Source: Escherichia phage vB_EcoM_FT. Taken from it: a stretch of 64,000 nt of DNA. Below the pieces are notes generated by a model. It did not search any database. It was not told where the DNA came from and saw only the letters and a program-made list of their open reading frames with translations. Positions 1-64,000 of this stretch are shown piece after piece. A program made the position numbers and the translations under genes. The number at the start of each line of letters is the position of its first letter. Position 1 is the first letter of the stretch. The stretch lies in the sequence record MT682710.1; one strand, given 5' to 3'.

Positions 1-2
1 TA

Positions 3-440
3 AATCAAATTGTTGGAACTGACTCCAGCGGAGGACAACCGTCTCCTTCTGGATCTCTATTAAATAAAGTTTCAGTGCTTGAAGGAGAAGTTTCAGTTTT
101 AAACAATAATGTTCAAAATATACAAGTTGAAATAGGAAATAATAGAACAGGAATTAAAGGTCAAGTTATTGAACTTACTTCACTTATAAATGGAAATAAT
201 CCTGACGGATCAACTGTTGAAGAACGAGGATTAACTAATTCTATAAAAACGAATGAAACTAACATTGCGGCAGTCACGCATGAAGTAAATACAGCTAAAG
301 ACAATATATCCTCTTTACAGAGCAGCGTTCAAGCTCTACAAGAAGCGGGTTATATTCCTGAAGCTCCAAAAGATGGCCAAGCTTACGTTCGTAAAGACGG
401 CGAATGGGTACTACTTTCTACCTTTTTATCACCAGCATAA
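3..440 (+). CDS. wac: fibritin (whisker/neck fibre), C-terminal part; 5' end lies outside window
   Basis: Reading frame open from window start; C-terminal foldon motif [27 protein letters not shown]; gene 13 follows. Confidence 0.9.
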
Positions 441-443
441 CAT

Positions 444-459
444 GGGGCCGCAAGGCCCC
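444..459 (+). other. intercistronic RNA hairpin (GGGGCC-GCAA-GGCCCC) after wac
   Basis: 6-bp GC stem with GNRA loop; no U-tract, so more likely a stability/processing element than a terminator. Confidence 0.55.
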
Positions 460-471
460 AAAGGATTTTAA

Positions 472-2173
<1,702 letters not shown>

Positions 2174-2214
2174 TAAATATTATAAACTAATTAAAGCCCA
2201 GATTAGGAGAAATC

Positions 2215-5355
<3,141 letters not shown>

Positions 5356-5383
5356 TATTAAAGCATATTAAAGAGGATTAAAA

Positions 5384-7363
5384 ATGACTTTATTATCTCC
5401 GGGCATTGAGCTCAAAGAAACTACGGTTCAAAGCACCGTGGTTAATAACTCTACTGGTACAGCAGCTTTGGCCGGTAAATTCCAGTGGGGTCCTGCTTTT
5501 CAGATTAAACAGGTTACAAACGAAGTAGATTTAGTTAATACTTTTGGTCAACCTACAGCTGAAACTGCTGACTATTTTATGTCTGCAATGAATTTCTTAC
5601 AATATGGAAATGATTTGCGAGTTGTGCGCGCTGTCGATAGAGATACCGCTAAAAACTCATCTCCGATTGCTGGTAATATTGAATACACAATTTCTACCCC
5701 AGGTAGTAACTACGCGGTTGGAGATAAAATCACGGTCAAATATGTTTCAGAAGATGTTGAAACAGAAGGTAAAATTACCGAAGTAGATGCTGATGGAAAA
5801 ATTAAGAAAATTAATATTCCTACTGCAAAAATTATTGCTAAAGCTAAAGAAGTTGGCGAATACCCAACATTAGGTTCTAACTGGACTGCAGAAATTTCTT
5901 CATCTTCTTCCGGTTTAGCTGCAGTAATAACTCTTGGAAAAATTATTACTGATTCCGGTATTTTATTAGCTGAAATCGAGAGCGCTGAAACTGCTATGAC
6001 AGCAGTTGATTTTCAGGCAAATCTTGAAAAATATGGAATTCCAGGAGTAGTAGCTCTCTATCCAGGCGAATTAGGCGATAAAATTGAAATTGAAATCGTA
6101 TCTAAAGCTGACTATGTGAAAGGCGCTTCTGCATTACTGCCAATTTATCCAGGTGGTGGTACTCGTGCATCTACTGCCAAGGCAGTATTTGGATATGGGC
6201 CGCAGACTGACTCACAGTACGCTATTATAGTTCGTCGAAATGATGCTATTGTTCAAAGCGTTGTTCTTTCAACTAAGCGTGGTGAAAAAGATATTTACGA
6301 TAGTAACATCTATATCGATGACTTTTTCGCAAAAGGTGGTTCAGAATATATTTTTGCAACTGCACAAAACTGGCCAGAAGGATTCTCTGGAATTTTAACT
6401 CTTTCTGGTGGATTATCATCAAATGCTGAAGTTACAGCAGGAGATTTGATGGAAGCTTGGGACTTCTTTGCTGACCGTGAATCTGTTGACGTTCAACTGT
6501 TTATTGCGGGTTCTTGTGCCGGTGAATCTTTAGAAACAGCATCTACTGTCCAAAAACACGTCGTTTCAATTGGGGATGCTCGCCAAGATTGCTTAGTATT
6601 GTGCTCACCACCGCGTGAAACTGTAGTTGGAATTCCTGTAACCCGTGCTGTTGATAACTTAGTCAATTGGAGAACTGCCACAGGTTCATATACTGATAAT
6701 AACTTTAATATTAGTTCAACCTACGCAGCAATTGATGGTAACTACAAATATCAGTATGACAAATATAATGATGTGAATCGTTGGGTTCCATTAGCAGCTG
6801 ATATTGCTGGTTTATGCGCAAGAACTGATAACGTATCTCAGACTTGGATGTCTCCAGCTGGTTATAATCGTGGCCAGATTCTTAACGTTATTAAACTTGC
6901 TATTGAAACTCGCCAGGCTCAGCGCGACCGTTTATACCAAGAAGCTATCAACCCGGTAACTGGTACAGGTGGTGATGGTTACGTATTATATGGTGATAAA
7001 ACAGCTACTTCTGTTCCTTCTCCATTTGATCGTATTAACGTTCGTCGTCTGTTTAATATGTTGAAAACGAATATCGGACGTAGTTCAAAATATCGTTTGT
7101 TCGAATTAAACAATGCGTTTACTCGTTCTTCATTCCGTACAGAAACTGCTCAGTACTTGCAAGGAATTAAAGCTCTTGGCGGAATTTATGAATATCGTGT
7201 AGTTTGCGATACAACAAATAACACTCCGTCAGTAATTGATAGAAATGAGTTTGTTGCAACATTCTACATCCAACCGGCGCGCAGTATAAATTATATCCAG
7301 CTTAACTTCGTTGCGACTGCTACTGGTGCAGATTTCGATGAGTTAACTGGTCTTGCTGGTTAA
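5384..7363 (+). CDS. 18: tail sheath protein gp18
   Basis: 659 aa, T4 gp18 length; synteny. Confidence 0.93.
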   Translation: MTLLSPGIELKETTVQSTVVNNSTGTAALAGKFQWGPAFQIKQVTNEVDLVNTFGQPTAETADYFMSAMNFLQYGNDLRVVRAVDRDTAKNSSPIAGNIEYTISTPGSNYAVGDKITVKYVSEDVETEGKITEVDADGKIKKINIPTAKIIAKAKEVGEYPTLGSNWTAEISSSSSGLAAVITLGKIITDSGILLAEIESAETAMTAVDFQANLEKYGIPGVVALYPGELGDKIEIEIVSKADYVKGASALLPIYPGGGTRASTAKAVFGYGPQTDSQYAIIVRRNDAIVQSVVLSTKRGEKDIYDSNIYIDDFFAKGGSEYIFATAQNWPEGFSGILTLSGGLSSNAEVTAGDLMEAWDFFADRESVDVQLFIAGSCAGESLETASTVQKHVVSIGDARQDCLVLCSPPRETVVGIPVTRAVDNLVNWRTATGSYTDNNFNISSTYAAIDGNYKYQYDKYNDVNRWVPLAADIAGLCARTDNVSQTWMSPAGYNRGQILNVIKLAIETRQAQRDRLYQEAINPVTGTGGDGYVLYGDKTATSVPSPFDRINVRRLFNMLKTNIGRSSKYRLFELNNAFTRSSFRTETAQYLQGIKALGGIYEYRVVCDTTNNTPSVIDRNEFVATFYIQPARSINYIQLNFVATATGADFDELTGLAG

Positions 7364-7379
7364 TACGGTGCATTCTAAA

Positions 7380-7397
7380 GGCCTGTTTCGGCAGGCC
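7380..7397 (+). other. stable hairpin (GGCCUG-UUUCGG-CAGGCC) after gene 18
   Basis: Inverted repeat with UUCG-type loop, 17 nt after the gene 18 stop. Confidence 0.55.
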
Positions 7398-7398
7398 A

Positions 7399-7406
7399 TA
7401 TAAATA
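7399..7406 (+). promoter_or_regulatory. late promoter (TATAAATA), distal, upstream of gene 19
   Basis: Exact TATAAATA in the 18-19 intergenic region. Confidence 0.6.
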
Positions 7407-7457
7407 CACTATATCCTTAATTCTTTAATTCTATATGCCCTAGGTTAAACATAGGGA

Positions 7458-7465
7458 TATAAATA
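7458..7465 (+). promoter_or_regulatory. late promoter (TATAAATA), proximal, for gene 19
   Basis: Exact TATAAATA 15 nt upstream of the gene 19 ATG. Confidence 0.65.
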
Positions 7466-7479
7466 CTACAGAGGCTAAT

Positions 7480-7971
7480 ATGTTTGTAGATGATGTAACA
7501 CGAGCGTTTGAATCTGGTGATTTTGCTCGACCTAACTTATTCCAAGTAGAAATTTCTTATCTTGGACAAAATTTTACATTCCAATGTAAAGCCACTGCTT
7601 TACCAGCTGGTATTGTAGAAAAAATTCCAGTCGGATTTATGAACCGTAAAATTAACGTAGCAGGCGATCGTACATTCGATGACTGGACTGTTACAGTAAT
7701 GAACGATGAAGCTCATGATGCTCGCCAGAAGTTTGTTGATTGGCAAAGCATTGCTGCTGGTCAAGGAAACGAAATTACTGGTGGAAAACCTGCAGAGTAT
7801 AAAAAGAGCGCTATTGTTCGTCAATATGCTCGTGATGCTAAAACAGTAACAAAAGAAATTGAAATTAAAGGTCTGTGGCCTACTAACGTGGGTGAACTTC
7901 AATTAGATTGGGATTCAAACAATGAAATCCAAACCTTTGAAGTAACTCTTGCTCTCGATTATTGGGAATAA
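7480..7971 (+). CDS. 19: tail tube protein gp19
   Basis: 163 aa; synteny. Confidence 0.93.
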   Translation: MFVDDVTRAFESGDFARPNLFQVEISYLGQNFTFQCKATALPAGIVEKIPVGFMNRKINVAGDRTFDDWTVTVMNDEAHDARQKFVDWQSIAAGQGNEITGGKPAEYKKSAIVRQYARDAKTVTKEIEIKGLWPTNVGELQLDWDSNNEIQTFEVTLALDYWE

Positions 7972-7978
7972 AATGAAT

Positions 7979-7992
7979 GGGGAGAAATCCCC
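7979..7992 (+). other. hairpin (GGGGA-GAAA-UCCCC) after gene 19
   Basis: GNRA tetraloop hairpin 8 nt after the gene 19 stop. Confidence 0.5.
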
Positions 7993-8003
7993 ATCCTGCT
8001 TAA

Positions 8004-9628
<1,625 letters not shown>

Positions 9629-9629
<1 letters not shown>

Positions 9630-9868
9630 TGGAAGGTTTAATTGAAGCTATTAAATCAAACGACCTCGTAGCCGCTCGTAAATTATTTGCTGAAGCCATG
9701 GCTGCAAGAACGACTGATTTAATTAAAGAAGAAAAAATCGCTATCGCTCGTAATTTCTTAATCGAAGGTGAAGAACCTGATGACGAGGATGATGACGAAG
9801 ACGAAGATAGTGATGATAAAGACGACAAAAAAGACAAAGACTCTGACGAAGACGAGGATGATGAATAA
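9629..9868 (+). CDS. 67: prohead core protein gp67 with acidic D/E-rich C-terminal tract
   Basis: 79 aa; position between 20 and 68; [19 protein letters not shown] tract. Confidence 0.85.
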
Positions 9869-10293
9869 TGCTTCTGATCCCTGAAACTCATGAATTAGTT
9901 CTCGAGAATGTCGAAGCACTTATTCCTGAAGCACAGGGTCGCTTTGACGAATTGTCTTCTGCTTTAAATAAAGACGATATAAATACAATTGTCGAGAATA
10001 TGCTTGATGATGAAACTGATTTAGCGGTTGCATTAGCTTCTATTAATGAAAATATGCCGTTAAATGAATTTATCGTTAAACATGTTTCTGCCCGTGGTGA
10101 AATTACTCGCACTAAAGATCGCAAAACCCGCGAACGTAATGCATTTCAAACTACCGGGTTGTCTAAAGCAAAACGTAGACAAATTGCTCGTAAAGCTACC
10201 AAAACGAAGATTGCCAATCCAGCAGGTCAATCTCGTGCTCAGCGTAAGCGTAAAAAAGCTCTTAAACGCCGTAAAGCATTAGGATTAAGCTAA
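9868..10293 (+). CDS. 68: prohead core protein gp68
   Basis: 141 aa; synteny. Confidence 0.85.
9978..9985 (+). promoter_or_regulatory. candidate late promoter inside gene 68
   Basis: Exact TATAAATA within coding sequence, upstream of gene 21. Confidence 0.4.
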
Positions 10294-10931
10294 TGAATGA
10301 ACCCCAATTACTAATTGAAACTTGGGGTCAACCTGGCGAAATTATTGATGGCGTACCAATGCTTGAATCTCATGATGGAAAAGACTTAGGTTTAAAACCG
10401 GGTTTATACATCGAAGGAATATTCATGCAAGCGGAAGTCGTCAATAGAAATAAACGTCTTTATCCAAAACGTATATTAGAAAAAGCGGTAAAAGACTATA
10501 TTAATGAGCAAGTTTTAACTAAACAAGCTCTCGGAGAATTAAATCATCCTCCACGCGCTAATGTTGACCCGATGCAAGCCGCTATCATTATAGAAGATAT
10601 GTGGTGGAAAGGAAATGACGTATACGGACGAGCTCGTGTTATTGAAGGTGACCACGGTCCTGGAGATAAATTAGCAGCTAATATTCGTGCCGGATGGATT
10701 CCAGGAGTTTCTTCTCGTGGATTAGGTTCATTGACTGACACAAATAAAGGTTATCGTATCGTAAACGAAGGATTCAAATTAACTGTAGGTGTTGATGCAG
10801 TATGGGGTCCAAGTGCTCCAGATGCATGGGTAACTCCTAAGGAAATTACCGAATCACAGACGGCGGAAGCCGATACAAGTGCCGATGACGCCTATATGGC
10901 TCTCGCAGAGGCCATGAAAAAAGCGTTATAA
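10293..10931 (+). CDS. 21: prohead core protease gp21
   Basis: 212 aa; synteny. Confidence 0.9.
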   Translation: MNEPQLLIETWGQPGEIIDGVPMLESHDGKDLGLKPGLYIEGIFMQAEVVNRNKRLYPKRILEKAVKDYINEQVLTKQALGELNHPPRANVDPMQAAIIIEDMWWKGNDVYGRARVIEGDHGPGDKLAANIRAGWIPGVSSRGLGSLTDTNKGYRIVNEGFKLTVGVDAVWGPSAPDAWVTPKEITESQTAEADTSADDAYMALAEAMKKAL

Positions 10932-10934
10932 ATA
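10927..10934 (+). promoter_or_regulatory. late promoter for gene 22
   Basis: Exact TATAAATA ~28 nt upstream of the gene 22 ATG. Confidence 0.7.
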
Positions 10935-10961
10935 TTATTATCTAAACAACAGGACTACAAA

Positions 10962-11771
10962 ATGCTTAAAGAACAACTGATTGCCGAAGCGCAGAAAATT
11001 GATGCTTCCGTTGCTCTTGATAGTATTTTCGAATCAGTTAATATTTCTCCGGAAGCAAAAGAAACTTTCGGCACTGTATTCGAAGCTACCGTCAAGCAGC
11101 ACGCCGTTAAATTAGCTGAATCTCATATCGCTAAAATTGCTGAAAAAGCAGAAGAAGAAGTAGAAAAAAATAAAGAAGAAGCAGAAGAAAAAGCTGAGAA
11201 GAAAATCGCTGAGCAAGCTTCTAAATTCCTTGACCATCTTGCAAAAGAATGGCTCACTGAAAATAAATTAGCAGTAGATAAAGGTATCAAAGCCGAACTG
11301 TTTGAATCCATGCTTGGTGGATTGAAAGAGCTCTTCGTTGAACACAACGTTGTTGTTCCAGAAGAATCAGTTGATGTTGTAGCTGAAATGGAAGAAGAAC
11401 TGCAAGAACATAAAGAAGAATCAGCTCGTCTGTTCGAAGAACTCAATAAGCGTGACGCATATATCAATTATGTGCAGCGTGAAGTGGCATTGAGCGAAAG
11501 TACTAAAGATCTGACTGAGTCTCAAAAAGAAAAAGTCTCTGCTCTGGTCGAAGGTATGGATTATTCAGATGCATTCTCAAGTAAATTGAGTGCAATCGTA
11601 GAAATGGTGAAGAAATCTAATAAAGATGAAAGCACTATTACTGAGAGTATAAATACTCCTGATACTGAAGCAGCCGGACTGAATTTCGTCACTGAAGCTG
11701 TAGAAGATAAATCTGCACAAGGTGCAGAAGATATTGTAAGTGTATATGCGAAAGTCGCATCTCGTTTCTAA
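10962..11771 (+). CDS. 22: prohead core scaffold protein gp22
   Basis: 269 aa; acidic coiled-coil-rich; synteny. Confidence 0.9.
   Translation: MLKEQLIAEAQKIDASVALDSIFESVNISPEAKETFGTVFEATVKQHAVKLAESHIAKIAEKAEEEVEKNKEEAEEKAEKKIAEQASKFLDHLAKEWLTENKLAVDKGIKAELFESMLGGLKELFVEHNVVVPEESVDVVAEMEEELQEHKEESARLFEELNKRDAYINYVQREVALSESTKDLTESQKEKVSALVEGMDYSDAFSSKLSAIVEMVKKSNKDESTITESINTPDTEAAGLNFVTEAVEDKSAQGAEDIVSVYAKVASRF
11648..11655 (+). promoter_or_regulatory. late promoter for gene 23, inside the 3' end of gene 22
   Basis: Exact TATAAATA ~135 nt upstream of the gene 23 ATG. Confidence 0.7.
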
Positions 11772-11789
11772 TTTTAAAGGTTAACACAA

Positions 11790-13355
11790 ATGACTATCAA
11801 AACTAAAGCTGAACTTTTGAACAAATGGAAGCCATTACTGGAAGGTGAAGGTTTACCGGAAATTGCTAATAGCAAACAAGCGATTATCGCTAAAATCTTT
11901 GAAAACCAGGAAAAAGATTTCCAGACAGCTCCGGAATATAAAGACGAAAAAATTGCTCAGGCATTCGGTTCTTTCTTAACAGAAGCTGAAATCGGCGGTG
12001 ACCATGGTTACAATGCTACTAACATCGCTGCAGGTCAGACTTCTGGCGCAGTAACTCAGATTGGCCCAGCTGTTATGGGTATGGTACGTCGTGCTATTCC
12101 TAACCTGATTGCTTTCGATATTTGTGGTGTTCAGCCGATGAACAGCCCAACCGGTCAGGTATTCGCACTGCGTGCAGTATATGGTAAAGATCCGATCGCT
12201 GCCGGTGCTAAAGAAGCATTCCACCCAATGTATGGTCCAGATGCAATGTTCTCTGGTCAGGGTGCTGCTAAGAAATTCGCTGCTTTGAAAGCAAGTGATA
12301 CTCTTGAAGTCGGAACTATTTACACTCACTTCTTCCAGGAAACTGGTACAGTATATCTGCAAGCTACAGAAGCTAAACAAATTGATTCAGGCGCATCTGA
12401 CGCAGCTAAATTAGATGCTGAAATTAAGAAACAAATGGAAGCTGGTGTACTGGTAGAAATCGCTGAAGGTATGGCTACTTCTATCGCTGAACTCCAGGAA
12501 GGTTTCAACGGTTCTACCGATAACCCATGGAATGAAATGGGCTTCCGTATTGATAAGCAAGTTATTGAAGCTAAATCTCGTCAGCTGAAAGCTGCTTACT
12601 CTATCGAATTAGCACAAGACCTCCGCGCTGTTCACGGTATGGATGCTGACGCTGAACTGTCTGGTATTCTGGCTACAGAAATTATGCTGGAAATCAACCG
12701 TGAAGTTGTTGATTGGATTAACTACTCCGCTCAGGTTGGTAAATCTGGTATGACCCTGACTCCGGGTTCTAAAGCTGGTGTATTTGACTTCCAGGACCCA
12801 ATCGATATTCGTGGTGCTCGCTGGGCAGGTGAATCCTTTAAAGCTCTGTTGTTCCAGATTGACAAAGAAGCAGTTGAAATTGCTCGTCAGACCGGTCGCG
12901 GCGAAGGTAACTTCATTATCGCTTCCCGTAACGTAGTTAACGTTCTGGCTTCAGTTGATACCGGCATTTCTTATGCTGCACAAGGTCTGGCTACTGGCTT
13001 TAACACTGATACTACCAAGTCAGTATTTGCTGGTGTTCTGGGTGGTAAATACCGTGTATATATTGACCAGTATGCTAAACAGGATTATTTCACTGTAGGT
13101 TATAAAGGTCCGAACGAAATGGATGCTGGTATTTACTATGCTCCATATGTAGCTCTGACTCCGCTGCGTGGTTCCGATCCGAAGAACTTCCAACCGGTAA
13201 TGGGATTCAAAACTCGTTACGGTATCGGTATCAACCCATTTGCAGAATCCGCTGCACAGGCTCCGGCTTCTCGCATCCAGAGCGGTATGCCTTCTATTCT
13301 GAATAGCCTTGGTAAAAACGCTTACTTTAGACGTGTATATGTTAAAGGTATCTAA
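11790..13355 (+). CDS. 23: major capsid protein gp23
   Basis: 521 aa; synteny; strong terminator downstream. Confidence 0.95.
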   Translation: MTIKTKAELLNKWKPLLEGEGLPEIANSKQAIIAKIFENQEKDFQTAPEYKDEKIAQAFGSFLTEAEIGGDHGYNATNIAAGQTSGAVTQIGPAVMGMVRRAIPNLIAFDICGVQPMNSPTGQVFALRAVYGKDPIAAGAKEAFHPMYGPDAMFSGQGAAKKFAALKASDTLEVGTIYTHFFQETGTVYLQATEAKQIDSGASDAAKLDAEIKKQMEAGVLVEIAEGMATSIAELQEGFNGSTDNPWNEMGFRIDKQVIEAKSRQLKAAYSIELAQDLRAVHGMDADAELSGILATEIMLEINREVVDWINYSAQVGKSGMTLTPGSKAGVFDFQDPIDIRGARWAGESFKALLFQIDKEAVEIARQTGRGEGNFIIASRNVVNVLASVDTGISYAAQGLATGFNTDTTKSVFAGVLGGKYRVYIDQYAKQDYFTVGYKGPNEMDAGIYYAPYVALTPLRGSDPKNFQPVMGFKTRYGIGINPFAESAAQAPASRIQSGMPSILNSLGKNAYFRRVYVKGI

Positions 13356-13381
13356 TCTCTAACGATAGAAACACAATTTTA

Positions 13382-13404
13382 GGGAACCTTCGGGTTCCCT
13401 TTTT
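13382..13404 (+). terminator. rho-independent terminator after gene 23
   Basis: GGGAACC-UUCG-GGUUCCC followed by UUUUU. Confidence 0.8.
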
Positions 13405-14106
13405 CTATTTTATACGATAGCAATCAGGCATATCATCCGCATTTATCCAATTGCGAATAGTTTTAGGACTAACTTTAAAATGCTCCGCTGCGTAATCAGG
13501 ATTATCAAATTTAACGCCCTTTATACATATTGGAATAAATTTTTTAATACCGCCAAGTTTTTCAGAAATAGCTTTACGATGTGAAATCGATATAGGTTTA
13601 TTTTTTCGTGGATGAACATGTGTTTTATAATATTCATTGCGCCCTTTAACTCGCTTCGCAATAGTTTCATCAGATTGCTTAACGCCTGTTTTTGCCTTTG
13701 ATATTTTTCGTTTAGCTTCCACAGTCATTCCTTCTTTTGTTCGTATTGATAACATATTACGATATGAAGGATCTTGCAAATGAACTATAACTGGATTTCC
13801 TCTGCCACCAATAGCAGCATTATAGGTATCAGTTCTCATAACGAATTCCTCATTGACTAGTAAAGCTTCCATTTTATACATCTCCTCAGATGAGGAGAAA
13901 GAATAAAGAATTTCTTTTTTAAAGTTATGAATACCATATTTTTTGATGGACTTTTTGATGTTTACGCCAGAACCCATATAACCATCGTTTTCGTCAAGAG
14001 TAGCATGAGCTCCGATGTAAATTTTTCCATTGATGATATTAGTAATTTGATATATTAAATATTTCATTTTAAACATCACTCCGTTTGTATATGAATATAA
14101 TATCAT
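13405..14106 (-). CDS. segD: GIY-YIG homing endonuclease (free-standing, SegD-like)
   Basis: N-terminal KYLIYQITNIINGKIYIGAH GIY-YIG motif; opposite strand between genes 23 and 24; true start may be an internal Met (14076 or 14067) since GGAG lies just upstream of those. Confidence 0.75.
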   Translation of the reverse strand: MILYSYTNGVMFKMKYLIYQITNIINGKIYIGAHATLDENDGYMGSGVNIKKSIKKYGIHNFKKEILYSFSSSEEMYKMEALLVNEEFVMRTDTYNAAIGGRGNPVIVHLQDPSYRNMLSIRTKEGMTVEAKRKISKAKTGVKQSDETIAKRVKGRNEYYKTHVHPRKNKPISISHRKAISEKLGGIKKFIPICIKGVKFDNPDYAAEHFKVSPKTIRNWINADDMPDCYRIK

Positions 14107-14131
14107 ATTACTTTGGTCTTGTAAATAACTT

Positions 14132-14139
14132 TATAAATA
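14132..14139 (+). promoter_or_regulatory. late promoter for gene 24
   Basis: Exact TATAAATA ~28 nt upstream of the gene 24 ATG. Confidence 0.7.
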
Positions 14140-14166
14140 GTATTATATTTCAACAAGGAAAATACA

Positions 14167-15450
14167 ATGGCTAAAATCAACGAACTTCTGCGCGAATCAA
14201 CCACAACGAATAGCAACTCAATCGGTCGCCCAAATCTCGTTGCTTTGACTCGCGCTACCACTAAATTAATATATTCTGACATTGTAGCAACGCAAAGAAC
14301 TAATCAACCTGTTGCTGCTTTTTATGGTATCAAATACCTTAACCCAGACAATGAATTTACATTTAAAACTGGTGCTACTTATGCTGGCGAAGCTGGATAT
14401 GTAGACCGAGAACAAATCACAGAATTAACAGAAGAGTCTAAATTAACTCTCAATAAGGGCGATTTATTCAAATATAATAATATCGTTTATAAAGTATTAG
14501 AAGATACACCATTTGCTGATATTGAAGAAAGCGATTTAGAACTAGCTCTTCAGATTGCAATTGTTCTTTTAAAGGTTCGTCTATTTTCTGATGCAGCATC
14601 AACAAGCAAATTTGAAAGCTCTGATAGTGAAATTGCGGATGCTAGATTCCAGATTAATAAATGGCAAACCGCAGTTAAATCTCGTAAACTTAAAACTGGT
14701 ATCACAGTTGAATTAGCACAAGATTTAGAAGCAAATGGATTCGATGCTCCTAATTTCTTGGAAGATTTGCTTGCAACTGAAATGGCAGATGAAATCAATA
14801 AAGATATTCTGCAGTCTTTGATTACAGTGTCAAAACGCTATAAAGTTACAGGAATTACTGATACTGGATTCATCGATTTGAGTTATGCATCTGCACCTGA
14901 AGCTGGTCGTTCATTATACCGAATGGTATGTGAAATGGTTTCGCATATCCAAAAAGAATCAACTTATACAGCAACGTTCTGTGTTGCTTCAGCTCGTGCT
15001 GCTGCGATTCTTGCTGCTTCCGGTTGGTTAAAACATAAGCCAGAAGATGACAAGTATCTTTCACAAAATGCCTACGGGTTCTTAGCTAATGGTTTACCGC
15101 TTTATTGCGATACTAACAGCCCATTAGATTATGTAATCGTTGGTGTAGTAGAAAATATCGGTGAAAAAGAAATTGTTGGATCAATTTTCTATGCTCCGTA
15201 TACAGAAGGTCTTGACTTAGATGACCCTGAACATGTAGGTGCATTTAAAGTTGTTGTTGATCCAGAAAGCTTACAACCGTCTATCGGTTTATTAGTTAGA
15301 TATGCTTTATCAGCAAATCCTTATACCGTAGCAAAAGATGAAAAAGAAGCAAGAGTAATTGATGGTGGAGACATGGATAAAATGGCGGGTCGTTCAGATT
15401 TGTCTGTTTTATTAGGTGTTAAGCTACCAAAAATTATCATTGATGAATAA
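14167..15450 (+). CDS. 24: capsid vertex protein gp24
   Basis: 427 aa; late promoter upstream; synteny. Confidence 0.93.
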   Translation: MAKINELLRESTTTNSNSIGRPNLVALTRATTKLIYSDIVATQRTNQPVAAFYGIKYLNPDNEFTFKTGATYAGEAGYVDREQITELTEESKLTLNKGDLFKYNNIVYKVLEDTPFADIEESDLELALQIAIVLLKVRLFSDAASTSKFESSDSEIADARFQINKWQTAVKSRKLKTGITVELAQDLEANGFDAPNFLEDLLATEMADEINKDILQSLITVSKRYKVTGITDTGFIDLSYASAPEAGRSLYRMVCEMVSHIQKESTYTATFCVASARAAAILAASGWLKHKPEDDKYLSQNAYGFLANGLPLYCDTNSPLDYVIVGVVENIGEKEIVGSIFYAPYTEGLDLDDPEHVGAFKVVVDPESLQPSIGLLVRYALSANPYTVAKDEKEARVIDGGDMDKMAGRSDLSVLLGVKLPKIIIDE

Positions 15451-15456
15451 AACAAA

Positions 15457-15477
15457 GGGACCGAAAGGTCCCTTTTT
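15457..15477. terminator. bidirectional rho-independent terminator between gene 24 and rnlB
   Basis: GGGACC-GAAA-GGUCCC flanked by A-run and T-run. Confidence 0.75.
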
Positions 15478-15479
15478 AT

Positions 15480-16484
15480 TTAACTTACCAATTCAATCCA
15501 AGCCGGACGAAGTACATCTTGTACCATTTTAACTAATTCCTTTTTAACCAAAGAAGGATTATCCGCTTGAGTTAGAGTAATACCTTCACGAGAAGTTTCT
15601 TCCAAAATATCTTGAACAGTTAGCCCCATCACCTTTCCAAAATCTTTTGGACCAATTTCACCAATTTTAGAAATAACGTTATTTACTCGGTTCAGTGTAA
15701 CGTAACAAGCTAAAATTCCAACCAATTTGTTATCAGCTTCTGACAGTTCAACTTTAGCTTTAATAGGCTTATCAGACTTTTTCTTTTCACTAAATTTAGA
15801 GTTCTTGCATTTGATAGCTACGCGATTGCCATTAGGCATCCAAGAAGGATAACAAGGTTTCAATACATATCCTTCAGCGGTAAATACTTCGCCTTTTACT
15901 TCAGCATTCCAAACGCATTTATTTGCATCAACTAATCCAGCATGGTCTACCGTAAAATTATAATCCTGGACGACAGAATCTAAATCATTTGGCAATTTAA
16001 TAAGTTCTTCAAATTTACCACGACCTAAAAGTGGAGCCATTTTAAATTTAAATGTATTACAAAATGATTCCATCATATAATCATCGACATAAGTCACATC
16101 ACCACTTTCTGTAGTGACAATAATGTCAAATACATAAAAATCTTTATCGCCATAATCGACATTCTTCTGAATGCCAGGTCCAGCGAATTCGCCAAAGACT
16201 TGATAAGATACAACCGCTGAGGTTTCCATAATATCTTGTACTGCTTTAATAGAATCTTCGTAATTCTTTAGAATAATTTCATACCCAAAGAAATCTTCAG
16301 CAGGAAGAATCGGTCCAGTACGTTTAGCGCAAGTTACTTTATCACGCTCAATAATCAATGAGAAATTTGTGCCGTGAATCTTTTCACGAGCTACCCACTC
16401 CCCACCAGTCAATCCCAAGCTATAAAGTTTTTCAATAAATTTAGAGTTGTAATGATTTTCAAGACTGCTATACTTTTTAAACAT
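15480..16484 (-). CDS. rnlB: RNA ligase 2 (Rnl2)
   Basis: 334 aa; adenylylation motif KIHGTN; T4 Rnl2 length and position. Confidence 0.92.
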
Positions 16485-16493
16485 AATTAATCC

Positions 16494-16772
16494 TCAAAAT
16501 GTAATTTCTAACCAATCACCATCACGCTGATCACTATTGACTTTAAAGCTGAATCCTTCTTTTCTCAGCCAATCACCAATTTCTTCAGTAATCAATTTAT
16601 CACGAGCAATACAATAATAACTAAAATGTGTTTTACCTTGTTCAGCTGCTTTATTAGCAAGTTCCGAAAAATCTTTAATAAAACACTCTAGCTTAAACTG
16701 TTTACTTTTAAGTGCTTTTTCGCGCAATTGATTAGCAAAAGATTCATTTTCATAAAGATCATACTGTTCCAT
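16494..16772 (-). CDS. hypothetical protein (T4 24.2-like)
   Basis: 92-aa ORF in operon with rnlB; position. Confidence 0.6.
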   Translation of the reverse strand: MEQYDLYENESFANQLREKALKSKQFKLECFIKDFSELANKAAEQGKTHFSYYCIARDKLITEEIGDWLRKEGFSFKVNSDQRDGDWLEITF

Positions 16773-16974
16773 TTTTCACCTTTTTATTGATATGTCTTTT
16801 TCTATAGACGACTTTTTCTCGAGTTTCAAATTTATTTTTAGCAGTCATAGCTCGAGCCCATAATACAGCCACTTCTTTTGCCTGTAAGTTTAATTCACGA
16901 GCAATTTCAATGAATGACTTTCCAGACTCATGAAGAGTAAACACCACAACCTCAGTTCTCATAATCAATCTCAT
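16759..16974 (-). CDS. hypothetical protein (T4 24.3-like)
   Basis: 71-aa ORF overlapping next ORF; position. Confidence 0.55.
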   Translation of the reverse strand: MRLIMRTEVVVFTLHESGKSFIEIARELNLQAKEVAVLWARAMTAKNKFETREKVVYRKRHINKKVKNGTV

Positions 16975-17030
16975 GTTATCGAGTTGGTGCCATTATATAC
17001 ATCATTTTCTGATTGTGTTTTGTGTGCTTT

Positions 17031-17057
17031 CAAAATGAAGAAAGGGGCCGAAGCCCC
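17031..17057 (-). terminator. terminator after hoc
   Basis: Minus strand GGGGC-UUCG-GCCCC followed by UUUCUUCAUUUU. Confidence 0.65.
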
Positions 17058-17063
17058 TTATGA

Positions 17064-18482
17064 TTATGGATAGGTATAGATGATACCAGTTTCTAAAGCA
17101 GTTTTATGAATGATGTATCCATTACGCGATTCTTGAACATCAACTTCTGGATAGTCTTTCATCATCTTCTGAAGAGTGTAACGATGTAGGTAATATTTAC
17201 TATCTGGGTCGTCAGTTTTCCAATCTTTACCTTCTTCGGTCATTTTTTGGATTTCATCCATAACCCACCAACCGCACCAGATATAAGCTGAAGTACGATG
17301 TGGAAGAGGATGAACATAAGGTAATTCACCTTCTGGTTCTGGAGCAACTTTATCAGTTACCTGAACTTGACCTTCTGCTGTAATAGTTTTGCTATCATAG
17401 TCAGTAGCAGTAACAGTTGCAGTAACTTCAATAGTTTGACTTCCAATAGATGAGGTATCAACTGTATACACATTAGTCGATCCTTCTACAGGAGAAGAGT
17501 CTTTCTTCCATGAATAAGTAATTTGCGCTTCTTCTGGAGCATCAGTGACATTAGCAGTAAATGTAGCCGAAGCATCTTGTTGAACGTTAATAGAAGGAGG
17601 AGTCAATGTAACCTGTGGATTCATTGTCTTCTTATTAACTGTTAATGATACTTCATTCGAAGTAACTTCCTTTTCATTGTAATTTTCAGCAGTTACTTGG
17701 GCTACGCATTTAATTCTTTTTACTCCACTTGTAGTTGGAGTATAGCTAAATGTAGAGTTAGTTTCTCCACCAACTTGTGAATCATCTACATACCACTGAT
17801 ACGTAGCAGATGCTCCATCAGGTTGAGAAGCTAAGGCAGCAGTAAATTGAACTGGTGTTCCAATTACTCCAGCTGAAGGACTATCGGGAGTTACTGCCAA
17901 AGTAGTTGTCTGTGTCTTTTTATTAACAGTCAATGACACTTCATTAGAAGTAACTTCTTTTGCATCATAATCTGTCGCGGTTACTTGAGCCACACACTTA
18001 ATTCTTTTTACCCCGCTTTCGGCAGGAGTGTAATTGAACGTAGCGTTAGTTGCTTCGCCCACAGGAGAATCATCTACATACCATTGATAAGTAGCGTTTG
18101 CGCCCGATGGCTGCGAAGCTAAAGCGGCAGTAAATTCAATAGCTGTTCCGATTACTCCAGCGTCAGGGCTATTAGGAGTTACAGCTAAGGTAGTCGTTTG
18201 TGTCTTATTTTGAACTGTGATAGTTGTTGTCGCTTCAGCCGTTTCCGGGCCTCCTTCAGAAAGTGTATTTGTTGCAACTACTTTAATAGTCTTTTGACCG
18301 GCAGGTCCTTTTAGTACATAACTAAAAGTTGCTTCAGCTCCATCTTGTGGAGCATCATCTACAGTCCAAGCATAGGTAATAGTTCCGCCTCCAGTTTCAC
18401 CACTGGGTGTAGCAGTAAACTGCTGAGTCTGATCTATAACTCCAGTAGGTGTTTTAGGAGTTATATCAACTGTAAAAGCCAT
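17064..18482 (-). CDS. hoc: Hoc, highly immunogenic outer capsid protein, with four Ig-like domains (one duplicated)
   Basis: 472 aa; Ig-like repeats; C-terminal capsid-binding region ...YIWCGWWVMDEIQKMTEEGKDW...; 96-aa internal tandem duplication. Confidence 0.9.
   Translation of the reverse strand: MAFTVDITPKTPTGVIDQTQQFTATPSGETGGGTITYAWTVDDAPQDGAEATFSYVLKGPAGQKTIKVVATNTLSEGGPETAEATTTITVQNKTQTTTLAVTPNSPDAGVIGTAIEFTAALASQPSGANATYQWYVDDSPVGEATNATFNYTPAESGVKRIKCVAQVTATDYDAKEVTSNEVSLTVNKKTQTTTLAVTPDSPSAGVIGTPVQFTAALASQPDGASATYQWYVDDSQVGGETNSTFSYTPTTSGVKRIKCVAQVTAENYNEKEVTSNEVSLTVNKKTMNPQVTLTPPSINVQQDASATFTANVTDAPEEAQITYSWKKDSSPVEGSTNVYTVDTSSIGSQTIEVTATVTATDYDSKTITAEGQVQVTDKVAPEPEGELPYVHPLPHRTSAYIWCGWWVMDEIQKMTEEGKDWKTDDPDSKYYLHRYTLQKMMKDYPEVDVQESRNGYIIHKTALETGIIYTYP
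17637..18212 (-). repeat. diverged tandem duplication (2 x 288 bp) inside hoc, encoding two adjacent Ig-like domains
   Basis: Hoc residues ~91-186 and ~187-282 are about 80% identical; DNA at 17635-17670 and 17923-17958 aligns with a 288-bp offset. Confidence 0.85.
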
Positions 18483-18491
18483 AAGTTATCC

Positions 18492-19172
18492 TTATTTTAA
18501 TGTTACGAAAGAAGAGTTGCGTGTTTCACGAATTAAAACTGATCCGTCACGGTTAATGTAATAAATTAAGCTAAATAAAGTTTGGTGTGCTGACGCATGT
18601 TCAAAACTAGTTGGGTGAGATTTCCAATCCGGAGTTTCAGCGATCCATTGATAAATCCACCAAGGAACAGTACAGAATCCTGGATTTTTTCCAATCAACT
18701 GAAGATTCGGGCTAAAGTTTTCCGGAAGAGTAAATACAGACGGCTTTTCAGATTCAATAATCTCAGCTACAGCCTGTTCGAATTTTTCTTCAACAAAAGG
18801 AGTATCTTCAATCAAAACATCGGTATTTTCAGGAATTTTATCCGTTTCTACTACTTCAATTTTAATGTCAGATTTAACTGGAGAATCAATCAAAAGTGCT
18901 GCTTCTGGATTGACTTCTTCATCGTCATATTTTAATCCCTCTGCAGCATCAGCAGCATCAATTAAGTCTTTAATAGATAACCCATCAGTCTCTGGCATAG
19001 GTTCACTAGCGAGCTTCTGGAGGGCTTCTTCAATATCAACAACGATATTATCAAAAGATTTATTCTTTTTGACCTTTATACCAAACTGTTCAGCATATTC
19101 AGCTAATTTAGCTTTAGCTTCTTTGTTATCATCAAGAGCCTTCAGCTCTGCAATATAATCTTTATCTATCAT
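18492..19172 (-). CDS. inh: Inh, inhibitor of prohead protease gp21
   Basis: 226 aa, T4 Inh length; position next to hoc. Confidence 0.85.
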   Translation of the reverse strand: MIDKDYIAELKALDDNKEAKAKLAEYAEQFGIKVKKNKSFDNIVVDIEEALQKLASEPMPETDGLSIKDLIDAADAAEGLKYDDEEVNPEAALLIDSPVKSDIKIEVVETDKIPENTDVLIEDTPFVEEKFEQAVAEIIESEKPSVFTLPENFSPNLQLIGKNPGFCTVPWWIYQWIAETPDWKSHPTSFEHASAHQTLFSLIYYINRDGSVLIRETRNSSFVTLK

Positions 19173-19186
19173 AATATTTCCTCAGT

Positions 19187-19194
19187 ATAAATAT
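19187..19194 (+). promoter_or_regulatory. late promoter for uvsW
   Basis: Exact TATAAATA ~29 nt upstream of the uvsW ATG. Confidence 0.7.
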
Positions 19195-19222
19195 AGATAT
19201 ATTTATTACATGGTATTTAGAC

Positions 19223-20734
19223 ATGACTGACATTAAAGTACATTTTTATGATTTTAGTCACGTGAGAATTGATTGTGAAGAAAGTACATTTCATGAACTC
19301 CGTGATTTCTTTAGCTTTGAAGCTGATGGGTATCGTTTTAATCCGAAGTACAGATATGGCCACTGGGATGGACGAATCCGTCTGTTAGATTATAATCGTC
19401 TTCTTCCATTCGGCTTAGTCGGGCAAATTAAAAAGTTCTGTGATAACTTTGGCTATAAAGCCTGGATTGACCCACAAATTAACGAAAAAGAAGAATTATC
19501 AAGAAAAGATTTTGATGAATGGCTTTCTAAATTAGAAATCTATTCAGGAAATAAAAGAATTGAACCACACTGGTATCAAAAAGATGCAGTGTTCGAAGGA
19601 TTAGTTAATCGTCGTAGAATTCTTAATCTTCCAACATCCGCTGGTAAATCGTTAATTCAAGCTTTGCTTGCGCGATATTATTTGGAAAATTATGAAGGTA
19701 AAATTCTTATCATTGTTCCAACAACTGCTCTGACAACTCAGATGGCTGATGACTTCGTTGACTATCGTTTATTCAGTCATGCAATGATAAAGAAAATTGG
19801 TGGCGGAGCATCAAAAGATGATAAATATAAAAATGATGCACCAGTCGTTGTTGGTACATGGCAAACTGTAGTAAAACAACCGAAAGAATGGTTCTCACAG
19901 TTTGGAATGATGATGAATGATGAATGCCATCTTGCTACAGGAAAAAGTATTTCATCTATCATATCAGGTTTAAATAACTGCATGTTCAAATTTGGTCTAT
20001 CTGGTTCATTACGTGATGGCAAAGCCAATATCATGCAGTATGTTGGAATGTTTGGTGAAATATTTAAGCCAGTAACGACTTCTAAGTTAATGGAAGATGG
20101 ACAAGTAACTGAGCTAAAAATTAATAGTATTTTTCTTCGCTATCCCGATGAGTTCACTACTAAATTAAAGGGAAAAACTTATCAAGAAGAAATAAAAATT
20201 ATTACGGGGCTTAGTAAAAGAAATAAATGGATCGCTAAATTGGCTATTAAGCTTGCACAAAAAGATGAAAACGCTTTTGTCATGTTTAAACATGTATCGC
20301 ATGGTAAAGCTATTTTCGATTTAATTAAAAATGAATACGATAAAGTTTATTACGTATCAGGGGAAGTTGATACCGAAACCCGCAATATAATGAAAACCTT
20401 AGCTGAAAATGGTAAAGGAATAATTATAGTAGCTAGTTATGGTGTATTTTCTACTGGTATTTCAGTTAAAAATCTGCATCACGTTGTTTTAGCGCACGGT
20501 GTTAAATCAAAAATCATTGTATTACAAACAATCGGTCGTGTATTACGTAAGCATGGTTCTAAAACAATCGCAACAGTCTGGGACCTCATAGATGACTGTG
20601 GTGTCAAGCCAAAATCTGCTAATACTAAAAAGAAATATGTTCACTTGAACTATCTTTTAAAACACGGCATTGATCGTATTCAGCGCTACGCAGATGAAAA
20701 ATTTAATTACGTAATGAAAACAGTTAATTTATAA
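19223..20734 (+). CDS. uvsW: UvsW DNA/RNA helicase (SF2)
   Basis: 503 aa; helicase motifs (PTSAGKS Walker A-like, DECH box); late promoter upstream. Confidence 0.92.
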   Translation: MTDIKVHFYDFSHVRIDCEESTFHELRDFFSFEADGYRFNPKYRYGHWDGRIRLLDYNRLLPFGLVGQIKKFCDNFGYKAWIDPQINEKEELSRKDFDEWLSKLEIYSGNKRIEPHWYQKDAVFEGLVNRRRILNLPTSAGKSLIQALLARYYLENYEGKILIIVPTTALTTQMADDFVDYRLFSHAMIKKIGGGASKDDKYKNDAPVVVGTWQTVVKQPKEWFSQFGMMMNDECHLATGKSISSIISGLNNCMFKFGLSGSLRDGKANIMQYVGMFGEIFKPVTTSKLMEDGQVTELKINSIFLRYPDEFTTKLKGKTYQEEIKIITGLSKRNKWIAKLAIKLAQKDENAFVMFKHVSHGKAIFDLIKNEYDKVYYVSGEVDTETRNIMKTLAENGKGIIIVASYGVFSTGISVKNLHHVVLAHGVKSKIIVLQTIGRVLRKHGSKTIATVWDLIDDCGVKPKSANTKKKYVHLNYLLKHGIDRIQRYADEKFNYVMKTVNL

Positions 20735-20759
20735 GGGATTCGGCCCTTTGGAGAAAAAG

Positions 20760-20990
20760 ATGTTACTAGAATTTAAACAATTTCTTTATGAAGCTTCTAT
20801 TGATGAATTTATGGGTAAAATTGCCTCTTGTCAAACATTAGAAGGTTTAGAAGAACTTGAAGCTTATTATAAGAAAAGAGTTAAAGAAACTGAATTAAAA
20901 GATACTGATGACATCTCAGTCAGAGATGCTTTGGCAGGAAAAAGAGCTGAATTAGAAGATTCAGACGATGAAGTAGAAGAAAGCTTTTAA
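20760..20990 (+). CDS. uvsW.1: UvsW.1 small protein
   Basis: 76 aa from ATG at 20760 with GGAG 6 nt upstream; the track ORF starts at an upstream TTG. Confidence 0.75.
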   Translation: MLLEFKQFLYEASIDEFMGKIASCQTLEGLEELEAYYKKRVKETELKDTDDISVRDALAGKRAELEDSDDEVEESF

Positions 20991-21045
20991 ATTAAAAAAG
21001 GCCCAACCAAAAAGGAAGGGCCAAAACTATAGACTAAAGGTCACA

Positions 21046-21213
21046 CTATAGCAAAAGTTGCGTTTCATTTAATTGTTCTTCCGAACTTTCTGAAACTGGT
21101 AGTTCTTTAATGTAATTATAGCAAGGCCCAGGATGTACAGGACCTTTGTCTGTTTCAACAACCAATGCAGAATCGATTGGAGTTTTACAGACAACACAAA
21201 TCTTATCTGACAT
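21046..21213 (-). CDS. small Cys-rich protein (uvsY.-2-like), below the ORF-track size cutoff
   Basis: 55-aa ORF read by hand: MSDKICVVCKTPIDSALVVETDKGPVHPGPCYNYIKELPVSESSEEQLNETQLLL; CxxC...C arrangement; co-directional downstream of uvsY. Confidence 0.55.
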   Translation of the reverse strand: MSDKICVVCKTPIDSALVVETDKGPVHPGPCYNYIKELPVSESSEEQLNETQLLL

Positions 21214-21241
21214 GATTGTCTCCTCTGAATTATATATCTAT

Positions 21242-21466
21242 TTATACAACTCTCATATGCATATCAATACCCATATCTTTAGAATAAAAATATTCATCAA
21301 GATATCCGGCAAATTTTCCTTTAATATAAAGGACATCTTCACCACACGGGTGGTCGGCCAGGATACGAATATCCTGACGCTTAAGATTATACTTTTTCAT
21401 TAAGAATTGAATTTCCGTTTCGAATTCTTCTTCATAATTAAAAGCATCATCAATGCTATATCTCAT
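21242..21466 (-). CDS. hypothetical protein (uvsY.-1-like)
   Basis: 74-aa ORF; start overlaps the uvsY stop. Confidence 0.65.
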   Translation of the reverse strand: MRYSIDDAFNYEEEFETEIQFLMKKYNLKRQDIRILADHPCGEDVLYIKGKFAGYLDEYFYSKDMGIDMHMRVV

Positions 21467-21879
21467 TATTTTCCAGCCTCAAATGCTCGCATGTCTTGAA
21501 TATGCTTAATAGCAAATCCGCGTGATTTGATAGCATCAAGAGCTCCGCTACAGAAATCTAATAAAATTCCCCAATATTGTAATGAAGTATCAACCTTTAA
21601 AACATCCTTATCAGCTGATAGAACTGTTTTCATTTCTGATTTCTCGTAACGATCCATACTAAATTCATCACCATCTCCTCGTCCCGAGTAGTAGTCTAAT
21701 TTAGCTTTAAGAGCAACTTTTTTCTGTGCATCAATTCTAAGCATTTCCTTTTTAATACTTGAATGCTTATTAAGCCATTTACTATATAACATCACATTAT
21801 TAGCTGCTTCATACTGTAATTTAGTCGAATCTATAAACACATCTTTCTTCAATTCTTCTTGAAGATCTTCTAATCTCAT
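21466..21879 (-). CDS. uvsY: UvsY recombination mediator
   Basis: 137 aa, T4 UvsY length; MotA-type middle promoter upstream. Confidence 0.92.
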   Translation of the reverse strand: MRLEDLQEELKKDVFIDSTKLQYEAANNVMLYSKWLNKHSSIKKEMLRIDAQKKVALKAKLDYYSGRGDGDEFSMDRYEKSEMKTVLSADKDVLKVDTSLQYWGILLDFCSGALDAIKSRGFAIKHIQDMRAFEAGK

Positions 21880-21919
21880 ATTGTTCTCTATTCAATTGTT
21901 ATTGGATGGACTTAGATTC

Positions 21920-21945
21920 ATTATACCACGTTTATACGTGAAGCA
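21920..21945 (-). promoter_or_regulatory. middle (MotA-dependent) promoter for uvsY
   Basis: Minus strand MotA box TGCTTCA, 13-nt spacer, TATAAT. Confidence 0.55.
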
Positions 21946-22344
21946 TTATACTCTATTACTGGAAGCCAGTTGTAGTTTTATCTGCTCAATATCATCAGGG
22001 TTATCGATGACTGAAAAGCGTATTTCTACTATCAAAGTATAATCATCATAAACCGGTATTACATTAACTGCTAATTTATCAATACGTGGCTCATAGTTTC
22101 TTACTGCGCTTTCGATATTACGCTCAACCGTGTCAGCAGTAAGAGGAGTCATATTCTCAAAAAGCTGATCAGATAAATCGCATCCAAATTCAGGGTCAAA
22201 TGGTCTTGACCCTTTTCTGGTTGTAATAATTCCCAAAAGGCTATTTTTAATTGACCTTAATCCAAGGGATCTAGAAACGTCTTTGTCCCAATCCATTTTC
22301 ATTTCTGGGTCAATGTCAGAATAAAGCTTATTAATATTTGCCAT
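21946..22344 (-). CDS. 25: baseplate wedge protein gp25
   Basis: 132 aa; synteny. Confidence 0.92.
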   Translation of the reverse strand: MANINKLYSDIDPEMKMDWDKDVSRSLGLRSIKNSLLGIITTRKGSRPFDPEFGCDLSDQLFENMTPLTADTVERNIESAVRNYEPRIDKLAVNVIPVYDDYTLIVEIRFSVIDNPDDIEQIKLQLASSNRV

Positions 22345-22970
22345 TACAATAGCTCAAAGAATTCTTTGAGTCCTCTTATTACATGAGCGTGAGTTTTTCC
22401 ACACTCTGGACATTTAATTGGAACAGCCAAATAAACGGTAGGCTTTAAAAGCATATCTTTTATAGCTACAATATCTGACTCTGTGATGATAGAATATAAA
22501 TCTTCCAGTTCTTTTTCATTTAAGTCTTCAACTGGAATGCTTTCCCCGTTAGCGTGAATCGTTTCTATACATGATACTATCATGTGGGCTATATTTTTAT
22601 CATCAAAAATTTTAGGGTAATGGAATTTAATTTTAATGTCACCCAGTGTATACCAGAGGTCTTCTGGTGCATCTATTTGTGTATGTAATAGATTTATATG
22701 GGTTGGTATTTCAGTTCCACAGGTGCACTTCCAGGAATTTTCGTGATTAACTTCACCAAGAGAATGTGCCCATAAATGAATCAACAATAGTTCTGATTCT
22801 TGGCGGTTTAAATCTTTTGCATTTGTGCAGTCTTTGATTAGCTTTTTAACAATTACTTCTACGGAACCATTATTTTTGGCAGTAATAAGTTCTAGATATT
22901 CTTTAAGCGTGAATGCGCGACAATTGATTATTTTAGAACCAACTCTCACATCAAATTTATATTCATACAT
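22344..22970 (-). CDS. 26: baseplate hub protein gp26
   Basis: 208 aa; synteny. Confidence 0.9.
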
Positions 22971-22991
22971 ATTTAGCTCCTTTATTTATCA

Positions 22992-23003
22992 TATTTATAA
23001 ATA
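22992..23003. promoter_or_regulatory. overlapping divergent late promoters (TATTTATAAATA) for gene 26 (minus) and gene 51 (plus)
   Basis: TATAAATA readable on both strands in the 50-bp divergent intergenic region. Confidence 0.7.
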
Positions 23004-23020
23004 GAATAAAAGGAGCATCT

Positions 23021-23773
23021 ATGGCAAACATTATTCGTTGTAAATTACCAGATGGTGTTCATCGTTTTAAACCATTTACGGTAGAAGATTATCGAGATTT
23101 TTTGTTAGTTCGAAACGATATAGAACATCGGTCACCACAAGAACAAAAAGAAATAATTACTGATTTAATTGATGATTATTTTGGAGACTATCCGAAGACT
23201 TGGCAACCATTTATATTTTTGCAGGTATTTGTAGGTTCAATAGGTAAAACTAAAGTACCAGTCACATTTGTATGTCCAAAATGTAAAAAAGAAAAGACAG
23301 TTCCATTTGAAATATATCAAAAAGAATTAAAGGAACCTATTTTTGATGTAGCTAATGTTAAAATTAAATTAAATTTTCCTTCTGAGTTTTATGAAAATAA
23401 AGCAAAGATGATTACTGAAAATATTCATTCTGTTCAAGTAGATGAAATGTGGTATGATTGGAAGGAAATTAGTGAATCGAGTCAAATAGAACTTGTTGAC
23501 GCCATCGAGATAGAAACATTAGAAAAAATTCTCGATGCAATGAATCCTATTAATTTAACATTGCACATGTCGTGTTGTGATAAGTACATTAAAAAATACA
23601 CTGATATAGTAGATGTGTTTAAGCTATTAGTTAATCCAGATGAGATATTTACTTTTTATCAAATTAATCACACGCTTGTAAAAAGTAATTATAGCTTAAA
23701 TTCAATAATGAAAATGATTCCTGCCGAGCGCGGATTCGTATTAAAACTGATTGAGAAGGATAAGCATCAATGA
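23021..23773 (+). CDS. 51: baseplate hub assembly catalyst gp51
   Basis: 250 aa; divergent from gene 26; synteny. Confidence 0.9.
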
Positions 23774-24942
23774 GTATGTTACAACGTCCTGGATATCCAA
23801 ATCTCAGCGTTAAATTATTTGAGAGTTATGACGCTTGGAGTAATAATAGATTTGTTGAATTAGCTGCTACTATTACCACATTAACTATGCGTGACTCTCT
23901 TTATGGCCGAAATGAAGGAATGCTACAGTTTTATGATTCTAAAAACATCCATACAAAAATGGATGGAAATGAAATAATTCAGATTTCTGTAGCTAATGCA
24001 AACGATATTAATAATGTTAAAACACGAATTTATGGGTGTAAACATTTTTCTGTATCAGTAGATTCAAAAGGCGATAACATCATTGCTATTGAATTGGGAA
24101 CTATTCATTCTATAGAAAATCTTAAATTTGGTAGACCATTTTTCCCTGATGCAGGTGAATCTATAAAGGAAATGCTTGGCGTAATTTATCAAGATCGTAC
24201 ATTATTAACTCCAGCGATAAATGCTATTAATGCTTATGTTCCTGATATTCCGTGGACTAGCACATTTGAAAACTATTTGTCATATGTAAGAGAAGTTGCT
24301 CTAGCGGTAGGAAGCGATAAGTTCGTATTTGTATGGCAAGACATCATGGGAGTTAACATGATGGACTATGATATGATGATAAATCAAGAACCATATCCAA
24401 TGATTGTCGGCGAGCCATCTTTAATAGGTCAATTCATCCAAGAATTAAAATATCCATTAGCATATGATTTCGTTTGGTTGACTAAATCGAATCCTCACAA
24501 ACGTGACCCAATGAAAAACGCTACTATCTATGCGCATTCGTTTTTGGATTCTTCATTGCCAATGATTACTACAGGAAAGGGCGAAAACTCTATTGTAGTG
24601 TCAAGGTCAGGTGCTTATTCTGAAATGACTTATAGGAATGGATATGAAGAAGCTATTCGTCTTCAAACTATGGCGCAATACGATGGCTATGCTAAATGTT
24701 CTACTGTCGGTAATTTTAACTTGACTCCTGGTGTTAAAATTATTTTTAATGATAGTAAAAACCAATTTAAAACAGAATTTTACGTTGATGAAGTTATCCA
24801 TGAATTATCAAATAATAATTCAGTAACTCATCTATATATGTTCACTAATGCAACGAAACTGGAAACAATAGACCCAGTTAAGGTTAAAAATGAATTTAAA
24901 TCTGATACTACCACTGAAGAAAGTAGTTCTTCCAATAAGTAA
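23770..24942 (+). CDS. 27: baseplate hub protein gp27
   Basis: 390 aa; synteny. Confidence 0.92.
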
Positions 24943-25423
24943 TAAAGAAGTTTCTATTCCTAAGATGGGTCTTAAACATTATAACATTTTAAAAGATGTT
25001 AAAGGTCCTGATGAAAATTTAAAACTTCTTATTGATTCTATTTGTCCGAATTTATCACCGGCAGAAGTTGATTTCGTTTCTATTCATCTATTGGAATTTA
25101 ATGGAAAGATTAAATCTCGTAAAGAAATAGATGGTTATACTTATGACATTAATGATGTTTATGTATGCCAAAGATTGGAATTTCAATACCAAGGAAATAC
25201 ATTTTATTTTAGACCTCCTGGAAAATTTGAACAATTTTTAACTGTAAGCGATATGTTATCCAAATGCTTGCTTAAGGTCAACGATGAAGTTAAAGAAATT
25301 AATTTTCTTGAGATGCCAGCATTCGTTTTAAAATGGGCAAATGATATTTTTACAACTTTAGCAATTCCTGGCCCTAATGGTCCAATAACTGGAATTGGCA
25401 ATATTATTGGATTATTTGAATGA
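24890..25423 (+). CDS. 28: baseplate hub distal subunit gp28
   Basis: 177 aa; synteny; start may be an internal Met. Confidence 0.85.
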
Positions 25424-27192
25424 AAAAGCCACAAGAAATGCAAACGATGCGTAGAAAAGTTATTTCAGATAATAAACCAACACAGGAAGCGGCTAAATCC
25501 GCTTCTAACACTTTATCTGGACTTAACGATATATCTACGAAATTGGATGATGCTCAAGCTGCTTCTGAATTAATTGCTCAAACTGTCGAAGAAAAATCGA
25601 ATGAAATAATTGGAGCAATTGACAACGTAGAAAGCGCAGTGAGTGATACTACCGCAGGTTCTGAGTTAATTGCCGAGACTGTTGAAATTGGCAATAATAT
25701 CAATAAAGAAATAGGCGAATCACTCGGAAGCAAATTAGATAAATTAACGAGTTTATTAGAACAAAAAATTCAGACAGCTGGAATTCAACAGACTGGAACG
25801 AGTTTAGCAGTAGTCGAAAATGCTATTCCTGTTAAAGTTGTTGAGGATGATACAGCTGAATCTGTGGGTCCTTTATTACCGGCCCCTGAAGCAGTTAATA
25901 ATGATCCTGACGCTGATTTTTTCCCTACCCCTCAGCCAGTTGAACCCAAACAAGAATCGCCAGAAGAAAAACAGAAAAAAGAAGCATTTAATTTAAAATT
26001 ATCTCAAGCTTTAGATAAATTAACAAAGACTGTTGATTTTGGATTTAAGAAATCCATTTCAATTACTGATAAAATATCAAGCATGTTATTTAAGTACACC
26101 ATCAGTGCTGCTATTGAAGCTGCTAAAATGACTGCAATGATATTGGCTGTTGTTGTTGGAATAGACCTGTTGATGGTTCATTTTAAATACTGGTCAGATA
26201 AATTTTCAAAAGCCTGGGATTTATATAGTACTGATTTTACTAAATTCTCTAGCGAAACCGGAACATGGGGTCCTTTATTACAGAGCATCTTTGATTCTAT
26301 TGATAAAATTAAACAACTTTGGGAAGCGGGAGATTGGGGTGGATTGACAGCAGCTATTGTTGAAGGACTCGGAAGTGTTCTTTTTAATTTAGGTGAACTT
26401 ATTCAATTAGGTATGGCTAAATTATCTGCAGCAATTCTTCGAGTCATTCCTGGTATGAAGGATACTGCTGATGAAGTAGAAGGAAGAGCATTAGAAAATT
26501 TCCAAAATTCTACTGGAGCATCTCTCAATAAAGAAGACCAGGAAAAAGTTGCAAATTATCAAGATAAACGAATGAACGGAGACCTTGGTCCGATAGCAAA
26601 AGGATTAGATAAAATTGCTAATTGGAAAACTCGTGCATCTAATTGGATTCGTGGGGTTGATAATAAAGAAGCACTAACTACCGACGAAGAACGTGCAGCA
26701 GAAGAAGAAAAATTAAAGCAACTTTCACCTGAAGAAAGAAAAAATGCTTTAATGAAGGCTAATGAAGCCCGCGCCGCAATGATTCGCTTTGAAAAATATG
26801 CTGATTCAGCTGATATGAGTAAAGACTCAACGGTTAAATCTGTTGAATCTGCCTATGAAGACCTTAAAAAACGGATGGATGACCCGGATTTAAATAATTC
26901 ACCGGCAGTTAAAAAAGAACTTGCTGCTAGATTTTCTAAAATTGATGCTACTTATCAAGAGCTCAAGAAAAATCAGCCTAATGCCAAACCTGAAACTTCT
27001 GCTAAATCACCAGAAGCAAAACAAGTCCAGGTAATAGAAAAGAACAAAGCACAACAAGCTCCTGTTCAACAAGCATCTCCTTCAATCAACAATACTAATA
27101 ATGTTATTAAGAAAAATACTGTCGTTCATAATATGACACCTGTCACAAGCACAACTGCTCCTGGTGTATTTGATGCGACTGGGGTTAATTAA
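25420..27192 (+). CDS. 29: tail tape measure / baseplate hub protein gp29
   Basis: 590 aa; synteny. Confidence 0.92.
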   Translation: MKKPQEMQTMRRKVISDNKPTQEAAKSASNTLSGLNDISTKLDDAQAASELIAQTVEEKSNEIIGAIDNVESAVSDTTAGSELIAETVEIGNNINKEIGESLGSKLDKLTSLLEQKIQTAGIQQTGTSLAVVENAIPVKVVEDDTAESVGPLLPAPEAVNNDPDADFFPTPQPVEPKQESPEEKQKKEAFNLKLSQALDKLTKTVDFGFKKSISITDKISSMLFKYTISAAIEAAKMTAMILAVVVGIDLLMVHFKYWSDKFSKAWDLYSTDFTKFSSETGTWGPLLQSIFDSIDKIKQLWEAGDWGGLTAAIVEGLGSVLFNLGELIQLGMAKLSAAILRVIPGMKDTADEVEGRALENFQNSTGASLNKEDQEKVANYQDKRMNGDLGPIAKGLDKIANWKTRASNWIRGVDNKEALTTDEERAAEEEKLKQLSPEERKNALMKANEARAAMIRFEKYADSADMSKDSTVKSVESAYEDLKKRMDDPDLNNSPAVKKELAARFSKIDATYQELKKNQPNAKPETSAKSPEAKQVQVIEKNKAQQAPVQQASPSINNTNNVIKKNTVVHNMTPVTSTTAPGVFDATGVN

Positions 27193-27200
27193 GGAATAAT

Positions 27201-28295
27201 ATGGCAATTGTTAAAGAAATAACTGCTGATTTAATTAAAAAGTCCGGTGAGAAAATTTCAGCCGGACAGAGTACTAAATCAGAAGTAGGAACTAAAACAT
27301 ACACAGCCCAGTTTCCAACTGGGCGTGCTAGTGGTAATGACACTACAGGGGACTTCCAGGTAACAGATCTATATAAGAATGGATTATTATTTACTGCATA
27401 CAATATGTCATCTAGGGATTCTGGAAGTCTTAGAACGATGAGATCTAACTACTCTTCTTCATCTTCGAGTATTTTACGTACAGCCAGAAACACTATCAGT
27501 AATACAGTATCAAAACTATCAAATGGACTAATATCAGATAATAATTCAGGAACAATAAGTAAAGTTCCTGTTGCAAATATTCTTTTACCTAGATCTAAAT
27601 CTGACGTCGATACGTCATCACATAGATTTAATGATGTTCAAGATAGTCTTATTACAAAAGGTGGAGGTACTGCTACTGGTGTGCTAAGCAATATGGCTTC
27701 AACCGCAGTATTTGGAGCGCTGGAAAGTATAACACAAGGTATAATGGCTGATAATAATGAACAGATTTATACGACAGCCAGAAGCATGTACGGCGGTGCT
27801 GAAAATAGAACTAAAGTGTTCACTTGGGATTTGACTCCGCGCTCAACAGAAGATTTAATGGCTATTATTAATATCTATCAGTATTTTAACTATTTTTCTT
27901 ACGGTGAAACTGGTAAATCTCAATATGCTGCTGAAATAAAAGGATATTTAGATGAGTGGTACCGTTCTACTTTTATTGAGCCGTTAACTCCAGAAGATGC
28001 AGTTAAAAATAAGACGTTATTTGAGAAAATGACATCGAGTTTAACTAACGTTCTTGTAGTTTCAAACCCGACAATTTGGATGGTGAAAAACTTTGGTGCA
28101 ACATCTAAGTTTGATGGAAAAACGGAAATATTCGGTCCATGCCAAATCCAGAGTATCAGATTTGATAAAACACCTAATGGTAACTTTAACGGATTAGCTA
28201 TTGCTCCAAATCTCCCTAGTACATTTACTCTCGAGATTACTATGAGAGAAATTATCACGTTAAACCGTGCTTCTTTATATGCGGGGACTTTTTAA
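27201..28295 (+). CDS. 48: baseplate tail-tube cap gp48
   Basis: 364 aa; synteny. Confidence 0.92.
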   Translation: MAIVKEITADLIKKSGEKISAGQSTKSEVGTKTYTAQFPTGRASGNDTTGDFQVTDLYKNGLLFTAYNMSSRDSGSLRTMRSNYSSSSSSILRTARNTISNTVSKLSNGLISDNNSGTISKVPVANILLPRSKSDVDTSSHRFNDVQDSLITKGGGTATGVLSNMASTAVFGALESITQGIMADNNEQIYTTARSMYGGAENRTKVFTWDLTPRSTEDLMAIINIYQYFNYFSYGETGKSQYAAEIKGYLDEWYRSTFIEPLTPEDAVKNKTLFEKMTSSLTNVLVVSNPTIWMVKNFGATSKFDGKTEIFGPCQIQSIRFDKTPNGNFNGLAIAPNLPSTFTLEITMREIITLNRASLYAGTF

Positions 28296-29260
28296 TGTAT
28301 TCTTTAGAGGAATTTAATAATCAAGCAATAAACGCAGATTTCCAACGTAATAATATGTTCAGCTGTGTTTTTGCTACAACTCCATCAACGAAGAGCTCTT
28401 CGTTGATAAGTTCAATTAGTAACTTTTCTTATAATAACTTGGGCCTAAATTCAGATTGGTTAGGATTAACTCAAGGCGATATTAATCAGGGAATTACTAC
28501 GCTAATTACAGCTGGCACACAAAAACTGATAAGAAAATCAGGGGTTAGTAAATATCTTATTGGTGCCATGAGTCAACGTACAGTTCAAAGTTTATTAGGC
28601 TCATTTACAGTTGGTACATATTTAATTGACTTCTTTAACATGGCATATAACTCATCTGGATTGATGATATACTCTGTAAAAATGCCAGAGAATAGATTAT
28701 CCTATGAAACTGACTGGAACTATAATTCTCCTAATATTCGTATAACTGGGAGAGAATTAGACCCTTTGGTTATTTCATTCAGAATGGATTCAGAAGCTTG
28801 TAACTATCGTGCAATGCAAGACTGGGTTAACGCTGTTCAAGACCCAGTAACTGGATTGCGTGCTTTGCCGCAAGATGTCGAGGCAGATATTCAGGTTAAT
28901 CTTCATTCTCGCAATGGATTACCACATACTGCGGTGATGTTCACTGGATGCATTCCAGTGTCCGTAAGCGCTCCTGAGTTATCATATGATGGAGATAACC
29001 AAATAACTACATTTGATGTTACTTTTGCGTATAGAGTGATGCAGGCTGGAGCAGTTGATAGACAAGCTGCCATTGAATGGCTTGAATCTGCTACTATAAA
29101 TGGTATTCAAAGCGTTCTCGGAAATAGTGGAGGTGTTACTGGACTATCTAATTCGCTTTCACGACTTAGTAGATTAGGGGGAACTGCAGGAAGCATTTCA
29201 AATATTAATACTATGACAGGAATTGTCAATTCGCAAAGTAAAATATTAGGAGCAATATAA
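28295..29260 (+). CDS. 54: baseplate tail-tube initiator gp54
   Basis: 321 aa; synteny; terminator hairpin downstream. Confidence 0.92.
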   Translation: MYSLEEFNNQAINADFQRNNMFSCVFATTPSTKSSSLISSISNFSYNNLGLNSDWLGLTQGDINQGITTLITAGTQKLIRKSGVSKYLIGAMSQRTVQSLLGSFTVGTYLIDFFNMAYNSSGLMIYSVKMPENRLSYETDWNYNSPNIRITGRELDPLVISFRMDSEACNYRAMQDWVNAVQDPVTGLRALPQDVEADIQVNLHSRNGLPHTAVMFTGCIPVSVSAPELSYDGDNQITTFDVTFAYRVMQAGAVDRQAAIEWLESATINGIQSVLGNSGGVTGLSNSLSRLSRLGGTAGSISNINTMTGIVNSQSKILGAI

Positions 29261-29264
29261 CAAT

Positions 29265-29293
29265 GGGGACCGAAAGGTCCCCATATTTTATTT
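29265..29293 (+). terminator. terminator after gene 54 (convergent junction)
   Basis: GGGGACC-GAAA-GGUCCCC followed by AUAUUUUAUUU. Confidence 0.7.
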
Positions 29294-29578
29294 ACGGAAT
29301 GAAATAAAAGCAGCAACTGAAGCAACAGAGGTTTCTTCAATATAAACCTCAATTTTTACCGGAGCTTCTGACTCAAATTTACCTGTTACTACACCTTGGA
29401 AAATACTTTCAGTCTGTTCTGGCTTTGAAAAATTTTCAGAAGGAAAAATTCCGAACTTTTTATCGGTTCCGAAAATTTTAATAAATTCATCATAAACTGC
29501 TTCATTGAAAGCGTTATCAGCAGGAATAACGCCTTCAACTACAAGTTCTTGACCTAAAAAGCGTAAAGAAGATTTCAT
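29288..29578 (-). CDS. hypothetical 11-kDa protein downstream of alt
   Basis: 96-aa ORF with GAGG RBS; own early promoter upstream. Confidence 0.65.
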   Translation of the reverse strand: MKSSLRFLGQELVVEGVIPADNAFNEAVYDEFIKIFGTDKKFGIFPSENFSKPEQTESIFQGVVTGKFESEAPVKIEVYIEETSVASVAAFISFRK

Positions 29579-29586
29579 TTTGTGTT

Positions 29587-29639
29587 CCTCATGTTATGTC
29601 AGTAAGATTACTATAACACAACACGAGGGACTTGTAAAC
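29587..29639 (-). repeat. 53-bp early-promoter repeat, copy 1
   Basis: 51 of 53 nt identical to 45401-45453. Confidence 0.85.
29610..29639 (-). promoter_or_regulatory. early (sigma70-type) promoter: GTTTAC -35, 18-nt spacer, TATAGT -10
   Basis: Minus strand GTTTACAAGTCCCTCGTGTTGTGTTATAGT; part of a 53-bp repeat. Confidence 0.65.
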
Positions 29640-31696
29640 TACATTTTGAACTTTTTAGACATTCCGTTGATGTTAACCAAAGAAGCTAAGATTTGAGAAA
29701 CTTCGCTTTCCTCTTCTTTTGATTCTTCTACAAGGAATTGATTAAATCCAGCCATTGGACGAACTTCACCAGTTTCCATTAGATGGTCGCCATCATATAC
29801 TGATTCTTCTAATTGTTCAGAAGGAGGAACGATTGTACCTTCGATTAGATACTTGTTATAAGCAGTTTCTTTCATAAAGTAAGTACTTACTTTATTAATC
29901 TTCAGTAAAATTCCACGTGGTAGAATAACTTCAGCTTCTGATGGAAATCCTGACAAATGACCTGGAACGATAACTTTAACTCGTTCAGCTCCTTTAATTA
30001 CCATACCCACGCTAGTTTCAGCATCTTCATTAGCATATGTAGAATGACTACCCATATGCATCAAATCTTCTGCATCAACGGAACCTTCTCCTTCACCAGA
30101 AAATACTGCACCGGAATCATCTAGAGCCATATAGTTTTTACCATACTCACCAAAGATATTTGGTTTAAGTGATGTCGATACGAAGTTCTTGAAATAGAAC
30201 ATTTTGTTTTCAATGTTATGACGCAAAGTTTTAAATGTAACTTCTTGTCCACGGTAAAGTGTAGTTCCTGGAGGAAGAACTGAACCTTTAGCGAATGCAG
30301 AATCAAGCGTCTCGATGTGCTTAATAGCACGTTCCATATATTCTTCACGGGTAGAATCCGGTTTACCTAAAAGGAACGAGTTCATTTCAACATATGAATC
30401 TGCGCAATAATCTTCAATTACATCAGATTCAGCCTGAGTCAGCCCTTTTGGAGTTACTTCAGTACTTGCATATTCATATGCCTGGGCAGCAGATTCATTA
30501 ATCAATTTATAAATGCCATTCATGACAAATTGAATAATAGCTGTCTTTTCATCTGGCGTAGCTTTAGAACCTTTAACTAAATCATTGATAATTTTCTTAA
30601 TAACATCAAAGCTATTAGAAATATTAATGTCAGCAAGATCGCTTAAAATTTTATCAGTTTTATAATCAAAGAATTCTTTATTCTTTAAATATTCTTGAGA
30701 ACCTTGATGTGTTATATCGCTCTGCAACTTGATAGACGGATCACGTAAACGTGCATGGGCTAATGCAATATGATTTCGGAAACTTTCTAGTTCATAATCG
30801 TTAGATTTAAAACGAGAAGCACTTCTCATACCACCGATAGCTCCTTTGCTAAAGTTTGAACCAATCTGAATAACGCCAGAGTTCATTGGTCCTTCTGCTT
30901 TATATACCGGAACTTTAGATTCAAACTCTTGATATTTCTTAGCAGCGAAGCTATCACCCTGAAGTGAAGCATCAACAGTCGAATATTGAGCTTGTGCTGC
31001 TAATCGACGACTAATTTTAGTTTTCTGAATAACAGCTTGATCCGTGCGCTTATCATTTTCTAAAGCAATAGAAGCAGCAACAGCAACAGCTTTAGGAACA
31101 GCATTACCTGTTTTAACGTCTACATAAACATCACCAACCTTTGATTCAACTTTTGTGAATAACTCAGTTGAAATAGGAGGTACACCTGGAATGTCTTCTA
31201 ATTTGGCATTTTTACGGTAAACCATAATATATGCGTACTTTTTATCATAATCCCAGATTTCCTTTAAAAGAACATATCGACCTGCTCCTTTAGTACGTAC
31301 TAAACGGTCAGCAATAACTTGAATTTGTCGAGCAGCGCCATTTGTTTTACTTTTTAGTACGCGGAATAGGCATGCATCAATTTTATACTGTTTCATTGTT
31401 TGAAGAGCAGTATCAAAAACAGCATTAATGACGCCAATTGGATTTCCACCCAAGTTTCTAAGCTTGACTAACGATAATTTCTCGTTGACCCCTATCATTA
31501 CGATATGCATCATTTTGTCGCCTGGCTTAACGTTTTTATTTGTATCACCACCAGAGGTGTATGTACAAAATCTAAATCCAGGAAGCACACTTTCTTCGCC
31601 TGCTTGAATAGCAAAAATTTGTGGTATTTTATGCTTAGGATTTAAGTTAACAACCGGCGCCGAAGCGCCGTCAAATAATTCTGTAATAAGTTCCAT
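29639..31696 (-). CDS. Alt-like ADP-ribosyltransferase paralog (685 aa)
   Basis: N-terminal MELITELFD... head-targeting region; C-terminal ART triad R (LYRGQ) / STS (FVSTSL) / ExE (SEAEVILPRG); 3 nt from upstream alt. Confidence 0.85.
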   Translation of the reverse strand: MELITELFDGASAPVVNLNPKHKIPQIFAIQAGEESVLPGFRFCTYTSGGDTNKNVKPGDKMMHIVMIGVNEKLSLVKLRNLGGNPIGVINAVFDTALQTMKQYKIDACLFRVLKSKTNGAARQIQVIADRLVRTKGAGRYVLLKEIWDYDKKYAYIMVYRKNAKLEDIPGVPPISTELFTKVESKVGDVYVDVKTGNAVPKAVAVAASIALENDKRTDQAVIQKTKISRRLAAQAQYSTVDASLQGDSFAAKKYQEFESKVPVYKAEGPMNSGVIQIGSNFSKGAIGGMRSASRFKSNDYELESFRNHIALAHARLRDPSIKLQSDITHQGSQEYLKNKEFFDYKTDKILSDLADINISNSFDVIKKIINDLVKGSKATPDEKTAIIQFVMNGIYKLINESAAQAYEYASTEVTPKGLTQAESDVIEDYCADSYVEMNSFLLGKPDSTREEYMERAIKHIETLDSAFAKGSVLPPGTTLYRGQEVTFKTLRHNIENKMFYFKNFVSTSLKPNIFGEYGKNYMALDDSGAVFSGEGEGSVDAEDLMHMGSHSTYANEDAETSVGMVIKGAERVKVIVPGHLSGFPSEAEVILPRGILLKINKVSTYFMKETAYNKYLIEGTIVPPSEQLEESVYDGDHLMETGEVRPMAGFNQFLVEESKEEESEVSQILASLVNINGMSKKFKM

Positions 31697-31699
31697 GAT

Positions 31700-33793
31700 T
31701 TATCCTTGAACGAACTTGTAAGGCATGTTTGTAATATCTATGCAAGACGCAATAATTCCAAGAGATGATTCTACTTTCTGTTTAACGTTTGATGAAACAA
31801 ATGATGCAAAGTCAACTCTGTCTTCTATTTCAATATCACCTGTCATTGCAACCAATTCACCAGTTTCCATTAAATGGTCTCCATCATAGATTACCGATTC
31901 GGTGAGCTCTTCCGTGGTCATAACTTCAGCTTGAATGAGTTTTGTATTATTAGATGTTGTTCCGTCATTATTAGAAGCATCAGTTATTTTATTAACTTTG
32001 ACCATCAATCCACGCGGTAGAATAACTTCAGCTTCTGTTGCTATTCCGAGACTTCCTGGATATACAACATTAACTTTATGAGCTCCATCAATTGCCCATC
32101 CTATTTGAACTTTAACGTATTCAGGATTTTCTTTATACGCTCTTATTTCGTTTGGATTAATAGTTATTCCTTCTTCATTTTTATCAACTGTTAATTCATT
32201 GCGAGCTTCTGGTTCTAAAAGACCAATACCAGCATGTGTGATTCCAAAACGTCCAAAAATGATAGGAGTTAAAGAAGTAGATACAAAATTTCTGAAGTAG
32301 AACACTTTATTTTTAACTAACGCTTCATATATAGGAGCAGTCATACTTTGAGCACGATAAACTGTAATGCCTTCTGGTATACGGTCACCATTTTCAAAAG
32401 CTGAATCTAAGTTATTTATAGCAGATTCAATTTCTTTTTCACTCATTACATCATATCGTTCTGGATTGTAACGACCTAAAAGAAGATTATTGATGTCAGT
32501 ATATCCTGAACCACAATATTCTCTAATGCCGCGCTTTTGTGATGGAGTATATTTAGAACCATCACGGGTAATAGTAATATCAATCATTGGACCAGCACCA
32601 ATTCCAGAAAAACTGTAAATCATTCGTTTGAGGAATTTAGTTTTTGCTGCGTTCCAGGAATTTTTAGTTATTTCTTCCCAGACTTCATCTGGTTGTCCTT
32701 TACGATTTTTATTATGATTAGCAAGCCATTTATCTTTATAATCTTCAAAGAATTGATTTACAGCTGCTGCGTATTTCTCTAAACATTTTATTGAAGTAGT
32801 TGGTTCATTTTTAATTGCATTAAAAATTACTTCTTTAATTTTTTCTGAAACTTCACCGACTTGACTCATTGGAAAGAATTTATAATCATAGTGAAGTTCA
32901 TCTGCCGTTCCTTCAGCAATAATTTTTGCTGCCTTTGTTTTAGAAGCTAATGAATTAATTCCAATTTTCATTTCTTCTGCTTCGGGAATTAAAGGTGCAG
33001 TAGCTGGTTTATTAAAATTAGCTGCTGTAGATTCATACTTCTGGAATAATTCACTTTCAAATCTAGAAGATTCCAATGACTGACTTTGTGCAATTGCTCT
33101 ACGGGAAATTTTAACTTTAACGATTACGGCTTGGTCAGAACGTTTATCATTTTCTTGTGCAATAGATGCTGCAATTGCCTCATTTTTAGTTACTTGGGCT
33201 CCAGTATCTTTATTGATATAAACATCGCCGACTTTCGATTCAACTTTAGTAAAGAGTTCAGTGCTAATTTCTGGAACTCCTGGAATGTTTTCTAGTGATA
33301 CATTTTTACGATGTATAAGAATATATGCATACTTTTTATCGTAATCCCAGAGTTCCTTAAGAAGGACGTATCTGCCACCTGAACGACTACGGATAAGTCT
33401 ATCAGCAATAACTTGAATTTGCCGAGCTTGACCAGCGGTTTTAGACTTAAGAATACGAAGCATGCAGGCATCAATTTTATATTGACGCATAGTTTGCATT
33501 GCAACAGTAAAAACTGAATTGATATAATTAATTGGGCTTGGACCAAGACCTTTTAATTTAGCAATTGAACCTTTAGCAGTTAATGTAAAAGGAACAATAT
33601 GCATCATTTTATCGCCCATCTTTAAATCGCGATTAGTATCACCTCCAGATGTATAGGTACATAAACGAAAGCCTGGTTGTTCAATTGCGTCATCGACATG
33701 AACTGAAAAAATTTGTGGTATTTTCTTCTTTGGATTTAAGTTTGTAATCGGAAGAGTAGTATCTTCGTCAAATAATTCTGTAATAAGTTCCAT
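31700..33793 (-). CDS. alt: Alt ADP-ribosyltransferase (internal head protein)
   Basis: 697 aa from second ATG (better RBS spacing); ART triad R (VYRAQ) / STS / ExE (TEAEVILPRG); late promoter upstream. Confidence 0.9.
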   Translation of the reverse strand: MELITELFDEDTTLPITNLNPKKKIPQIFSVHVDDAIEQPGFRLCTYTSGGDTNRDLKMGDKMMHIVPFTLTAKGSIAKLKGLGPSPINYINSVFTVAMQTMRQYKIDACMLRILKSKTAGQARQIQVIADRLIRSRSGGRYVLLKELWDYDKKYAYILIHRKNVSLENIPGVPEISTELFTKVESKVGDVYINKDTGAQVTKNEAIAASIAQENDKRSDQAVIVKVKISRRAIAQSQSLESSRFESELFQKYESTAANFNKPATAPLIPEAEEMKIGINSLASKTKAAKIIAEGTADELHYDYKFFPMSQVGEVSEKIKEVIFNAIKNEPTTSIKCLEKYAAAVNQFFEDYKDKWLANHNKNRKGQPDEVWEEITKNSWNAAKTKFLKRMIYSFSGIGAGPMIDITITRDGSKYTPSQKRGIREYCGSGYTDINNLLLGRYNPERYDVMSEKEIESAINNLDSAFENGDRIPEGITVYRAQSMTAPIYEALVKNKVFYFRNFVSTSLTPIIFGRFGITHAGIGLLEPEARNELTVDKNEEGITINPNEIRAYKENPEYVKVQIGWAIDGAHKVNVVYPGSLGIATEAEVILPRGLMVKVNKITDASNNDGTTSNNTKLIQAEVMTTEELTESVIYDGDHLMETGELVAMTGDIEIEDRVDFASFVSSNVKQKVESSLGIIASCIDITNMPYKFVQG

Positions 33794-33816
33794 CATAGCC
33801 TCTCTAGTGTTTATTC

Positions 33817-33824
33817 TATTTATA
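33817..33824 (-). promoter_or_regulatory. late promoter for alt
   Basis: TATAAATA on minus strand ~20 nt upstream of the alt ATG. Confidence 0.65.
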
Positions 33825-33845
33825 AAATTAAAGGCCCGAAGGCCT

Positions 33846-34034
33846 TTAGTAATCTAGTGGTAAGAGAGTACGATATATTTCAAACTTTGGTCCTTTTTCA
33901 TAGGCATCAAATGTTTCTGTAAATTTATTATAAGCGTATGCATCTACAAATTCGAGAATGACTTGTGATACAGAAGTAGAAACATCTCCACCTTCTTTTT
34001 GAGCAATGACAATTGTTTCTAAGTAAGCTTTCAT
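33846..34034 (-). CDS. hypothetical small protein
   Basis: 62-aa ORF overlapping ligase stop by 4 nt. Confidence 0.5.
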   Translation of the reverse strand: MKAYLETIVIAQKEGGDVSTSVSQVILEFVDAYAYNKFTETFDAYEKGPKFEIYRTLLPLDY

Positions 34035-35494
34035 AAACCAGTTACCTCATGAAAATTACCAAATACATCCTCGAATGTATTAGCTTTAGTTTTATCTTCA
34101 CGCAAACGAATCGCAATCGGAAGAAATAATTTAACGTAATCAGTGCGGCCATCAGATTTTAACCAACCGTTGCATTCGCACTCTAGAATTTTTCCAATAT
34201 AATAATTTTGGTTTTCCATAATGCGAGTACGGTCAAGTTCATGCGATTTTACACCAGCTTTATCTTTTAAGCCTGAACCAGCATTTACTTTAATTTTTCC
34301 ACACTCTGACTCAAGAATAAATCCACCCGCTTTAGTAGGGTCTTTACGGTGAGGATAAATTCCTACAATTTTTAAATCAACATCAATTACTTCTTTAAAT
34401 TTATAAAGATTTTTTGAACGAGCATTTTCCCATAATCCATCGATATTTTTGAGAATAATACCTTCAAAACCTTGGTCAATATACTTTTTGTAAATTACCT
34501 TAGCTTCATCTAGGTTATTTACTACTTGGTTTTCAATTAAAATTACTTTATCATAGCCTGATGTCATTTGTTCTAGTTTAGAAAAACGTACATCATATTT
34601 TAAACGAAATGCTGGAAGACCATATATTTCTACTAATGGAACATAATCCCAGACCTGAAACTTCATGCATTGTGCTTCTTTTTCAGAAATGGTTCCCTTT
34701 AAAGATTTATTGGCGATGCCATTAGATGCAGTACGTGATTCAGCTACTTCGGCGAATTCTTTAGCTTTACTAATTTCGGGATAAGCATCAAAAAGAAAAT
34801 CTAGGCCTTCTGGTTCCTTTTCAACTTGCTCATGGTATACCAATTCGCCATCAATTAACACACCTTCTGGATGAATCTGGCGGGCTTCAGCAGTCATTTT
34901 GATTAACTCTTCCTTAAGAAGATCTAATCCTAGATATTCATTGCCAGCTCGTGATAAAAGACGAACATCATCTAATTCATCACCTCTGACTTCGGCAAAG
35001 CACCGAGCTCCATCAGCTTTTAACTGGGCAAAAGCTGGAAATTTGATATTCTTATTAATGCCTTTTTCATCATAAGAACTTGCCAGCATTTGAGGTTGTT
35101 CAGGAATTAAACCTGGCCAAACTTTGTTTGCAATAGATACTGATGCACCGCATTCAAGGTCTCGCATCATCACCCGACGCAAAACTTCAACATCATCTTT
35201 TTTACCGTCAGTAATATATCCAGTTAATTCCTCAATTGCCGCATTTCCGGTCAATTTCCGAGTAGCTAACGTGAATTCAATGAAGTCAAGCATATCGGTA
35301 AGAGTCAACATTCCAAAACTCTGTGTAGCAATACCCGGTTTAGGCCATTTCTTGATATAATACTGTAACCCACGAGAATAAGTCAGACGATATACTCGTT
35401 TAAGCAATTCATTATCTTTATTCTTTTCAAGAATTGCTTGCTTCTGCTTAGTTGAACCAATAGATGCTATTTCGTTCAGAATTTTAAGAATCAT
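34031..35494 (-). CDS. 30: ATP-dependent DNA ligase gp30
   Basis: 487 aa; KADGAR adenylation motif; T4 ligase length. Confidence 0.95.
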   Translation of the reverse strand: MILKILNEIASIGSTKQKQAILEKNKDNELLKRVYRLTYSRGLQYYIKKWPKPGIATQSFGMLTLTDMLDFIEFTLATRKLTGNAAIEELTGYITDGKKDDVEVLRRVMMRDLECGASVSIANKVWPGLIPEQPQMLASSYDEKGINKNIKFPAFAQLKADGARCFAEVRGDELDDVRLLSRAGNEYLGLDLLKEELIKMTAEARQIHPEGVLIDGELVYHEQVEKEPEGLDFLFDAYPEISKAKEFAEVAESRTASNGIANKSLKGTISEKEAQCMKFQVWDYVPLVEIYGLPAFRLKYDVRFSKLEQMTSGYDKVILIENQVVNNLDEAKVIYKKYIDQGFEGIILKNIDGLWENARSKNLYKFKEVIDVDLKIVGIYPHRKDPTKAGGFILESECGKIKVNAGSGLKDKAGVKSHELDRTRIMENQNYYIGKILECECNGWLKSDGRTDYVKLFLPIAIRLREDKTKANTFEDVFGNFHEVTGL

Positions 35495-35760
35495 TGTTCA
35501 TCCTTTAGAGTTTGGTTTACAGCTCTATTATAAATCAATTCATCATTAAGCTCAGTCAAAGACCTGTGGTACGTGGTTCTAACTTTATTTCCTTGCATCC
35601 AGTGCTTGACGTAAATGAAACCTTGCTCTACACATTTTTTAAAAATTCGTTCGTCTTTTTGAGCTCGGAATTCTGGATTGCATCTAAAAAATTGATTTAC
35701 GTGACCGTAATCACGTGTAGTATTACCTTCATTTTCATAAATAGTGTGAACAACAAACAT
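35491..35760 (-). CDS. hypothetical protein (30.1-like)
   Basis: 89-aa ORF in overlapping operon. Confidence 0.6.
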   Translation of the reverse strand: MFVVHTIYENEGNTTRDYGHVNQFFRCNPEFRAQKDERIFKKCVEQGFIYVKHWMQGNKVRTTYHRSLTELNDELIYNRAVNQTLKDEQ

Positions 35761-36614
35761 TAGAATGCTCCTTGGAAAATATTATCACCACTACCACTAG
35801 TAAGTCTATTAAAATACCCTGCATCGCCAGGCTTAATATAACTCCACGTATGGAATGGATGCATCTGATGTGAGTGTGTATAATATGGATGATATGGATT
35901 ATAAGGATTTAATCCAGGAGTTCTCCAGGTAGTATTCCAACGAAAAGAATCGTTTTTGATCATCTTCTCAATTACATCTTTTATAACTTTTTCACTATCA
36001 AAACTTTCTTTATTTTCCTTCGATGGAAAAAGCTTATTCTCTACATCATTCCATGTATAAACTCGCTGTGCAGTTTTTGGAATACTGTCACGCTCTCCTC
36101 GAGCCATCCAATAAACTGGAACATTTAATATTTCACTCGCATGATCGCAATGGTGAGCGAGATCGTCAATATAACAAATTACGTTATATTTCTCTTTTGC
36201 CTTTTTGAACAACTCTTCTTTTGAAGAATCATGGCCACACATCAATACTTCTGAGAAGGCACCAGGAAAAAGAGCATTCAAATTAAATTGACGATTCAGC
36301 AGAGCGTCAATAGAATCACCCAATGCTGTAACAGCTACAAAATTATAATCTTCTTTTAATTTATTAATTACACACAGGGCATCTTTATATGGAGACAAGT
36401 AACGAATAAAATCTGAACGATTATATTTTTCAATTAACTTGACACCAAGTTCTTCATCGCAATTAAAGAGCTTACCAGGAGAAATAAATTTTTCATCTTG
36501 GATCATTTTTAAAATATGTTCCAACGGAAGATTATATTTTTGGGCAAAATAAGGAAGGCCGGATTGCCAGCTTAAACACACCCCGTCAATATCAGTCAAA
36601 ATAGTAGGCTTCAT
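35760..36614 (-). CDS. HAD-superfamily hydrolase-like protein (30.2-like)
   Basis: 284 aa; N-terminal LTDIDGV (DxDG motif I), downstream VAVTALGDS and YIDD motifs. Confidence 0.6.
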   Translation of the reverse strand: MKPTILTDIDGVCLSWQSGLPYFAQKYNLPLEHILKMIQDEKFISPGKLFNCDEELGVKLIEKYNRSDFIRYLSPYKDALCVINKLKEDYNFVAVTALGDSIDALLNRQFNLNALFPGAFSEVLMCGHDSSKEELFKKAKEKYNVICYIDDLAHHCDHASEILNVPVYWMARGERDSIPKTAQRVYTWNDVENKLFPSKENKESFDSEKVIKDVIEKMIKNDSFRWNTTWRTPGLNPYNPYHPYYTHSHQMHPFHTWSYIKPGDAGYFNRLTSGSGDNIFQGAF

Positions 36615-37075
36615 AGAGAGTCTCTTAATAGGTTTAACACATCAATAAATTCAGCTTCGGTTAGTATTGTATCATCTTTTGTTAGACCACTAGCCATGCT
36701 GTGCTTCAAAACTTTTCCTTTTGAGGCTTGTAAGGCATCACGAAACCCCTTGTTTTGAATCGCTGCTTCAAAATATGCATTTGTATACAACTCTTTCCAC
36801 GCTGGGGAGTATCTTGAAAATGGAACTCCCAGCCAGAAGAGGGTCCCACGGTCCTGAGCTCTAGCATAAGACCTTCCAGCTTGTTGGGCGGCAATCCCGG
36901 ATAACCCAAATATACGACGTTGTTGTTCAGCATTTTTCACCTTGCATCCTTGGAGGAATCCTTCAAGACCTCCGAATTGAATACCATCCATGACGAAAGG
37001 CCATTGGGCGAAATTACTTAATGCACACGATGGCCATCTAAAATTGCTTCTAATCTCTAACTCAGACATTTTCAA
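36611..37075 (-). CDS. NADAR/YbiA-like (DUF1768) domain protein (30.3-like)
   Basis: 154 aa; LSNFAQWPFxxDGxxFxxxEGFLQGCK resembles the YbiA motif FSNFAAWPxxVDG...EHYFQAQK. Confidence 0.55.
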   Translation of the reverse strand: MKMSELEIRSNFRWPSCALSNFAQWPFVMDGIQFGGLEGFLQGCKVKNAEQQRRIFGLSGIAAQQAGRSYARAQDRGTLFWLGVPFSRYSPAWKELYTNAYFEAAIQNKGFRDALQASKGKVLKHSMASGLTKDDTILTEAEFIDVLNLLRDSL

Positions 37076-37268
37076 TACTTATAATTTCAACATCAGCCCA
37101 ATGACCATAGCAAGGAAGACGAAATTCAACTGGCCAGTTAGGGTCCTTTTCTAATATAATAGACTTAACTTGTGGTTCTTCATGTTCATCAGTATATGGA
37201 TTTTTATCTGTTACTTTATATGTGACCTTAATGTACTGAATTCCAAAAATCTTATTAATTATATTCAT
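37062..37268 (-). CDS. hypothetical small protein
   Basis: 68-aa ORF, overlapping operon. Confidence 0.5.
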   Translation of the reverse strand: MNIINKIFGIQYIKVTYKVTDKNPYTDEHEEPQVKSIILEKDPNWPVEFRLPCYGHWADVEIISIENV

Positions 37269-37462
37269 ACTAATTCCTTTAATCCGTAAATAGGAGATAA
37301 TTCATCACCCATACGAAGGTCTTCATTTCCATCTACCCAGGAAACAATATAAGCCTCTTTTATTTGAATACCACTCCATTTAAATGGAGGTAGAACCTTA
37401 GAAATTAATCCAGGTATACCAACTCCCTTTAATTCAACAGTTTGACCTAAAAAGAATTTCAT
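37265..37462 (-). CDS. hypothetical small protein
   Basis: 65-aa ORF, overlapping operon. Confidence 0.5.
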   Translation of the reverse strand: MKFFLGQTVELKGVGIPGLISKVLPPFKWSGIQIKEAYIVSWVDGNEDLRMGDELSPIYGLKELV

Positions 37463-37782
37463 TAGAACCTCATCTGAAAACCATGCGATTTAACATTACC
37501 ACCGCCAATATCAGAAATGTTAATTTCACTCGCAATCGAAGGATCGATGTCAATTTCGCGATTGAGTTTAGTGATAGCTAAAGTATCACGCCCATTTACT
37601 GTACGGAATTCTAAAGGACAAACCACATCAACGTAATTTTTAATCGATTCACTGGTAGGTTGCAAATGAGCAGGAAGGTCTTTGGGCGCCTTTGAGAAAA
37701 CCACTTCACAGAAATTTTTACGGGTATCAAAATAAGTAGTCATAAACATGGTATTTTCCTCAGTAAGGGGCCGAAGCCCCAT
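37462..37782 (-). CDS. hypothetical protein
   Basis: 106-aa ORF; start may be an internal Met. Confidence 0.5.
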   Translation of the reverse strand: MGLRPLTEENTMFMTTYFDTRKNFCEVVFSKAPKDLPAHLQPTSESIKNYVDVVCPLEFRTVNGRDTLAITKLNREIDIDPSIASEINISDIGGGNVKSHGFQMRF

Positions 37783-37788
37783 TTTATT

Positions 37789-38154
37789 TTAAATATCAAA
37801 TTCATTAAGAACTACATCAAAGATTGCTTCGAGATGTTCAGGTTTAGCTCTGTTACTCAGAATATGACGAATCCAAGTTTTAACCAAAAGCTTGCGATTA
37901 GCACCATTCCAACAAGGATGAGTCCCTAAATCGCGTTGACGAAAATCATCATCCAGAGCGATTTTAAAGTTGGAACCTTCCATTGTGATTGAAACCGTGA
38001 TGCCATTTTCAAATCGCATATAAACGTAATTAGGAGTCATATACTGTTCAATTTCGCATACTGATCCATTTTGATGTTTCCAAAGGCAAATAGTATCAAT
38101 AGAACCTGCAATACCATTAGAAACATATTTACGTTCAAAGTTGATGTAGTTCAT
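37789..38154 (-). CDS. hypothetical protein
   Basis: 121-aa ORF downstream of an early promoter; GGAG RBS. Confidence 0.6.
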   Translation of the reverse strand: MNYINFERKYVSNGIAGSIDTICLWKHQNGSVCEIEQYMTPNYVYMRFENGITVSITMEGSNFKIALDDDFRQRDLGTHPCWNGANRKLLVKTWIRHILSNRAKPEHLEAIFDVVLNEFDI

Positions 38155-38190
38155 TTTTATTCTCCAAGATGTTTAATTGCGGTACAGGTA

Positions 38191-38220
38191 TATAATATCA
38201 TATCCTGTACCAAAGTAAAC
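38191..38220 (-). promoter_or_regulatory. early promoter candidate (GTTTAC -35, TATTAT -10)
   Basis: Minus strand GTTTAC then TATTAT; -10 lies inside an 8-bp inverted repeat GGTACAGG/CCTGTACC. Confidence 0.5.
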
Positions 38221-38222
38221 AA

Positions 38223-38555
38223 TTATTTTACTACTTTCCAATGCTGCATGTCAAGTTTACCAACTTTTTTCATCTTCTCAATTAAGCGTTCTGCACGTTG
38301 GCGAGCTGTAACATAATGCCATTCGCCTAATTCATTTTGTTCAATTTTTCCAACGATTACTGTATTCAATTCATAAATCCAACCAGTAAAGAAATTATGA
38401 ACTTGAATTGTAAAGGTGAAATCTGTTCCCATACCTTCTGTTGTTTCTACTTCAATAATATCACCTTCAACTGCCATTAAGAACCACATAGTTTCGTTAT
38501 ATTCACCATTGAAGCATTTAGCTTTAACTGCAGCGTTCAGATTAATCGTTTTCAT
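38223..38555 (-). CDS. hypothetical protein
   Basis: 110-aa ORF downstream of an early promoter; GGAG RBS. Confidence 0.6.
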   Translation of the reverse strand: MKTINLNAAVKAKCFNGEYNETMWFLMAVEGDIIEVETTEGMGTDFTFTIQVHNFFTGWIYELNTVIVGKIEQNELGEWHYVTARQRAERLIEKMKKVGKLDMQHWKVVK

Positions 38556-38582
38556 TTTATTCTCCTTTGTTTGTGTAAGATA

Positions 38583-38612
38583 ATACTATCACAAAGGAAC
38601 CATACTGTAAAC
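38583..38612 (-). promoter_or_regulatory. early promoter: GTTTAC-N18-TAGTAT
   Basis: Minus strand; just downstream of a terminator and upstream of the 110-aa ORF. Confidence 0.6.
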
Positions 38613-38630
38613 AACTTTATGCAATCTTTG

Positions 38631-38660
38631 GAAAATAAAAAAGGACTCCCGAAGGAGTCC
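38631..38660 (-). terminator. rho-independent terminator on minus strand
   Basis: Minus strand GGACUCC-UUCG-GGAGUCC followed by UUUUUUAUUUU. Confidence 0.75.
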
Positions 38661-38665
38661 TCAAC

Positions 38666-38884
38666 TTATGCTTTCTGCTTACCAAAACGAGAAGCATCAT
38701 CTCGAAGAACCGCACGTGCTCGGCGCATGATCTTCTCAACAGTTTGATTGATACGAGAGTTCGACCCACGCTTGTAGCCAGCGCGTTTAGAATCACCAAC
38801 TTTCTTTTCAACTGCTTTCTTTGCTTTAACTTGTTTTGCCATTATAAATTCTCTTTTAAATGAAAATGCAGGACTTATTGGCAT
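38666..38884 (-). CDS. small highly basic protein
   Basis: 72-aa ORF, or 58 aa from MAKQVKAKK... at 38842; K/R-rich; terminator hairpin downstream. Confidence 0.5.
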   Translation of the reverse strand: MPISPAFSFKREFIMAKQVKAKKAVEKKVGDSKRAGYKRGSNSRINQTVEKIMRRARAVLRDDASRFGKQKA

Positions 38885-39086
38885 TGCCTGCGAAAGCCCT
38901 CAAAGGGGTACTTAGGTTTTGAATATTTACCGACAGGATAACCATAAACCCGTCATCATTCACATTCAAGAGGTACACCATAAAACTGCCGGGGTCTTAA
39001 AACTATAATGATTCGCAAATCATTAATCAGACAGTTCGATGGCTCCTCGATTTTAGCTCACACTAAGGCAGTGAATCTCCAATAAA

Positions 39087-39335
39087 TTACTTCAGTGTTA
39101 CCACAAAGTGACGAACTGCTTTTCGTGCAGCAGAAGCCAGAGGCTTAGCATACTTAAGTTCATCTTTTTCCTGAAGCTCAGCGGCTAATGCAGTTTGAGC
39201 AGGATTTAGATGTTTGAAATAACGCAGGATTTCAAGAGCTTCGGCTTCAACATCAATAGATGCGCCATAGTTTTCGTGACCATTATTCCATGCGTTTCGT
39301 TGCAGTTCAAGAGCGTGTTGTAATTGTTTAATCAT
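39087..39335 (-). CDS. rIII: rIII lysis-inhibition accessory protein
   Basis: 82 aa, MIKQLQHALELQRNAWNNGHENYG...; T4 rIII length and position next to gene 31. Confidence 0.85.
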   Translation of the reverse strand: MIKQLQHALELQRNAWNNGHENYGASIDVEAEALEILRYFKHLNPAQTALAAELQEKDELKYAKPLASAARKAVRHFVVTLK

Positions 39336-39476
39336 TTAAAAATTCTCGTTAGAGATTAAAACTCGGTAGTCACGTTCTTCTGAATTTCATCTTCTTTCGA
39401 CAGATCTCTCAGTTGTAGACTACCACATAGAATTGTTCGGTTAACTTATTATTCCGACACCCAATTCATATTATTA

Positions 39477-39484
39477 TTTATATC
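39477..39484 (-). promoter_or_regulatory. candidate late promoter for rIII, overlapping the gene 31 stop
   Basis: TATAAATA on minus strand; ~140-nt leader to the rIII ATG. Confidence 0.5.
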
Positions 39485-39818
39485 ACTTATAAAGACACGG
39501 AATAGCTTTATAATGACAGGTAACGAATTTTTGTTTAATTTCTTTTGGCTGCTTAAGACCCAGAGCTACAAAAGGATGCGGAACGTTTCGAATTTGACCA
39601 ACTGGAAGAGAAGTCAAATCACCAACTTCGCAGAAACCTTCAGGAACATCAGGACCGACAGAGTGAATTACACACAGTTCAGGAACTTCACCTTGAACAC
39701 GTTTACCGATAATAAGTCCTGATTCTGTAACTTCTTCATCACCAGCCTGTGCAGGTTCAGAAACTAAAATAACATATTCACCGACAGCACGAATTGGTAG
39801 CTGTTGTACTTCAGACAT
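39483..39818 (-). CDS. 31: co-chaperonin gp31 (GroES analogue)
   Basis: 111 aa; T4 gp31 length; MotA-type middle promoter upstream. Confidence 0.92.
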
Positions 39819-39848
39819 CGTTTTTCCTTTTTGTTAATAGATGAATTA

Positions 39849-39873
39849 ATAATAACAAATAATTCTTAAAGCA
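39849..39873 (-). promoter_or_regulatory. middle (MotA-dependent) promoter for gene 31
   Basis: Minus strand aaaTGCTTTA, 12-nt spacer, TATTAT. Confidence 0.55.
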
Positions 39874-39874
39874 T

Positions 39875-40183
39875 TTATTTACCAATAAATTGGAGCAAAT
39901 GCTCAACTTTCATACCATTAACGGAAATCAATTTGTCAATAGAAAAACCTCGCCATGCGCCAAGTTCAACATCAAATACTGGAATCATGTCAGTAGATTC
40001 TTTCCGAGTAGATTCAGTCAATTTACCAGTTTGCATGGTTGGCATAAAGTCTGCATCACGAGTACCTTTCATAGTACGAATAGTACCATCAGACTTTTCA
40101 AAAACTACGTTTGAAACACCCATGGACAATTTAGTTTTCAAAATTTCGCGAATTGCTACTTTCTGCTCAGTTGTCAGTTTCAT
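39875..40183 (-). CDS. hypothetical protein (31.1-like)
   Basis: 102-aa ORF. Confidence 0.6.
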   Translation of the reverse strand: MKLTTEQKVAIREILKTKLSMGVSNVVFEKSDGTIRTMKGTRDADFMPTMQTGKLTESTRKESTDMIPVFDVELGAWRGFSIDKLISVNGMKVEHLLQFIGK

Positions 40184-40420
40184 TTATTTACCTATTACAG
40201 TTTTAATATGAGTTGTTCCACGTTCTTTAAGGGTGGAAAGTAATTTTTGGCATTTTTCTAAATCAGATTTCCAACTATATGGTCTATCAATACAAACCCA
40301 ATTTGTCTTATAATACTGTTTCCATTTAGAGAAAAAATATTTCTTATACTCTACAGCAAACGAGATGTTCTCATTAGAATAAGAACTAATTGCTGTGAGC
40401 TTTACCAAACGAAATTTCAT
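40184..40420 (-). CDS. hypothetical protein (31.2-like)
   Basis: 78-aa ORF. Confidence 0.55.
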   Translation of the reverse strand: MKFRLVKLTAISSYSNENISFAVEYKKYFFSKWKQYYKTNWVCIDRPYSWKSDLEKCQKLLSTLKERGTTHIKTVIGK

Positions 40421-41001
40421 TATTCACCACAGAATTCGTTGATATTTTCCCAGTTTAACTTATTCAAGTTTTTCTTAGGAACATTAAACACTTCAATACC
40501 TGCATTTCGCAGAATATCATCCCAGCCAGGTTTATTTTTATCGTATGTTTCGCAATAAACCAGCTTTTTAATACCAGATTGAGCTATTGCTTTTGCACAA
40601 TCTGGACAGGGAGAAAGTGTTACATACATAGTAGCACCTTCAATAGAAGAACCATTTCGTGCAGCAAACAAAATTGCATTTAGTTCAGCATGAATTTCAT
40701 TTTTAGACGACCATTCAGAGTGAGCGCTACGGTGTTCTTTCGCCAAGACAAAACGATCAGTTGAACCAAATGATACACATTCAGGCTTATGGCCTTGAAT
40801 GATAGTGTGTTTAGGCTTATTCAACAACCATCCTTGCTCAGCAGCATAATCACAACAGTTCACACCCCCTGCGGGGGAACCATTATATCCGGTAGAAATA
40901 ATACGTCCATTCTTTTCAATTACTGCTCCTACCTTCCAGGAGCAACACTTTGATTCTTGTGATACTAAATATGCAATTTGAAGTACTGTACTCGCTTTCA
41001 T
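40420..41001 (-). CDS. cd: dCMP deaminase
   Basis: 193 aa; zinc-binding HAE ... PCxxC motifs; T4 Cd length. Confidence 0.93.
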   Translation of the reverse strand: MKASTVLQIAYLVSQESKCCSWKVGAVIEKNGRIISTGYNGSPAGGVNCCDYAAEQGWLLNKPKHTIIQGHKPECVSFGSTDRFVLAKEHRSAHSEWSSKNEIHAELNAILFAARNGSSIEGATMYVTLSPCPDCAKAIAQSGIKKLVYCETYDKNKPGWDDILRNAGIEVFNVPKKNLNKLNWENINEFCGE

Positions 41002-41336
41002 TTCATAATCACCAGATAAGCAGATTTAGCAGTTTCAACACGATAAATTTCGTGACGAAGTTTAGTTATACTTTTAATAACAGAACTAATTATATTCTGT
41101 CCGTCTTTAAAGCGGTTTTTCTTATCAATAAAAATTGCACCAACCATCTTTTTGTGAAGCTCAACTGGATACTTCGTCACAATAATAGCATCATACACAG
41201 AAGGATGAATACTATTTACTAGAGTGTCATTCATTAAAGTTATTCTAATGAACTGTGCTGTTTCAGAGTCAAGCGCTCTATGATCGCCAGTATCATTTTC
41301 AAGACAATTATCAATTATATCAGTTAAATTCATCAT
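40998..41336 (-). CDS. hypothetical protein
   Basis: 112-aa ORF overlapping cd start. Confidence 0.55.
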   Translation of the reverse strand: MMNLTDIIDNCLENDTGDHRALDSETAQFIRITLMNDTLVNSIHPSVYDAIIVTKYPVELHKKMVGAIFIDKKNRFKDGQNIISSVIKSITKLRHEIYRVETAKSAYLVIMK

Positions 41337-41569
41337 AGTACGCCATACACCCTTTGTGCTTCAACTAATCCATCAAAATCCAATTTGAGATGTGTTATTT
41401 GGTCACCATCACCTGGATTCACAATTACTAATACTGAACGAGGAGTTTCGGTAATAACACGAACCGATGTTTCAGGAAATCGTTCAGAAACCTTATTTAC
41501 CAATTCCTGCGCAAATAGCTTAACTTTTTCTTGGAATTCTTTAACAGTAATTGGTTTTTCACTTAGCAT
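41333..41569 (-). CDS. hypothetical protein
   Basis: 78-aa ORF. Confidence 0.55.
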   Translation of the reverse strand: MLSEKPITVKEFQEKVKLFAQELVNKVSERFPETSVRVITETPRSVLVIVNPGDGDQITHLKLDFDGLVEAQRVYGVL

Positions 41570-42090
41570 GTTGATCCCAGCTCCTTACTTTCAACGTTTT
41601 TAACTAATTTGACAGAAACTAATTCAGCATCTTGAGTAATCATTACCGGGCCTTCTTCATACTCTTCAAGATATTCTAGAGCTTTCTTTTTAGCTTCTTC
41701 CTTCGTATCAGTTTGAGCATAGATATAAAACATACAACCAGTAATACCTACTACTTTCCACTTAATTTCTTTATCAGTTTTAATTTCAAATTTACTTACA
41801 GAATCATCTTTTTGAACTTCTTCGAAAAAAGAATATTCTAACATATAAGCAATTGAAAATAACGGGCTAACTTTATAGGATTCACCCATTACATCAACAG
41901 CTTTATACCAACAATCATCAATTTCGCGTTTAATGCTAATAACATTTTTCGCAGGATCTATTTTTACTTTAAATGAATTTTCCCCAATAAACTGGGCAAT
42001 TCGTTTATTAGCCCCGCAAGTTTCATTAAAAATATCTTTATATCCAGCTTTAAAGCGATAAACCTTATCTTCTTCAAACCATTCGCTCAT
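41563..42090 (-). CDS. hypothetical protein
   Basis: 175 aa from ATG at 42090 (GAGGAAA RBS); early promoter just upstream. Confidence 0.6.
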   Translation of the reverse strand: MSEWFEEDKVYRFKAGYKDIFNETCGANKRIAQFIGENSFKVKIDPAKNVISIKREIDDCWYKAVDVMGESYKVSPLFSIAYMLEYSFFEEVQKDDSVSKFEIKTDKEIKWKVVGITGCMFYIYAQTDTKEEAKKKALEYLEEYEEGPVMITQDAELVSVKLVKNVESKELGSTC

Positions 42091-42120
42091 TTTCAATTTC
42101 CTCATTTGTTTGGTAGAGCT

Positions 42121-42150
42121 ATAATATCACAACTCTACCGTAAAGTAAAC
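42121..42150 (-). promoter_or_regulatory. early promoter candidate: GTTTAC-N18-TATTAT
   Basis: Minus strand; upstream of the 175-aa ORF. Confidence 0.55.
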
Positions 42151-42152
42151 TA

Positions 42153-42428
42153 TTAAATCGCTTTGAATTCCGCAGTTTGAGATTCAAAGCGAATGTCGCC
42201 TTTGATAACTAGCTCAGCATCAAGACCAAATACGACAATGATATGCGCGGAACCTGGATACAACGTGATGGCAACAGAATCCACCTGGTCTGGAAGCAAA
42301 GTATTCAATACATGAGTCACTTGAGCATGGATTCGAAGCTCAGCTGCATTATCAAGTTTTTCAAACATATTATTAGCGATAATTTGACTAAACACTACTT
42401 CTACGATTTTAGAATAAGTCGGAAACAT
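42153..42428 (-). CDS. hypothetical protein
   Basis: 91-aa ORF. Confidence 0.55.
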   Translation of the reverse strand: MFPTYSKIVEVVFSQIIANNMFEKLDNAAELRIHAQVTHVLNTLLPDQVDSVAITLYPGSAHIIVVFGLDAELVIKGDIRFESQTAEFKAI

Positions 42429-42430
42429 AT

Positions 42431-42623
42431 TTACCTCACATAATTTTCTTCAAGCCAATCAATAACATCCAAAGCGTTATCAAAAGTTGAACCATCTACT
42501 CTGTCTTCTGTTTTATAATCAAGAACATCTAAGCCTACTCTTCCATCAACAATAGGCCATAAACAAAATAGATATTTCTTTTCTTTTTCAATTTTATCAC
42601 AAAGACGATAAATCTTTTCTAGG

Positions 42624-42631
<8 letters not shown>
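42431..42631 (-). CDS. hypothetical protein
   Basis: 66-aa ORF. Confidence 0.5.
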
Positions 42632-44021
<1,390 letters not shown>

Positions 44022-44025
<4 letters not shown>

Positions 44026-44252
44026 TTATTTTTCTCAACTAATGATTGAATATAATCATATAGGTCTTTAGATGCTTTGCCCCACTTATTTTGATATTCA
44101 TTTTTAAGATTAGCACGTGATTGAGCTAATAAAACATCATTAGTTGGAGGTAAAGATTCTAACCGCTGAATCTGGCGTCCATAAATCATTGCAGCCATCT
44201 CGGATTCATAAATCAATCCTTTGAGATGTTCAAATTGATGCCATGAAATCAT
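44022..44252 (-). CDS. hypothetical protein
   Basis: 76-aa ORF. Confidence 0.5.
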
Positions 44253-44548
44253 TTACATTTATCCTCTTTTAACTCTTGACGATAATAACATATCATAGTT
44301 TTCTGGTCATGTACATATCGTTTTACGTCATTAAGCCAAATACGAAATTCCTGAGAATCTTCAAATGGCATACCTACCCAAGCTTTACCATCAATAACTT
44401 TAACTTGCCAAGATAGTTTAGCTTCGTCATATGACTTTATTTGTACAGGCCAATTAGGATGAACTGTTTCTTTCTTTACTTCTAGAGGCTTTGTCGAACA
44501 ACCAACTAGAAGACCAATAGATAATATTACTGCTGATAGTTTAATCAT
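44249..44548 (-). CDS. predicted lipoprotein, outer-membrane spanin-like
   Basis: 99 aa; signal peptide with lipobox LLVGC; immediately follows a TM/coiled-coil ORF. Confidence 0.6.
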   Translation of the reverse strand: MIKLSAVILSIGLLVGCSTKPLEVKKETVHPNWPVQIKSYDEAKLSWQVKVIDGKAWVGMPFEDSQEFRIWLNDVKRYVHDQKTMICYYRQELKEDKCK

Positions 44549-44898
44549 TTAGAAAGGTCCTGGATGTCTTCTGCGAACTTATTGAAGGAGTTGTTGATTT
44601 GTTTTTCAACCAATCCTGGCTTATGAGCCACCACATCCGCCTTCTTTGCATCTTTGCGCAGTTTTTCATTTTCACGCTCAATAGCAGCAATTGCCTCACG
44701 ATTTTTATTATTCATCGCATCAATATAATTATACTGAATTCGCAAATTATTTAATGCTAAGGCGTTTTCATTGGCCGTTTTTGTAATTTCAGTAACTGAT
44801 GTTTCTAATCTTTCTACCTTATTTTTTAAAATAATAGATGTTCCGCCAAATGCTATTACAAGTAATAGCAATCCAGCTGTAAAATTACTTACATGCAT
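44545..44898 (-). CDS. N-terminal transmembrane + coiled-coil protein, inner-membrane spanin-like
   Basis: 117 aa; hydrophobic N-terminus LLLLVIAFGGTSIIL; rest charged helical; overlaps the lipoprotein ORF. Confidence 0.6.
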   Translation of the reverse strand: MHVSNFTAGLLLLVIAFGGTSIILKNKVERLETSVTEITKTANENALALNNLRIQYNYIDAMNNKNREAIAAIERENEKLRKDAKKADVVAHKPGLVEKQINNSFNKFAEDIQDLSK

Positions 44899-45395
44899 AA
44901 AGTTTTAATAACCTCTATAATATCGTCTTGAGAAAGACTGTTAATTAAAATATGATGTTCAGCTGGAGATTTAGAAATTTTAAAACATGCCTCAACATCT
45001 TCTGCCATATCCGATGCGCTACGATTTGGATTACTAATCCCAAGGCGGTGTTTTCCCGTCAAAGGATTAACGATGATATAGCATTTACAACTATTGATAT
45101 GAACATTAGGCTGAGTCTGATTAATGAACACTTCACAATCATACTTAGCGAGTTGATTTTCTAAAAAGACTTTCATCTCCTCAACCGCATCGGGAAGCAT
45201 ATCACGGGCTTGCTCAAGACGACGATTTCGATATTCTTTAACGGTCGTTTTCCGCTTGACTTGCTTAGCTAAATCTTTCTTAAGATCGGTGATATATCCA
45301 ACTCGACGATTTCCTTTGAATACAGAAATCCCATCTGTAGTATCACCGTATGCTTCAACGACCATTTCAGTAGTAATAAGCTGCAAATCCATCAT
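44889..45395 (-). CDS. alc: Alc, transcription terminator on cytosine-containing DNA
   Basis: 168 aa, MMDLQLITTEM...; position between spanin pair and rnlA. Confidence 0.75.
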   Translation of the reverse strand: MMDLQLITTEMVVEAYGDTTDGISVFKGNRRVGYITDLKKDLAKQVKRKTTVKEYRNRRLEQARDMLPDAVEEMKVFLENQLAKYDCEVFINQTQPNVHINSCKCYIIVNPLTGKHRLGISNPNRSASDMAEDVEACFKISKSPAEHHILINSLSQDDIIEVIKTLCM

Positions 45396-45400
45396 AAAGT

Positions 45401-45453
45401 CCTCATGTTATGTCAGTAAGACTACTATAACACAACATGAGGGACTTGTAAAC
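45401..45453 (-). repeat. 53-bp early-promoter repeat, copy 2
   Basis: 51 of 53 nt identical to 29587-29639. Confidence 0.85.
45424..45453 (-). promoter_or_regulatory. early promoter upstream of alc: GTTTAC-N18-TATAGT
   Basis: Minus strand GTTTACAAGTCCCTCATGTTGTGTTATAGT; second copy of the 53-bp repeat. Confidence 0.65.
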
Positions 45454-45456
45454 AGC

Positions 45457-47044
<1,588 letters not shown>

Positions 47045-47052
47045 AATAAAAT

Positions 47053-47066
47053 GGGCCTTGCGGCCC
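47053..47066 (-). other. hairpin (GGGCC-GCAA-GGCCC) between the nrdB stop and denA start, separating a GGAG from the denA ATG
   Basis: Minus strand TAA-GGAGUGGGCCGCAAGGCCCAUUUUAUU-AUG. Confidence 0.55.
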
Positions 47067-47071
47067 ACTCC

Positions 47072-48250
47072 TTAAAAATATTTTTTAAAACTCATCATAA
47101 CTTTATCATCAACATCATTATCAATCTGTGCAACAAGATAAGATGACAGTTCTACTTCTTGCGGCGCGGATTGAACATTATCAGAATTAAGGTATTCACG
47201 AATCCAAGGATATGGATGTTTAACCGGAGCATCGGTAATTGGGCATGGAAGACCACACTGTTTCATACGAGATACAGTTAAGTAATCAATAAAGCTCCAC
47301 ATGCTATTTGTATTTAATCCAGGAACATCGCCATCTTTAAATAAATGAACTGCCCAATCTTTTTCTTGGCGGTTAACTTCCATGAAAATATCAACTGCTT
47401 CTTGTTCACACTCTTGAGCAATTTTAACCCATTCATCACCATCCGTGCCAAGTTGAAGTTGACGAATAATATATTGTGTACCTTTAAGATGAAGCTGCTC
47501 ATCACGTGCAATGAACTTCATAATCTTGGCATTACCTTCCATGATTTCCATGTTCTTATGGAAGTTAAAGGTACATGCGAAAGATACATAAAAACGAATA
47601 GCTTCCAATGCGTTGATTACATGCAAGCAGAGGTAAAGACATTTCATTAAAGCACGTTTAGCTTCGACTTCTTGTTTAATAGCTCGGTTTAAACGAAAGT
47701 CGGCATCAGGAGATTCTTTAGCTAGTTCTACAAATTCTTTAGCATTTTCCCATTCACGGGTTTTAATCAAAACATCATCATAATAACGTCCAATAGATTC
47801 GGCTCGTTTCATAATAGCTTCATCTAATACAATTTCATCAAATACCTTCGATGGATCAGTATAAAGATTTCGCATGATATGTGTATATGAACGACTGTGA
47901 ATAGTTTCACTAAAAGTCCATGTAGCAACCCATGTATCAAGACTTGGGTCTGAAATTAATGACATAAGTACAGCAGATGGCGCACGACCCTGAATGCTAT
48001 CCAAAAGTGATTGATACTTCAGGTTGTTAGTAAAAATATTTTGCTGGTACTGAGGAAGCTTATTAAACTGTGCAGCATCCATCATTAAGTTTACTTCTTC
48101 GGGACGCCAGAAAAATGATAATTGCTTTTCGGTCAAATCTTCAAAAACTTTATGGCGTTGAATATCATAACGCGCAATACCAAGACCTGAACCAAAAAAC
48201 ATAGGTTCTTTTAAAACATCAACTGGATTTGTATTAAAAACTGTGCTCAT
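47072..48250 (-). CDS. nrdB: ribonucleotide reductase small subunit, uninterrupted (no intron)
   Basis: 392-aa continuous ORF. Confidence 0.92.
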   Translation of the reverse strand: MSTVFNTNPVDVLKEPMFFGSGLGIARYDIQRHKVFEDLTEKQLSFFWRPEEVNLMMDAAQFNKLPQYQQNIFTNNLKYQSLLDSIQGRAPSAVLMSLISDPSLDTWVATWTFSETIHSRSYTHIMRNLYTDPSKVFDEIVLDEAIMKRAESIGRYYDDVLIKTREWENAKEFVELAKESPDADFRLNRAIKQEVEAKRALMKCLYLCLHVINALEAIRFYVSFACTFNFHKNMEIMEGNAKIMKFIARDEQLHLKGTQYIIRQLQLGTDGDEWVKIAQECEQEAVDIFMEVNRQEKDWAVHLFKDGDVPGLNTNSMWSFIDYLTVSRMKQCGLPCPITDAPVKHPYPWIREYLNSDNVQSAPQEVELSSYLVAQIDNDVDDKVMMSFKKYF

Positions 48251-48301
48251 AAATTTTCCACTTAGTTAATAGATAGTGACTCGTCCATGAGTCAAATTAT
48301 A

Positions 48302-50566
48302 TCATAATTTACAGGATGAACAATCTTCAGCTTTTGGAGTTTCTATTTCATAATCATCAGTACCAGAACCATCGCGGGTATTATGATAATAGAAATTTTT
48401 TCCGCCAAAATACCAAAAATACAAAAGGTCATCAATCATTATTGACATTGGAACCTTTCCTTTTGGAAAAATCTGCGGGTCATAATATGTATTCGCCGAA
48501 GCTGATTGACAAACCCATTTCAGCATAATAGCTACCTGTGTAAGATAAGGTTTATTACCTTTCTTAGCTAATTTCCATGTATAATCATAGAGGTCTATGT
48601 TATGCTCAATATTGGGCACGACTTGATTAAAGGAGCCCTCTTTTGATTCTTTAACAGAGACTGGTCCACGTGGAGGCTCGATACCGTTTGTACTGTTAGA
48701 AACTTGGGAAGATGACTCACATGGCATAAGTGCTGATAATGTGCTATTACGGATGCCAAAGAGCTTAAGGTCTTCCCGCAGCGACGACCAGTCACAAACG
48801 TATTTTGGAGCTGCGATTTGGTCAATCTTTTTATTGTACCAGTCGATAGGTAATTCGCCTCGAGACCAACGAGTGTCTGAATAATATTCACAAGGTCCTT
48901 TTTCTTTGGCGAGCTTAATGGATGCTTTAATGAGTCCATACTGTAATCTCTCAAATAGTTCATGTGTTAAATCGTTAGCATCTTCATAAGAAGCAAAGTT
49001 ACTTGCCAGCCAAGCTGCATAGTTAGTAACACCTACACCGAGGTTACGACGCTTTTTAGCTTTTTCTGCTTCAGGAACTGGATATCCTTGGTAATCCAAA
49101 AGATTATCAAGAGCACGAACTTGAACTTCTGCCAATTCATTAATTTTATCTTGGTCTTGCCAGTCAAAATTATCTAGTACGAATGCAGAGAGAGTACACA
49201 ATCCAATTTCAGCATCAGGACTATTCACATCATTTGTTGGAATAGCAATTTCACAGCACAAGTTACTCTGACGAATAGGCGCCTTTTCACGAATAAACGG
49301 AGTATAGTTATTCGTATTATCAATGAACTGCACATAAATCCTTGCGGTTCCTGAACGTTCAGTCATGAGCAATTCAAATAGTTCACGGGCTTTAATACGC
49401 TTTTTACGAATATTAGGGTCTTTTTCTGCTGCTTCGTATAATTCACGGAAACGGTTTTGGTCTTTAAAATAAGAATAATAAAGCTCGCCACCCATTTCAT
49501 GCGGACTGAACAAAGTAATGTAATCGTTCTTTCCGAATCGTTCCATCATCAAATCATTCAGCTGAACACCATAATCCATATGACGAATGCGGTTTTCTTC
49601 TACGCCTTTGTTATTTTTCAAAACGAGAAGATTTTCAACTTCCAAATGCCAAATAGGATAATAAGCAGTAGCAGCGCCGCCACGAATTCCACCCTGTGAG
49701 CATGATTTAACTGCAGTCTGAAAATGTTTCCAAAAAGGAATAACACCAGTATGGCGTACTTCACCCATGCCAATCTTAGAACCTTCAGCACGAATCATAC
49801 CAACGTTAATACCAATTCCAGCGCGTTTAGAGATATATTCAACAATTGAAGCGGAAGCCTTGTTGATAGACTTTAATGAATCACCTGCCTCAATAACAAC
49901 ACATGAACTAAACTGTCGAGTCGGAGTACGACAACCAGCCATAATAGGAGTTGGTAATGAAATCTGTCGAGTAGATACTGCTTCATAAAAACGAATAACG
50001 TGTTTTAATCTATCAACAGGTTCATCTTGATGCAAGGCCATTCCAATAGTCATAAATGCAAACTGTGGAGTTTCATAAATTTGACCAGTGGTTTTATCTT
50101 TAACTAGATATTTTTCTTTTAATTGCATCGCCCCGGAATAAGTAAATTCCATATCCCGTTCGTGCTTAATTTTTGATTCTAAAAATGTAATTTCTTCTGC
50201 TGAATATTTTGACAACAGTTCAGGGTCGTATTTACCTTCATTTACACAGTAAGAAATATGGTCAATAAATGAACGCGGTTCATACTGCCCATAAACATGC
50301 TTACGAAGAGCGAACATTAGACAACGTGCAGCTACATATTGATAATCAGGCTCTTCAACCGAAATAGAATTCGCAGCGGCCTTAATGACAATAGTCTGAA
50401 TATCATCAGTTGTCATTCCATCACGGAGATAAGATTTAATATTTTCATATAATTCATAAGGATCTACTGATGTTCCCTCAGCTGCCCAAGATAAAACTTT
50501 AATAATTTTTTGTGGGTCAAAGCTCTGAGAAACACCACTACTTTTGATAACATTAATTAATTGCAT
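48302..50566 (-). CDS. nrdA: ribonucleotide reductase large subunit
   Basis: 754 aa, T4 NrdA length. Confidence 0.95.
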   Translation of the reverse strand: MQLINVIKSSGVSQSFDPQKIIKVLSWAAEGTSVDPYELYENIKSYLRDGMTTDDIQTIVIKAAANSISVEEPDYQYVAARCLMFALRKHVYGQYEPRSFIDHISYCVNEGKYDPELLSKYSAEEITFLESKIKHERDMEFTYSGAMQLKEKYLVKDKTTGQIYETPQFAFMTIGMALHQDEPVDRLKHVIRFYEAVSTRQISLPTPIMAGCRTPTRQFSSCVVIEAGDSLKSINKASASIVEYISKRAGIGINVGMIRAEGSKIGMGEVRHTGVIPFWKHFQTAVKSCSQGGIRGGAATAYYPIWHLEVENLLVLKNNKGVEENRIRHMDYGVQLNDLMMERFGKNDYITLFSPHEMGGELYYSYFKDQNRFRELYEAAEKDPNIRKKRIKARELFELLMTERSGTARIYVQFIDNTNNYTPFIREKAPIRQSNLCCEIAIPTNDVNSPDAEIGLCTLSAFVLDNFDWQDQDKINELAEVQVRALDNLLDYQGYPVPEAEKAKKRRNLGVGVTNYAAWLASNFASYEDANDLTHELFERLQYGLIKASIKLAKEKGPCEYYSDTRWSRGELPIDWYNKKIDQIAAPKYVCDWSSLREDLKLFGIRNSTLSALMPCESSSQVSNSTNGIEPPRGPVSVKESKEGSFNQVVPNIEHNIDLYDYTWKLAKKGNKPYLTQVAIMLKWVCQSASANTYYDPQIFPKGKVPMSIMIDDLLYFWYFGGKNFYYHNTRDGSGTDDYEIETPKAEDCSSCKL

Positions 50567-50883
50567 AAGTCCTCAACTTGAAAATCGTCTTTAAACAATC
50601 GGTTAACTATATGAGCTATTATATCACCATGACACGGCTTTGGTTTACATGTGCATCCTAGCCTCATTCCACGTAAAGGCTCTAAATGTGCTTTAGTTAT
50701 TTCTCCGGATTTAATTCGACGTATAAAATCTTTTTTGAATAATTCAATGGCAGCCTCCCGGCTGCCAGCATCTTTACCGACGTAATTTCCCCAAAATGTA
50801 CCGCGGTGAATATTAACATCAAAGTCGGATTTATATTTATTCACTACCTGGCATAGACGGCCCGCGCGGTGATAATTCGTCAT
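50557..50883 (-). CDS. hypothetical Cys/His-motif protein (nrdA.1-like)
   Basis: 108 aa; [14 protein letters not shown] motif. Confidence 0.6.
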
Positions 50884-51112
50884 ATTGTTTTTCCGTTAAA
50901 ACAGTAATATCATAGTAACAATCAGAAGAAGTTTTAACTGTAGAAATTTTATTATCAAAATACTCACGAGTCATTTTATGAGTATAATATTTTTTGCCAT
51001 AAATGATAATAGGCTGATTTGGTCCTGGAACTTCTAGCTCACTTGGATTAGGAAGTGTAAAAAGAACTGCACCAGAAGTATCTTTAAATCGTAAAATCAT
51101 ATATCCTCGCAA
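50837..51112 (-). CDS. hypothetical protein (nrdA.2-like)
   Basis: 91-aa ORF. Confidence 0.55.
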
Positions 51113-51120
51113 TAATAAAA

Positions 51121-51980
51121 TTACACCGCCATTTTTCCTTTAATTGGCGGATGAGATACATAGTTGTTAAGAACAAAATTATGCGGCTTTGCAAATTGAC
51201 TCAACCAAAATACCTGCGATTCTGTGTCCCATTCATCAAATTCATCTGGAAATTTTAATTGTAATTCGCATAAATCCATAGGTTCACGACGTAAAATTTC
51301 TTTACATTGTTCTACGTGATTCATATAGATATGAGTATTACCACCAGAAAATATCAAATCTCCCGGAATAAGATTACACATCTTAGCTACAATATGAACT
51401 AACGCAGCATATGATGCAATATTAAATGGAAGGCCGAGAAAAACATCTACTGATCGTTGATACCACTGCAAATCTAAATAGCCATTACGCACATTAAACT
51501 GATAGAACATATGACAAGGTGGTAATGCCATATATTTAAGTTCAGCTGGATTCCACGCCGACACAATTTGACGCCTATCATTTGGCAGTTTTTTAATACG
51601 ATCAATAACTTCTATAATTTGGTCTACACCACCAAAATCACGCCACTGTTTTCCATAAATTGGACCAAGTTCACCGCTATGGTATCCTAAATCTTTTGCT
51701 TGATTTTCGTAATTTTCATCCCAAACTGTTTTGCCTTGGATTAACGAATCATGTTGAATTAATCGCAAATCATTGACATTTGTGCTTCCCGATAAAAACC
51801 ATATTAGCTCAGCAATGCAAGCTTTCCAGGCGAGCTTCTTAGTTGTTACTGCAGGAAAACCTTTAGTTAAATCCCAGCGTAATTTAGTACCGAACAAAGC
51901 AATTGTTCCTGTGCCTGTTCGGTCATCGGTTTCGTAGCCATTTTCCAGGATATCTTTAATTAAAAATTGGTATTGTTTCA

Positions 51981-51981
<1 letters not shown>
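51121..51981 (-). CDS. td: thymidylate synthase, uninterrupted (no group I intron)
   Basis: 286 aa from MKQYQ...; TS motifs (PPCH, DLGPIYG); continuous ORF. Confidence 0.93.
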
Positions 51982-53010
<1,029 letters not shown>

Positions 53011-53021
53011 ATTATCTCCTA

Positions 53022-53354
53022 TTAAAAAGGATCAGGAACATATCCGCTAGCTTTAATCATTTTAATTAACGTTAACATTCCTTTGTTAACTGCTCGTGAG
53101 ATTTCATCAAAAACTTCATCACTAAAAAGTTCTAACACGCCCTTCTGAACTTTTAATTTACAGCCAACAATTTCTTCATCGCCTATAGTAAATTCATTAC
53201 CACCAATTCCACCGAAAAACTTAATTACACCAGTTAACTGTCTTCCACGAGAATATGGGTCGTGTGATAAAGTAATATGAGTCACCCCGGGTACAGTTTT
53301 AAATTGGCAGCGAATATTTACTTGTGAAATTCCAGTTACATGAATGTCAGACAT
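53022..53354 (-). CDS. hypothetical protein (frd.2-like)
   Basis: 110-aa ORF. Confidence 0.55.
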   Translation of the reverse strand: MSDIHVTGISQVNIRCQFKTVPGVTHITLSHDPYSRGRQLTGVIKFFGGIGGNEFTIGDEEIVGCKLKVQKGVLELFSDEVFDEISRAVNKGMLTLIKMIKASGYVPDPF

Positions 53355-53364
53355 AATATTTTCC

Positions 53365-53607
53365 TCAAATAGACTTTTTCACAATTTTCCAATCAGCTTT
53401 AAACTGATCGACGTCAGAGTGATAAATCCAAAATCCTGCGCTTTCACCGTCTTCATAAAGCGGACACCCATCACATTCATCTTCCCATCCCATGCCACGT
53501 AAAAGGTGTTCAGCTTTTTCAACAAGTTCAGAATCTTTACCGATGATATTAAAATACCATTTACCTCTAACTTCTGAATCTTTGATGCTCTGGCGTTGTA
53601 ATCTCAT
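53365..53607 (-). CDS. hypothetical protein (frd.3-like)
   Basis: 80-aa ORF with GGAG RBS. Confidence 0.55.
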   Translation of the reverse strand: MRLQRQSIKDSEVRGKWYFNIIGKDSELVEKAEHLLRGMGWEDECDGCPLYEDGESAGFWIYHSDVDQFKADWKIVKKSI

Positions 53608-53617
53608 TTTATTCTCC

Positions 53618-53686
53618 TTAGCAAGCTTTAATCAAAAGATATAAACAGACCAACATAACTGCTGCCATAATATAAGGTGCGAACAT
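53618..53686 (-). CDS. candidate 22-aa hydrophobic micro-protein / leader peptide
   Basis: MFAPYIMAAVMLVCLYLLIKAC read by hand; GGAG 9 nt upstream; just downstream of an early promoter; stop abuts the RBS of the next ORF. Confidence 0.35.
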   Translation of the reverse strand: MFAPYIMAAVMLVCLYLLIKAC

Positions 53687-53716
53687 TTTCTTTTCTCCAT
53701 TAGTTTTGATAGGGTA

Positions 53717-53746
53717 ATAGTATCACACTACTACCCTTCTGTAAAC
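53717..53746 (-). promoter_or_regulatory. early promoter: GTTTAC-N18-TACTAT
   Basis: Minus strand; upstream of the micro-ORF and frd.3. Confidence 0.6.
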
Positions 53747-54111
53747 TACTTTTTGAAAGTTTTTCGCAAAAGTTCAATGATTTCATCTACATTGTTTTCG
53801 TCAACAATGCAGTGAATTTTTGTTACGCCAGAAACTTTGTCTTTGACTTCATCTTCTTCAGAAGTCGGTTCTTTATACTCACGAAAACAATGAAATTCGT
53901 CTTCACAAACGTTAAAGTAAAAATGCTTTCCATTTGCGCATTCAATGTGTTTTATTACTCTAAATCCATCAACAAAGAAAGCTTCTTTAACTTCAAACCA
54001 TCCGCCATTTTCTTGAATAATTTTAACTATTGCTGAATTAGAACGTGGGCGATAATTAATAAATGTATCAATAAGTCTTGGAACAAGTTCATACTTTTTA
54101 CCGATATACAT
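53746..54111 (-). CDS. hypothetical protein
   Basis: 121-aa ORF; GAGGAAA RBS preceded by a hairpin. Confidence 0.6.
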   Translation of the reverse strand: MYIGKKYELVPRLIDTFINYRPRSNSAIVKIIQENGGWFEVKEAFFVDGFRVIKHIECANGKHFYFNVCEDEFHCFREYKEPTSEEDEVKDKVSGVTKIHCIVDENNVDEIIELLRKTFKK

Positions 54112-54155
54112 TATGTTTTCCTCATTTTAACGGGGCTGTAATAGCCCCTTGATAA

Positions 54156-54386
54156 TTATTGTTCAATCAATCCCATGTAAAATTCTGCGTCTTCAGAATC
54201 CATGCCATCACAATATTCATTAGCCATAAAGCGGGTGAGGTCTTCAAGAGGACCTTCAATGACAATAGAAAAATTGCAATAATTGGGATCATCGTGAATA
54301 CTTGTGATACTAAGTTCAGGATAACGATTACGAATAATTTCTTCGATATATTCAAAATCAACGATGTCAATATCAACTTTAGCCAT
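54156..54386 (-). CDS. hypothetical acidic protein
   Basis: 76 aa from MAKVDIDIV... with GAGGAAA RBS; upstream part of the track ORF overlaps the promoter. Confidence 0.55.
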
Positions 54387-54429
54387 ATTATTTTCCTCTT
54401 TAATCATCAGCAGTATTGCCGATAGTTGT

Positions 54430-54459
54430 ATAGTACCATGGAAGGACAAGGATGTAAAC
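54430..54459 (-). promoter_or_regulatory. early promoter: GTTTAC-N18-TACTAT, downstream of the gene 32 terminator
   Basis: Minus strand; GAGGAAA-ATG of the 76-aa ORF follows. Confidence 0.6.
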
Positions 54460-54476
54460 CGTTTTGTGAAAAAATT

Positions 54477-54509
54477 TTTGAAATAAAAAAGGGGACCCTA
54501 GAGGTCCCC
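54477..54509 (-). terminator. rho-independent terminator after gene 32
   Basis: Minus strand GGGGACC-UCUAG-GGUCCCC followed by UUUUUUAUUU. Confidence 0.8.
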
Positions 54510-54531
54510 AATTAATTAGTAATATAATCTA

Positions 54532-55440
54532 TTAAAGGTCATTCAAAAGGTCATCTAGGTCCGTGTCATCAGCACTAGATGAACTGCCAGAGCTTGAGCT
54601 CATAAAATCATCTTCAGTTTTTGTATTGAAGTCATCAACATTGAATGCATCCAAATCATCAGCAACTTTATCAGCTTTCTTAGCAGCAGTTGCAGCGGCA
54701 CCGCCCATCACAGCAGTTCCCATAACTTGACCGAATTTAGTGCTCAGTTCTTCAAACGATTTGAATTTATCTTTAGAAGTCATTTCAGAAAGGTCAACCA
54801 TTTGTTCGAACAGTTCTTTCTGGAAAGATTCATCGTCAATGTTTGGAATCGCAGATTGATTCAGGAATTTAGATTCGTCGTAGTTACTAAATCCAGAAAC
54901 CTGTTTAACTTTCAGTACAAAGTTAGCACCTTCCCACGGACAAGTTACATCAACCGGAGTTTCACCCATTTCAACATCAACCGCAATCATCGCGTTGATT
55001 TTATCCCAGATTTTCTTACCGAAACGATATTTAAATACTTTACCTTCATTTTCTGGAGCAGCTGGGTCTTTTACAACAAGAATATTAGCCCAGTAAGAAG
55101 TTTTACGTTTAACAAGACCATACTCTTTATTGTCAGTGTTGTACAGATCATTTTTACTGATGTATTGACATACTGGGCAAGAATCGTAATCACCGTGGGT
55201 AGATGAACAGTTTTCAATATACCATTTACCATTTTTCTTGAAACCGTGATTTACAAGAATTGCGAATGGTGCTTGTTCATCATTTTTAGACGGAAGAAAA
55301 CGAATTACTGCTTGACCGTTACCCGCATTATCGAGTTTCAGTTTCCACTCGCCTTTATCTTCAGAAGAAAAACCACCTTTATTTCCAGCCAGTTTAGCCA
55401 TTTGTGCAGCGAGTTCAGCAGTAGATTTACGTTTAAACAT
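54532..55440 (-). CDS. 32: single-stranded DNA-binding protein gp32
   Basis: 302 aa; acidic Ser-rich C-terminus; autoregulatory operator upstream. Confidence 0.95.
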
Positions 55441-55510
55441 TTTTATTTCCTTTTTTAATTTAATTAACAGTTGGTGCTATGACGATGTATGACCTCATAG
55501 CTGGTCAGTG
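55441..55510 (-). promoter_or_regulatory. gene 32 translational operator: AU-rich unstructured leader plus upstream pseudoknot-forming segment
   Basis: Minus strand ...CACUGACCAGCUAUGAGGUCAUACAUCGUCAUAGCACCAACUGUUAAUUAAAUUAAAAAAGGAAAUAAAAAUG as recalled for the T4 gp32 autoregulatory site. Confidence 0.7.
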
Positions 55511-55524
55511 AGATAATTATAATC

Positions 55525-55532
55525 TATTTATA
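55525..55532 (-). promoter_or_regulatory. late promoter for gene 32
   Basis: TATAAATA on minus strand upstream of the gene 32 leader. Confidence 0.65.
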
Positions 55533-55540
55533 ATAAGCAA

Positions 55541-56194
55541 TTAATACTTGCAGGATTTCACAGTTTCAATAAAAACTTTTTTAGCTTCCTGTGAATCAAT
55601 ATTTAAAATTTTTCTATAAGCCTTTAACTTTATAGAATAATTATTCCAGACTAAATTATCAGTCTGTTCATCATGTTTATCAATTATATTTAAAAACGAA
55701 TCAAGCAAGATAAACGTCTCAAACGAAATTATGTTCGACTGAAGCAGTTTAAAAATATAACTTGATTGAACTTTTGGATTATATTCAAAGATTTCTTTAA
55801 AAGCAGAAACTTCAACTTTTTTACTAAAATAATAAATGTTGCGAATATCTTCTTCAAACTTAAATTTAATTTGCTTTAAGCGTCCGATATATTCACGATA
55901 AAACACAAGTGCATCAGCGTCAGAGATGTCGCCAATCCAAGCATCTTGGTTAGCAACCAAATTACTTATAAAGATTAAAGCAAGTTCCTTTAATTTATAT
56001 TTTTCTGATAACTTCTGGAAAAAATACTTATCCCTTCGCTTTTGATAAGCGGCATCAGACACCCGCATGCACCAATTATACTTAATAACATCATACTTTC
56101 CATTCATATGTTGTTTTATCATTAAGTATAATTTATAAACTGATTTACCATCAATGTATCTTTCACCACCAGCAGGCATGCGGAGTTTAATCAT
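55541..56194 (-). CDS. 59: helicase loader gp59
   Basis: 217 aa, T4 gp59 length. Confidence 0.93.
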   Translation of the reverse strand: MIKLRMPAGGERYIDGKSVYKLYLMIKQHMNGKYDVIKYNWCMRVSDAAYQKRRDKYFFQKLSEKYKLKELALIFISNLVANQDAWIGDISDADALVFYREYIGRLKQIKFKFEEDIRNIYYFSKKVEVSAFKEIFEYNPKVQSSYIFKLLQSNIISFETFILLDSFLNIIDKHDEQTDNLVWNNYSIKLKAYRKILNIDSQEAKKVFIETVKSCKY

Positions 56195-56529
56195 AGTAGA
56201 AAATCTAATGTATTAGTTTTTTCACAACGAACAACAGAAGGACGTAAAAGATTTTCGTCAATAGCTTCCGACTGAATTTTTTCAATTATACCCGAAGGAA
56301 TAAATTTAGCAAATTGAGTTTCAGGAATAGAGTTTTCTTCCAAGAATGCTGTCGTAGCTTCAAGATAACTCATTCCAAATTCTTCTACCATTTTTTCAAT
56401 AATAAATCCATTTTCTTGGCGGTCAAGAAGCTTTGCAATTTCATCCTTTTCTTTCTTAATTGAAAGTTCTTTTTCTGAAAGCCCGGCCTCATCGACCGGG
56501 CGAATATCATTTAGAGAAAACTGTGTCAT
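56191..56529 (-). CDS. 33: late transcription co-activator gp33
   Basis: 112 aa from MTQFSLNDIRPVDE...; the track ORF begins at an upstream TTG. Confidence 0.9.
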   Translation of the reverse strand: MTQFSLNDIRPVDEAGLSEKELSIKKEKDEIAKLLDRQENGFIIEKMVEEFGMSYLEATTAFLEENSIPETQFAKFIPSGIIEKIQSEAIDENLLRPSVVRCEKTNTLDFLL

Positions 56530-56776
56530 AAAGTTCAACTACCTCTTCAGTTTCAGCTTCAAACACATCACGGTTATCTTTATGATACAAAGCTAATAGA
56601 CGATTAAACATCTTACCATCAACGCCAAGTTCATCTTTAGCACGAATTCGAATATCTTTAATCAGTTCATTATAACCGGAAATTTTCAGTTTATGATCAG
56701 ATGCTTCTTTAATAAATTTAGCCAAGTCTTCGCCATGGATAGCTTCATCAAATTCAACCATTTCTTTTTTAGCCAT
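56507..56776 (-). CDS. dsbA: dsDNA-binding protein DsbA (late transcription enhancer)
   Basis: 89 aa; position between rnh and 33. Confidence 0.85.
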   Translation of the reverse strand: MAKKEMVEFDEAIHGEDLAKFIKEASDHKLKISGYNELIKDIRIRAKDELGVDGKMFNRLLALYHKDNRDVFEAETEEVVELYDTVFSK

Positions 56777-56784
56777 TATTCACC

Positions 56785-57702
56785 TCAAAATTCATTAATG
56801 CTATTAGTTAATTTAGAAAGACCCGCTTTTACAAAATATGAATAAATTTTGCCACGCGGTGGTAATTTATATGAATTATAGTAATTCACAATGTTTGAAG
56901 CAATATTATCAGGAATATAATCAAAATCAATTAGAACTAAATTTTCTTTATAACGATTATATTCAGATTCTGTGAGAAGCACCTTAGCTTGCTCACGGTC
57001 ATTAGCAATAGCTTCAACGATTGAAGTTTTCATTGAAGGAGTTCGTTCACCTTCAACTCTGGTAAACCAAAAGTCAGATCGTACTTTAACTGAAGCAACG
57101 TTATCCTTTTTGTCGCCCTTAAGGATTTTAGTCATACAGTCAATTTCAGCAGAACCGCTTTTAATTTTAACCCATTTCTTGTGCATCGGTGACCATTGCT
57201 TAACATTTGGATATTTGTGAAGTTGAGTAAAGTCACCATCCGATGAAATGATTAAAATCTTGTGTCCTTCTAAAGAGAACTTTTTAACAAGAACAGCAAT
57301 GTGGTCATCTGCTTCATACTTATCAATATCCATAACAATGTATGGCATATAAGCTTTTAATTCATCTATAACTTTATGACTGGATTCAAAATAACCTTCC
57401 CAGTCCCAAGTAGATTCTTCTCGTGCTTTTCCACGGTTTTTCTTGTAATAGTAAGCAAAATCACGACGCCAGTATCCAGATTTCGCGTTATCAATACACA
57501 GTACAATTTTAGTGTATCCAAGCGTTTTTGCTTTTTTGACATTAAACTTAATTGAGTTCAATATCAAATGACGAACCATTGATAAATTAATTTTTTCTTT
57601 ATCTGGGAAGTTTACTAAAGCAGTTGAAAGCGCAATTTGACTAAAGTCAATAAAGCAAATTCCTTCTTTGTAATCTTCATCCAGCATCATTTCTAAATCC
57701 AT
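56785..57702 (-). CDS. rnh: RNase H (5'-3' exonuclease / flap endonuclease)
   Basis: 305 aa from MDLEMMLDEDYKEG... with GAGG RBS; acidic active-site clusters. Confidence 0.93.
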   Translation of the reverse strand: MDLEMMLDEDYKEGICFIDFSQIALSTALVNFPDKEKINLSMVRHLILNSIKFNVKKAKTLGYTKIVLCIDNAKSGYWRRDFAYYYKKNRGKAREESTWDWEGYFESSHKVIDELKAYMPYIVMDIDKYEADDHIAVLVKKFSLEGHKILIISSDGDFTQLHKYPNVKQWSPMHKKWVKIKSGSAEIDCMTKILKGDKKDNVASVKVRSDFWFTRVEGERTPSMKTSIVEAIANDREQAKVLLTESEYNRYKENLVLIDFDYIPDNIASNIVNYYNSYKLPPRGKIYSYFVKAGLSKLTNSINEF

Positions 57703-57730
57703 ATGAACCTCGTTCAATTAGTGAGATTTC

Positions 57731-57760
57731 TATTATATACTATCTAAATCTTAAAGTAAA
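57731..57760 (-). promoter_or_regulatory. early promoter for rnh: GTTTAC-N18-TATAAT
   Basis: Minus strand; divergent from the gene 34 late promoter. Confidence 0.6.
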
Positions 57761-57763
57761 CAG

Positions 57764-57771
57764 GTATAAAT
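57764..57771 (+). promoter_or_regulatory. late promoter for gene 34
   Basis: Exact TATAAATA ~35 nt upstream of the gene 34 ATG. Confidence 0.7.
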
Positions 57772-57806
57772 ACTTATTATTGAAAACACAATAGGAGCCC
57801 GGGAGA

Positions 57807-60800
57807 ATGGCCGAGATTAAAAGAAAGTTCAGAGCAGAAGATGGTCTGGACGCAGGTGGCGATAAAATAATCAACGTAGCTTTAGCTGATCGTACCGTAG
57901 GAACTGACGGTGTTAACGTTGATTACTTAATTCAAGAAAACACAGTTCAGCAATATGATCCAACTCGTGGATATTTAAAAGATTTTGTAATCATTTATAA
58001 TAATCGTTTTTGGGCAGCAACGGATAATATTCCAAAACCTGCTGGAAATTTTAATAGAATTCGTTGGAAAGCATTACGTACTGATGCCGTATATACAACC
58101 GTATCATCTGGACCATATCAATTAAAATCCGGAGAAGCAATTTCAGTAGATACATCAGTTGGCAATGACATTGAGTTTACTTTACCACCTTCTCCGCTTG
58201 ATGGAGAAACCGTAATAATTCAAGATATCGGTGGAAAACCTGGCATAAATCAGGTTAAAATAAATTCTTCAAATCAGAGTATTGTTAATTTTAGAGGTGA
58301 ACAAGTACGTTCAGTTTTAATGACTCATCCAAAGTCACAGATGATATTCATTTTTAATAATCGTTTGTGGCAAATGTATGTTGCTGATTATAGCAGAGAA
58401 GCTGCGATTGTTACTCCATCGACTGCATATCAAGCACAATCTAATGATTTTATCGTGCGTAGATTTACTTCCGCTGCGCCGATTAATATTAAACTTCCAA
58501 GATTTGCCAATCATGGAGATATCATTAATTTCGTTGATTTAGATAAATTAAATCCACTTTATCATACAATTGTTACGACATATGATGAAACGACGTCAGT
58601 GCAAGAAGTTGGAACTCATTCCATTGAAGGCCGTACATCGATTGACGGTTTCTTGATGTTTGACGATAATGAGAAATTGTGGAGATTGTTTGACGGGGAT
58701 AGTAAAGCACGTTTACGCATTATAACAACTAATTCAAATATTCGTCCAAACGAAGAAGTTATGGTATTTGGTGCGAATAACGGAACAACTCAAACAATTG
58801 AGCTTCAGCTTCCTACTGATATCTCTGTTGGTGATACTGTTAAAATTTCCATGAATTACATGAGAAAAGGACAAACAGTTAAAATCAAAGCTGCCGGTGA
58901 AGATAAAATTGCTTCTTCAGTTCAATTGCTGCAATTTCCAAAACGTTCAGAATACCCACCTGAAACTAAATGGGTGACTGTTCAAGAATTAGTTTTTAAT
59001 GGCGAAACCAATTATGTTCCAGTTTTACAGCTTGCTTATATCGAAGATTCCGATGGAAAATATTGGGTTGTACAGCAAAACGTTCCAACTGTAGAAAGAG
59101 TAGACTCTTTAAATAATTCTACTAGAGCAAGATTAGGCGTAATTGCTTTAGCTACACAGGCTCAAGCTAATGCAGATTTAGAAAATTCTCCACAAAAAGA
59201 ATTGGCAATTACTCCAGAAACGTTAGCTAATCGTACTGCTACAGAAACTCGTAGAGGTATTGCAAGAATAGCAACAACTGCGCAAGTAAACCAGGATACC
59301 GCATTCTCTTTTGCAGATGACCTTATCATCACTCCTAAAAAGTTGAATGAAAGAACTGCTACAGAAACTCGTAGAGGTGTCGCAGAAATTGCTACGCAAC
59401 AGGAAACTAATACAGGTACTGATGATACTACAATCATTACTCCTAAAAAGCTTCAAGCTCGTCAAGGTTCTGAATCATTATCTGGTATTGTAACTTTTGT
59501 ATCTACTGCAGGTGCTACTCCGGCTTCTAGCCGTGAATTAAATGGTACGAATGTTTATAATAAAAACACTAATAATTTAGTTGTTTCACCCAAAGCTTTG
59601 GATCAGTATAAAGCTACTCCAACACAGCAAGGTGCAGTAATTTTAGCAGTTGAAAGTGAAGTAATTGCTGGACAAAGCCAAGAAGGATGGGCAAATGCGG
59701 TTGTAACGCCAGAAACGTTACATAAAAAGACATCAACTGATGGAAGAATTGGTTTAATTGAAATTGCTACGCAAAGTGAAGTTAATACAGGAACTGATTA
59801 TACTCGTGCAGTCACTCCTAAAACTTTAAATGACCGTAAAGCAACTGAAGGTTTAAGTGGTATAGCTGAAATTGCTACGCAAGTTGAATTCGACGCGGGC
59901 GTCGACGATACTCGTATCTCTACACCATTAAAAATTAAAACCAGATTTAATAGTACTGATCGTACTTCTGTTGTTGCTCTATCTGGATTAGTTGAATCAG
60001 GAACTCTCTGGGACCATTATACCCTTAATATTCTTGAAGCAAATGAGACACAGCGTGGCACACTTCGTGTGGCTACACAGGTTGAAGCTGCTGCAGGAAC
60101 ATTGGATAATGTTCTAATAACTCCTAAAAAGCTTTTAGGTACTAAATCTACTGAAGCGCAGGAAGGCGTTATTAAAGTTGCAACTCGGTCTGAAACTGTA
60201 GCTGGAACGTCAGCAAATACTGCTGTATCTCCAAAAAATTTAAAATGGATTGTGCAGAGTGAACCTACTTGGGCAGCTACTACTGCGATAAGGGGCTTTG
60301 TTAAAACTTCTTCTGGTTCATTAACGTTTGTTGGTAATGATACGGTAGGTTCAACACAGCCATTAGAATCATATGAGAAAAATGATTATGCAGTATCACC
60401 ATATGAATTAAATCGCGTATTAGCAAATTATTTGCCATTAAAAGCAAAAGCTGTAGATAGTAATTTATTAGATGGTCTAGATTCGCTCCAGTTCATTCGT
60501 AGGGACATTGCACAAACAGTTAATGGTTCACTAACCTTAACCCAACAAACGAATCTGAGTGCCCCTCTTGTATCATCTAGTACTGCTACATTCGGTGGAT
60601 CAGTTTCAGCAAATAGTACATTAACTATTTCTAATACTGGAACGGCAACTCGTCTGATTTTTGAGAAAGGATCTCAAACTGGAACAAACCCGGCTCAAAC
60701 GATGACAGTCAGAGTGTGGGGAAATCAATTTAGCGGGGAATCAGATACAACACGTTCTACCGTATTTGAAGTTAGTGATGAAACGTCTAGTCATTTTTAT

Positions 60801-61676
60801 TCTCAGCGTAATAAAGCTGGAAATATAACATTTAATATCAACGGTACAGTAACACCGATAAATGTTAATGCTTCAGGAACATTGAATGCAAATGGTGTAG
60901 CAACATTTGGTAATTCAGTCACTGCAACTGGTGAAATTATTTCTCGAAGCGCAAATGCTTTCCGTGCTATTAACGGAAATTATGGTTTCATTGTTCGCAA
61001 TGATGGATCAGTAACGAATTTTATGCTTACTGCATCGGGTGATCAGACTGGTGGATTTAATGGATTACGTCCAGTATCAATTAATAATCAATCTGGTCAG
61101 GTTACAATTGGTGAAAGCTTAATCATTGCAAAAGGTGCTACTATAAGTTCAGGCGGTTTAACTGTTAACTCGAGAATTCGTTCTCAAGGTACTAAAACTT
61201 CTGATTTATACACTCGCGCACCAACATCTGATACAGTAGGATTCTGGTCAATTGATATTAATGATTCAGCCACTTATAATCAATTCCCTGGTTATTTTAA
61301 AATGGTTGAAAAAACTAATGAAGTGACTGGTCTTCCATATTTAGAACGTGGCGAAGAAGTTAAATCTCCTGGTACATTGACTCAGTTTGGTAACACGCTT
61401 GATTCTCTTTACCAAGATTGGATTACTTATCCAACAACTCCAGAAGCGCGTACCACTCGTTGGACGCGTACATGGCAGAAAACCAAAAACTCTTGGTCAA
61501 GTTTTGTTCAGGTATTTGACGGAGGTAACCCTCCTCAACCTTCAGATATAGGAGCAATCCCATCTGATAATGGAATAATAGGTAATCTTACTATTCGCGA
61601 TTTCTTGCGAATTGGTAATGTTCGCATTATTCCTGACCCAGTGAATAAAACTGTTAAATTTGAATGGATTGAATAA
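57807..61676 (+). CDS. 34: long tail fibre proximal subunit gp34
   Basis: 1289 aa, T4 gp34 length; internal repeated TPKKL...TATETRRG...IAT motifs. Confidence 0.95.
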   Translation: MAEIKRKFRAEDGLDAGGDKIINVALADRTVGTDGVNVDYLIQENTVQQYDPTRGYLKDFVIIYNNRFWAATDNIPKPAGNFNRIRWKALRTDAVYTTVSSGPYQLKSGEAISVDTSVGNDIEFTLPPSPLDGETVIIQDIGGKPGINQVKINSSNQSIVNFRGEQVRSVLMTHPKSQMIFIFNNRLWQMYVADYSREAAIVTPSTAYQAQSNDFIVRRFTSAAPINIKLPRFANHGDIINFVDLDKLNPLYHTIVTTYDETTSVQEVGTHSIEGRTSIDGFLMFDDNEKLWRLFDGDSKARLRIITTNSNIRPNEEVMVFGANNGTTQTIELQLPTDISVGDTVKISMNYMRKGQTVKIKAAGEDKIASSVQLLQFPKRSEYPPETKWVTVQELVFNGETNYVPVLQLAYIEDSDGKYWVVQQNVPTVERVDSLNNSTRARLGVIALATQAQANADLENSPQKELAITPETLANRTATETRRGIARIATTAQVNQDTAFSFADDLIITPKKLNERTATETRRGVAEIATQQETNTGTDDTTIITPKKLQARQGSESLSGIVTFVSTAGATPASSRELNGTNVYNKNTNNLVVSPKALDQYKATPTQQGAVILAVESEVIAGQSQEGWANAVVTPETLHKKTSTDGRIGLIEIATQSEVNTGTDYTRAVTPKTLNDRKATEGLSGIAEIATQVEFDAGVDDTRISTPLKIKTRFNSTDRTSVVALSGLVESGTLWDHYTLNILEANETQRGTLRVATQVEAAAGTLDNVLITPKKLLGTKSTEAQEGVIKVATRSETVAGTSANTAVSPKNLKWIVQSEPTWAATTAIRGFVKTSSGSLTFVGNDTVGSTQPLESYEKNDYAVSPYELNRVLANYLPLKAKAVDSNLLDGLDSLQFIRRDIAQTVNGSLTLTQQTNLSAPLVSSSTATFGGSVSANSTLTISNTGTATRLIFEKGSQTGTNPAQTMTVRVWGNQFSGESDTTRSTVFEVSDETSSHFYSQRNKAGNITFNINGTVTPINVNASGTLNANGVATFGNSVTATGEIISRSANAFRAINGNYGFIVRNDGSVTNFMLTASGDQTGGFNGLRPVSINNQSGQVTIGESLIIAKGATISSGGLTVNSRIRSQGTKTSDLYTRAPTSDTVGFWSIDINDSATYNQFPGYFKMVEKTNEVTGLPYLERGEEVKSPGTLTQFGNTLDSLYQDWITYPTTPEARTTRWTRTWQKTKNSWSSFVQVFDGGNPPQPSDIGAIPSDNGIIGNLTIRDFLRIGNVRIIPDPVNKTVKFEWIE

Positions 61677-61684
61677 GAGGTATT

Positions 61685-62800
61685 ATGGAAAAATTTATGG
61701 CAGAGTTTGGACAAGGATATGTTCAAACGCCATTTTTATCGGAAAGCAATTCAGTAAGATATAAAATAAGTATAGCGGGTTCTTGCCCGCTTTCTACAGC
61801 AGGACCATATGTTAAATTTCAAGATAATCCTGTAGGAAGTCAAACATTTAGCGCAGGTCTTCATTTAAAAGTTTTTGACCCTTCTACAGGAGCATTAGTT
61901 GACAGTAAATCATATGCTTTTTCTACTTCAAATAATACTACATCAGCTGCTTTTGTTAGTTTCATGAATTCTTTGTCAAACAATAGACTTGTTGCTATAT
62001 TAACTAGCGGAAAGGTTAATTTTCCTCCTGAAGTGGTATCTTGGTTAAGGGGAGCAGGAACTTCAGTTTTTCCATCAGATTCAGTATTGTCAAGATTTGA
62101 CGTATCATATGCTGCTTTTTATACTTCTTCTAAAAGAGCTATTGCATTAGAGCATGTTAAACTAAGTAATAGAAAAAGCACAGATGATTATCAAACTATT
62201 TTAGATGTTGTATTTGATAGTTTAGAAGACGTCGGAGCGACAGGATTTCCAAAAAGAACTTATGAAAGTGTAGAGCAATTCATGTCAGCAGTTGGTGGAA
62301 CTAATAACGAAATTGCGCGATTGCCAACTTCAGCTGCTATAAGTAAACTTTCTGACTATAATTTAATTCCTGGTGATGTTCTTTATCTTAAAGCACAGTT
62401 ATATGCTGATGCTGATTTACTTGATCTTGGAACTACAAACATATCCATTCGTTTTTATGATGCATCAAATGGATATATTTCCTCTACCCAAGCTGAGTTT
62501 ACTGGGCAAGCTGGGTCTTGGGAATTAAAGGAAGATTATGTAGTTGTTCCTGAAAATGCAATCGGATTTACTATATATGCACAGAGAACTGCTCAAGCTG
62601 GTCAAGGCGGAATGAGGAATTTAAGCTTTTCTGAAGTATCAAGAAATGGCGGCATTTCAAAACCTGCCGAATTTGGCGTCAACGGTATTCGCGTTAATTA
62701 TGTCTGTGAATCGGCTTCACCTCCAGATATAATGGTACTTCCTACACAAGCCTCTTCTAAAACTGGCAAAGTGTTTGGGCAAGAATTTAGAGAAGTTTAA
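61685..62800 (+). CDS. 35: long tail fibre hinge protein gp35
   Basis: 371 aa; AAGAGG RBS. Confidence 0.9.
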   Translation: MEKFMAEFGQGYVQTPFLSESNSVRYKISIAGSCPLSTAGPYVKFQDNPVGSQTFSAGLHLKVFDPSTGALVDSKSYAFSTSNNTTSAAFVSFMNSLSNNRLVAILTSGKVNFPPEVVSWLRGAGTSVFPSDSVLSRFDVSYAAFYTSSKRAIALEHVKLSNRKSTDDYQTILDVVFDSLEDVGATGFPKRTYESVEQFMSAVGGTNNEIARLPTSAAISKLSDYNLIPGDVLYLKAQLYADADLLDLGTTNISIRFYDASNGYISSTQAEFTGQAGSWELKEDYVVVPENAIGFTIYAQRTAQAGQGGMRNLSFSEVSRNGGISKPAEFGVNGIRVNYVCESASPPDIMVLPTQASSKTGKVFGQEFREV

Positions 62801-62805
62801 ACTAA

Positions 62806-62828
62806 GGGAGCCTTTGGGTTCCCTTTTT
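62806..62828 (+). terminator. terminator after gene 35
   Basis: GGGAGCC-UUUG-GGUUCCC (one G-U pair) followed by UUUUUCUUU; gene 36 late promoter follows. Confidence 0.7.
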
Positions 62829-62831
62829 CTT

Positions 62832-62839
62832 TATAAATA
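62832..62839 (+). promoter_or_regulatory. late promoter for gene 36
   Basis: Exact TATAAATA ~23 nt upstream of the gene 36 ATG. Confidence 0.7.
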
Positions 62840-62862
62840 ATATTAAAATAAAGGGGCATATA

Positions 62863-63513
62863 ATGGCTGATTTAAAAGTAGGTTCAACTGTTGGTGGATC
62901 TGTCATTTGGCATCAAGGAAATTTTCCATTGAATTCAGCCGGTGACGATGTACTCTACAAATCATTTAAAATATATTCAGAATATAATAAACCGCAGGCA
63001 GCTGATAACGATTTCGTTTCTAAAGCTAATGGTGGTACTTACACCGGTCCAATTACTATTAATTATGGGGTAAATAGTTATCTTCAATTAAGTAATAATG
63101 AAACCCCTATCCGAATTCGTTCTGGTGGCGGCACCGGTAATACTCTTATAGTTGGTGGCTCTTCTGGCGGTATTAGTTTTAGACCAGCAGGTAGTGAAAT
63201 CACTACTGGACAAATTACTATTACGCCAGAAGGTTTGACAACATTTACCAAAGCTGTAACGGCTCCATCTGTAACTGTCACATCTACTCCTTCCGCAGCA
63301 TCTGATGCTACTCGTAAAGATTATGTTGATGGAGCAATAAATACTGTTACAGCAAATGCAAACTCTAGGGTATTACGCTCTGGAGACACTATGACAGGAA
63401 ATTTAACTGCGCCAAACCTTTTTTCACAGAATCCTGCATCTCAACCTTCACACGTTCCACGATTTGACCAAATCGTGATTAAGGATTCTGTTCAAGATTT
63501 CGGCTATTATTAA
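62863..63513 (+). CDS. 36: long tail fibre distal connector gp36
   Basis: 216 aa; late promoter and RBS upstream. Confidence 0.9.
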
Positions 63514-63521
63514 GAGGACTT

Positions 63522-64000
63522 ATGGCTACTTTAAAACAAATACAATTTAAAAGAAGTAAAACTGCAGGTCAACGTCCTGCCGCTTCAGTATTAGCCGAAG
63601 GTGAATTGGCTATTAATTTAAAAGATAAAACAATTTTCACAAAAGATGACTCGGGCAGTGTTATAGAATTAGGTTTAAAATATGGAGGAACAATTGATGG
63701 TTCTTTAACTGTTAATGGAAATATAACTGGAACTTTAATTGGAAATTCTAGCACAGCTACTAAATTGCAAACACCTAGGAAAATTAATGGTATATCCTTT
63801 GACGGGTCAAAGGATATCACGCTAACTCCATCTGACATAAATGTCAATAGCACAACGTTTATAAAAAATAACGGCGAATTACCTGTTGATGCTAATTTAG
63901 ATGAATACGGGCCCGTTGAAGAATATCTTGGCGTTTGGTCGAAATCTACTTCAACAAATGCGCAACCGGCAAATAAATTCCCAGAAGAAAATGCCGTAGG
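63522..64000 (+). CDS. 37: long tail fibre distal subunit gp37, 5' part only (runs off window)
   Basis: ATG at 63522 with GAGG RBS; [35 protein letters not shown]...; no stop before window end. Confidence 0.85.

Follow-up and report, generated by a model that had tools for sequence, protein, structure and literature searches.

The window analyzed here, a stretch of 64,000 nucleotides from Escherichia phage vB_EcoM_FT (hereafter FT; MT682710.1), carries on its minus strand an open reading frame at positions 17064..18482 that encodes 472 amino acids plus a stop codon, with its frame intact. Its product matches the PHROG profile phrog_1149, 'Hoc-like head decoration' (E 5e-138), and the T4 Hoc chain 5vf3_Z (376 aa; E 5e-226), with a further match of residues 408-472 to phrog_21694 (E 8.7e-42). 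Pfam detected a PKD domain at 44.6 bits (cut-off 23.5), together with weaker matches to Ig_2, Ig_3, and I-set. The gene lies between inh and 24.3, near rnlB and uvsW, so that RNA ligase 2 and the UvsW helicase are encoded among its neighbors, and these neighbors match those annotated in RB27, RB18, and RB69. Directly past the hoc stop codon, a G+C-rich terminator-like hairpin followed by a T run was found (17042..17059, minus strand), and terminators are annotated at the equivalent position in KAW1E185, ATK48, G53, G4498, and G4507. Scans of the 64-kb window for tRNA genes and for Rfam families at the gathering threshold were both negative. The gene is hoc, and its product is built of four units of Ig type with an intact anchor at the C-terminus. 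In T4-type phages, one copy of Hoc sits in the middle of every gp23 hexamer of the mature capsid.

All five segments of the protein are encoded on the minus strand. The first Ig-like domain (D1, aa 1-90; 18213..18482) aligns with residues 1-90 of T4 Hoc and forms an all-beta block in the structure model (residues 1-91). It is followed by two consecutive units of 288 bp each, named unit 1 (aa 91-186; 17925..18212), with Pfam matches to PKD, Ig_2, and BiPBP_C, and unit 2 (aa 187-282; 17637..17924), which harbors the best PKD stretch at residues 195-267. The next Ig-like domain (D3, aa 283-377; 17352..17636) corresponds to domain 3 of T4, aligning with T4 residues 187-281 and matching Ig_3 and I-set at residues 289-373. 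The protein ends in a non-Ig capsid-binding domain (aa 378-472; 17067..17351) homologous to T4 Hoc 281-376, its last 95 residues being near-identical to T4 residues 282-376. The motif ESRNG, found within this domain at residue 451 (T4 residue 355), belongs to a loop near the Hoc C-terminus to which Sathaliyawala et al. reportedly assigned, in 2010, a role in capsid binding.

An AlphaFold model of FT Hoc, built from the single sequence with no alignment (mean pLDDT 71; C-terminal domain unreliable), contained four all-beta blocks at residues 1-91, 99-187, 195-283, and 290-376, of which D3 was the one modeled with the highest confidence. Confidence was low in the linkers, residues 93-97 and 189-193, and these coincide exactly with the unit boundaries. 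The best Foldseek matches in the PDB were proteins with four Ig domains (Dscam1 Ig1-4 and ICAM-5 D1-D4), and RB49 Hoc (3shs) was also matched. Pfam, the model, and Foldseek therefore each report the N-terminal string of Ig-like domains.

Tandem Repeats Finder identified a repeat with a period of 288 and 2.0 copies at 17625..18206 (77% matches, 0% indels, score 693), and an independent repeat search paired 17625-17912 with 17913-18200 at 76% identity. When set in codon register, units 1 and 2, which are adjacent and in frame, were 75.7% identical in DNA and shared 76 of 96 residues (79.2%), with differences at 70 of the 288 positions and a longest common exact word of 17 nt. Comparison of the window with itself gave an identity of 0.757 between the adjacent 288-nt blocks at hoc versus a mean of 0.285 (sd 0.029, max 0.396) elsewhere. 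Moreover, a 41-nt motif recurs within hoc at spacings of 285, 288, and 285 nt, which places all four Ig-type domains in phase. In local BLASTP alignments, units 1 and 2 were 81% identical to each other, whereas each showed only 36-44% identity to D1 or D3; judged by its sequence, the extra Ig-like unit copies domain 2. These results bear out the initial annotation, which had described from the letters alone a 472-aa hoc frame with two consecutive units of about 96 residues, about 80% identical and with the same 288-bp periodicity in the DNA.

Alignment with T4 Hoc pairs FT residues 1-110 with T4 1-110 and FT residues 189-472 with T4 93-376; exactly 96 residues, that is one unit, are therefore extra in FT. 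This agrees with the statement, in the same annotation, that T4 Hoc has 376 residues and one Ig-like unit fewer: T4 Hoc (PDB 5vf3, 8t1x, and others) contains one domain-2 cassette versus two in FT. The cassette lacking a counterpart in T4 is unit 1, whose DNA is matched at 95% identity by the lone domain 2 of RB18, a phage with three Ig-like domains. On the other hand, unit 2 resembles the single domain 2 of T4 (90%), KAW1E185 (95%), and RB51 (94%). Outside the repeat, the most divergent orthologous segment between FT and T4 is D3 (17352-17636), with 84.9% DNA identity, a dS of 0.47, and a dN of 0.091. As the FT D3 is 98% identical to those of RB30 and RB27, the D3 of T4 belongs to a different allele class.

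To place these sequences among their relatives, the FT hoc gene was compared by megablast with 50,697 phage records, 678 of which were matched. The best matches, at 99.4% over the full 1419 bp, were vB_EcoM-CHD94UKE2, G3F7, G3F10, and WilhelmHis; the Hoc protein of CHD94UKE2 (MZ234031.1, QZI81137.1) is 100% identical to that of FT, as the differences between the two genes (99.4% identity) are all synonymous and confined to the C-terminal domain. In an even sample of the whole megablast ranking, 50 rows had full query coverage, and of these 17 spanned about 1419 bp and 33 about 1131 bp, the T4 form. The Hoc proteins of RB30 (AY101183.1) and RB27 (KM607000.1) likewise have 472 residues, with the domain boundaries and the order of the two cassettes found in FT, and differ from it by point substitutions only, located mostly in D1 and unit 1 (93-94% DNA identity, 26-28 amino-acid differences). 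FT thus carries the RB30/RB27 type of allele, a 1419-bp gene with two in-frame 288-bp copies of domain 2 in the same order, although its unit 1 shares 84% DNA identity with unit 1 of RB30 compared to 95% with the single domain 2 of RB18. In GenBank, the RB30 hoc entry is annotated with five domain regions and with a repeat_region at 367-944, in the same position as the tandem repeat of FT, and credits an intragenic repeat for the additional immunoglobulin-like domain; among the papers searched none describes this repeat, the GenBank annotation being its only source there. The four-Ig hoc of FT is therefore already known and ordinary, with about one third of the related phages carrying the 472-aa version. 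Because RB30, RB27, and many other reference phages share the exact four-domain structure, the distinctiveness implied for FT by the initial annotation does not stand.

Arrays of other lengths were found as well. Hoc of RB69 (471 aa, AY303349.1), a phage of another genus, also consists of four Ig-like units and a C-terminal domain; the latter shares 99% protein identity with FT, but the Ig units only 42-68%. A five-Ig Hoc of 568-570 aa is encoded by Shigella phage ESh26, by Escherichia phage KMB26 (1707 bp, 568 aa in both; two further rows of the even sample), and by the metagenome contig OARM01000641 (570 aa), where the two cassettes, ordered as in FT, are followed by a third unit before D3; within the extracted loci these alleles lie at 209-1915, 240-1946, and, for locus L041, 401-2113. 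Scans of IMG/VR and of metagenomes returned a handful of close relatives each, and three-, four-, and five-unit forms occur outside isolate genomes. It has been described that the number of Hoc domains varies among T4-like phages (PMC10385173, PMC11150434, PMC13435897), and when 650 Hoc homologues were surveyed, their Ig-like domains were found to be arranged in strings, the longest, with 10, in phage Muldoon (PMC10385173). Such Hoc-like proteins share with FT the N-terminal Ig-like string and the C-terminal capsid anchor, but their sequences are distant and their domains have independent histories.

For a finer analysis, 35 intact hoc alleles from isolates, IMG/VR, and metagenomes were cut into units, which fell into three types named alpha (that of FT unit 1), beta (that of FT unit 2), and gamma (the third unit of the five-Ig alleles). 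These types are sharply distinct, with core identities of 88-100% for units of one type and 72-85% for units of different types; against the best alpha, beta, and gamma references, the cores scored 85, 75, and 72% for FT unit 1 and 75, 96, and 82% for FT unit 2, and a tree of the units supports the order alpha first and beta second in FT. Among the 22 multi-unit alleles, 17 were alpha-beta, three alpha-beta-gamma, one beta-gamma, and one beta-beta, the gamma cassette also filling the second position in UoN_LDJ77_1, whose allele is of the four-Ig form. The reversed order was found in none of the 22, these alleles being related and recombining, so that the counts do not represent independent events. 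The remaining 13 alleles carried a single unit (three-Ig form), of alpha type in seven (e.g. RB18) and of beta type in six (including T4, RB51, and KAW1E185). For all 13 single units the nearest sequence was a unit of some array and not another single unit, as exemplified by allele L045, whose unit is 99.0% identical to unit 1 of teqskov, although the sample contains more array units than single ones and this makes an array unit the likelier nearest neighbor. At the 70 sites that distinguish the units, domain 2 of T4 showed 14 positions like RB30 unit 1, followed by 43 consecutive beta positions and then by 10 alpha-like ones, while that of KAW1E185 had a head of unit-1 type on a body of pure beta. 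Domain 2 of T4 is, by the pattern of these sites, a mosaic of two cassette types, in which the head is of unit-1 type, the core beta, and the tail alpha-like.

The three junctions of the FT array are similar in sequence, reading ACAGTT then CAAAATAAGACACA between D1 and unit 1, ACTGTT then AATAAAAAGACACA between units 1 and 2, and ACAGTT then AATAAGAAGACAAT between unit 2 and D3, with a common linker that can be written TV-NK-KT in protein and ACAGTT.A.AA.AAGACA in DNA. This similarity provides a substrate for the exact gain or loss of one domain. The number of domain-2 cassettes per Tequatrovirus hoc varies from one to three (376, 472, or 568 aa). Unequal homologous recombination, either between linkers or inside the units, is the likely source of this variation: as similar linkers flank every Ig domain, each event would add or remove one exact 288-bp domain in frame. 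The product in FT reads D1, alpha, beta, and D3, all Ig-like, and then the conserved C-terminal domain, which would anchor it at the center of the capsid hexamer.

The age of the two cassettes was estimated from their substitutions. Between the FT units, dS was 1.29 and dN 0.135 (dN/dS 0.10), and other four- and five-unit alleles showed dS values of 0.5-1.3 between their own units. By comparison, the orthologous D1, D3, and C-terminal domains differed by dS values of 0.06-0.60 between FT and 13 other alleles, which places the alpha/beta split before the sampled Tequatrovirus diversity and upholds the earlier suggestion that the duplication is not recent. These rates indicate that alpha and beta are old paralogues of domain 2, both under purifying selection. 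A single RB69 unit (aa 91-186, 52%) is the nearest to both FT units, and the split between the latter is accordingly later than, and separate from, that of the second and third units of RB69; the use of RB69 as an outgroup for polarity was dropped for the same reason.

We conclude that FT has very probably inherited a widespread four-Ig hoc allele, at a locus where an array of Ig cassettes varies in copy number, probably through unequal recombination. A repeat falsely expanded during assembly deserves mention since tandem repeats are prone to this error and the FT sequence comes without read data. However, the 70 differences between the units and their short shared words allow reads to be placed unambiguously, the reading frame is intact, and dozens of phages sequenced independently, as well as metagenome contigs, contain an identical 1419-bp gene structure; with no exact word beyond 17 nt and so many independent assemblies of the four-Ig structure, an artefact is implausible to the point of being ruled out. 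Neither could the duplication be recent and private to the FT lineage, as the comparison with T4 alone, the one observation in its favor, might suggest. Not only is the dS between the units 1.29, but the alpha-beta arrangement is common to RB30, RB27, phiD1, ECO4, teqskov, and others, with flanks up to dS 0.4 from FT, and we rejected this origin as having hardly any chance of being correct.

Two histories can be considered for the inherited array itself. When two three-Ig phages infected the same cell, one unequal crossover at their linkers could have joined alpha and beta versions of domain 2 that had long diverged, in which case the 24% divergence between the units would predate their junction and would tell nothing about the age of the four-Ig form. 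The required parents exist, as three-Ig phages carry either pure alpha (RB18, ATK48, L045) or beta (T4, RB51, KAW1E185) cassettes, the similar linkers would permit the exchange, and Tequatrovirus genomes are mosaic in this region, where hoc and the surrounding 24 kb are nearest to different phage sets (99.4% and 97%, respectively). Nevertheless, random events of this kind predict beta-alpha arrays as often as alpha-beta ones, whereas a reversed array is absent from the set of 22; alpha, beta, and gamma would have to be ancient allele classes maintained at one site whose flanks differ by a dS of only 0.06-0.6; and recurrent deletion from arrays is a simpler explanation for 13 of 13 single units being nearest to array units. 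With samples that are not independent, no one of these points is decisive. On balance, such a crossover appears rather unlikely. An old array with recurrent deletions is favored instead by the alpha, beta, gamma order, which is constant, and by single units lying scattered among those of arrays. If so, the three-Ig Hoc of T4 is secondary, and we tentatively propose, as a possibility still short of being probable, that a multi-cassette array (alpha-beta or alpha-beta-gamma) was ancestral in Tequatrovirus hoc and that the T4 form is one of many independent 288-bp deletions. The depositors of RB30 read the change in the opposite sense, with the four-Ig form as derived. Chimeric single-unit alleles were dropped as indicators of polarity, because the same chimeras would arise whenever alpha and beta alleles recombined in the ordinary homologous way.

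Other observations were made on the region around hoc and on hoc in related phages. The 24 kb at window positions 8000-32000 have a best identity of 97% to known phages (vB_Eco_BCPEco_001 and SHFML-11), and since hoc is nearest to another set (CHD94UKE2, G3F7, G3F10, and WilhelmHis), the genome is mosaic in this part. Among the genomes matched at 97%, BCPShso_001, PhiZZ6, and TadeuszReichstein align in two pieces and about 280-290 bp short, a shortfall that may correspond to the hoc cassette indel. With RB69, a DNA match to hoc was detected only over the last 273 nt (1501-1773 of the extracted locus versus FT 17064-17336; 96%), and T4-type hoc genes are present in records classed as Mosigvirus (ATK48, mobillu, and G53). 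This distribution suggests that the Ig string may move between phages as one module, bounded at the point where the Ig domains meet the C-terminal domain. The gene is disrupted in T2 (MH751506), where it spans 1117 bp with multiple in-frame stops (151-1267 of the extracted locus); it is annotated in three pieces in PM105, split into two CDS in SfPhi01 (1420 bp), and labeled 'Hoc part 1 / part 2' in FriedrichMiescher. Although sequencing errors are possible in these four records, such disruptions fit a dispensable gene, hoc being a non-essential gene for capsid decoration.

In the model known as BAM, mucin glycans are bound by the Ig-like domains of Hoc. The T4 Hoc fiber measures 180 Å (PMC10385173), and that of FT is predicted to be longer by approximately one Ig domain, on a very rough estimate 45 Å. 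The domain-2 surface would also be displayed twice, including the motif NEVSLTV, which occurs in FT Hoc at residues 180 and 276 and whose S-L-T is the reported MUC2-binding site of PhiPNJ-9 Hoc (PMC11853027). Furthermore, D1 of FT Hoc carries E29 and G33 (18384-18398), the pair of residues that PhiPNJ-6 Hoc reportedly requires to bind MUC2 fucose (PMC11150434), with Q29 present in T4. NEVSLTV, E29, and G33 are taken here as sequence correlates of adherence only.

As a discovery the four-Ig Hoc of FT has little value, given that the exact protein is already in GenBank, that the extra domain is annotated for RB30, and that variation in domain number has been published, and its practical relevance is modest, deriving from the use of Hoc for antigen display and from its implication in mucus adherence. 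For phage comparisons, it is relevant that Hoc has 472 residues in about one third of Tequatrovirus isolates, and not the 376 of T4, and that domain 2 of T4 combines two cassette types. The cassette array offers a natural system for testing the effects of fiber length and of domain-2 dosage on adherence. If the array is indeed ancestral, the number of Ig cassettes would be a recurrently switching trait that tunes fiber length and adherence, and the T4 form that underlies all structural and display work would be a derived one.

Follow-up and report, generated by a model that had tools for sequence, protein, structure and literature searches.

The window analysed, a 64,000-nucleotide stretch of Escherichia phage vB_EcoM_FT (MT682710.1), belongs to a Tequatrovirus (T4-like coliphage) genome, and the region of interest is the already known alt–gene 30–30.3 segment of these phages. 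Over its 8.1 kb it shows about 97% identity to wV7, RB51 and RB68 by nucleotide search, and at least 80% of it is found in at least 391 sequenced phages. On the minus strand the genes run 30.3, 30.2, 30.1, gene 30, alt.1, alt (altA) and a second alt paralog (altB), an order that matches T4 and RB51 gene by gene across the whole region (Table 1); the proteins are 90–100% identical to those of T4, the two Alts excepted. All four ORFs singled out in the initial annotation lie on this strand at the positions it gave, and they are genuine conserved genes, not chance ORFs. The comparison it proposed with the T4 54-alt-30 region gives the same gene map, the standard T4 alt-30-30.x arrangement, with a sole difference: the second Alt is intact here, whereas T4 has only the remnants alt.-1 and alt.-2.

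Table 1. Genes and transcription signals of the alt–30.3 segment in the window
Feature	Coordinates	Strand	Evidence
GC-rich bidirectional hairpin terminator	29263..29284	.	between gene 54 (plus) and alt.-3 (minus); terminator-like on both strands
alt.-3, 96 aa, DUF5498	29288..29578	-	PF17602 E 3e-62; 97% identity to T4 Alt.-3
sigma70-like promoter TTTACA-17-TATAGT, 5' of alt.-3	29638..29610	-	promoter scan
altB, second Alt paralog	29639..31696	-	685 aa; PF03496 E 5e-20; PHROG 802
altA (alt), positional orthologue of T4 Alt	31700..33793	-	697 aa; PF03496 E 1e-37; PHROG 802
T4 late promoter consensus TATAAATA	33817..33824	-	exact match; ~20 nt upstream of alt start codon
intrinsic terminator hairpin AAAGGCCTTCGGGCCTTT + T-run	33829..33848	-	at alt.1 end
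alt.1, 62 aa, Pfam 'Phage blade protein'	33846..34034	-	PF24647 E 1.9e-29; 90% identity to T4 Alt.1
gene 30, ATP-dependent DNA ligase	34031..35494	-	PF01068 E 3.8e-32; 99% identity to T4 gp30
30.1, DUF3045	35491..35760	-	PF11243 E 2.9e-64; 99% identity to T4 gp30.1
30.2, HAD-superfamily phosphatase-like	35760..36614	-	HAD motifs + fold; 91% identity to T4 gp30.2
30.3 (adfN), phage-type NADAR ADP-ribosylglycohydrolase, 152 aa	36611..37069	-	PF08010 E 1e-69; 98% identity to T4 gp30.3

The hairpin at the end of alt.1 is predicted to close a 30.x-30-alt.1 transcription unit, and the alt genes appear to be set apart from the 30.x genes by this terminator and the late promoter that follows it. Both elements occur at this place in T4 and RB51 too, and five of six T4-like genomes keep a terminator upstream of alt (PMC1524935); read-through into alt may occur. 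The hairpin beyond alt.-3 (9 pairs, 6 of them G-C) is predicted to end the alt unit. Across this T4 gene block, the stop codon of one gene usually overlaps the start codon of the next.

The two Alt-type ADP-ribosyltransferase genes are arranged head-to-tail, as first described, with a 3-nt gap (TAA-atc-ATG) and an AAGGA ribosome-binding site for altB; the altA product would be 698 aa long if an ATG one codon upstream were used. Both proteins match PF03496 (ADPrib_exo_Tox) and, over their full length, PHROG 802, 'Alt-like RNA polymerase ADP-ribosyltransferase' (E 8.5e-256 for altB and 7e-273 for altA). The MELITELFD segment and the catalytic R/STS/ExE triad are common to altA (R480, S505-T-S507, E587xE589), altB (R482, S507-T-S509, E587xE589 in its own numbering) and T4 Alt, a signature that assigns both to the arginine-type (R-S-E) mono-ADP-ribosyltransferases. 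The divergence of their centres, also remarked in the initial annotation, is evident in the alignment: identity is 65% over residues 1–245, only 16.5% over 246–412 and 33% in the ART domain, so the two copies are not redundant in sequence; with unrelated central regions, they probably have different target sets. T4 Alt has sites for the prohead protease gp21 at ITE-6 and LTE-619 (PMC5694885), and the corresponding sites are retained in altA (ITE-6, LTE-632) and altB (ITE-6, LEE-631). Because both keep the propeptide ITE-6 and a C-terminal LxE, both are most likely packaged in the head, trimmed by gp21 and injected, to ADP-ribosylate host proteins as homology suggests.

An intact second Alt gene is common among sequenced relatives and has been largely lost by T4 itself. 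altB is 41% identical to T4 Alt, and its N-terminal 116 aa are about 95% identical to T4 alt.-1 plus alt.-2; T4, which has a stop codon here and has lost about 1.7 kb, retains only the first ~116 codons. A 2006 paper already described duplication of alt in T4-like phages (PMC1524935); literature searches found no functional study of the altB paralog. The fate of the T4 copy, the reported non-essentiality of T4 Alt and the lack of the distal part of altB in about 340 of 738 matching records at megablast sensitivity would all suit a redundant duplicate that is heading for loss and has no function of its own. This reading is very improbable, however, given an uninterrupted frame that retains all catalytic and processing motifs, a ribosome-binding site belonging to altB itself, and at least 401 phage records, T2 among them, that contain altB at 90–99% identity. 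Against RB51, pN/pS is 0.05 at a synonymous divergence of 0.14, values that indicate purifying selection on altB.

The assignment of ORF 36611–37075 to the NADAR family is borne out by its PF08010 match and by an AF2 model (pLDDT 95) whose top three Foldseek PDB matches are the NADAR structures 2b3w, 8bau and 8bat; the family profile matches YbiA at E 7.8e-4. Translation more likely begins at the ATG at 37069, the start annotated in T4, than at the TTG at 37075, and the gene shares ATGA with 30.2 and 8 nt with 30.4. The Pfam NADAR family PF08719, suggested as a check, does not match the window's gp30.3 directly, but 17 of 38 relatives match it. The protein is full length, C-terminal helix included, and the catalytic residues E36, K43 and H123 are all present; a 38-sequence family alignment shows no variation at E36 or H123 and almost none at K43.

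The T4 orthologue is the characterised protein AdfN, a guanine-ADP-ribose DNA glycohydrolase already shown to defeat DarTG1 (Schuller et al. 2023; the NADAR study in Toxins 2024; Johannesman et al., Nat Commun 2025, PMC11825919; PMC11125620). Catalytic residues E36 and K43 of T4 AdfN were mutated by Johannesman et al. (PMC11825919), a last-strand histidine of the H123 type marks phage NADARs (PMC11125620; PMC11543638), and loss of the C-terminal helix weakens the RB69 allele (PMC11825919). A transposon screen of T4 found 30.3 to be needed only on DarTG1 hosts (HIDEN-SEQ preprint). The suggested role of the NADAR protein against DNA ADP-ribosylation of the DarT type agrees with published experiments on a 98%-identical protein (PMC11825919; PMC11125620; HIDEN-SEQ preprint), from which we infer the function of gp30.3 in the window.

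The neighbouring gp30.2 has no Pfam match above threshold, though PF00702 is found in 7 and PF06941 in 5 of its 31 relatives. Its description as a HAD-like hydrolase is nevertheless sound: D8xD10-G11, T96, K132 and D150-D151 are invariant in 31 homologues, and the AF2 model (pLDDT >90 for residues 1–190) has an NT5C-like HAD domain at residues ~1–195, followed by a disordered, P/Y/H/N-rich C-terminal tail of ~85 residues. Foldseek matches in the PDB are HAD hydrolases and 5'(3')-deoxyribonucleotidases (2jao, 2i7d and 3bwv; E ~1e-7), and the family profile finds 2jao at E 0.02. The protein thus has a HAD fold and is probably a nucleotide-directed phosphatase.

A further role for gp30.2 might be sought in the behaviour of T4 AdfN, which does not rescue uninfected cells, though active in vitro, and gives only slight rescue of Bas25 and T5, which are not T-even phages; its authors suggest that it may require an additional T-even protein (PMC11825919). 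If gp30.2 were this missing factor, 30.3 and 30.2 would form a two-gene anti-DarT unit; the two genes, joined stop to start by the ATGA overlap, adjoin in Tequatrovirus and in Acinetobacter phage Acj61, and their families resemble each other closely in the number of phage records (1510 and 1451) and in their spread over genera. Such overlaps are not specific in this gene block, however, and the tRNA region is where 30.3 sits in Karamvirus, Tegunavirus and Gelderlandvirus, where a 30.2 gene is missing from the 3.5 kb around it. AdfN alone takes ADP-ribose off DNA in vitro (PMC11825919), and a phosphatase is not obviously needed for NADAR chemistry. A two-gene unit is very improbable.

The initial annotation also proposed that the Alts and the NADAR protein form one writer/eraser module, for example against DarT. 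In such a system AdfN could trim or reverse marks set by the phage's R-S-E transferases on nucleic acid or protein, or both could act jointly against DarT. The alt, 30.2 and 30.3 genes do share a strand within 7.5 kb; other R-S-E (ARTC) enzymes, ScARP and the pierisins, make an N2-guanine-ADP-ribose link that NADARs cleave (PMC11543638); NADAR genes occur near ARTs in several T4-like phages (Iyer et al. 2022); and Acj61, too, has 30.3, 30.2, ligase and alt next to one another. Yet the idea is not supported, and we consider it extremely improbable: the terminator and late promoter, in T4 and RB51 as here, and four unrelated genes, ligase included, stand between the Alts and the NADAR gene; alt of Acj61 is on the opposite strand; and the 3.5 kb around the 30.3 homologues of Karamvirus, Tegunavirus, Gelderlandvirus and a Caulobacter phage contain neither alt nor ligase nor 30.2. 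The known targets of T4 Alt are host proteins, including RNA polymerase alpha and MazF, whereas the demonstrated substrate of AdfN is guanine-ADP-ribose made on DNA by host DarT1, which fully accounts for the AdfN phenotype.

Our analysis favours, with a probability of roughly 0.9, a standard Tequatrovirus alt-30-30.x segment in which two functionally separate gene sets happen to be adjacent. The late unit would run from the late promoter through altA and altB, whose products bear an N-terminal capsid-targeting propeptide and a C-terminal LxE site; packaged in the head and cut there by gp21, they would enter the cell along with the DNA and modify host proteins such as those known for T4 Alt. 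The upstream, tightly overlapping unit, 30.4-30.3-30.2-30.1-30-alt.1, would supply AdfN to strip the ADP-ribose that host DarT1 puts on guanine bases of phage DNA, so that replication would be restored in DarTG1 hosts. ART and NADAR genes would then be close together because of the gene order of T4 genomes and would not make up a dedicated system of writers and eraser.

Among known systems, T4 Alt is the positional counterpart of altA, with the same late promoter, R-S-E triad and ITE-6/LTE gp21 sites. Identity is 71% overall, with 99% over residues 1–245, 29% over 246–412, 61% over 413–625 and 94% over 626–697; altA is a mosaic, RB51-type allele in which the central region (99.7% identical to RB51) and the ART domain diverge from T4, and its targets need not be the same. 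This allele is found in about 330–400 records, versus about 175–213 for the T4 type, and the T4 and Bas37 Alt alleles are not interchangeable against Mokosh type I (HIDEN-SEQ preprint). The counterparts of altB are 'alt.-2' of RB51 and RB14 (NCBI name 'Alt-like RNA polymerase ADP-ribosyltransferase'), ORF187c of 44RR and the T4 remnants; the RB51 gene is the same gene, of equal length with 12 nonsynonymous differences, and altB differs from T4 only by being intact. Its Rossmann-like core, helical cap and four catalytic motifs ally gp30.2 with the NT5C-family 5'(3')-deoxyribonucleotidases (2jao, 2i7d, 4mum) and other HAD hydrolases, from which it differs in its low identity (~17%) and the extra disordered tail.

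The only PDB entries that gp30.3 matches significantly are DarG1-type NADAR antitoxins and YbiA (8bat, 8bau, 2b3w; Schuller et al. 2023), which share its fold and the catalytic Glu and Lys at only 15–18% sequence identity; where they have an acidic residue (Glu or Asp) in the last strand, the phage branch has histidine. The phage gene is an orphan that lacks a neighbouring DarT, and the T4 protein does not act as an antitoxin in uninfected cells. T4 AdfN itself is of equal length, lies in the same place between 30.4 and 30.2, and is identical at 149 of 152 residues, the catalytic residues and C-terminal helix included; the three conservative substitutions (V47A, L59I, I125M) are expected to make no functional difference.

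The 8.1-kb stretch from 29200 to 37300 is familiar from T4-type genomes, and the gene of greatest interest in it has already been characterized. Aligned from end to end, the stretch shows 97% identity to many Tequatrovirus genomes, among them wV7, RB51, RB68, and teqhad; matches occur in 738 phage records, of which 391 cover at least 80% of it. The gene map, drawn up against the annotations of T4 and RB51, contains every open reading frame (ORF) of the initial annotation, all on the minus strand, and the proteins are 90-100% identical to those of T4 for all genes but the two Alts.

Genes and transcription signals of the alt-30 region in the window
Feature	Coordinates	Strand	Remark
30.4	37062-37268	minus	
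30.3	36611-37069	minus	
30.2	35760-36614	minus	
30.1	35491-35760	minus	
30	34031-35494	minus	DNA ligase
alt.1	33846-34034	minus	
Terminator	33829-33848	minus	GC-rich hairpin and T-run, directly after alt.1
Late promoter consensus	33817-33824	minus	TATAAATA, ~20 nt before the alt start, as in T4
alt	31700-33793	minus	
Second Alt	29639-31696	minus	full length (RB51 'alt.-2')
alt.-3	29288-29578	minus	

From its motif, the initial annotation correctly placed gp30.3 with the NADARs, and the anti-DarT role that it proposed is the one published for T4 gp30.3, renamed AdfN (anti-DarT factor NADAR; PMC11825919). With its start at ATG 37069, the window protein has 152 aa and is 98% identical to that of T4; it matches PF08010 (Phage_30_3) at 233 bits (cut-off 36, E 1e-69) over 138 of 138 profile positions. 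The protein is full length and carries E36, K43, and H123; E36 and H123 are invariant among 38 homologs and K43 nearly so. Roles for E36 and K43 have been described (PMC11825919), and the last-strand residue is a histidine in phage NADARs, where it replaces the Glu/Asp of other NADARs and is a mark of the group (PMC11125620; PMC11543638). The AlphaFold2 (AF2) model has the NADAR alpha+beta fold (pLDDT 95.1, pTM 0.90), and a Foldseek comparison with the PDB gave a probability of at least 0.99 only for YbiA (2b3w; E 3.5e-5, TM 0.68), PnNADAR (8bau), and the G. lovleyi NADAR (8bat), the same three proteins given as structural matches by Johannesman et al. (PMC11825919). YbiA is also matched by the gp30.3 family profile (E 7.8e-4). 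As single sequences against PDB sequences, gp30.3 and gp30.2 each gave matches at E ~1 only, which made it necessary to turn to profiles and structure models.

The general NADAR model PF08719 does not match the window protein at E up to 1. This miss was rejected as a refutation of the NADAR assignment on two grounds: Pfam represents the phage branch by a model of its own, PF08010, and gp30.3 is linked to the NADARs by its fold, its catalytic residues, and relatives that do match PF08719 (17 of 38 family members, best 1.5e-7). A search of NCBIfam with the two Alts, gp30.2, and gp30.3 returned nothing useful.

T4 cannot plaque on DarTG1 hosts without AdfN, and the protein suffices to let RB69 do so; DarT1-modified DNA loses its ADP-ribose when treated with the purified protein, and E36A, K43A, and a C-terminal truncation resembling the natural RB69 allele impair it (PMC11825919). 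Hydrolysis of guanine-ADP-ribose by T4 gp30.3 was reported independently (PMC11125620), and in a transposon screen T4 30.3 was required solely when DarTG1 was present (HIDEN-SEQ preprint). At 98% identity, the window gp30.3 is predicted to hydrolyze guanine-N2-ADP-ribose on DNA and to protect against DarTG1 as its T4 counterpart does. An anti-DarT NADAR gene that the field characterized in 2023-2025 was correctly recognized from its sequence alone.

Two further features concern 30.3. A 75-aa ORF in a second frame inside the gene (T4 30.3′) is also open in the window (36706-36933, minus strand). Among the relatives of gp30.3, five from Escherichia phages (P0114-P0116, P0151, and P0193) are shortened or joined to pieces of other Pfam families (PF06919, PF11097, PF06019, PF26911), which suggests that some isolates have an adfN disrupted by deletions in the 30.x block; this might leave them open to DarTG1.

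The identification of two Alt-type ADP-ribosyltransferases (ARTs) is also correct. Both proteins match PF03496 (72.1 and 129.9 bits; cut-off 23.4) and, from end to end, PHROG 802; aligned to T4 Alt, both have intact YR(A/G)Q, FVSTSL, and EAEVILPRG motifs (R, STS, and ExE); by sequence, they are R-S-E ADP-ribosyltransferases of the Alt/VIP2 clade. The PDB contains no solved Alt structure, and the nearest PDB sequences are the binary-toxin ARTs CdtA and iota-toxin Ia. T4 Alt is known to be present in virions, to be injected, and to ADP-ribosylate arginines of host proteins, and the prohead-protease (gp21) sites mapped in it are ITE-6 and LTE-619 (PMC5694885). Both window Alts have the N-terminal capsid-targeting propeptide (MELITE) and keep both sites (ITE-6 and LTE-632 in the upstream Alt, ITE-6 and LEE-631 in the downstream Alt, with LTE-632 and LEE-631 aligning with T4 LTE-619); it is therefore likely that both enter the head, are trimmed, and are injected. 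A search for published data on virion presence, injection, or arginine ADP-ribosylation by the second Alt found none.

The upstream Alt is the positional ortholog of T4 alt, with 99% identity to T4 Alt over residues 1-245, 29% over 246-412, 61% in the ART domain, and 94% over the C-terminal ~70 residues. Set beside T4 Alt (31700-33793 vs 4455-6503 of the T4 comparison locus, L001), it is a cassette-like mosaic. The central allele of the window gene is of the RB51 type (~330-400 records), and the T4 type occurs in ~175-213 records; at least two central alleles of Alt thus circulate in Tequatrovirus. The possibility that T4 Alt is a recombinant of the two window copies was rejected, the T4 center being only 29% and 8% identical to them. 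T4 Alt helps the phage to evade Mokosh type I, against which its allele and that of Bas37 cannot replace each other (HIDEN-SEQ preprint), so it is plausible that the very different centers of the two window Alts set different targets.

The downstream Alt is 41% identical to T4 Alt. At least 401 records, T2 among them, carry it intact (90-99% identity), and its pN/pS against RB51 is 0.05; purifying selection conserves the gene across hundreds of T-even phages, yet the laboratory model T4 lacks it. The T4 ORFs alt.-1 and alt.-2 together are ~95% identical to its first 116 residues, and the C-terminal tail of T4 Alt.-2 (SLQVPRVVL) corresponds to the stretch immediately 3′ of the second Alt stop codon, translated out of frame; T4 has therefore lost ~1.7 kb of the gene. 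The distal end of this deletion lies just upstream of the stop codon (T4 positions 4066-4269 in L001, against 29600-29640 in the window), and most of the sampled records do not match the T4 junction sequence in full. That T4-like phages can carry a duplicated Alt gene has been on record since 2006 (PMC1524935); a literature search for a study of the second paralog found nothing specific. The protein may be an injected effector with an anti-defense target of its own.

Transcription signals divide the region. The genes from 30.4 through 30.3, 30.2, 30.1, and 30 to alt.1 overlap one another at start and stop codons, and the run ends at a terminator followed by the late promoter of alt. T4 and RB51 carry the same terminator and late promoter upstream of alt, and the terminator is kept in most T4-like genomes (PMC1524935). 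The second Alt gene begins 3 nt past alt and has no promoter of its own; from these signals, late transcription is predicted for both alt genes. Another exact copy of the late consensus lies within the alt coding sequence (32413-32420, minus strand) and is a candidate internal late promoter, which would raise expression of the second Alt. Between the second Alt stop codon and alt.-3 (29610-29638, minus strand) lies a sigma70-like promoter whose -10 element is extended (TTTACA-17-TATAGT, with TG before it), so alt.-3 may also be transcribed early, apart from the late alt unit.

The ORF adjoining 30.3 had been described as HAD-like, and motifs and fold bear this out. The four HAD motifs of gp30.2, a widespread protein, are D8xD10-G11, T96, K132, and D150-D151; D8, D10, K132, D150, and D151 are invariant among 31 homologs, and T96 is nearly invariant. 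Residues 1-190 of the AF2 model (pLDDT >90) form a capped Rossmann-like HAD core that matched 121 PDB structures with E no higher than 1e-3; the 50 listed among them all belong to the HAD family, and the HAD hydrolases matched include 5′(3′)-deoxyribonucleotidases (E ~1e-7). The window sequence has no match in Pfam or NCBIfam, and its relatives give weak matches to PF00702 (7 of 31, best 3.5e-4) and NT5C (5 of 31, best 1.2e-4), in agreement with the structural matches to HAD proteins and deoxyribonucleotidases. Sequence motifs and model together indicate a HAD-superfamily protein, a putative phosphatase. The last ~85 residues (~200-284; 35760-36020 in the window) are of low complexity, rich in P, Y, H, and N (NPYNPYHPYY...), and predicted to be disordered (pLDDT <50). 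This tail has an indel relative to T4 (284 vs 278 aa), and many homologs (200-220 aa) consist of the HAD domain without it.

A literature search found no study of gp30.2. AdfN is fully functional only in T-even infection, for which an additional phage factor has been suggested (PMC11825919), and the start of gp30.2 overlaps the adfN stop codon. We nevertheless consider it very improbable that gp30.2 is the missing T-even-specific factor in vivo and that 30.3 and 30.2 form a two-component anti-DarT unit.

The initial annotation had proposed that the alt genes and the NADAR gene could form one writer/eraser module; the evidence says no, and an operon of this kind is rejected. The terminator and late promoter stand between the 30.x genes and the alt genes, and the linkage is not conserved. 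About 1,500 phage records contain a 30.3 homolog. Of six distant 30.3 loci, five lack any ART within 3.5 kb, and the sixth, in Acinetobacter phage Acj61, is the only one to repeat the 30.3-30.2-30 order, with alt on the opposite strand. The homolog lies in the tRNA region in Karamvirus, Tegunavirus, and Gelderlandvirus and adjoins RNA ligase in a Caulobacter phage, with none of alt, ligase, or 30.2 within 3.5 kb in any of the four. At ~3500-3950 in the loci of phiR1-RT, PS49, S16, and KaAlpha (L004, L005, L006, and L007), adfN/30.3 has tRNA genes and small ORFs for neighbors; its distance from ligase and alt in several T4-like genera indicates that the gene has moved within the Straboviridae genome plan.

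The same signals and the same lack of a neighboring alt in other genera tell against a functional link in which AdfN also reverses the marks of the phage's own R-S-E transferases. The guanine-N2 link cut by NADARs is also made by other R-S-E enzymes (PMC11543638), but the AdfN substrate is DNA marked by a host toxin, whereas Alt is known for modifying host proteins, and nothing supports such a role here.

The observation is thus confirmed and its gene identifications are correct, in a region and for an AdfN role that were already known. There is little new here; the remaining points are incremental and concern known kinds of protein, not a new system. In a DarT-NADAR operon, the ART and NADAR genes would be adjacent and co-transcribed, whereas in the window they lie 2.8 kb and four genes apart, with the terminator and late promoter between them; DarT is an ARTD-type, DNA-modifying enzyme, whereas both window ARTs are R-S-E enzymes of the Alt/VIP2 type (PF03496).

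Follow-up and report, generated by a model that had tools for sequence, protein, structure and literature searches.

The window analysed here, a stretch of 64,000 nucleotides from Escherichia phage vB_EcoM_FT (MT682710.1), derives from a Tequatrovirus, i.e. a T4-like myovirus, and over the 2 kb around the element under study hundreds of relatives, among them Shigella phage ESh25 and Escherichia phage ES19, show 98-99% identity. A 54-nt cassette reaching from a -35 region to a Shine-Dalgarno (SD) sequence occurs twice on its minus strand (Table 1; gene names were assigned by colinearity with T4). Copy 1 directly follows the stop codon of a 685-aa Alt paralog, the last base of this TAG (G at 29639) being shared with the GTTTAC of the cassette, and is located 8 nt upstream of the alt.-3 ORF. 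Copy 2 lies between rnlA and alc, with the upstream TAA 5 nt ahead of the -35 region. Both copies are bounded by a stop codon on the 5' side and by SD sequence and ATG on the 3' side. The region next to copy 1 is variable, with a full Alt paralog in the present phage versus alt.-1/-2 remnants in T4.

Table 1. Features of the two cassette loci (positions in the window).
Feature	Position	Strand	Remarks
Cassette copy 1	29586-29639	minus	54 nt, -35 to SD, upstream of alt.-3; GTTTACAAGTCCCTCGTGTTGTGTTATAGTAATCTTACTGACATAACATGAGGA; repeat family D7
-35 TTTACA, copy 1	29633-29638	minus	promoter scan
5' arm (putative anti-SD arm), copy 1	29615-29628	minus	CCUCGUGUUGUGUU; in promoter spacer, upstream of any start of this promoter
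-10 TATAGT, copy 1	29610-29615	minus	promoter scan; TGn before
Inner helix AGUA/UACU and loop AUCU, copy 1	29601-29612	minus	predicted fold
Predicted +1 (A), copy 1	29603	minus	7 nt after -10
3' arm, copy 1	29587-29600	minus	GACAUAACAUGAGG; predicted to cover SD
SD GAGGA, copy 1	29586-29590	minus
alt.-3 homolog	29288-29578	minus	96 aa; served by copy 1; ORF and colinearity with T4
Terminator-like hairpin	29263-29284	both	bidirectional, between alt.-3 and gene 54; ends alt.-3 transcription unit
Alt paralog	29639-31696	minus	685 aa; upstream of copy 1, transcripts would read through
First alt gene	31700-33796	minus
TATAAATA late-promoter motif	33817-33824	minus	just upstream of first alt gene; possible source of late read-through RNA into alt.-3
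Cassette copy 2	45400-45453	minus	54 nt, upstream of alc; 2 mismatches to copy 1
-35, copy 2	45447-45452	minus
5' arm, copy 2	45429-45442	minus
-10, copy 2	45424-45429	minus
Predicted +1, copy 2	45417	minus
3' arm, copy 2	45401-45414	minus
SD, copy 2	45400-45404	minus
alc	44889-45395	minus	inhibitor of host transcription; served by copy 2
rnlA (gene 63)	45457-46617	minus	upstream gene, transcripts would read through copy 2

A first-pass annotation, made from the letters alone, had described a duplicated 53-bp element with 51 of 53 identical positions. The duplication was recovered in place and amounts to 52 of 54 identical nucleotides over the entire cassette, a match for which 100 shuffles gave no expected chance occurrence. 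The identity shared by the two copies spans precisely the region from -35 to SD sequence and ends there. They are the only two cassettes in the window. T4 itself carries both (123040-123093 and 136283-136336), and the copies are separated by 13-16 kb with essential genes between them. Database comparison revealed 997 cassette places in 499 phage records, all of them Tequatrovirus-like and at least 92.6% identical, which corresponds to essentially two per genome; outside this group no cassette was detected at E <= 1e-3. Scans of IMG/VR yielded six loci with the Alc protein and five with the Alt.-3 protein, and a metagenome scan with the loop motif TGTTATAGTANTCTTACT returned 93 stretches, nearly all of them chance matches and only about 10 true cassettes. 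The T4 records NC_000866 and AF158101 contain no annotated promoter features for the cassette region, there was no small annotated T4 record covering alc among the top matches, and the DksA RNA-seq paper holds nothing on alc or alt.

Promoter scanning identified TTTACA-17 bp-TATAGT, matching 10 of 12 consensus positions, and an extended -10 region, in which TG (TGn) precedes TATAGT, in both copies. The pattern TTTACA-17-TGn-TATAGT is the standard one for T4 early promoters (PMC2988021), and judged by its sequence the cassette is a typical T4-type σ70 early promoter, as the first-pass annotation had proposed. With T4 early promoters (Pe; 'uber' UP/-35/TGn/-10 σ70 promoters) it shares the GTTTAC -35 region, the 17-bp spacer, TGn and the TAnnnT -10 region, as well as a leader of 22-25 nt that ends in GAGGA plus ATG and precedes early genes. 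The alt.-3 copy has AAAAAGTTCAAAATGTA upstream of the -35 region, as in many T4 Pe (...aaagtt GTTTAC), while the alc copy displays GGATACTAAGCT in the proximal position and A/T-rich sequence only further upstream. Motif scanning detected no TATAAATA late-promoter motif inside the cassette. In time-resolved transcriptome and proteome data on T4, alt.-3 and alc are classed as early at both the RNA and the protein level, and the upstream alt.-1 and alt.-2 are classed as 'middle' (PMC9697503 supplements). An early gene next to 'middle' neighbors fits an early promoter directly before alt.-3.

RNA that extends through the cassette from upstream is predicted to fold into an 18-bp hairpin consisting of a 14-bp outer helix (CCUCGUGUUGUGUU/GACAUAACAUGAGG, including three G-U pairs), a 2-nt bulge, a 4-bp inner helix (AGUA/UACU) and a 4-nt loop (A/GUCU). 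The stem is rich in A/U and G-U pairs. The 5' arm ends before the last five bases of the -10 region, and the 3' arm covers the SD sequence. The first-pass annotation had noticed a 9-nt inverted repeat with its 3' arm on the SD sequence; this repeat is real, but it is only the outer part of the predicted helix. A G instead of A, by which the 5' arm of copy 1 differs from that of copy 2, still allows pairing (G-U versus A-U), as had been pointed out. The 48-nt sense RNAs of copies 1 and 2 reached folding energies of -22.0 and -22.4 kcal/mol (z scores of -6.3 and -5.9), and none of 200 shuffled sequences folded as well. The hairpin persisted in a 91-nt context with z scores of -4.05 and -4.54. 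In contrast, the antisense strands folded at only -12.8 and -17.2 kcal/mol, respectively. This asymmetry, which is due to the G-U pairs, argues for a role in the sense transcript and not in DNA.

Folding of the two kinds of 5' end, which had been suggested together with the repeat, gave a hairpin for read-through RNA and an unstructured leader for promoter-initiated RNA: transcripts starting 7 nt after the -10 region were essentially devoid of structure (0 and -1.8 kcal/mol). The computed cost of opening the SD sequence was 11.4 kcal/mol for alt.-3 and 7.2 kcal/mol for alc in read-through RNA, and 2.9 and 1.7 kcal/mol in promoter-initiated RNA. Taking both copies and eight alc orthologs together, opening required 7-14 kcal/mol versus 0.3-3.1 kcal/mol, so that the proposed sequestration of the SD sequence in read-through RNA only holds in silico. 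No match to Rfam covariance models at gathering score was obtained in the whole window, and the terminator scan reported no site at either cassette. The sequences following the 3' arm (ACACAAAAUG in copy 1, CUUUAUGAUGG in copy 2) contain no U-tract, and we rejected an intrinsic terminator for this reason. Targeting of the Tequatrovirus SD sequence by RegB was likewise rejected, as GAGGA(C/A) contains neither GGAG nor GGAU. Between the upstream stop codon and the -35 region there are 0-8 nt; ribosomes terminating at this codon might partly open the helix, which would amount to coupling rather than silencing.

Fourteen distinct cassette variants within Tequatrovirus were collected and scored on the 18-pair structure. 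Pairing was retained in 98.8% of the cells. Six substitutions preserve pairing via G-U or A-U, one position exhibits a full compensatory change (C15-G50 to U-G to U-A), and three substitutions break a pair. Covariation within Tequatrovirus alone was suggestive but not significant, the same level being reached by 109 of 500 shuffles.

The alc genes of other genera were more informative with respect to selection on structure, which had been suspected from the G/A difference between the copies and is strongly supported, chiefly by covariation at alc in seven genera. Six alc orthologs from outside Tequatrovirus possess a GTTTAC-N17/18-TAnnAT promoter, and the bases right after the -35 region are perfectly complementary to the SD region over 10 bp in STP4-a (Gelderlandvirus), 13 bp in UFV01 (Karamvirus), 11 bp in Klebsiella phage Lion_ER11, 9 bp in KIT01 (Dhakavirus), 13 bp in CBH8 (Winklervirus) and 11 bp in R3_1 (Marfavirus). 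The arm sequence differs in every phage, and in seven genera each arm has its own perfect complement of 9-13 bp (ATCTCCGTTT/AAACGGAGAT, TCTCCATTTGGTT/AACCAAATGGAGA, ATCCTCATCAG/CTGATGAGGAT, TCTCCTCAT/ATGAGGAGA, TCCTCATTTCGTT/AACGAAATGAGGA, CCTCGTTTGTT/AACAAACGAGG and CCTCATGTT/AACATGAGG). In an alignment-free test, the spacer of each phage was paired in turn with the leader of the same phage and with those of the six others. The longest perfect stem measured 10.9 bp on average in own pairs versus 5.8 bp (range 3-8) in cross pairs, and the own stem was the longest in all seven genera. This pattern is the signature of covarying arms, i.e. of compensatory evolution of a predicted helix that always includes the SD sequence.

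Despite complete turnover of the arm sequences, the 3' arm covers the SD sequence in nine of the ten promoter-bearing alc orthologs. Two phages, Morganella phage Rgz1 and Aeromonas phage 31, have the 5' arm between the -10 region and the predicted +1, where it continues to precede the start and to pair with the SD sequence. The ortholog of NHEP10 (Mosigvirus-like) lacks SD pairing, and in Yersinia phage P8 and an Acinetobacter phage no promoter was found upstream of alc. Opening of the SD sequence in the masked orthologs was calculated to require 10-14 kcal/mol in read-through RNA compared to 0.5-3.1 kcal/mol in promoter-initiated RNA. None of the alc orthologs has a U-tract after the 3' arm, where the sequence is A-rich. 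RNAalifold applied to a MAFFT alignment of the alc leaders from the seven genera returned no pairs because the register of the helix differs between genera, leaving the arms unaligned by MAFFT.

A search of the T4 genome for early-promoter patterns resulted in 37 credible sites. Among them, inverted repeats that combine a spacer arm with an arm downstream of the -10 region are strongly enriched: perfect stems of at least 7 bp occur at 13 of the 37 promoters versus 3.1% of cross-pairings, and stems of at least 8 bp at eight versus 0.6%. Each native promoter was also set against 35-36 promoter-swap chimeras, and in ten of the 37 cases the native one masked the SD sequence more strongly than all or nearly all of them. 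These promoters precede modB, motB.2, e.8, denV, regB, nrdC.8, alc, 30.8, alt.-3 and ndd.4, and opening of their SD sequences was computed to cost 7-16 kcal/mol, as opposed to about 1 kcal/mol when the RNA starts at +1. The other T4 early promoters mostly have a self-contained hairpin around the -10 region that leaves the SD sequence free. SD masking therefore defines a subclass and is not a universal role of the repeats; since most T4 hairpins do not touch the SD sequence, their generic role may lie elsewhere, for instance in attenuation, recombination or RNA stability, and SD masking may be a secondary function. Mosigvirus (TTCTCCTCTAGT/ACTAGAGGAGAA) and Moonvirus have regB orthologs whose arms are again different yet complementary. 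Near-identical promoter-plus-leader cassettes form several families in T4, and the notion of the alt.-3/alc cassette as a unique repeat was discarded on these grounds. The search for further copies recommended at the outset returned only two in the window and essentially two per Tequatrovirus genome, but the pair is no special case, as about ten of the 37 T4 early promoters follow the same design.

The alt.-3 orthologs of Gaprivervirus, Mosigvirus, Marfavirus and Kanagawavirus also carry an early promoter, but one of a different type, whose spacer contains a palindrome and which leaves the SD sequence unmasked. As SD masking is kept at alc in other genera and not at alt.-3, the Tequatrovirus alt.-3 cassette is most likely a copy of the alc cassette. 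The alc cassette may have replaced the alt.-3 promoter in an ancestor of Tequatrovirus via recombination or gene conversion between cassettes.

The architecture of the cassette is not new, as it belongs to two known classes, the T4 early promoters and the PeSLs. The latter were defined as early promoter plus stem-loop by Arbiol et al. 2010 (PMC2839356) and Comeau et al. 2014 (PMC4122927), in the order upstream stop codon, A/T-rich region, early promoter, stem-loop, SD sequence and ATG. They are repeated in the genome and were proposed to act as terminators or attenuators and as recombination substrates (PMC2839356, PMC4122927). In RB49 and phi1 their stem-loops are mostly located between the -35 and -10 regions or overlap the latter, and one RB49 stem-loop matched the rrnB T1 terminator in its reduction of lacZ expression (PMC2839356). 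Recombination of PeSLs has been reported; in T4, less than 50 bp of homology suffices (PMC2839356). Our cassette corresponds to this description in having an early promoter, an 18-bp predicted hairpin overlapping the -10 region, boundaries formed by a stop codon and by SD/ATG, and repetition in the genome; the earlier suggestion of a recombination hotspot fits the PeSL literature by analogy, and no recombinant junction was seen. Differences concern position and context. The drawings for the PST/T4 pair place the PeSL stem-loops immediately before the promoter, whereas the 3' arm of the cassette is the SD sequence itself and no U-tract follows. Moreover, PeSLs flank an ORFan, whereas the alt.-3 and alc copies lie far apart around essential genes. 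The word 'translation' is absent from the 2010 PeSL paper (PMC2839356).

Stem-loops with the architecture of the alt.-3/alc cassettes were already annotated in 1986 in GenBank entry X04567.1 (T4, 58.3-65.5 kb). The label 'put. stem-loop structure; pot. transcription terminator' is attached there to inverted repeats before ipIII, ipII, denV and ORF61.9 (regB). Their arms enclose the -10 region of the following gene, and the 3' arms before denV and regB overlap its 'rRNA binding site'. These elements differ from ours in that they are found at other loci, were annotated as terminators of the upstream genes and predate comparative evidence. With intrinsic terminators the cassette shares a stable predicted stem-loop at the end of the upstream gene, but it has neither a U-tract nor a G+C-rich stem. 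In reviews, T4 Pe figure as DNA signals whose 'additional regions of consensus' have no known meaning; in our reading, the spacer is a putative RNA-level anti-SD arm.

At other T4 genes, masking of translation starts has been established by experiment. In e, soc, 49 and I-TevI the SD sequence or AUG is buried in long upstream transcripts, and a promoter inside the hairpin region produces a translated RNA without the 5' arm (PMC3014915, section 29). These internal promoters are late (TATAAATA) or middle, so that translation is delayed (PMC3014915). The cassette likewise combines a predicted SD pairing in read-through RNA with a promoter whose RNA would lack the 5' arm. Its promoter, however, is a σ70 early promoter, which would confine translation to the first minutes and make it a mirror image of the known cases. 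Neither alc, alt.-3, regB nor denV is among the known masking examples, and the 2010 review of post-transcriptional control in T4 contains no case at an early promoter (PMC3014915). SD gating at early promoters was not described in the literature searched, which does not extend to older papers in subscription journals such as Liebig and Rüger 1989; within this scope it appears to be an undescribed mirror image of a mechanism known from T4.

Taken together, the cassette is rather likely to be a PeSL-kind σ70 early promoter that doubles as an RNA-level translational gate. The 14-nt 5' arm in the promoter spacer would act as an anti-SD arm. Polymerases arriving from upstream, i.e. from the alt genes into alt.-3 and from rnlA and the nrd/td unit into alc, would transcribe both arms, and the resulting read-through RNA, the existence and abundance of which we infer, would fold into the 18-bp hairpin with the SD sequence buried, so that the downstream gene would be poorly translated from middle or late RNA. 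Transcripts from the cassette's own promoter would start about 7 nt after the -10 region, lack the 5' arm and present an open leader of 22-25 nt. Translation of alt.-3 and alc would in this way be coupled to the short phase in which their own early promoter is active. In the case of alc, read-through would come from the long prereplicative nrd/td/rnlA unit. For alt.-3, the terminator scan found no terminator ahead of the cassette and the alt genes are preceded by a late motif, so that late alt transcripts are expected to enter alt.-3 with the SD sequence buried. In that case, alt.-3 would be expressed early only although it closes a late unit, which is the reverse of the situation at soc.

Other explanations have to be weighed against such a gate. 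The hairpin might serve as a transcription attenuator or terminator, or as a 3'-end stabilizer of the upstream gene's RNA, with an incidental overlap of the SD sequence. The 1986 terminator labels at the equivalent sites of ipIII, ipII, denV and regB (X04567.1), the RB49 PeSL stem-loop comparable in strength to rrnB T1 (PMC2839356) and the many T4 early-promoter hairpins that stop short of the SD sequence are compatible with this role. We nevertheless consider it unlikely, because a U-tract is missing in either copy and in all alc orthologs, with A-rich sequence after the 3' arm instead, the terminator scan was empty at both cassettes, and a mere terminator would not need a 3' arm that matches the SD sequence in nine of ten alc orthologs. 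Translational coupling, in which the SD sequence stays masked until a ribosome ending at the preceding stop codon melts the helix, appears still less probable. It would be in line with the strong predicted masking in read-through RNA and with a stop codon that overlaps the -35 region or lies within 8 nt of it in the window copies and all alc orthologs examined, but the base of the helix begins 6-18 nt downstream of that stop codon. Given the footprint of a ribosome, termination there would open only 0-3 of the 9-18 pairs, which speaks against coupling. Furthermore, an early-only alt.-3 beside 'middle' alt.-1/-2 fits silencing better than coupling.

Just as improbable in our view is that the copies merely reflect promoter duplication or gene conversion and are kept alike by promoter function and recombination, the inverted repeat acting at the DNA level (cruciform, recombination site) or having no function. 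Several observations point in this direction, namely identity that runs exactly from -35 to SD sequence, the other near-identical promoter cassette families in T4, recombination of PeSLs together with the need of T4 for less than 50 bp of homology (PMC2839356), and the different promoter type of alt.-3 orthologs elsewhere, which implies a replacement in Tequatrovirus. On the other hand, the three G-U pairs stabilize the sense RNA well beyond the antisense RNA and would be G-T and C-A mismatches in DNA, and the cross-genus covariation of the arms at alc always involves the SD sequence. In addition, as inferred from the gene map, a crossover between the direct repeats would delete the essential genes 30 and 31, leaving only gene conversion as viable. 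It is very improbable that the helix is a processing site (e.g. for RNase III) or a nuclease shield (e.g. against RegB) that leads to cutting or protection of read-through RNA at the gene boundary. A long helix of 18 bp with a bulge, the GGAG in the masked SD sequence of several orthologs and the protection of GGAG sites from RegB by RNA structure (PMC3014915) might suggest such a role; however, the Tequatrovirus SD sequence lacks GGAG and GGAU, the helices of other genera comprise only 9-13 bp, and neither an Rfam family nor a known processing motif was matched. None of these alternatives seems to explain as well as a translational gate why the 3' arm tracks the SD sequence through complete sequence turnover at alc and regB.

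The gating function may reach beyond the two cassettes. We tentatively suggest that across the Tevenvirinae a sizeable subset of early promoters, about a quarter in T4, could carry an anti-SD arm in the untranscribed spacer, by which translation would be hard-wired to a gene's own promoter and silenced on delayed-early, middle and late read-through RNA. T4 early genes are packed head to tail, so that nearly every early gene is also present on long later read-through RNAs. The mechanism that shuts off T4 early promoters has been described as unknown (PMC2988021, PMC3014915). If the spacer serves as an anti-SD element, promoter shut-off would automatically end translation without destroying or terminating the read-through RNA. 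This would apply to alc, which kills host transcription, and to the RNase gene regB, both of which plausibly need tight dosing. The idea provides a testable rule at the sequence level, for which natural compensatory variants exist in other genera. Part of the 'extra consensus' of T4 early promoters, so far unexplained, would gain a function, and stem-loops that have been labeled as terminators since 1986 would be re-interpreted. With regard to the annotation and engineering of T4-like therapeutic phages, a gene may be silenced when it is moved without its cassette or when its cassette is read through from a synthetic promoter. The genome-wide reading, if true, would represent a code of 'promoter-coupled translation', the mirror of the late-gene e/soc mechanism, and would help to explain the so far unexplained rapid shut-off of early proteins after early promoters are switched off.

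Inverted repeats turn up as a general feature in early promoters of the T4 type: the 5′ arm lies within the spacer between -35 and -10, and the 3′ arm follows closely after the -10 element. They were recorded at the T4 loci L107, L108, L001 and L109 (NC_000866) as well as at six promoters of the window. Stems of at least 7 bp occur in 13 of the 37 credible T4 early promoters, compared with 3.1% of cross-pairings. The promoters of mobD.2 and ipII provide examples with perfect stems of 12-14 bp.

Near-identical promoter-plus-leader cassettes form several families at the same four T4 loci, sharing sequences such as GGTACTATacaactatcaactactgatacggatttggagaataaaatg. The cassette pair of alt.-3 and alc thus represents one such family out of several. 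A palindrome of the pattern xCAC-AAGGA-GTGx, for instance CCACAAGGATGTGG, recurs inside promoter spacers across differing loci and genera. Its loop, AAGGA, resembles an SD sequence.

Upstream of alt.-3, the two Alt paralogs lie in tandem and share stretches of approximately 72-82% identity (repeat families D3, D6, D8 and D15). T4 carries a single alt together with the remnants alt.-1 and alt.-2, whereas both paralogs in the window are full-length. The T4 alt.-2 reading frame enters the promoter-to-SD cassette and stops at a TAG within the -10 element. The perfect G+C-rich hairpin next to alt.-3 is accompanied by T-runs on both strands and looks like a bidirectional terminator. Copies of a second hairpin motif, which display 79% identity and are separated by 20.7 kb, also look like terminators.

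Coordinates of repeats, promoters and hairpins in the window and of related T4-type elements
Feature	Source	Position	Strand	Details
Alt (ADP-ribosyltransferase) paralog	window	29639-31696	minus	685 aa, full-length
Alt (ADP-ribosyltransferase) paralog	window	31700-33796	minus	698 aa, full-length
Cassette family, promoters	T4	2458, 50973
Cassette family, promoters	T4	55384, 146875
Cassette family, promoters	T4	27080, 55384, 70696, 163673, 167086
Promoters with spacer/post -10 inverted repeat	window	38219, 38611, 42149, 53745, 57760, 14125	minus
Spacer palindrome	T4 promoters	2458, 50973, 167086		L107, L108, L109
Spacer palindrome	NHEP10 alc; alt.-3 orthologs			L114; L118, L119, L120
Hairpin ATGGGGACC GAAA GGTCCCCAT	window	29263-29284		9 bp, between convergent alt.-3 and gene 54
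Hairpin GGGGCC-GAA-GCCCC (AAGGGGCCGAAGCCCC)	window	17039-17072, 37762-37795		two copies
Tandem duplication	window	17625-18200		288-nt unit, 76% identity
Diverged direct repeats	window	59209-59912		several families, 27-71 nt; spacings 108, 120, 375 nt

Judged by colinearity with T4, the tandem duplication is probably located in or near hoc, which has Ig-like domain repeats similar in size to the duplicated unit. The diverged direct repeats presumably represent repeated structural motifs of a tail-fibre gene. Over the whole window, the late-promoter motif TATAAATA was observed 19 times against 8.85 expected; most of these sites are plus-strand ones within the block of late genes (5-20 kb).

The regB promoter has an SD-masking hairpin as at alc and alt.-3, in which the spacer arm is predicted to pair with the SD region of read-through RNA. 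Its arms covary in T4, Mosigvirus and Moonvirus (1986 T4 record X04567.1, L127; regB orthologs L128 and L129). The masked SD of regB contains GGAG, RegB's own target, and read-through regB RNA may therefore be both untranslated and shielded from RegB cleavage.

Follow-up and report, generated by a model that had tools for sequence, protein, structure and literature searches.

The genes alc and alt.-3 of Escherichia phage vB_EcoM_FT are each preceded by a 54-bp cassette in which an early promoter, both strands of a predicted RNA hairpin and the Shine-Dalgarno sequence are interleaved. We propose that this cassette insulates translation according to the origin of the transcript, such that alc and alt.-3 would be translated mainly from RNA begun at their own early promoters. 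The sequence, the predicted fold and the comparison between genera all speak for this function, which we infer and consider reasonably probable.

Two copies of one early-promoter cassette

The window, by which we mean the whole 64,000-nucleotide stretch of phage DNA that was analysed (record MT682710.1), comes from a Tequatrovirus. Over 44400-46900, its identity is 100% with Escherichia phage HEMP5; with some 500 Tequatrovirus genomes it is about 98%. A repeat search of the window matched copy 1 (29586-29639) with copy 2 (45400-45453) at 52/54 positions. A preliminary description made from the letters alone had called the element upstream of alc the second copy of a near-identical early-promoter cassette; this holds, with 51/53 identities in the 53-bp frame used there and a promoter of the sigma-70-type T4 early class. 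On the minus strand, the two copies differ by A45438 versus G29624 and by G45422 versus A29608. The two copies of T4 itself are one base apart (53/54). Among 253 pairs of T4 early-promoter-like sites compared in the same frame, the median was 24/54 and the next best pair reached 39/54, so the early-promoter consensus cannot account for the likeness of the two copies.

Read along the minus strand, each copy contains an upstream stop codon, GTTTAC (-35), 18 nt, TATAGT (-10), GAGG and ATG, in that order. Copy 2 runs TAA(rnlA stop)-GCT-GTTTAC-AAGTCCCTCATGTTGTGT-TATAGT-AGTCTTACTGACATAACATGAGG-ACTTT-ATG-ATG. The marks of a T4-type early (sigma-70) promoter (GTTTAC, 18 nt, TG and TATAGT) were found at 45453-45424 and at 29639-29610, and the promoter on the alc side is annotated as 'promoter' in two GenBank relatives. 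The late-promoter motif TATAAATA is absent from the cassette. RNA begun at 45417 is predicted to be without the 5' arm, which lies inside the promoter spacer and reads CCUCGUGUU at the equivalent position in T4. Scanning 45300-45560 against Rfam 15 gave two chance-level hits (E 0.26 and 0.57), neither of which came near its family's gathering score. Coordinates are collected in Table 1.

Table 1. Features of the two cassettes and their surroundings. Positions are those of the window unless a locus is named.
Feature	Position	Strand	Basis or remarks
rnlA (gene 63, RNA ligase 1)	45457-46581	minus	stop TAA 45457-45459; homologues annotated in RB27 and T4
-35 hexamer GTTTAC, alc early promoter	45448-45453	minus	3 nt past the rnlA stop
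5' arm CCTCATGTT (CCUCAUGUU), anti-Shine-Dalgarno	45442-45434	minus	inside the promoter spacer
Extended -10	45424-45432	minus	TG 45432-45431, one base, TATAGT 45429-45424; apical part of the hairpin
Predicted transcription start, A	45417	minus	7 nt after the -10; from promoter geometry
3' arm AACATGAGG (AACAUGAGG)	45409-45401	minus	contains Shine-Dalgarno GAGG 45404-45401
Predicted hairpin of read-through RNA	45398-45446	minus	5' strand 45446-45423, loop 45422-45419, 3' strand 45418-45398
alc (inhibitor of host transcription)	44889-45395	minus	ATG 45395-45393; T4-annotated ATG 45392-45390
Second alt paralogue, intact, 685 aa	29639-31696	minus	stop TAG 29641-29639 overlaps the copy 1 -35
Copy 1 cassette	29586-29639	minus	-35 29639-29634; -10 29615-29610
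Copy 1 5' arm CCUCGUGUU	29628-29620	minus	
Copy 1 3' arm	29595-29587	minus	
Copy 1 Shine-Dalgarno	29590-29587	minus	
Copy 1 predicted hairpin	29584-29631	minus	fold
alt.-3 homologue, 96 aa, gene served by copy 1	29288-29578	minus	ORF; T4 annotation
Terminator-like hairpin before the late-promoter motif	33848-33829	minus	
Late-promoter motif TATAAATA upstream of alt	33817-33824	minus	motif search
Bidirectional terminator-like hairpin after alt.-3	29263-29284		first minus-strand one downstream of 33848-33829
regB cassette, T4	locus L069, about 12740-12797		
Further regB cassettes	loci L040, L043, L050 and L056		
dmd early promoter, T4	locus L068, about 20560-20612	minus	
mobD.2 early promoter, T4	locus L069, about 7940-7990	minus	

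Around copy 2, the minus-strand gene order is denA, rnlA, alc, pseT.3, as in the annotated relatives RB27 and T4, with which the gene names rnlA and alc given earlier agree. The gene order at the alc site is kept across genera. The element directly adjoins the rnlA stop, as had been described. GAGG lies 5 and 8 nt upstream of two candidate alc start codons (45395 and 45392). The start of rnlA was set at the T4-equivalent ATG (MQELFNN...); the mechanically called open reading frame, 45457-46617, opens at a GTG 12 codons before the T4-annotated ATG, and this 12-codon extension is probably untranslated.

Copy 1 sits between the second alt paralogue and the alt.-3 homologue, and it adjoins a deletion in the alt paralogue of T4. 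The T4 alt.-1/alt.-2 fragments match a deletion of about 1.7 kb between two 9-bp direct repeats, CTAAAAAGT, found in the window at 31349-31357 and 29650-29658 (minus strand) and in T4 at about 6066-6140 of locus L023. This 9-bp repeat is a different one from that of the cassette, and the deletion spared the last codons of the paralogue (KFKM*) and the promoter cassette.

When the 81-nt element was used as a blastn query, 499 records were hit at 997 places. Exactly two copies were present in 498 of the 499, comprising every Tequatrovirus record, upstream of alc and of alt.-3; the search also gave one odd single hit and no match in other genera. The alt.-3 copy probably arose in the Tequatrovirus lineage by duplication of the whole promoter-hairpin-ribosome-site unit, a direction that we infer. 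No polymorphisms pointing to gene conversion were shared between the copies among the few sequences compared. The 54 nt at 31824-31877 of MG010123.1, the 32-kb record of Staphylococcus phage SAJK-IND, are 96% identical to the cassette; they lie near the record end and are probably contamination or a chimeric assembly.

Predicted folds of read-through and promoter-proximal RNA

On RNA that enters the cassette from upstream, the predicted hairpin has 21 base pairs arranged as 5+12+4, with C45441 bulged, two G.U pairs and the -10 near the tip. The perfect 9-bp inverted repeat reported in the preliminary description was correctly placed, but in extent it is the core of this longer hairpin. It is perfect in the window but not generally: where the window has A45438, T4 has G, as do four of five IMG/VR alc copies, and a G.U pair results, the A-U pair of the window being a minority allele. 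The overlap of the 3' arm with the alc Shine-Dalgarno sequence was described accurately.

An 81-nt minus-strand RNA covering copy 2 (45460-45380) folded at -28.2 kcal/mol (z = -4.6), with 0/200 shuffles equally stable, and the corresponding fold of copy 1 reached -23.0 kcal/mol (z = -3.6). RNAs from the predicted start were unstructured (z about 0). In the predicted folds, the Shine-Dalgarno sequence had an unpaired probability of 0.00 on read-through RNA and of 0.87-0.98 for three of its four bases on the promoter-proximal alc RNA. T4 folds gave the same contrast. On the promoter-proximal RNA of copy 1, the Shine-Dalgarno sequence is predicted to pair weakly with the coding region (-2.2 kcal/mol).

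The copy 2 hairpin alone folded at -24.8 kcal/mol in the sense orientation versus -19.8 kcal/mol in antisense. Through its G.U pairs, the sense stem gains 5-6 kcal/mol over its antisense counterpart. The differences among copies and strains are one-sided in the same way: pairing is kept solely in sense RNA, as with the A-U to G.U change at 45438 and with a U.G pair that becomes U-A in the T4 alt.-3 copy. These modelled folds assign the signal to the sense RNA.

Arms that change together across genera

Regions upstream of alc were compared in 14 further phages representing 14 lineages, with distant genera reached by tblastn on a phage collection. Eight other Tevenvirinae genera show the succession of rnlA stop, -35, 5' arm, -10, 3' arm ending in the Shine-Dalgarno sequence, and alc, and the arm sequences differ between these genera. 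Helices of 9-14 bp joining spacer and Shine-Dalgarno sequence were found in Gelderlandvirus (5' arm UCUCCGUUUAGUU, 3' arm AACUAAACGGAGA), Karamvirus and Moonvirus (UCUCCAUUUGG and CCAAAUGGAGA), Jiaodavirus (AUCCUCAUCAG and CUGAUGAGGAU), Dhakavirus (UCUCCUCAUG and CAUGAGGAGA), Roskildevirus (UCUCCUCAG and CUGAGGAGA) and Winklervirus (UCCUCAUUUCGUU and AACGAAAUGAGGA). The Marfavirus helix (CCUAGUUUGUU and AACAAACGAGG) is bulged and weaker.

An alignment of 17 cassettes with MAFFT, followed by RNAalifold, yielded no consensus structure because the 3' arms are out of register. A per-sequence helix search with a spacer-shuffle null and a register table was used instead. With the spacer alone shuffled, most sequences gave a helix of the observed length over the Shine-Dalgarno sequence no more than 5 times in 5000 trials. 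Spacer positions 13-16 were paired in 14/14 sequences with two to four pair types each (CG, GC, AU, UA), in a table that was built by hand with the register picked for each sequence and therefore leans towards pairing. Judged from these sequences, the arm changes between genera are compensatory.

Mosigvirus has the same gene order and promoter and no helix over the Shine-Dalgarno sequence, and the hairpin is missing in Tulanevirus and Twarogvirinae (two Acinetobacter phages). With these groups lacking it and Marfavirus weak, the design must be dispensable. In Gaprivervirus VR25, a terminator and an extra open reading frame are inserted between rnlA and alc (locus L026, 190-503). The strong terminator-like hairpin there is AAAAAGGGGTGTACAAGCCCCTTCTTT; the extra 77-aa reading frame is annotated like alc, resembles the Alc N-terminus and has its own Shine-Dalgarno sequence in a local hairpin. 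Scans of IMG/VR with the single proteins Alc and Alt.-3 returned close relatives only, and an exact-pattern scan for the Karamvirus, Moonvirus and Gelderlandvirus cassette hit each contig once, at alc, without turning up a second copy.

regB and other early promoters

A scan of the T4 genome for Shine-Dalgarno sequences that are paired on read-through RNA and open on promoter-proximal RNA singled out alc, alt.-3, regB, modB and mrh.2, the modB and mrh.2 cases being weak. The regB helix has 15 bp in T4. The gene for a RegB homologue in another genus (60% identity, E = 2e-63), whose cassette surfaced from the exact-pattern scan described above, has a 13-bp helix of different sequence. At T4 dmd, mobD.2, ipII, 30.7, motB and rnh, a strong hairpin surrounds the -10 and stops short of the Shine-Dalgarno sequence. 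Our main caveat is that hairpins spanning the -10 may have a more general role, of which overlap with the ribosome-binding site may be secondary or one specialization.

Two further sets of early promoters resemble the cassette in part. The look-alike pair dmd and mobD.2 is 39/54 identical; in both, a hairpin of 14-15 bp surrounds the -10 and ends before the Shine-Dalgarno sequence, with compensatory changes between the two (GCUGACAAGACUA/UAGUCUUGUCGGU versus GUUGACAAGAUUA/UAAUCUUGUCAAC). Early-promoter-like sites on the minus strand of the window, with -35 at 42150, 38220, 57761 and 14126, carry inverted repeats around the -10 (GGTAGAG/CTCTACC, GGTACAGG/CCTGTACC and AGATTT/AAATCT), none of which covers a Shine-Dalgarno sequence.

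The regB gene encodes a nuclease that cuts GGAG in early Shine-Dalgarno sites, and its own Shine-Dalgarno sequence is buried on read-through RNA in the predicted fold. Secondary structure blocks RegB cleavage (PMC3014915), so long regB transcripts would also be shielded from RegB. The cassette itself was considered as a RegB target and ruled out, the T4-type Shine-Dalgarno sequence being GAGG rather than GGAG or GGAU. GGAG is the Shine-Dalgarno sequence in several other genera.

Read-through transcription and timing of expression

No terminator-like site was found in 44800-47300, nor at copy 1 between alt and alt.-3. By sequence criteria, neither copy combines a GC-rich stem with a U run: the tail after the hairpin is ACUUUAUG in copy 2 and AACACAAA in copy 1, and it is A-rich in all other genera. 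Without a U-tract, the element was ruled out as an intrinsic terminator on these criteria. Since no terminator-like site separates rnlA from alc, RNA reading through from rnlA would hold both arms and thus the whole hairpin, as had been anticipated in the preliminary description.

For copy 1, the late-promoter motif TATAAATA at 33824-33817 is the likely origin of late read-through RNA. With this motif placed before alt and the next minus-strand terminator past alt.-3, late alt transcripts should cross the cassette. In T4 omics data, alc, alt.-3 and regB are early at both the RNA and the protein level, rnlA RNA is early and its protein late, and alt is late (PMC9697503). This timing is what one would expect, without being proof, if the downstream genes were translated mainly from RNA of their own early promoters. 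The early timing of alc and alt.-3 also lends indirect support to an immediate start at these promoters after infection. The literature search found no genome-wide map of T4 transcription start sites. Elsewhere in the window, a repeated GC-rich hairpin, AAGGGGCCGAAGCCCCTT (17039-17072 and 37762-37795), looks like a shared terminator motif.

Relation to known elements

T4 early promoters (Pe), reportedly described by Liebig and Rüger in 1989 and by Wilkens and Rüger in 1994, share with the cassette the -35 GTTTAC, a TG-extended -10, an A-rich upstream region and a short leader. The Pe class, reviewed in PMC2988021, has a consensus that accounts for about 24/54 identities and leaves both the 52-53/54 identity of the copies and the complementarity of the arms unexplained.

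In its layout, the element is a PeSL-type (promoter-early stem-loop) cassette, as far as sequence can tell. PeSLs, reported from T4-like phages (Arbiol et al. 2010, PMC2839356; Comeau et al. 2014, PMC4122927), have an upstream stop, a strong sigma-70-type early promoter, a stem-loop, a Shine-Dalgarno sequence and a start codon in the same order, and here all of these parts fall within 61 nt from stop to ATG. These reports place the stem-loop of RB49 and phi1 commonly between -35 and -10 or over the -10, describe repetition within a genome and report PeSLs for the T4/PST pair. There are also several differences. The PST/T4 PeSLs are described with the stem-loop just upstream of the promoter, whereas here it lies within the promoter. 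PeSLs are presented as enriched in hyperplastic regions and next to indels; the two copies here seem to occupy conserved gene neighbourhoods rather than indel hot spots, and copy 1 adjoins the alt-paralogue deletion of T4. Termination or attenuation, and linkage in recombination, are the roles given to their stem-loops, whereas here there is no U-tract and the 3' arm ends in the Shine-Dalgarno sequence. Sequestration of the ribosome-binding site is not mentioned for PeSLs in the accessible parts of either report, and the word 'translation' does not occur in those of PMC2839356.

T4 e (lysozyme), soc, 49 and I-TevI are established cases of a hairpin that hides a ribosome-binding site and contains an internal promoter (PMC3014915, PMC2988022), with I-TevII/III, segB and Aeh1 mobE as further members. 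As predicted here, the promoter start lies between the two strands, long RNAs are silent and promoter-proximal RNAs are translatable. In every published case a late gene has the late promoter TATAAATA and is kept silent on RNA of the early or middle period, a shared feature noted by Edgell et al. (2010). In contrast, the cassette has an early sigma-70 promoter, and we propose that later or longer transcripts are the ones silenced, which reverses the timing. Unlike in the late-gene hairpins, the whole spacer from -35 to -10 forms one strand of the stem. Compared with these published cases and with the PeSL reports, the modelled element would be the early-promoter mirror image of the late hairpins.

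Alternative explanations

Three other roles were weighed against translational insulation. The hairpin could act as an attenuator that stops or pauses polymerases arriving from upstream, or as an element of RNA processing or stability, such as an RNase III or exonuclease boundary, with its overlap of the Shine-Dalgarno sequence incidental. This is the kind of role first put forward for PeSL stem-loops. A GC-rich RB49 PeSL stem-loop cut lacZ expression like a strong terminator in a transcriptional fusion (PMC2839356). Many T4 early-promoter hairpins around the -10 do not touch the Shine-Dalgarno sequence, as this explanation would have it. A helix of about 21 bp is near the minimum for an RNase III substrate, and the predicted stem would just reach that size. 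However, the U-tract of a terminator is missing in all genera and no terminator-like site was found, and a 3' arm ending in the Shine-Dalgarno sequence in eight genera and at regB is needless for an attenuator. We consider this explanation unlikely. A feature of the DNA itself, namely a recombination linker, a cruciform or a protein-binding palindrome, with the likeness of the copies due to recent duplication or gene conversion, appears very improbable. The PeSL reports do credit these elements with mediating recombination and modular shuffling (PMC2839356, PMC4122927) and cite about 50 bp of homology as sufficient for T4 recombination (PMC2839356), and several genera have arms that form perfect Watson-Crick palindromes. 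Against this, G.U pairs make the structure strand-specific, and the arms covary between genera rather than being conserved as a protein operator would be. Among the few sequences compared, each variant is confined to a single copy of a single lineage and nothing points to conversion. Recombination between the direct copies would cost the phage 15.8 kb, in which DNA ligase and gene 31 lie.

The position of the stop codon raises translational coupling, in which the site would stay closed on polycistronic RNA until a ribosome reaching the end of rnlA or of the alt paralogue opens up the 5' arm. The stop is always tight against the -35, with 3 nt between them for alc and an overlap for alt.-3 and in Dhakavirus, Marfavirus and Winklervirus; in these three genera, the anti-Shine-Dalgarno strand begins about 7 nt past the stop, presumably within reach of a terminating ribosome. 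In T4-type cassettes, however, the CCUC core begins 10-16 nt past the stop, at or beyond the expected reach, and the start codon is 60 nt away. The late appearance of the rnlA protein versus the early appearance of Alc also argues against tight coupling. Coupling as the main function therefore seems quite unlikely to us, and as a partial leak it is compatible with translational insulation.

Proposed mechanism and implications

Under translational insulation, the promoter spacer would encode the anti-Shine-Dalgarno strand, and the first 20 or so transcribed bases would encode its complement, ending in the alc Shine-Dalgarno sequence. RNA from the early promoter (predicted +1 near 45417) would have the 3' strand alone, leaving the ribosome-binding site open, and alc would be translated at once after infection. 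RNA from rnlA (copy 2) or from the late alt unit (copy 1) would carry both strands; the 21-bp hairpin would then bury the Shine-Dalgarno sequence, so that alc and alt.-3 would be poorly translated. In this way, the cassette would limit synthesis of Alc and Alt.-3 to the period in which the early promoters fire. With the stop codon only 7-13 nt from the 5' arm, a ribosome that terminates there may unpair the foot of the stem, above all where a genus has the stop overlapping the -35.

We put forward, tentatively, a general rule for Tevenvirinae by which immediate-early or potentially harmful genes (alc, regB and alt.-3) are translated only from RNA of their own promoters. If this possible rule is true, these genes would be silent on abundant middle and late read-through RNA. 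If insulation operates as proposed, translation of Alc would be off once its promoter stops, despite ongoing transcription from upstream, and RegB and Alt.-3 would be under the same control. Promoter, insulator and ribosome-binding site would form one portable 54-bp unit that was copied whole onto a new gene in the ancestor of Tequatrovirus and that some 500 sequenced genomes preserve with hardly any change. The design is built from known principles and is conserved, in a model phage. For phage and synthetic-biology design, it would offer a 54-bp part in which a strong promoter and a ribosome-binding site come together with insulation against transcription from upstream, and PeSL stem-loops would gain a concrete, testable role beyond termination and recombination.

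The timing of RNA and of protein often disagrees in T4 (PMC9697503), and the element may help to explain part of this mismatch. T4 timing is usually put down to promoter classes and a few late-gene hairpins; the cassette suggests that the same trick is used here in the opposite direction.

Follow-up and report, generated by a model that had tools for sequence, protein, structure and literature searches.

Single-pass membrane proteins of fewer than 50 aa, including YobI (21 aa), YohP, MgtS, and AcrZ, were reportedly found in E. coli by the Storz laboratory through screens based on SD sequences and conservation. Type I toxins, such as Ibs, TisB, and ShoB, are apolar peptides of 19–35 aa that are produced from short mRNAs. 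In phage T4, the shortest annotated gene product, with 26 aa, is presumably Stp, a polar peptide that acts on the host restriction/anticodon-nuclease complex. Regarding the organization of early genes, the promoter-early stem-loops (PeSLs) of T4-type phages are mobile regulatory cassettes (PMC2839356, PMC4122927). Gp11 of phage PhiNM1 is reported to be a small membrane early-gene product that blocks cell division of S. aureus (PMC11237401). The locus described here encodes a very short hydrophobic peptide at the head of a predicted early transcript, and it resembles each of these systems in part.

The window, i.e., the whole 64,000-nucleotide stretch of DNA that was analysed, is from a Tequatrovirus genome; the 901-bp stretch around the micro-ORF is 100% identical to Escherichia phage HEMP5 and 95–99% identical to many T4-like phages. 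The minus-strand gene order is gene 32, frd.3, frd.2, the micro-ORF, frd.1, two extra small ORFs, and frd. The features of this region are as follows:

54532..55440, minus strand: gene 32
about 54156..54386, minus strand: frd.3 (Pfam Phage_FRD3), one gene further upstream than frd.2
53746..54111, minus strand: frd.2, 121 aa (Pfam FRD2, E = 9e-32; T4 annotation), which adjoins the micro-ORF upstream
53618..53686, minus strand: the micro-ORF, consisting of ATG, 21 codons, and TAA, and encoding MFAPYIMAAVMLVCLYLLIKAC
53365..53607, minus strand: frd.1, 80 aa (Pfam DUF5417, E = 3.7e-33; 96% identical to T4 Frd.1; T4 annotation)

The cistron downstream of the micro-ORF had been called frd.3 in the first-pass annotation; the DUF5417 match and the identity to T4 Frd.1 assign it to frd.1 instead. 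Between frd.1 and frd, the window carries a 110-aa ORF (53022..53354, minus strand; Pfam DUF7247) and an 81-aa ORF (52765..53010, minus strand) with no Pfam match. Both are absent from T4, where frd starts 71 nt after frd.1, and they represent another presence/absence polymorphism in the same hyperplastic stretch. Just past gene 32, a terminator-like hairpin is found on the minus strand (54491..54509; GGGGACCTCTAGGGTCCCC then TTTTTTATTT), followed by a second early-type promoter, TTTACA-17-TACTAT (54458..54430), ahead of frd.3.

The minus strand at the micro-ORF reads aatGGAGaaaagaaaATGTTCGCA...GCTTGCTAAGGAGaataaaATG, and its translation reproduces the hydrophobic 22-aa product noticed at first pass. 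The SD, GGAG (53698..53695), stands 8 nt (aaaagaaa) before the ATG, where a 9-nt spacer had been given. The TAA stop codon (53620..53618) lies directly next to the GGAG of frd.1 (53617..53614), so the earlier description of a stop codon abutting the next SD stands. The peptide carries a single charge, at K20, after 19 uncharged residues, and none of the haplotypes compared has a replacement at Cys14 or Cys22. The GRAVY value is 2.05, and it reaches 2.21 in the version of the Dhakavirus MN04. The peptide thus consists of an uninterrupted apolar segment with a flanking basic residue, as for a single-pass small membrane protein. For a membrane span, 19 apolar residues, one of them a Pro (position 4), make a rather short stretch. 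Two other readings of the same nucleotides were rejected. An internal start at Met7 is not preceded by an SD, and the frame of an overlapping 22-aa ORF (53632..53700, MEKRKCSH...) is not kept in MN04 or in the Mosigvirus ESh15.

Upstream of the micro-ORF, three features overlap or follow each other closely:

53717..53746, minus strand: predicted T4-type early promoter, with −35 GTTTACA (53746..53740), a 17-nt spacer, an extended −10 TG, and −10 TACTAT (53722..53717)
53708..53739, minus strand: 14-bp hairpin with the loop UGA (−19.1 kcal/mol, z = −4.3), which overlaps the promoter spacer and the −10 box
53687..53710, minus strand: predicted 5′ leader of the micro-ORF mRNA, about 24 nt, with a start site placed from the position of the −10 box

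The promoter scan returned TTTACA-17-TACTAT with an extended −10 TG (53745..53717, minus strand) and A-tracts upstream, which is the same site as the GTTTAC-N18-TACTAT promoter predicted in the first-pass annotation. The early-promoter consensus of the T4/PST PeSLs is TTTACW-N17-TAYWAT (PMC4122927), and the micro-ORF promoter fits this consensus. Its −35 region overlaps the stop codon of frd.2. From the end of the −10 box to the ATG there are 30 nt, and a leader of 23–25 nt is obtained on the assumption that transcription starts 6–8 nt after the box, in good agreement with the distance of about 25 nt proposed before.

Regarding the hairpin, equivalent structures with different stem sequences occupy the same place in RB69, ESh15, and MN04 (z −4.3 to −5.2), suggesting that a structure is conserved here, in frd.2 read-through RNA or in the DNA as an inverted repeat. 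By its position within the promoter, the predicted hairpin would exist only in one of these two forms. As no T-run follows, it is not an intrinsic terminator. No other copy of the promoter hairpin was found within the 64-kb window at up to 3 mismatches. Elsewhere in T-even genomes, as seen in teqskov, the module of promoter, hairpin, leader, and SD also stands upstream of internal-head-protein genes. The Dhakavirus leader of the micro-ORF and the internal-head-protein leader of teqskov are identical at 33 of 37 positions, with start codons within 1 nt of each other. Judging from these comparisons, the putative promoter-leader-SD module is a dispersed expression module akin to PeSLs.

Searches by tblastn and blastn against 50,697 phage records retrieved the same 200 records each, from three genera and with a single copy apiece. 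Approximately 196 of them belong to Tequatrovirus, including T4, T6, RB27, RB32, RB55, RB59, AR1, and PST; the remainder are three Dhakavirus records (MN04, UP19, and Esco_phi_B-01) and one Mosigvirus record (ESh15). The peptide is identical in 161 of the 200 records. T4 itself (AF158101.6) encodes it at 146018..146083 (minus strand), inside the 138-nt gap between frd.2 and frd.1, where no feature is annotated. Likewise, no CDS annotation covers the micro-ORF among the matching phage records listed. This is plausibly because gene callers impose a minimum gene length (about 90 nt in Prodigal). Among annotated T4 genes, the shortest encodes 26 aa (PMC4122927, Table 1).

An exact look-up of three peptide variants in about 15 billion proteins found none of them. 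Sequence searches of Pfam, NCBIfam, and PDB with the peptide gave no match, and PHROGs gave a sole match, phrog_32555, at E = 0.5; across these resources and the protein look-up, no homologue of known function was found. Pattern scans of IMG/VR and metagenomes recovered near-identical Tequatrovirus contigs only, with no new haplotypes or length variants. In bacterial and archaeal genomes, the degenerate pattern CLYLLIKAC* gave only one match outside T-even phages, CFYFFIKAC in an Asgard MAG, which lies antisense to a 444-aa transporter gene and was rejected as a chance match. No record of the micro-ORF was found in the literature or in databases. Literature searches found no T4 ribosome-profiling or peptidomics study covering it, and nothing relevant on unannotated T4 ORFs or mapped T4 early start sites.

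The expectation of such an ORF by chance was estimated within the window. The micro-ORF is the sole ORF on either strand of the 64 kb that combines an ATG, an SD core at −16..−5, a length of 15–40 aa, and a GRAVY of at least 1.5. Random windows generated from a first-order Markov model contain a mean of 0.9 such ORFs, and 0.025 at a length of at least 20 aa and a GRAVY of at least 2.0, thresholds that were set after the fact. With an expectation of 0.9, the micro-ORF taken from one sequence alone would be only suggestive; it is the comparison of related sequences that lifts the candidate above chance. The 22 intergenic gaps of at least 60 nt contain only three SD-preceded ATG micro-ORFs of 10–59 aa. 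An SD-preceded micro-ORF of 17 aa (ggaggtctaaaataaa-ATG) lies in an intergenic gap at 25149..25202 (minus strand). An SD-preceded ORF of 55 aa (MSDKICVVCKTPIDSALVVETDKGPVHPGPCYNY...) occurs at 21046..21213 (minus strand) in a gap of the crude gene map, which has a 60-aa threshold, and is probably an ordinary small T4-like gene.

The comparative set was small and consisted of 23 loci with 13 distinct nucleotide haplotypes from 3 genera, compared over 66 nt. All 13 haplotypes keep the ATG, the 22 codons, and the TAA, without indels or premature stops. The divergent copies differ at 4–13 of the 66 nt and retain the start, the stop, the length, and the hydrophobicity. Variable columns fall on codon positions 3, 1, and 2 at a ratio of 11/5/2. 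The Nei-Gojobori pN/pS values are 0.00–0.37 in the micro-ORF frame, and the other two frames show stops and higher ratios. The replacements seen (F2L, A8T/V/I, A9T/V, M11I, L12V, and V13I) all introduce apolar or small residues, and A3–M7 (APYIM), V10, and C14–C22 (CLYLLIKAC) are invariant. When 13 random substitutions, corresponding to the T4–MN04 distance, were simulated, an intact ORF with at most 5 aa changes was obtained with p of about 0.002, and an intact ORF that equals or exceeds the observed GRAVY with p of about 0.006. A haplotype spanning tree contains 25 events, of which about 13.5 are synonymous, compared with 20–27% expected neutrally; the P value of this synonymous excess varies with rounding and transition bias between 9e-5 and 6e-3. 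A single Dhakavirus lineage and a single Mosigvirus record contribute most of the divergence, and recombination may distort the event counts. In the same Tequatrovirus pairs, the micro-ORF resembles its neighbour frd.1: the micro-ORF has a pS of 0.30 and a pN of 0–0.019, and frd.1 has a pS of 0.30–0.36 and a pN of 0.02–0.03. The first-pass annotation had named conservation of the reading frame in relatives, with synonymous and non-synonymous changes compared, as a check on the candidate, and both the intact frame and the synonymous excess speak for it.

The sequence upstream of the start codon behaves differently from the frame. The leader, 21–29 nt in length, has 2- and 10-nt indels between genera, whereas the micro-ORF has none. 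Through these changes, an SD is kept 7–8 nt before the ATG in three different leaders:

Tequatrovirus leader: GGAG-N8
Dhakavirus leader: GGAG-N7
ESh15 leader: GAGG-N8 (AGGA-N7)

Synonymous variation is uneven along the micro-ORF, with changes in 6 of the 7 codons 12–18 and none in codons 3–7 or 19–22 (53621..53672, minus strand), which may reflect an extra constraint at the nucleotide level or a recombination mosaic. Taken together, the comparisons support well the view that the micro-ORF is a conserved coding sequence under purifying selection in which a predicted apolar helix is maintained, and it is very probably coding and translated. Of the two functions suggested at first pass, that of a small membrane peptide gains from the purifying selection and the maintained apolar helix, with the membrane location itself deduced from composition.

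The micro-ORF is patchily distributed even among close relatives. In teqskov and many other Tequatroviruses, the gap between frd.2 and frd.1 is 54 nt, compared with 138 nt in carriers. The teqskov sequence without the micro-ORF reads tatcaaCTAAGGAGAATAAAATG, in which the promoter is joined directly to the frd.1 RBS, CTAAGGAGAATAAAATG. The difference of 84 nt corresponds to the micro-ORF plus one SD, and it is bounded by CTAATGGAGAAAAGAAAATG (53684..53703) and by the following feature:

53605..53621, minus strand: second RBS repeat, CTAAGGAGAATAAAATG, comprising the micro-ORF stop and then the SD and start codon of frd.1

Among 761 records matching the frd.2–frd.1 junction, 197 cover the micro-ORF, and about three quarters are without it, implying that it is dispensable and that any benefit is conditional. 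The surroundings also differ. The micro-ORF is ahead of frd.1 in Tequatrovirus and Mosigvirus, and ahead of the unrelated gene cef, between motB and cef, in Dhakavirus, where the peptide is MFAPYIMI[A/T]VIVICLYLLIKAC. In the Dhakavirus relatives IME341, LHE83, and ABTNLS3, approximately 90 nt are missing at motB–cef, and the breakpoints again fall within the RBS region; at both sites, close relatives lack precisely the micro-ORF and one SD. The gene before the micro-ORF promoter is a different one in AR1. The two sites and the shared leader module place the micro-ORF, as far as these alignments indicate, in the first-cistron slot of a dispersed early promoter-leader-SD module.

Based on these results, the best reading is that the micro-ORF is an immediate-early gene that is translated but dispensable and whose product is a single-helix inner-membrane peptide. 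To this full reading, of a functional gene for a membrane peptide that is moved as a cassette by recombination between RBS repeats, we assign a probability of roughly 0.7. In the proposed mechanism, host RNA polymerase would start at the T4-type early promoter right after infection, a timing suggested by the promoter type. The short unstructured leader would present the GGAG 8 nt before the ATG, and ribosomes would make the 22-residue peptide, as the SD and the evidence for selection indicate. The peptide would form one apolar helix (residues 1–19) ending in Lys-Ala-Cys and would insert into the inner membrane, presumably with a cytoplasmic C-terminus according to the positive-inside rule. There, it would most likely bind a host or phage membrane protein, or perturb the bilayer, via its C-terminal half, CLYLLIKAC. 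The invariance of this half and of the two cysteines suggests a specific interaction over bulk hydrophobicity. Finally, the micro-ORF and one SD would constitute a minimal cassette, gained and lost by recombination between the near-identical RBS repeats of T-even early genes and always landing in the first-cistron slot of the dispersed promoter-leader module.

A bolder version of this reading is unlikely. It is that the 84-nt unit is a self-contained accessory cassette that hops between early-promoter slots by recombination at RBS repeats and that the membrane peptide has a specific anti-host role, which would account for the patchy, strain-variable distribution. Neutralization of a membrane-embedded defence effector or exclusion of a superinfecting phage are conceivable roles, each of them speculative. 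The further proposal of this version, that the micro-ORF may gate translation of whichever gene is downstream, is put forward just as tentatively.

Among the explanations that dispense with the function of the peptide or specify it otherwise, the one that survives best, though improbable, is that the act of translation matters and the peptide is a by-product. Ribosomes on codons 16–18 would melt the pairing of the downstream SD, and termination at the UAA right before the GGAG would tune or enable translation of frd.1 or cef. Stop codon and downstream SD are directly adjacent in every copy, also ahead of cef in Dhakavirus, and codons 16–18 (UCUUUU) can pair weakly with the downstream AAGGAGA. 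The predicted unpaired probability of the downstream SD GG is accordingly 0.16–0.17 in the window, 0.13–0.25 in UP19, and 0.37–0.38 in ESh15, compared with 0.91–0.92 in teqskov without the micro-ORF. The predicted helix behind this occlusion comprises 6 bp, two of them G-U, and partial occlusion is also predicted for the IME341 allele without the micro-ORF. The near invariance of codons 3–7 and 17–22, even at synonymous sites, also counts in favour of this explanation. A pure coupling ORF does not need the purifying selection on amino acids and the apolar-only replacements that are seen here. The two downstream genes are unrelated, and in most relatives they stand behind the same promoter without the micro-ORF.

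The same observations bear on the suggestion, made in the first-pass annotation, that the micro-ORF is a leader peptide through which translation of the downstream operon is coupled. As a dedicated device, such a leader is not borne out. Neither a terminator nor a stable alternative fold was predicted at the locus, although the weak 6-bp pairing of codons 16–18 lowers the predicted accessibility of the downstream SD. The codons form no regulatory run, and the transcript from the predicted start through the micro-ORF is less structured than its shuffles (z = +1.9). Moreover, the peptide is constrained over its whole length, whereas a leader peptide should be largely free apart from regulatory codons or stalling motifs. 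A gene-specific leader peptide is therefore disfavoured, and generic translational coupling from the stop codon to the SD is possible. An Rfam search of 53300..54200 gave no match at E ≤ 1, so a known RNA family was rejected; together with the unstructured mRNA, this speaks against an RNA element at the locus.

Slimmer still is the chance that the product is a type I toxin-like or depolarizing peptide with which the phage would shut off the host or exclude superinfecting phages, and which an antisense RNA may hold in check. Its size and extreme hydrophobicity (GRAVY 2.05) resemble those of type I toxins, and a consensus promoter match is found on the opposite strand inside the micro-ORF (53642..53671, plus strand). 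This match scores 9/12, which is at background (14 such matches found, compared with 9.1 ± 2.9 expected from shuffles), and the peptide matches no curated NCBIfam or Pfam family. In any case, a toxin would be a special case of the preferred membrane-peptide gene rather than an alternative to coding.

The weakest explanation, that the 84 nt are non-coding spacer, i.e., 5′-UTR or recombination debris that travels with the promoter module and contains a fortuitous ORF whose conservation reflects recent horizontal spread, can draw on the AT-rich genome, in which 22-codon ORFs are not rare (about 0.9 per random 64 kb at the looser threshold), on the 128 of 200 copies that are nucleotide-identical over 86 nt, and on the silence of gene callers and annotators in the records listed, but it is very improbable in view of the frame, length, and hydrophobicity kept by the divergent copies with a synonymous excess, the indels seen in the neighbouring leader but not in the micro-ORF, the SD maintained in three different leaders, and an annotation gap for which the minimum length of gene callers plausibly accounts.

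Because the gene list of T4, the reference model phage, is taken to be essentially complete, a membrane peptide gene at this position would be of some consequence. If the preferred reading is true, the micro-ORF adds to this list an immediate-early membrane peptide shorter than the product of any annotated gene (26 aa), and even in T4, micro-genes escape notice because they are shorter than gene callers accept. The patchy spread and the two insertion sites provide a compact natural example of the shuffling of T-even accessory genes at RBS repeats. In a CRISPRi-ART screen of annotated T4 genes, frd.2 was the only fitness (“Fit”) gene of unknown function, and the micro-ORF is not among the targets (PMC11879866). 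Screens built on annotated genes, of which CRISPRi-ART is an example, have not interrogated the micro-ORF between frd.2 and frd.1. The micro-ORF promoter begins right at the stop codon of frd.2; targeting the 3′-terminal part of frd.2 with guides or deletions could therefore affect the micro-ORF and frd.1 as well.

On this evidence, the predicted peptide belongs with the small phage and bacterial membrane peptides overlooked by annotation. Its interest is modest, and is somewhat raised because the micro-ORF is in T4 itself and illustrates the shuffling of micro-cassettes. With the small membrane proteins of E. coli, it shares the size class, the single apolar helix, and one flanking basic residue, and, like them, it was missed by gene callers and recognized by its SD and the conservation of its frame. 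Unlike them, it is phage-encoded, stands behind an immediate-early phage promoter, and shows no similarity to curated families; its membrane location is a prediction. Stp likewise is very short, dispensable, early, and variable among relatives, but the micro-ORF peptide is apolar and 4 residues shorter, and has no homology to it. PhiNM1 Gp11 is also reported to be a small membrane protein from an early phage gene and would be a precedent for the proposed action at the envelope. Its phage and host are unrelated, and no sequence relationship is expected. In contrast to type I toxins, the micro-ORF is the first cistron of a predicted polycistronic early phage transcript and matches no family, and where type I toxins have a cognate antisense RNA, it has a background-level promoter match of 9/12 and no Rfam match.

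The genomic context is closest to that of the PeSLs. In common with them, the micro-ORF locus has the early-promoter consensus, a strong stem-loop, and a 3′ end formed by an SD and start codon, sits exactly at points of insertion, deletion, or replacement between close relatives, and is part of a module dispersed in the genome. Published T4/PST PeSLs have their stem-loop immediately before the promoter; the micro-ORF hairpin instead covers the spacer and the −10 box, and no comparable stem is present upstream of the −35 region of the micro-ORF promoter. For PeSLs, excision or integration would proceed through mini-circles between tandem copies; here, the breakpoints are SD repeats and not a pair of PeSLs on either side, and the inserted unit carries just 22 codons. 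The micro-ORF module is thus PeSL-like rather than a textbook PeSL.
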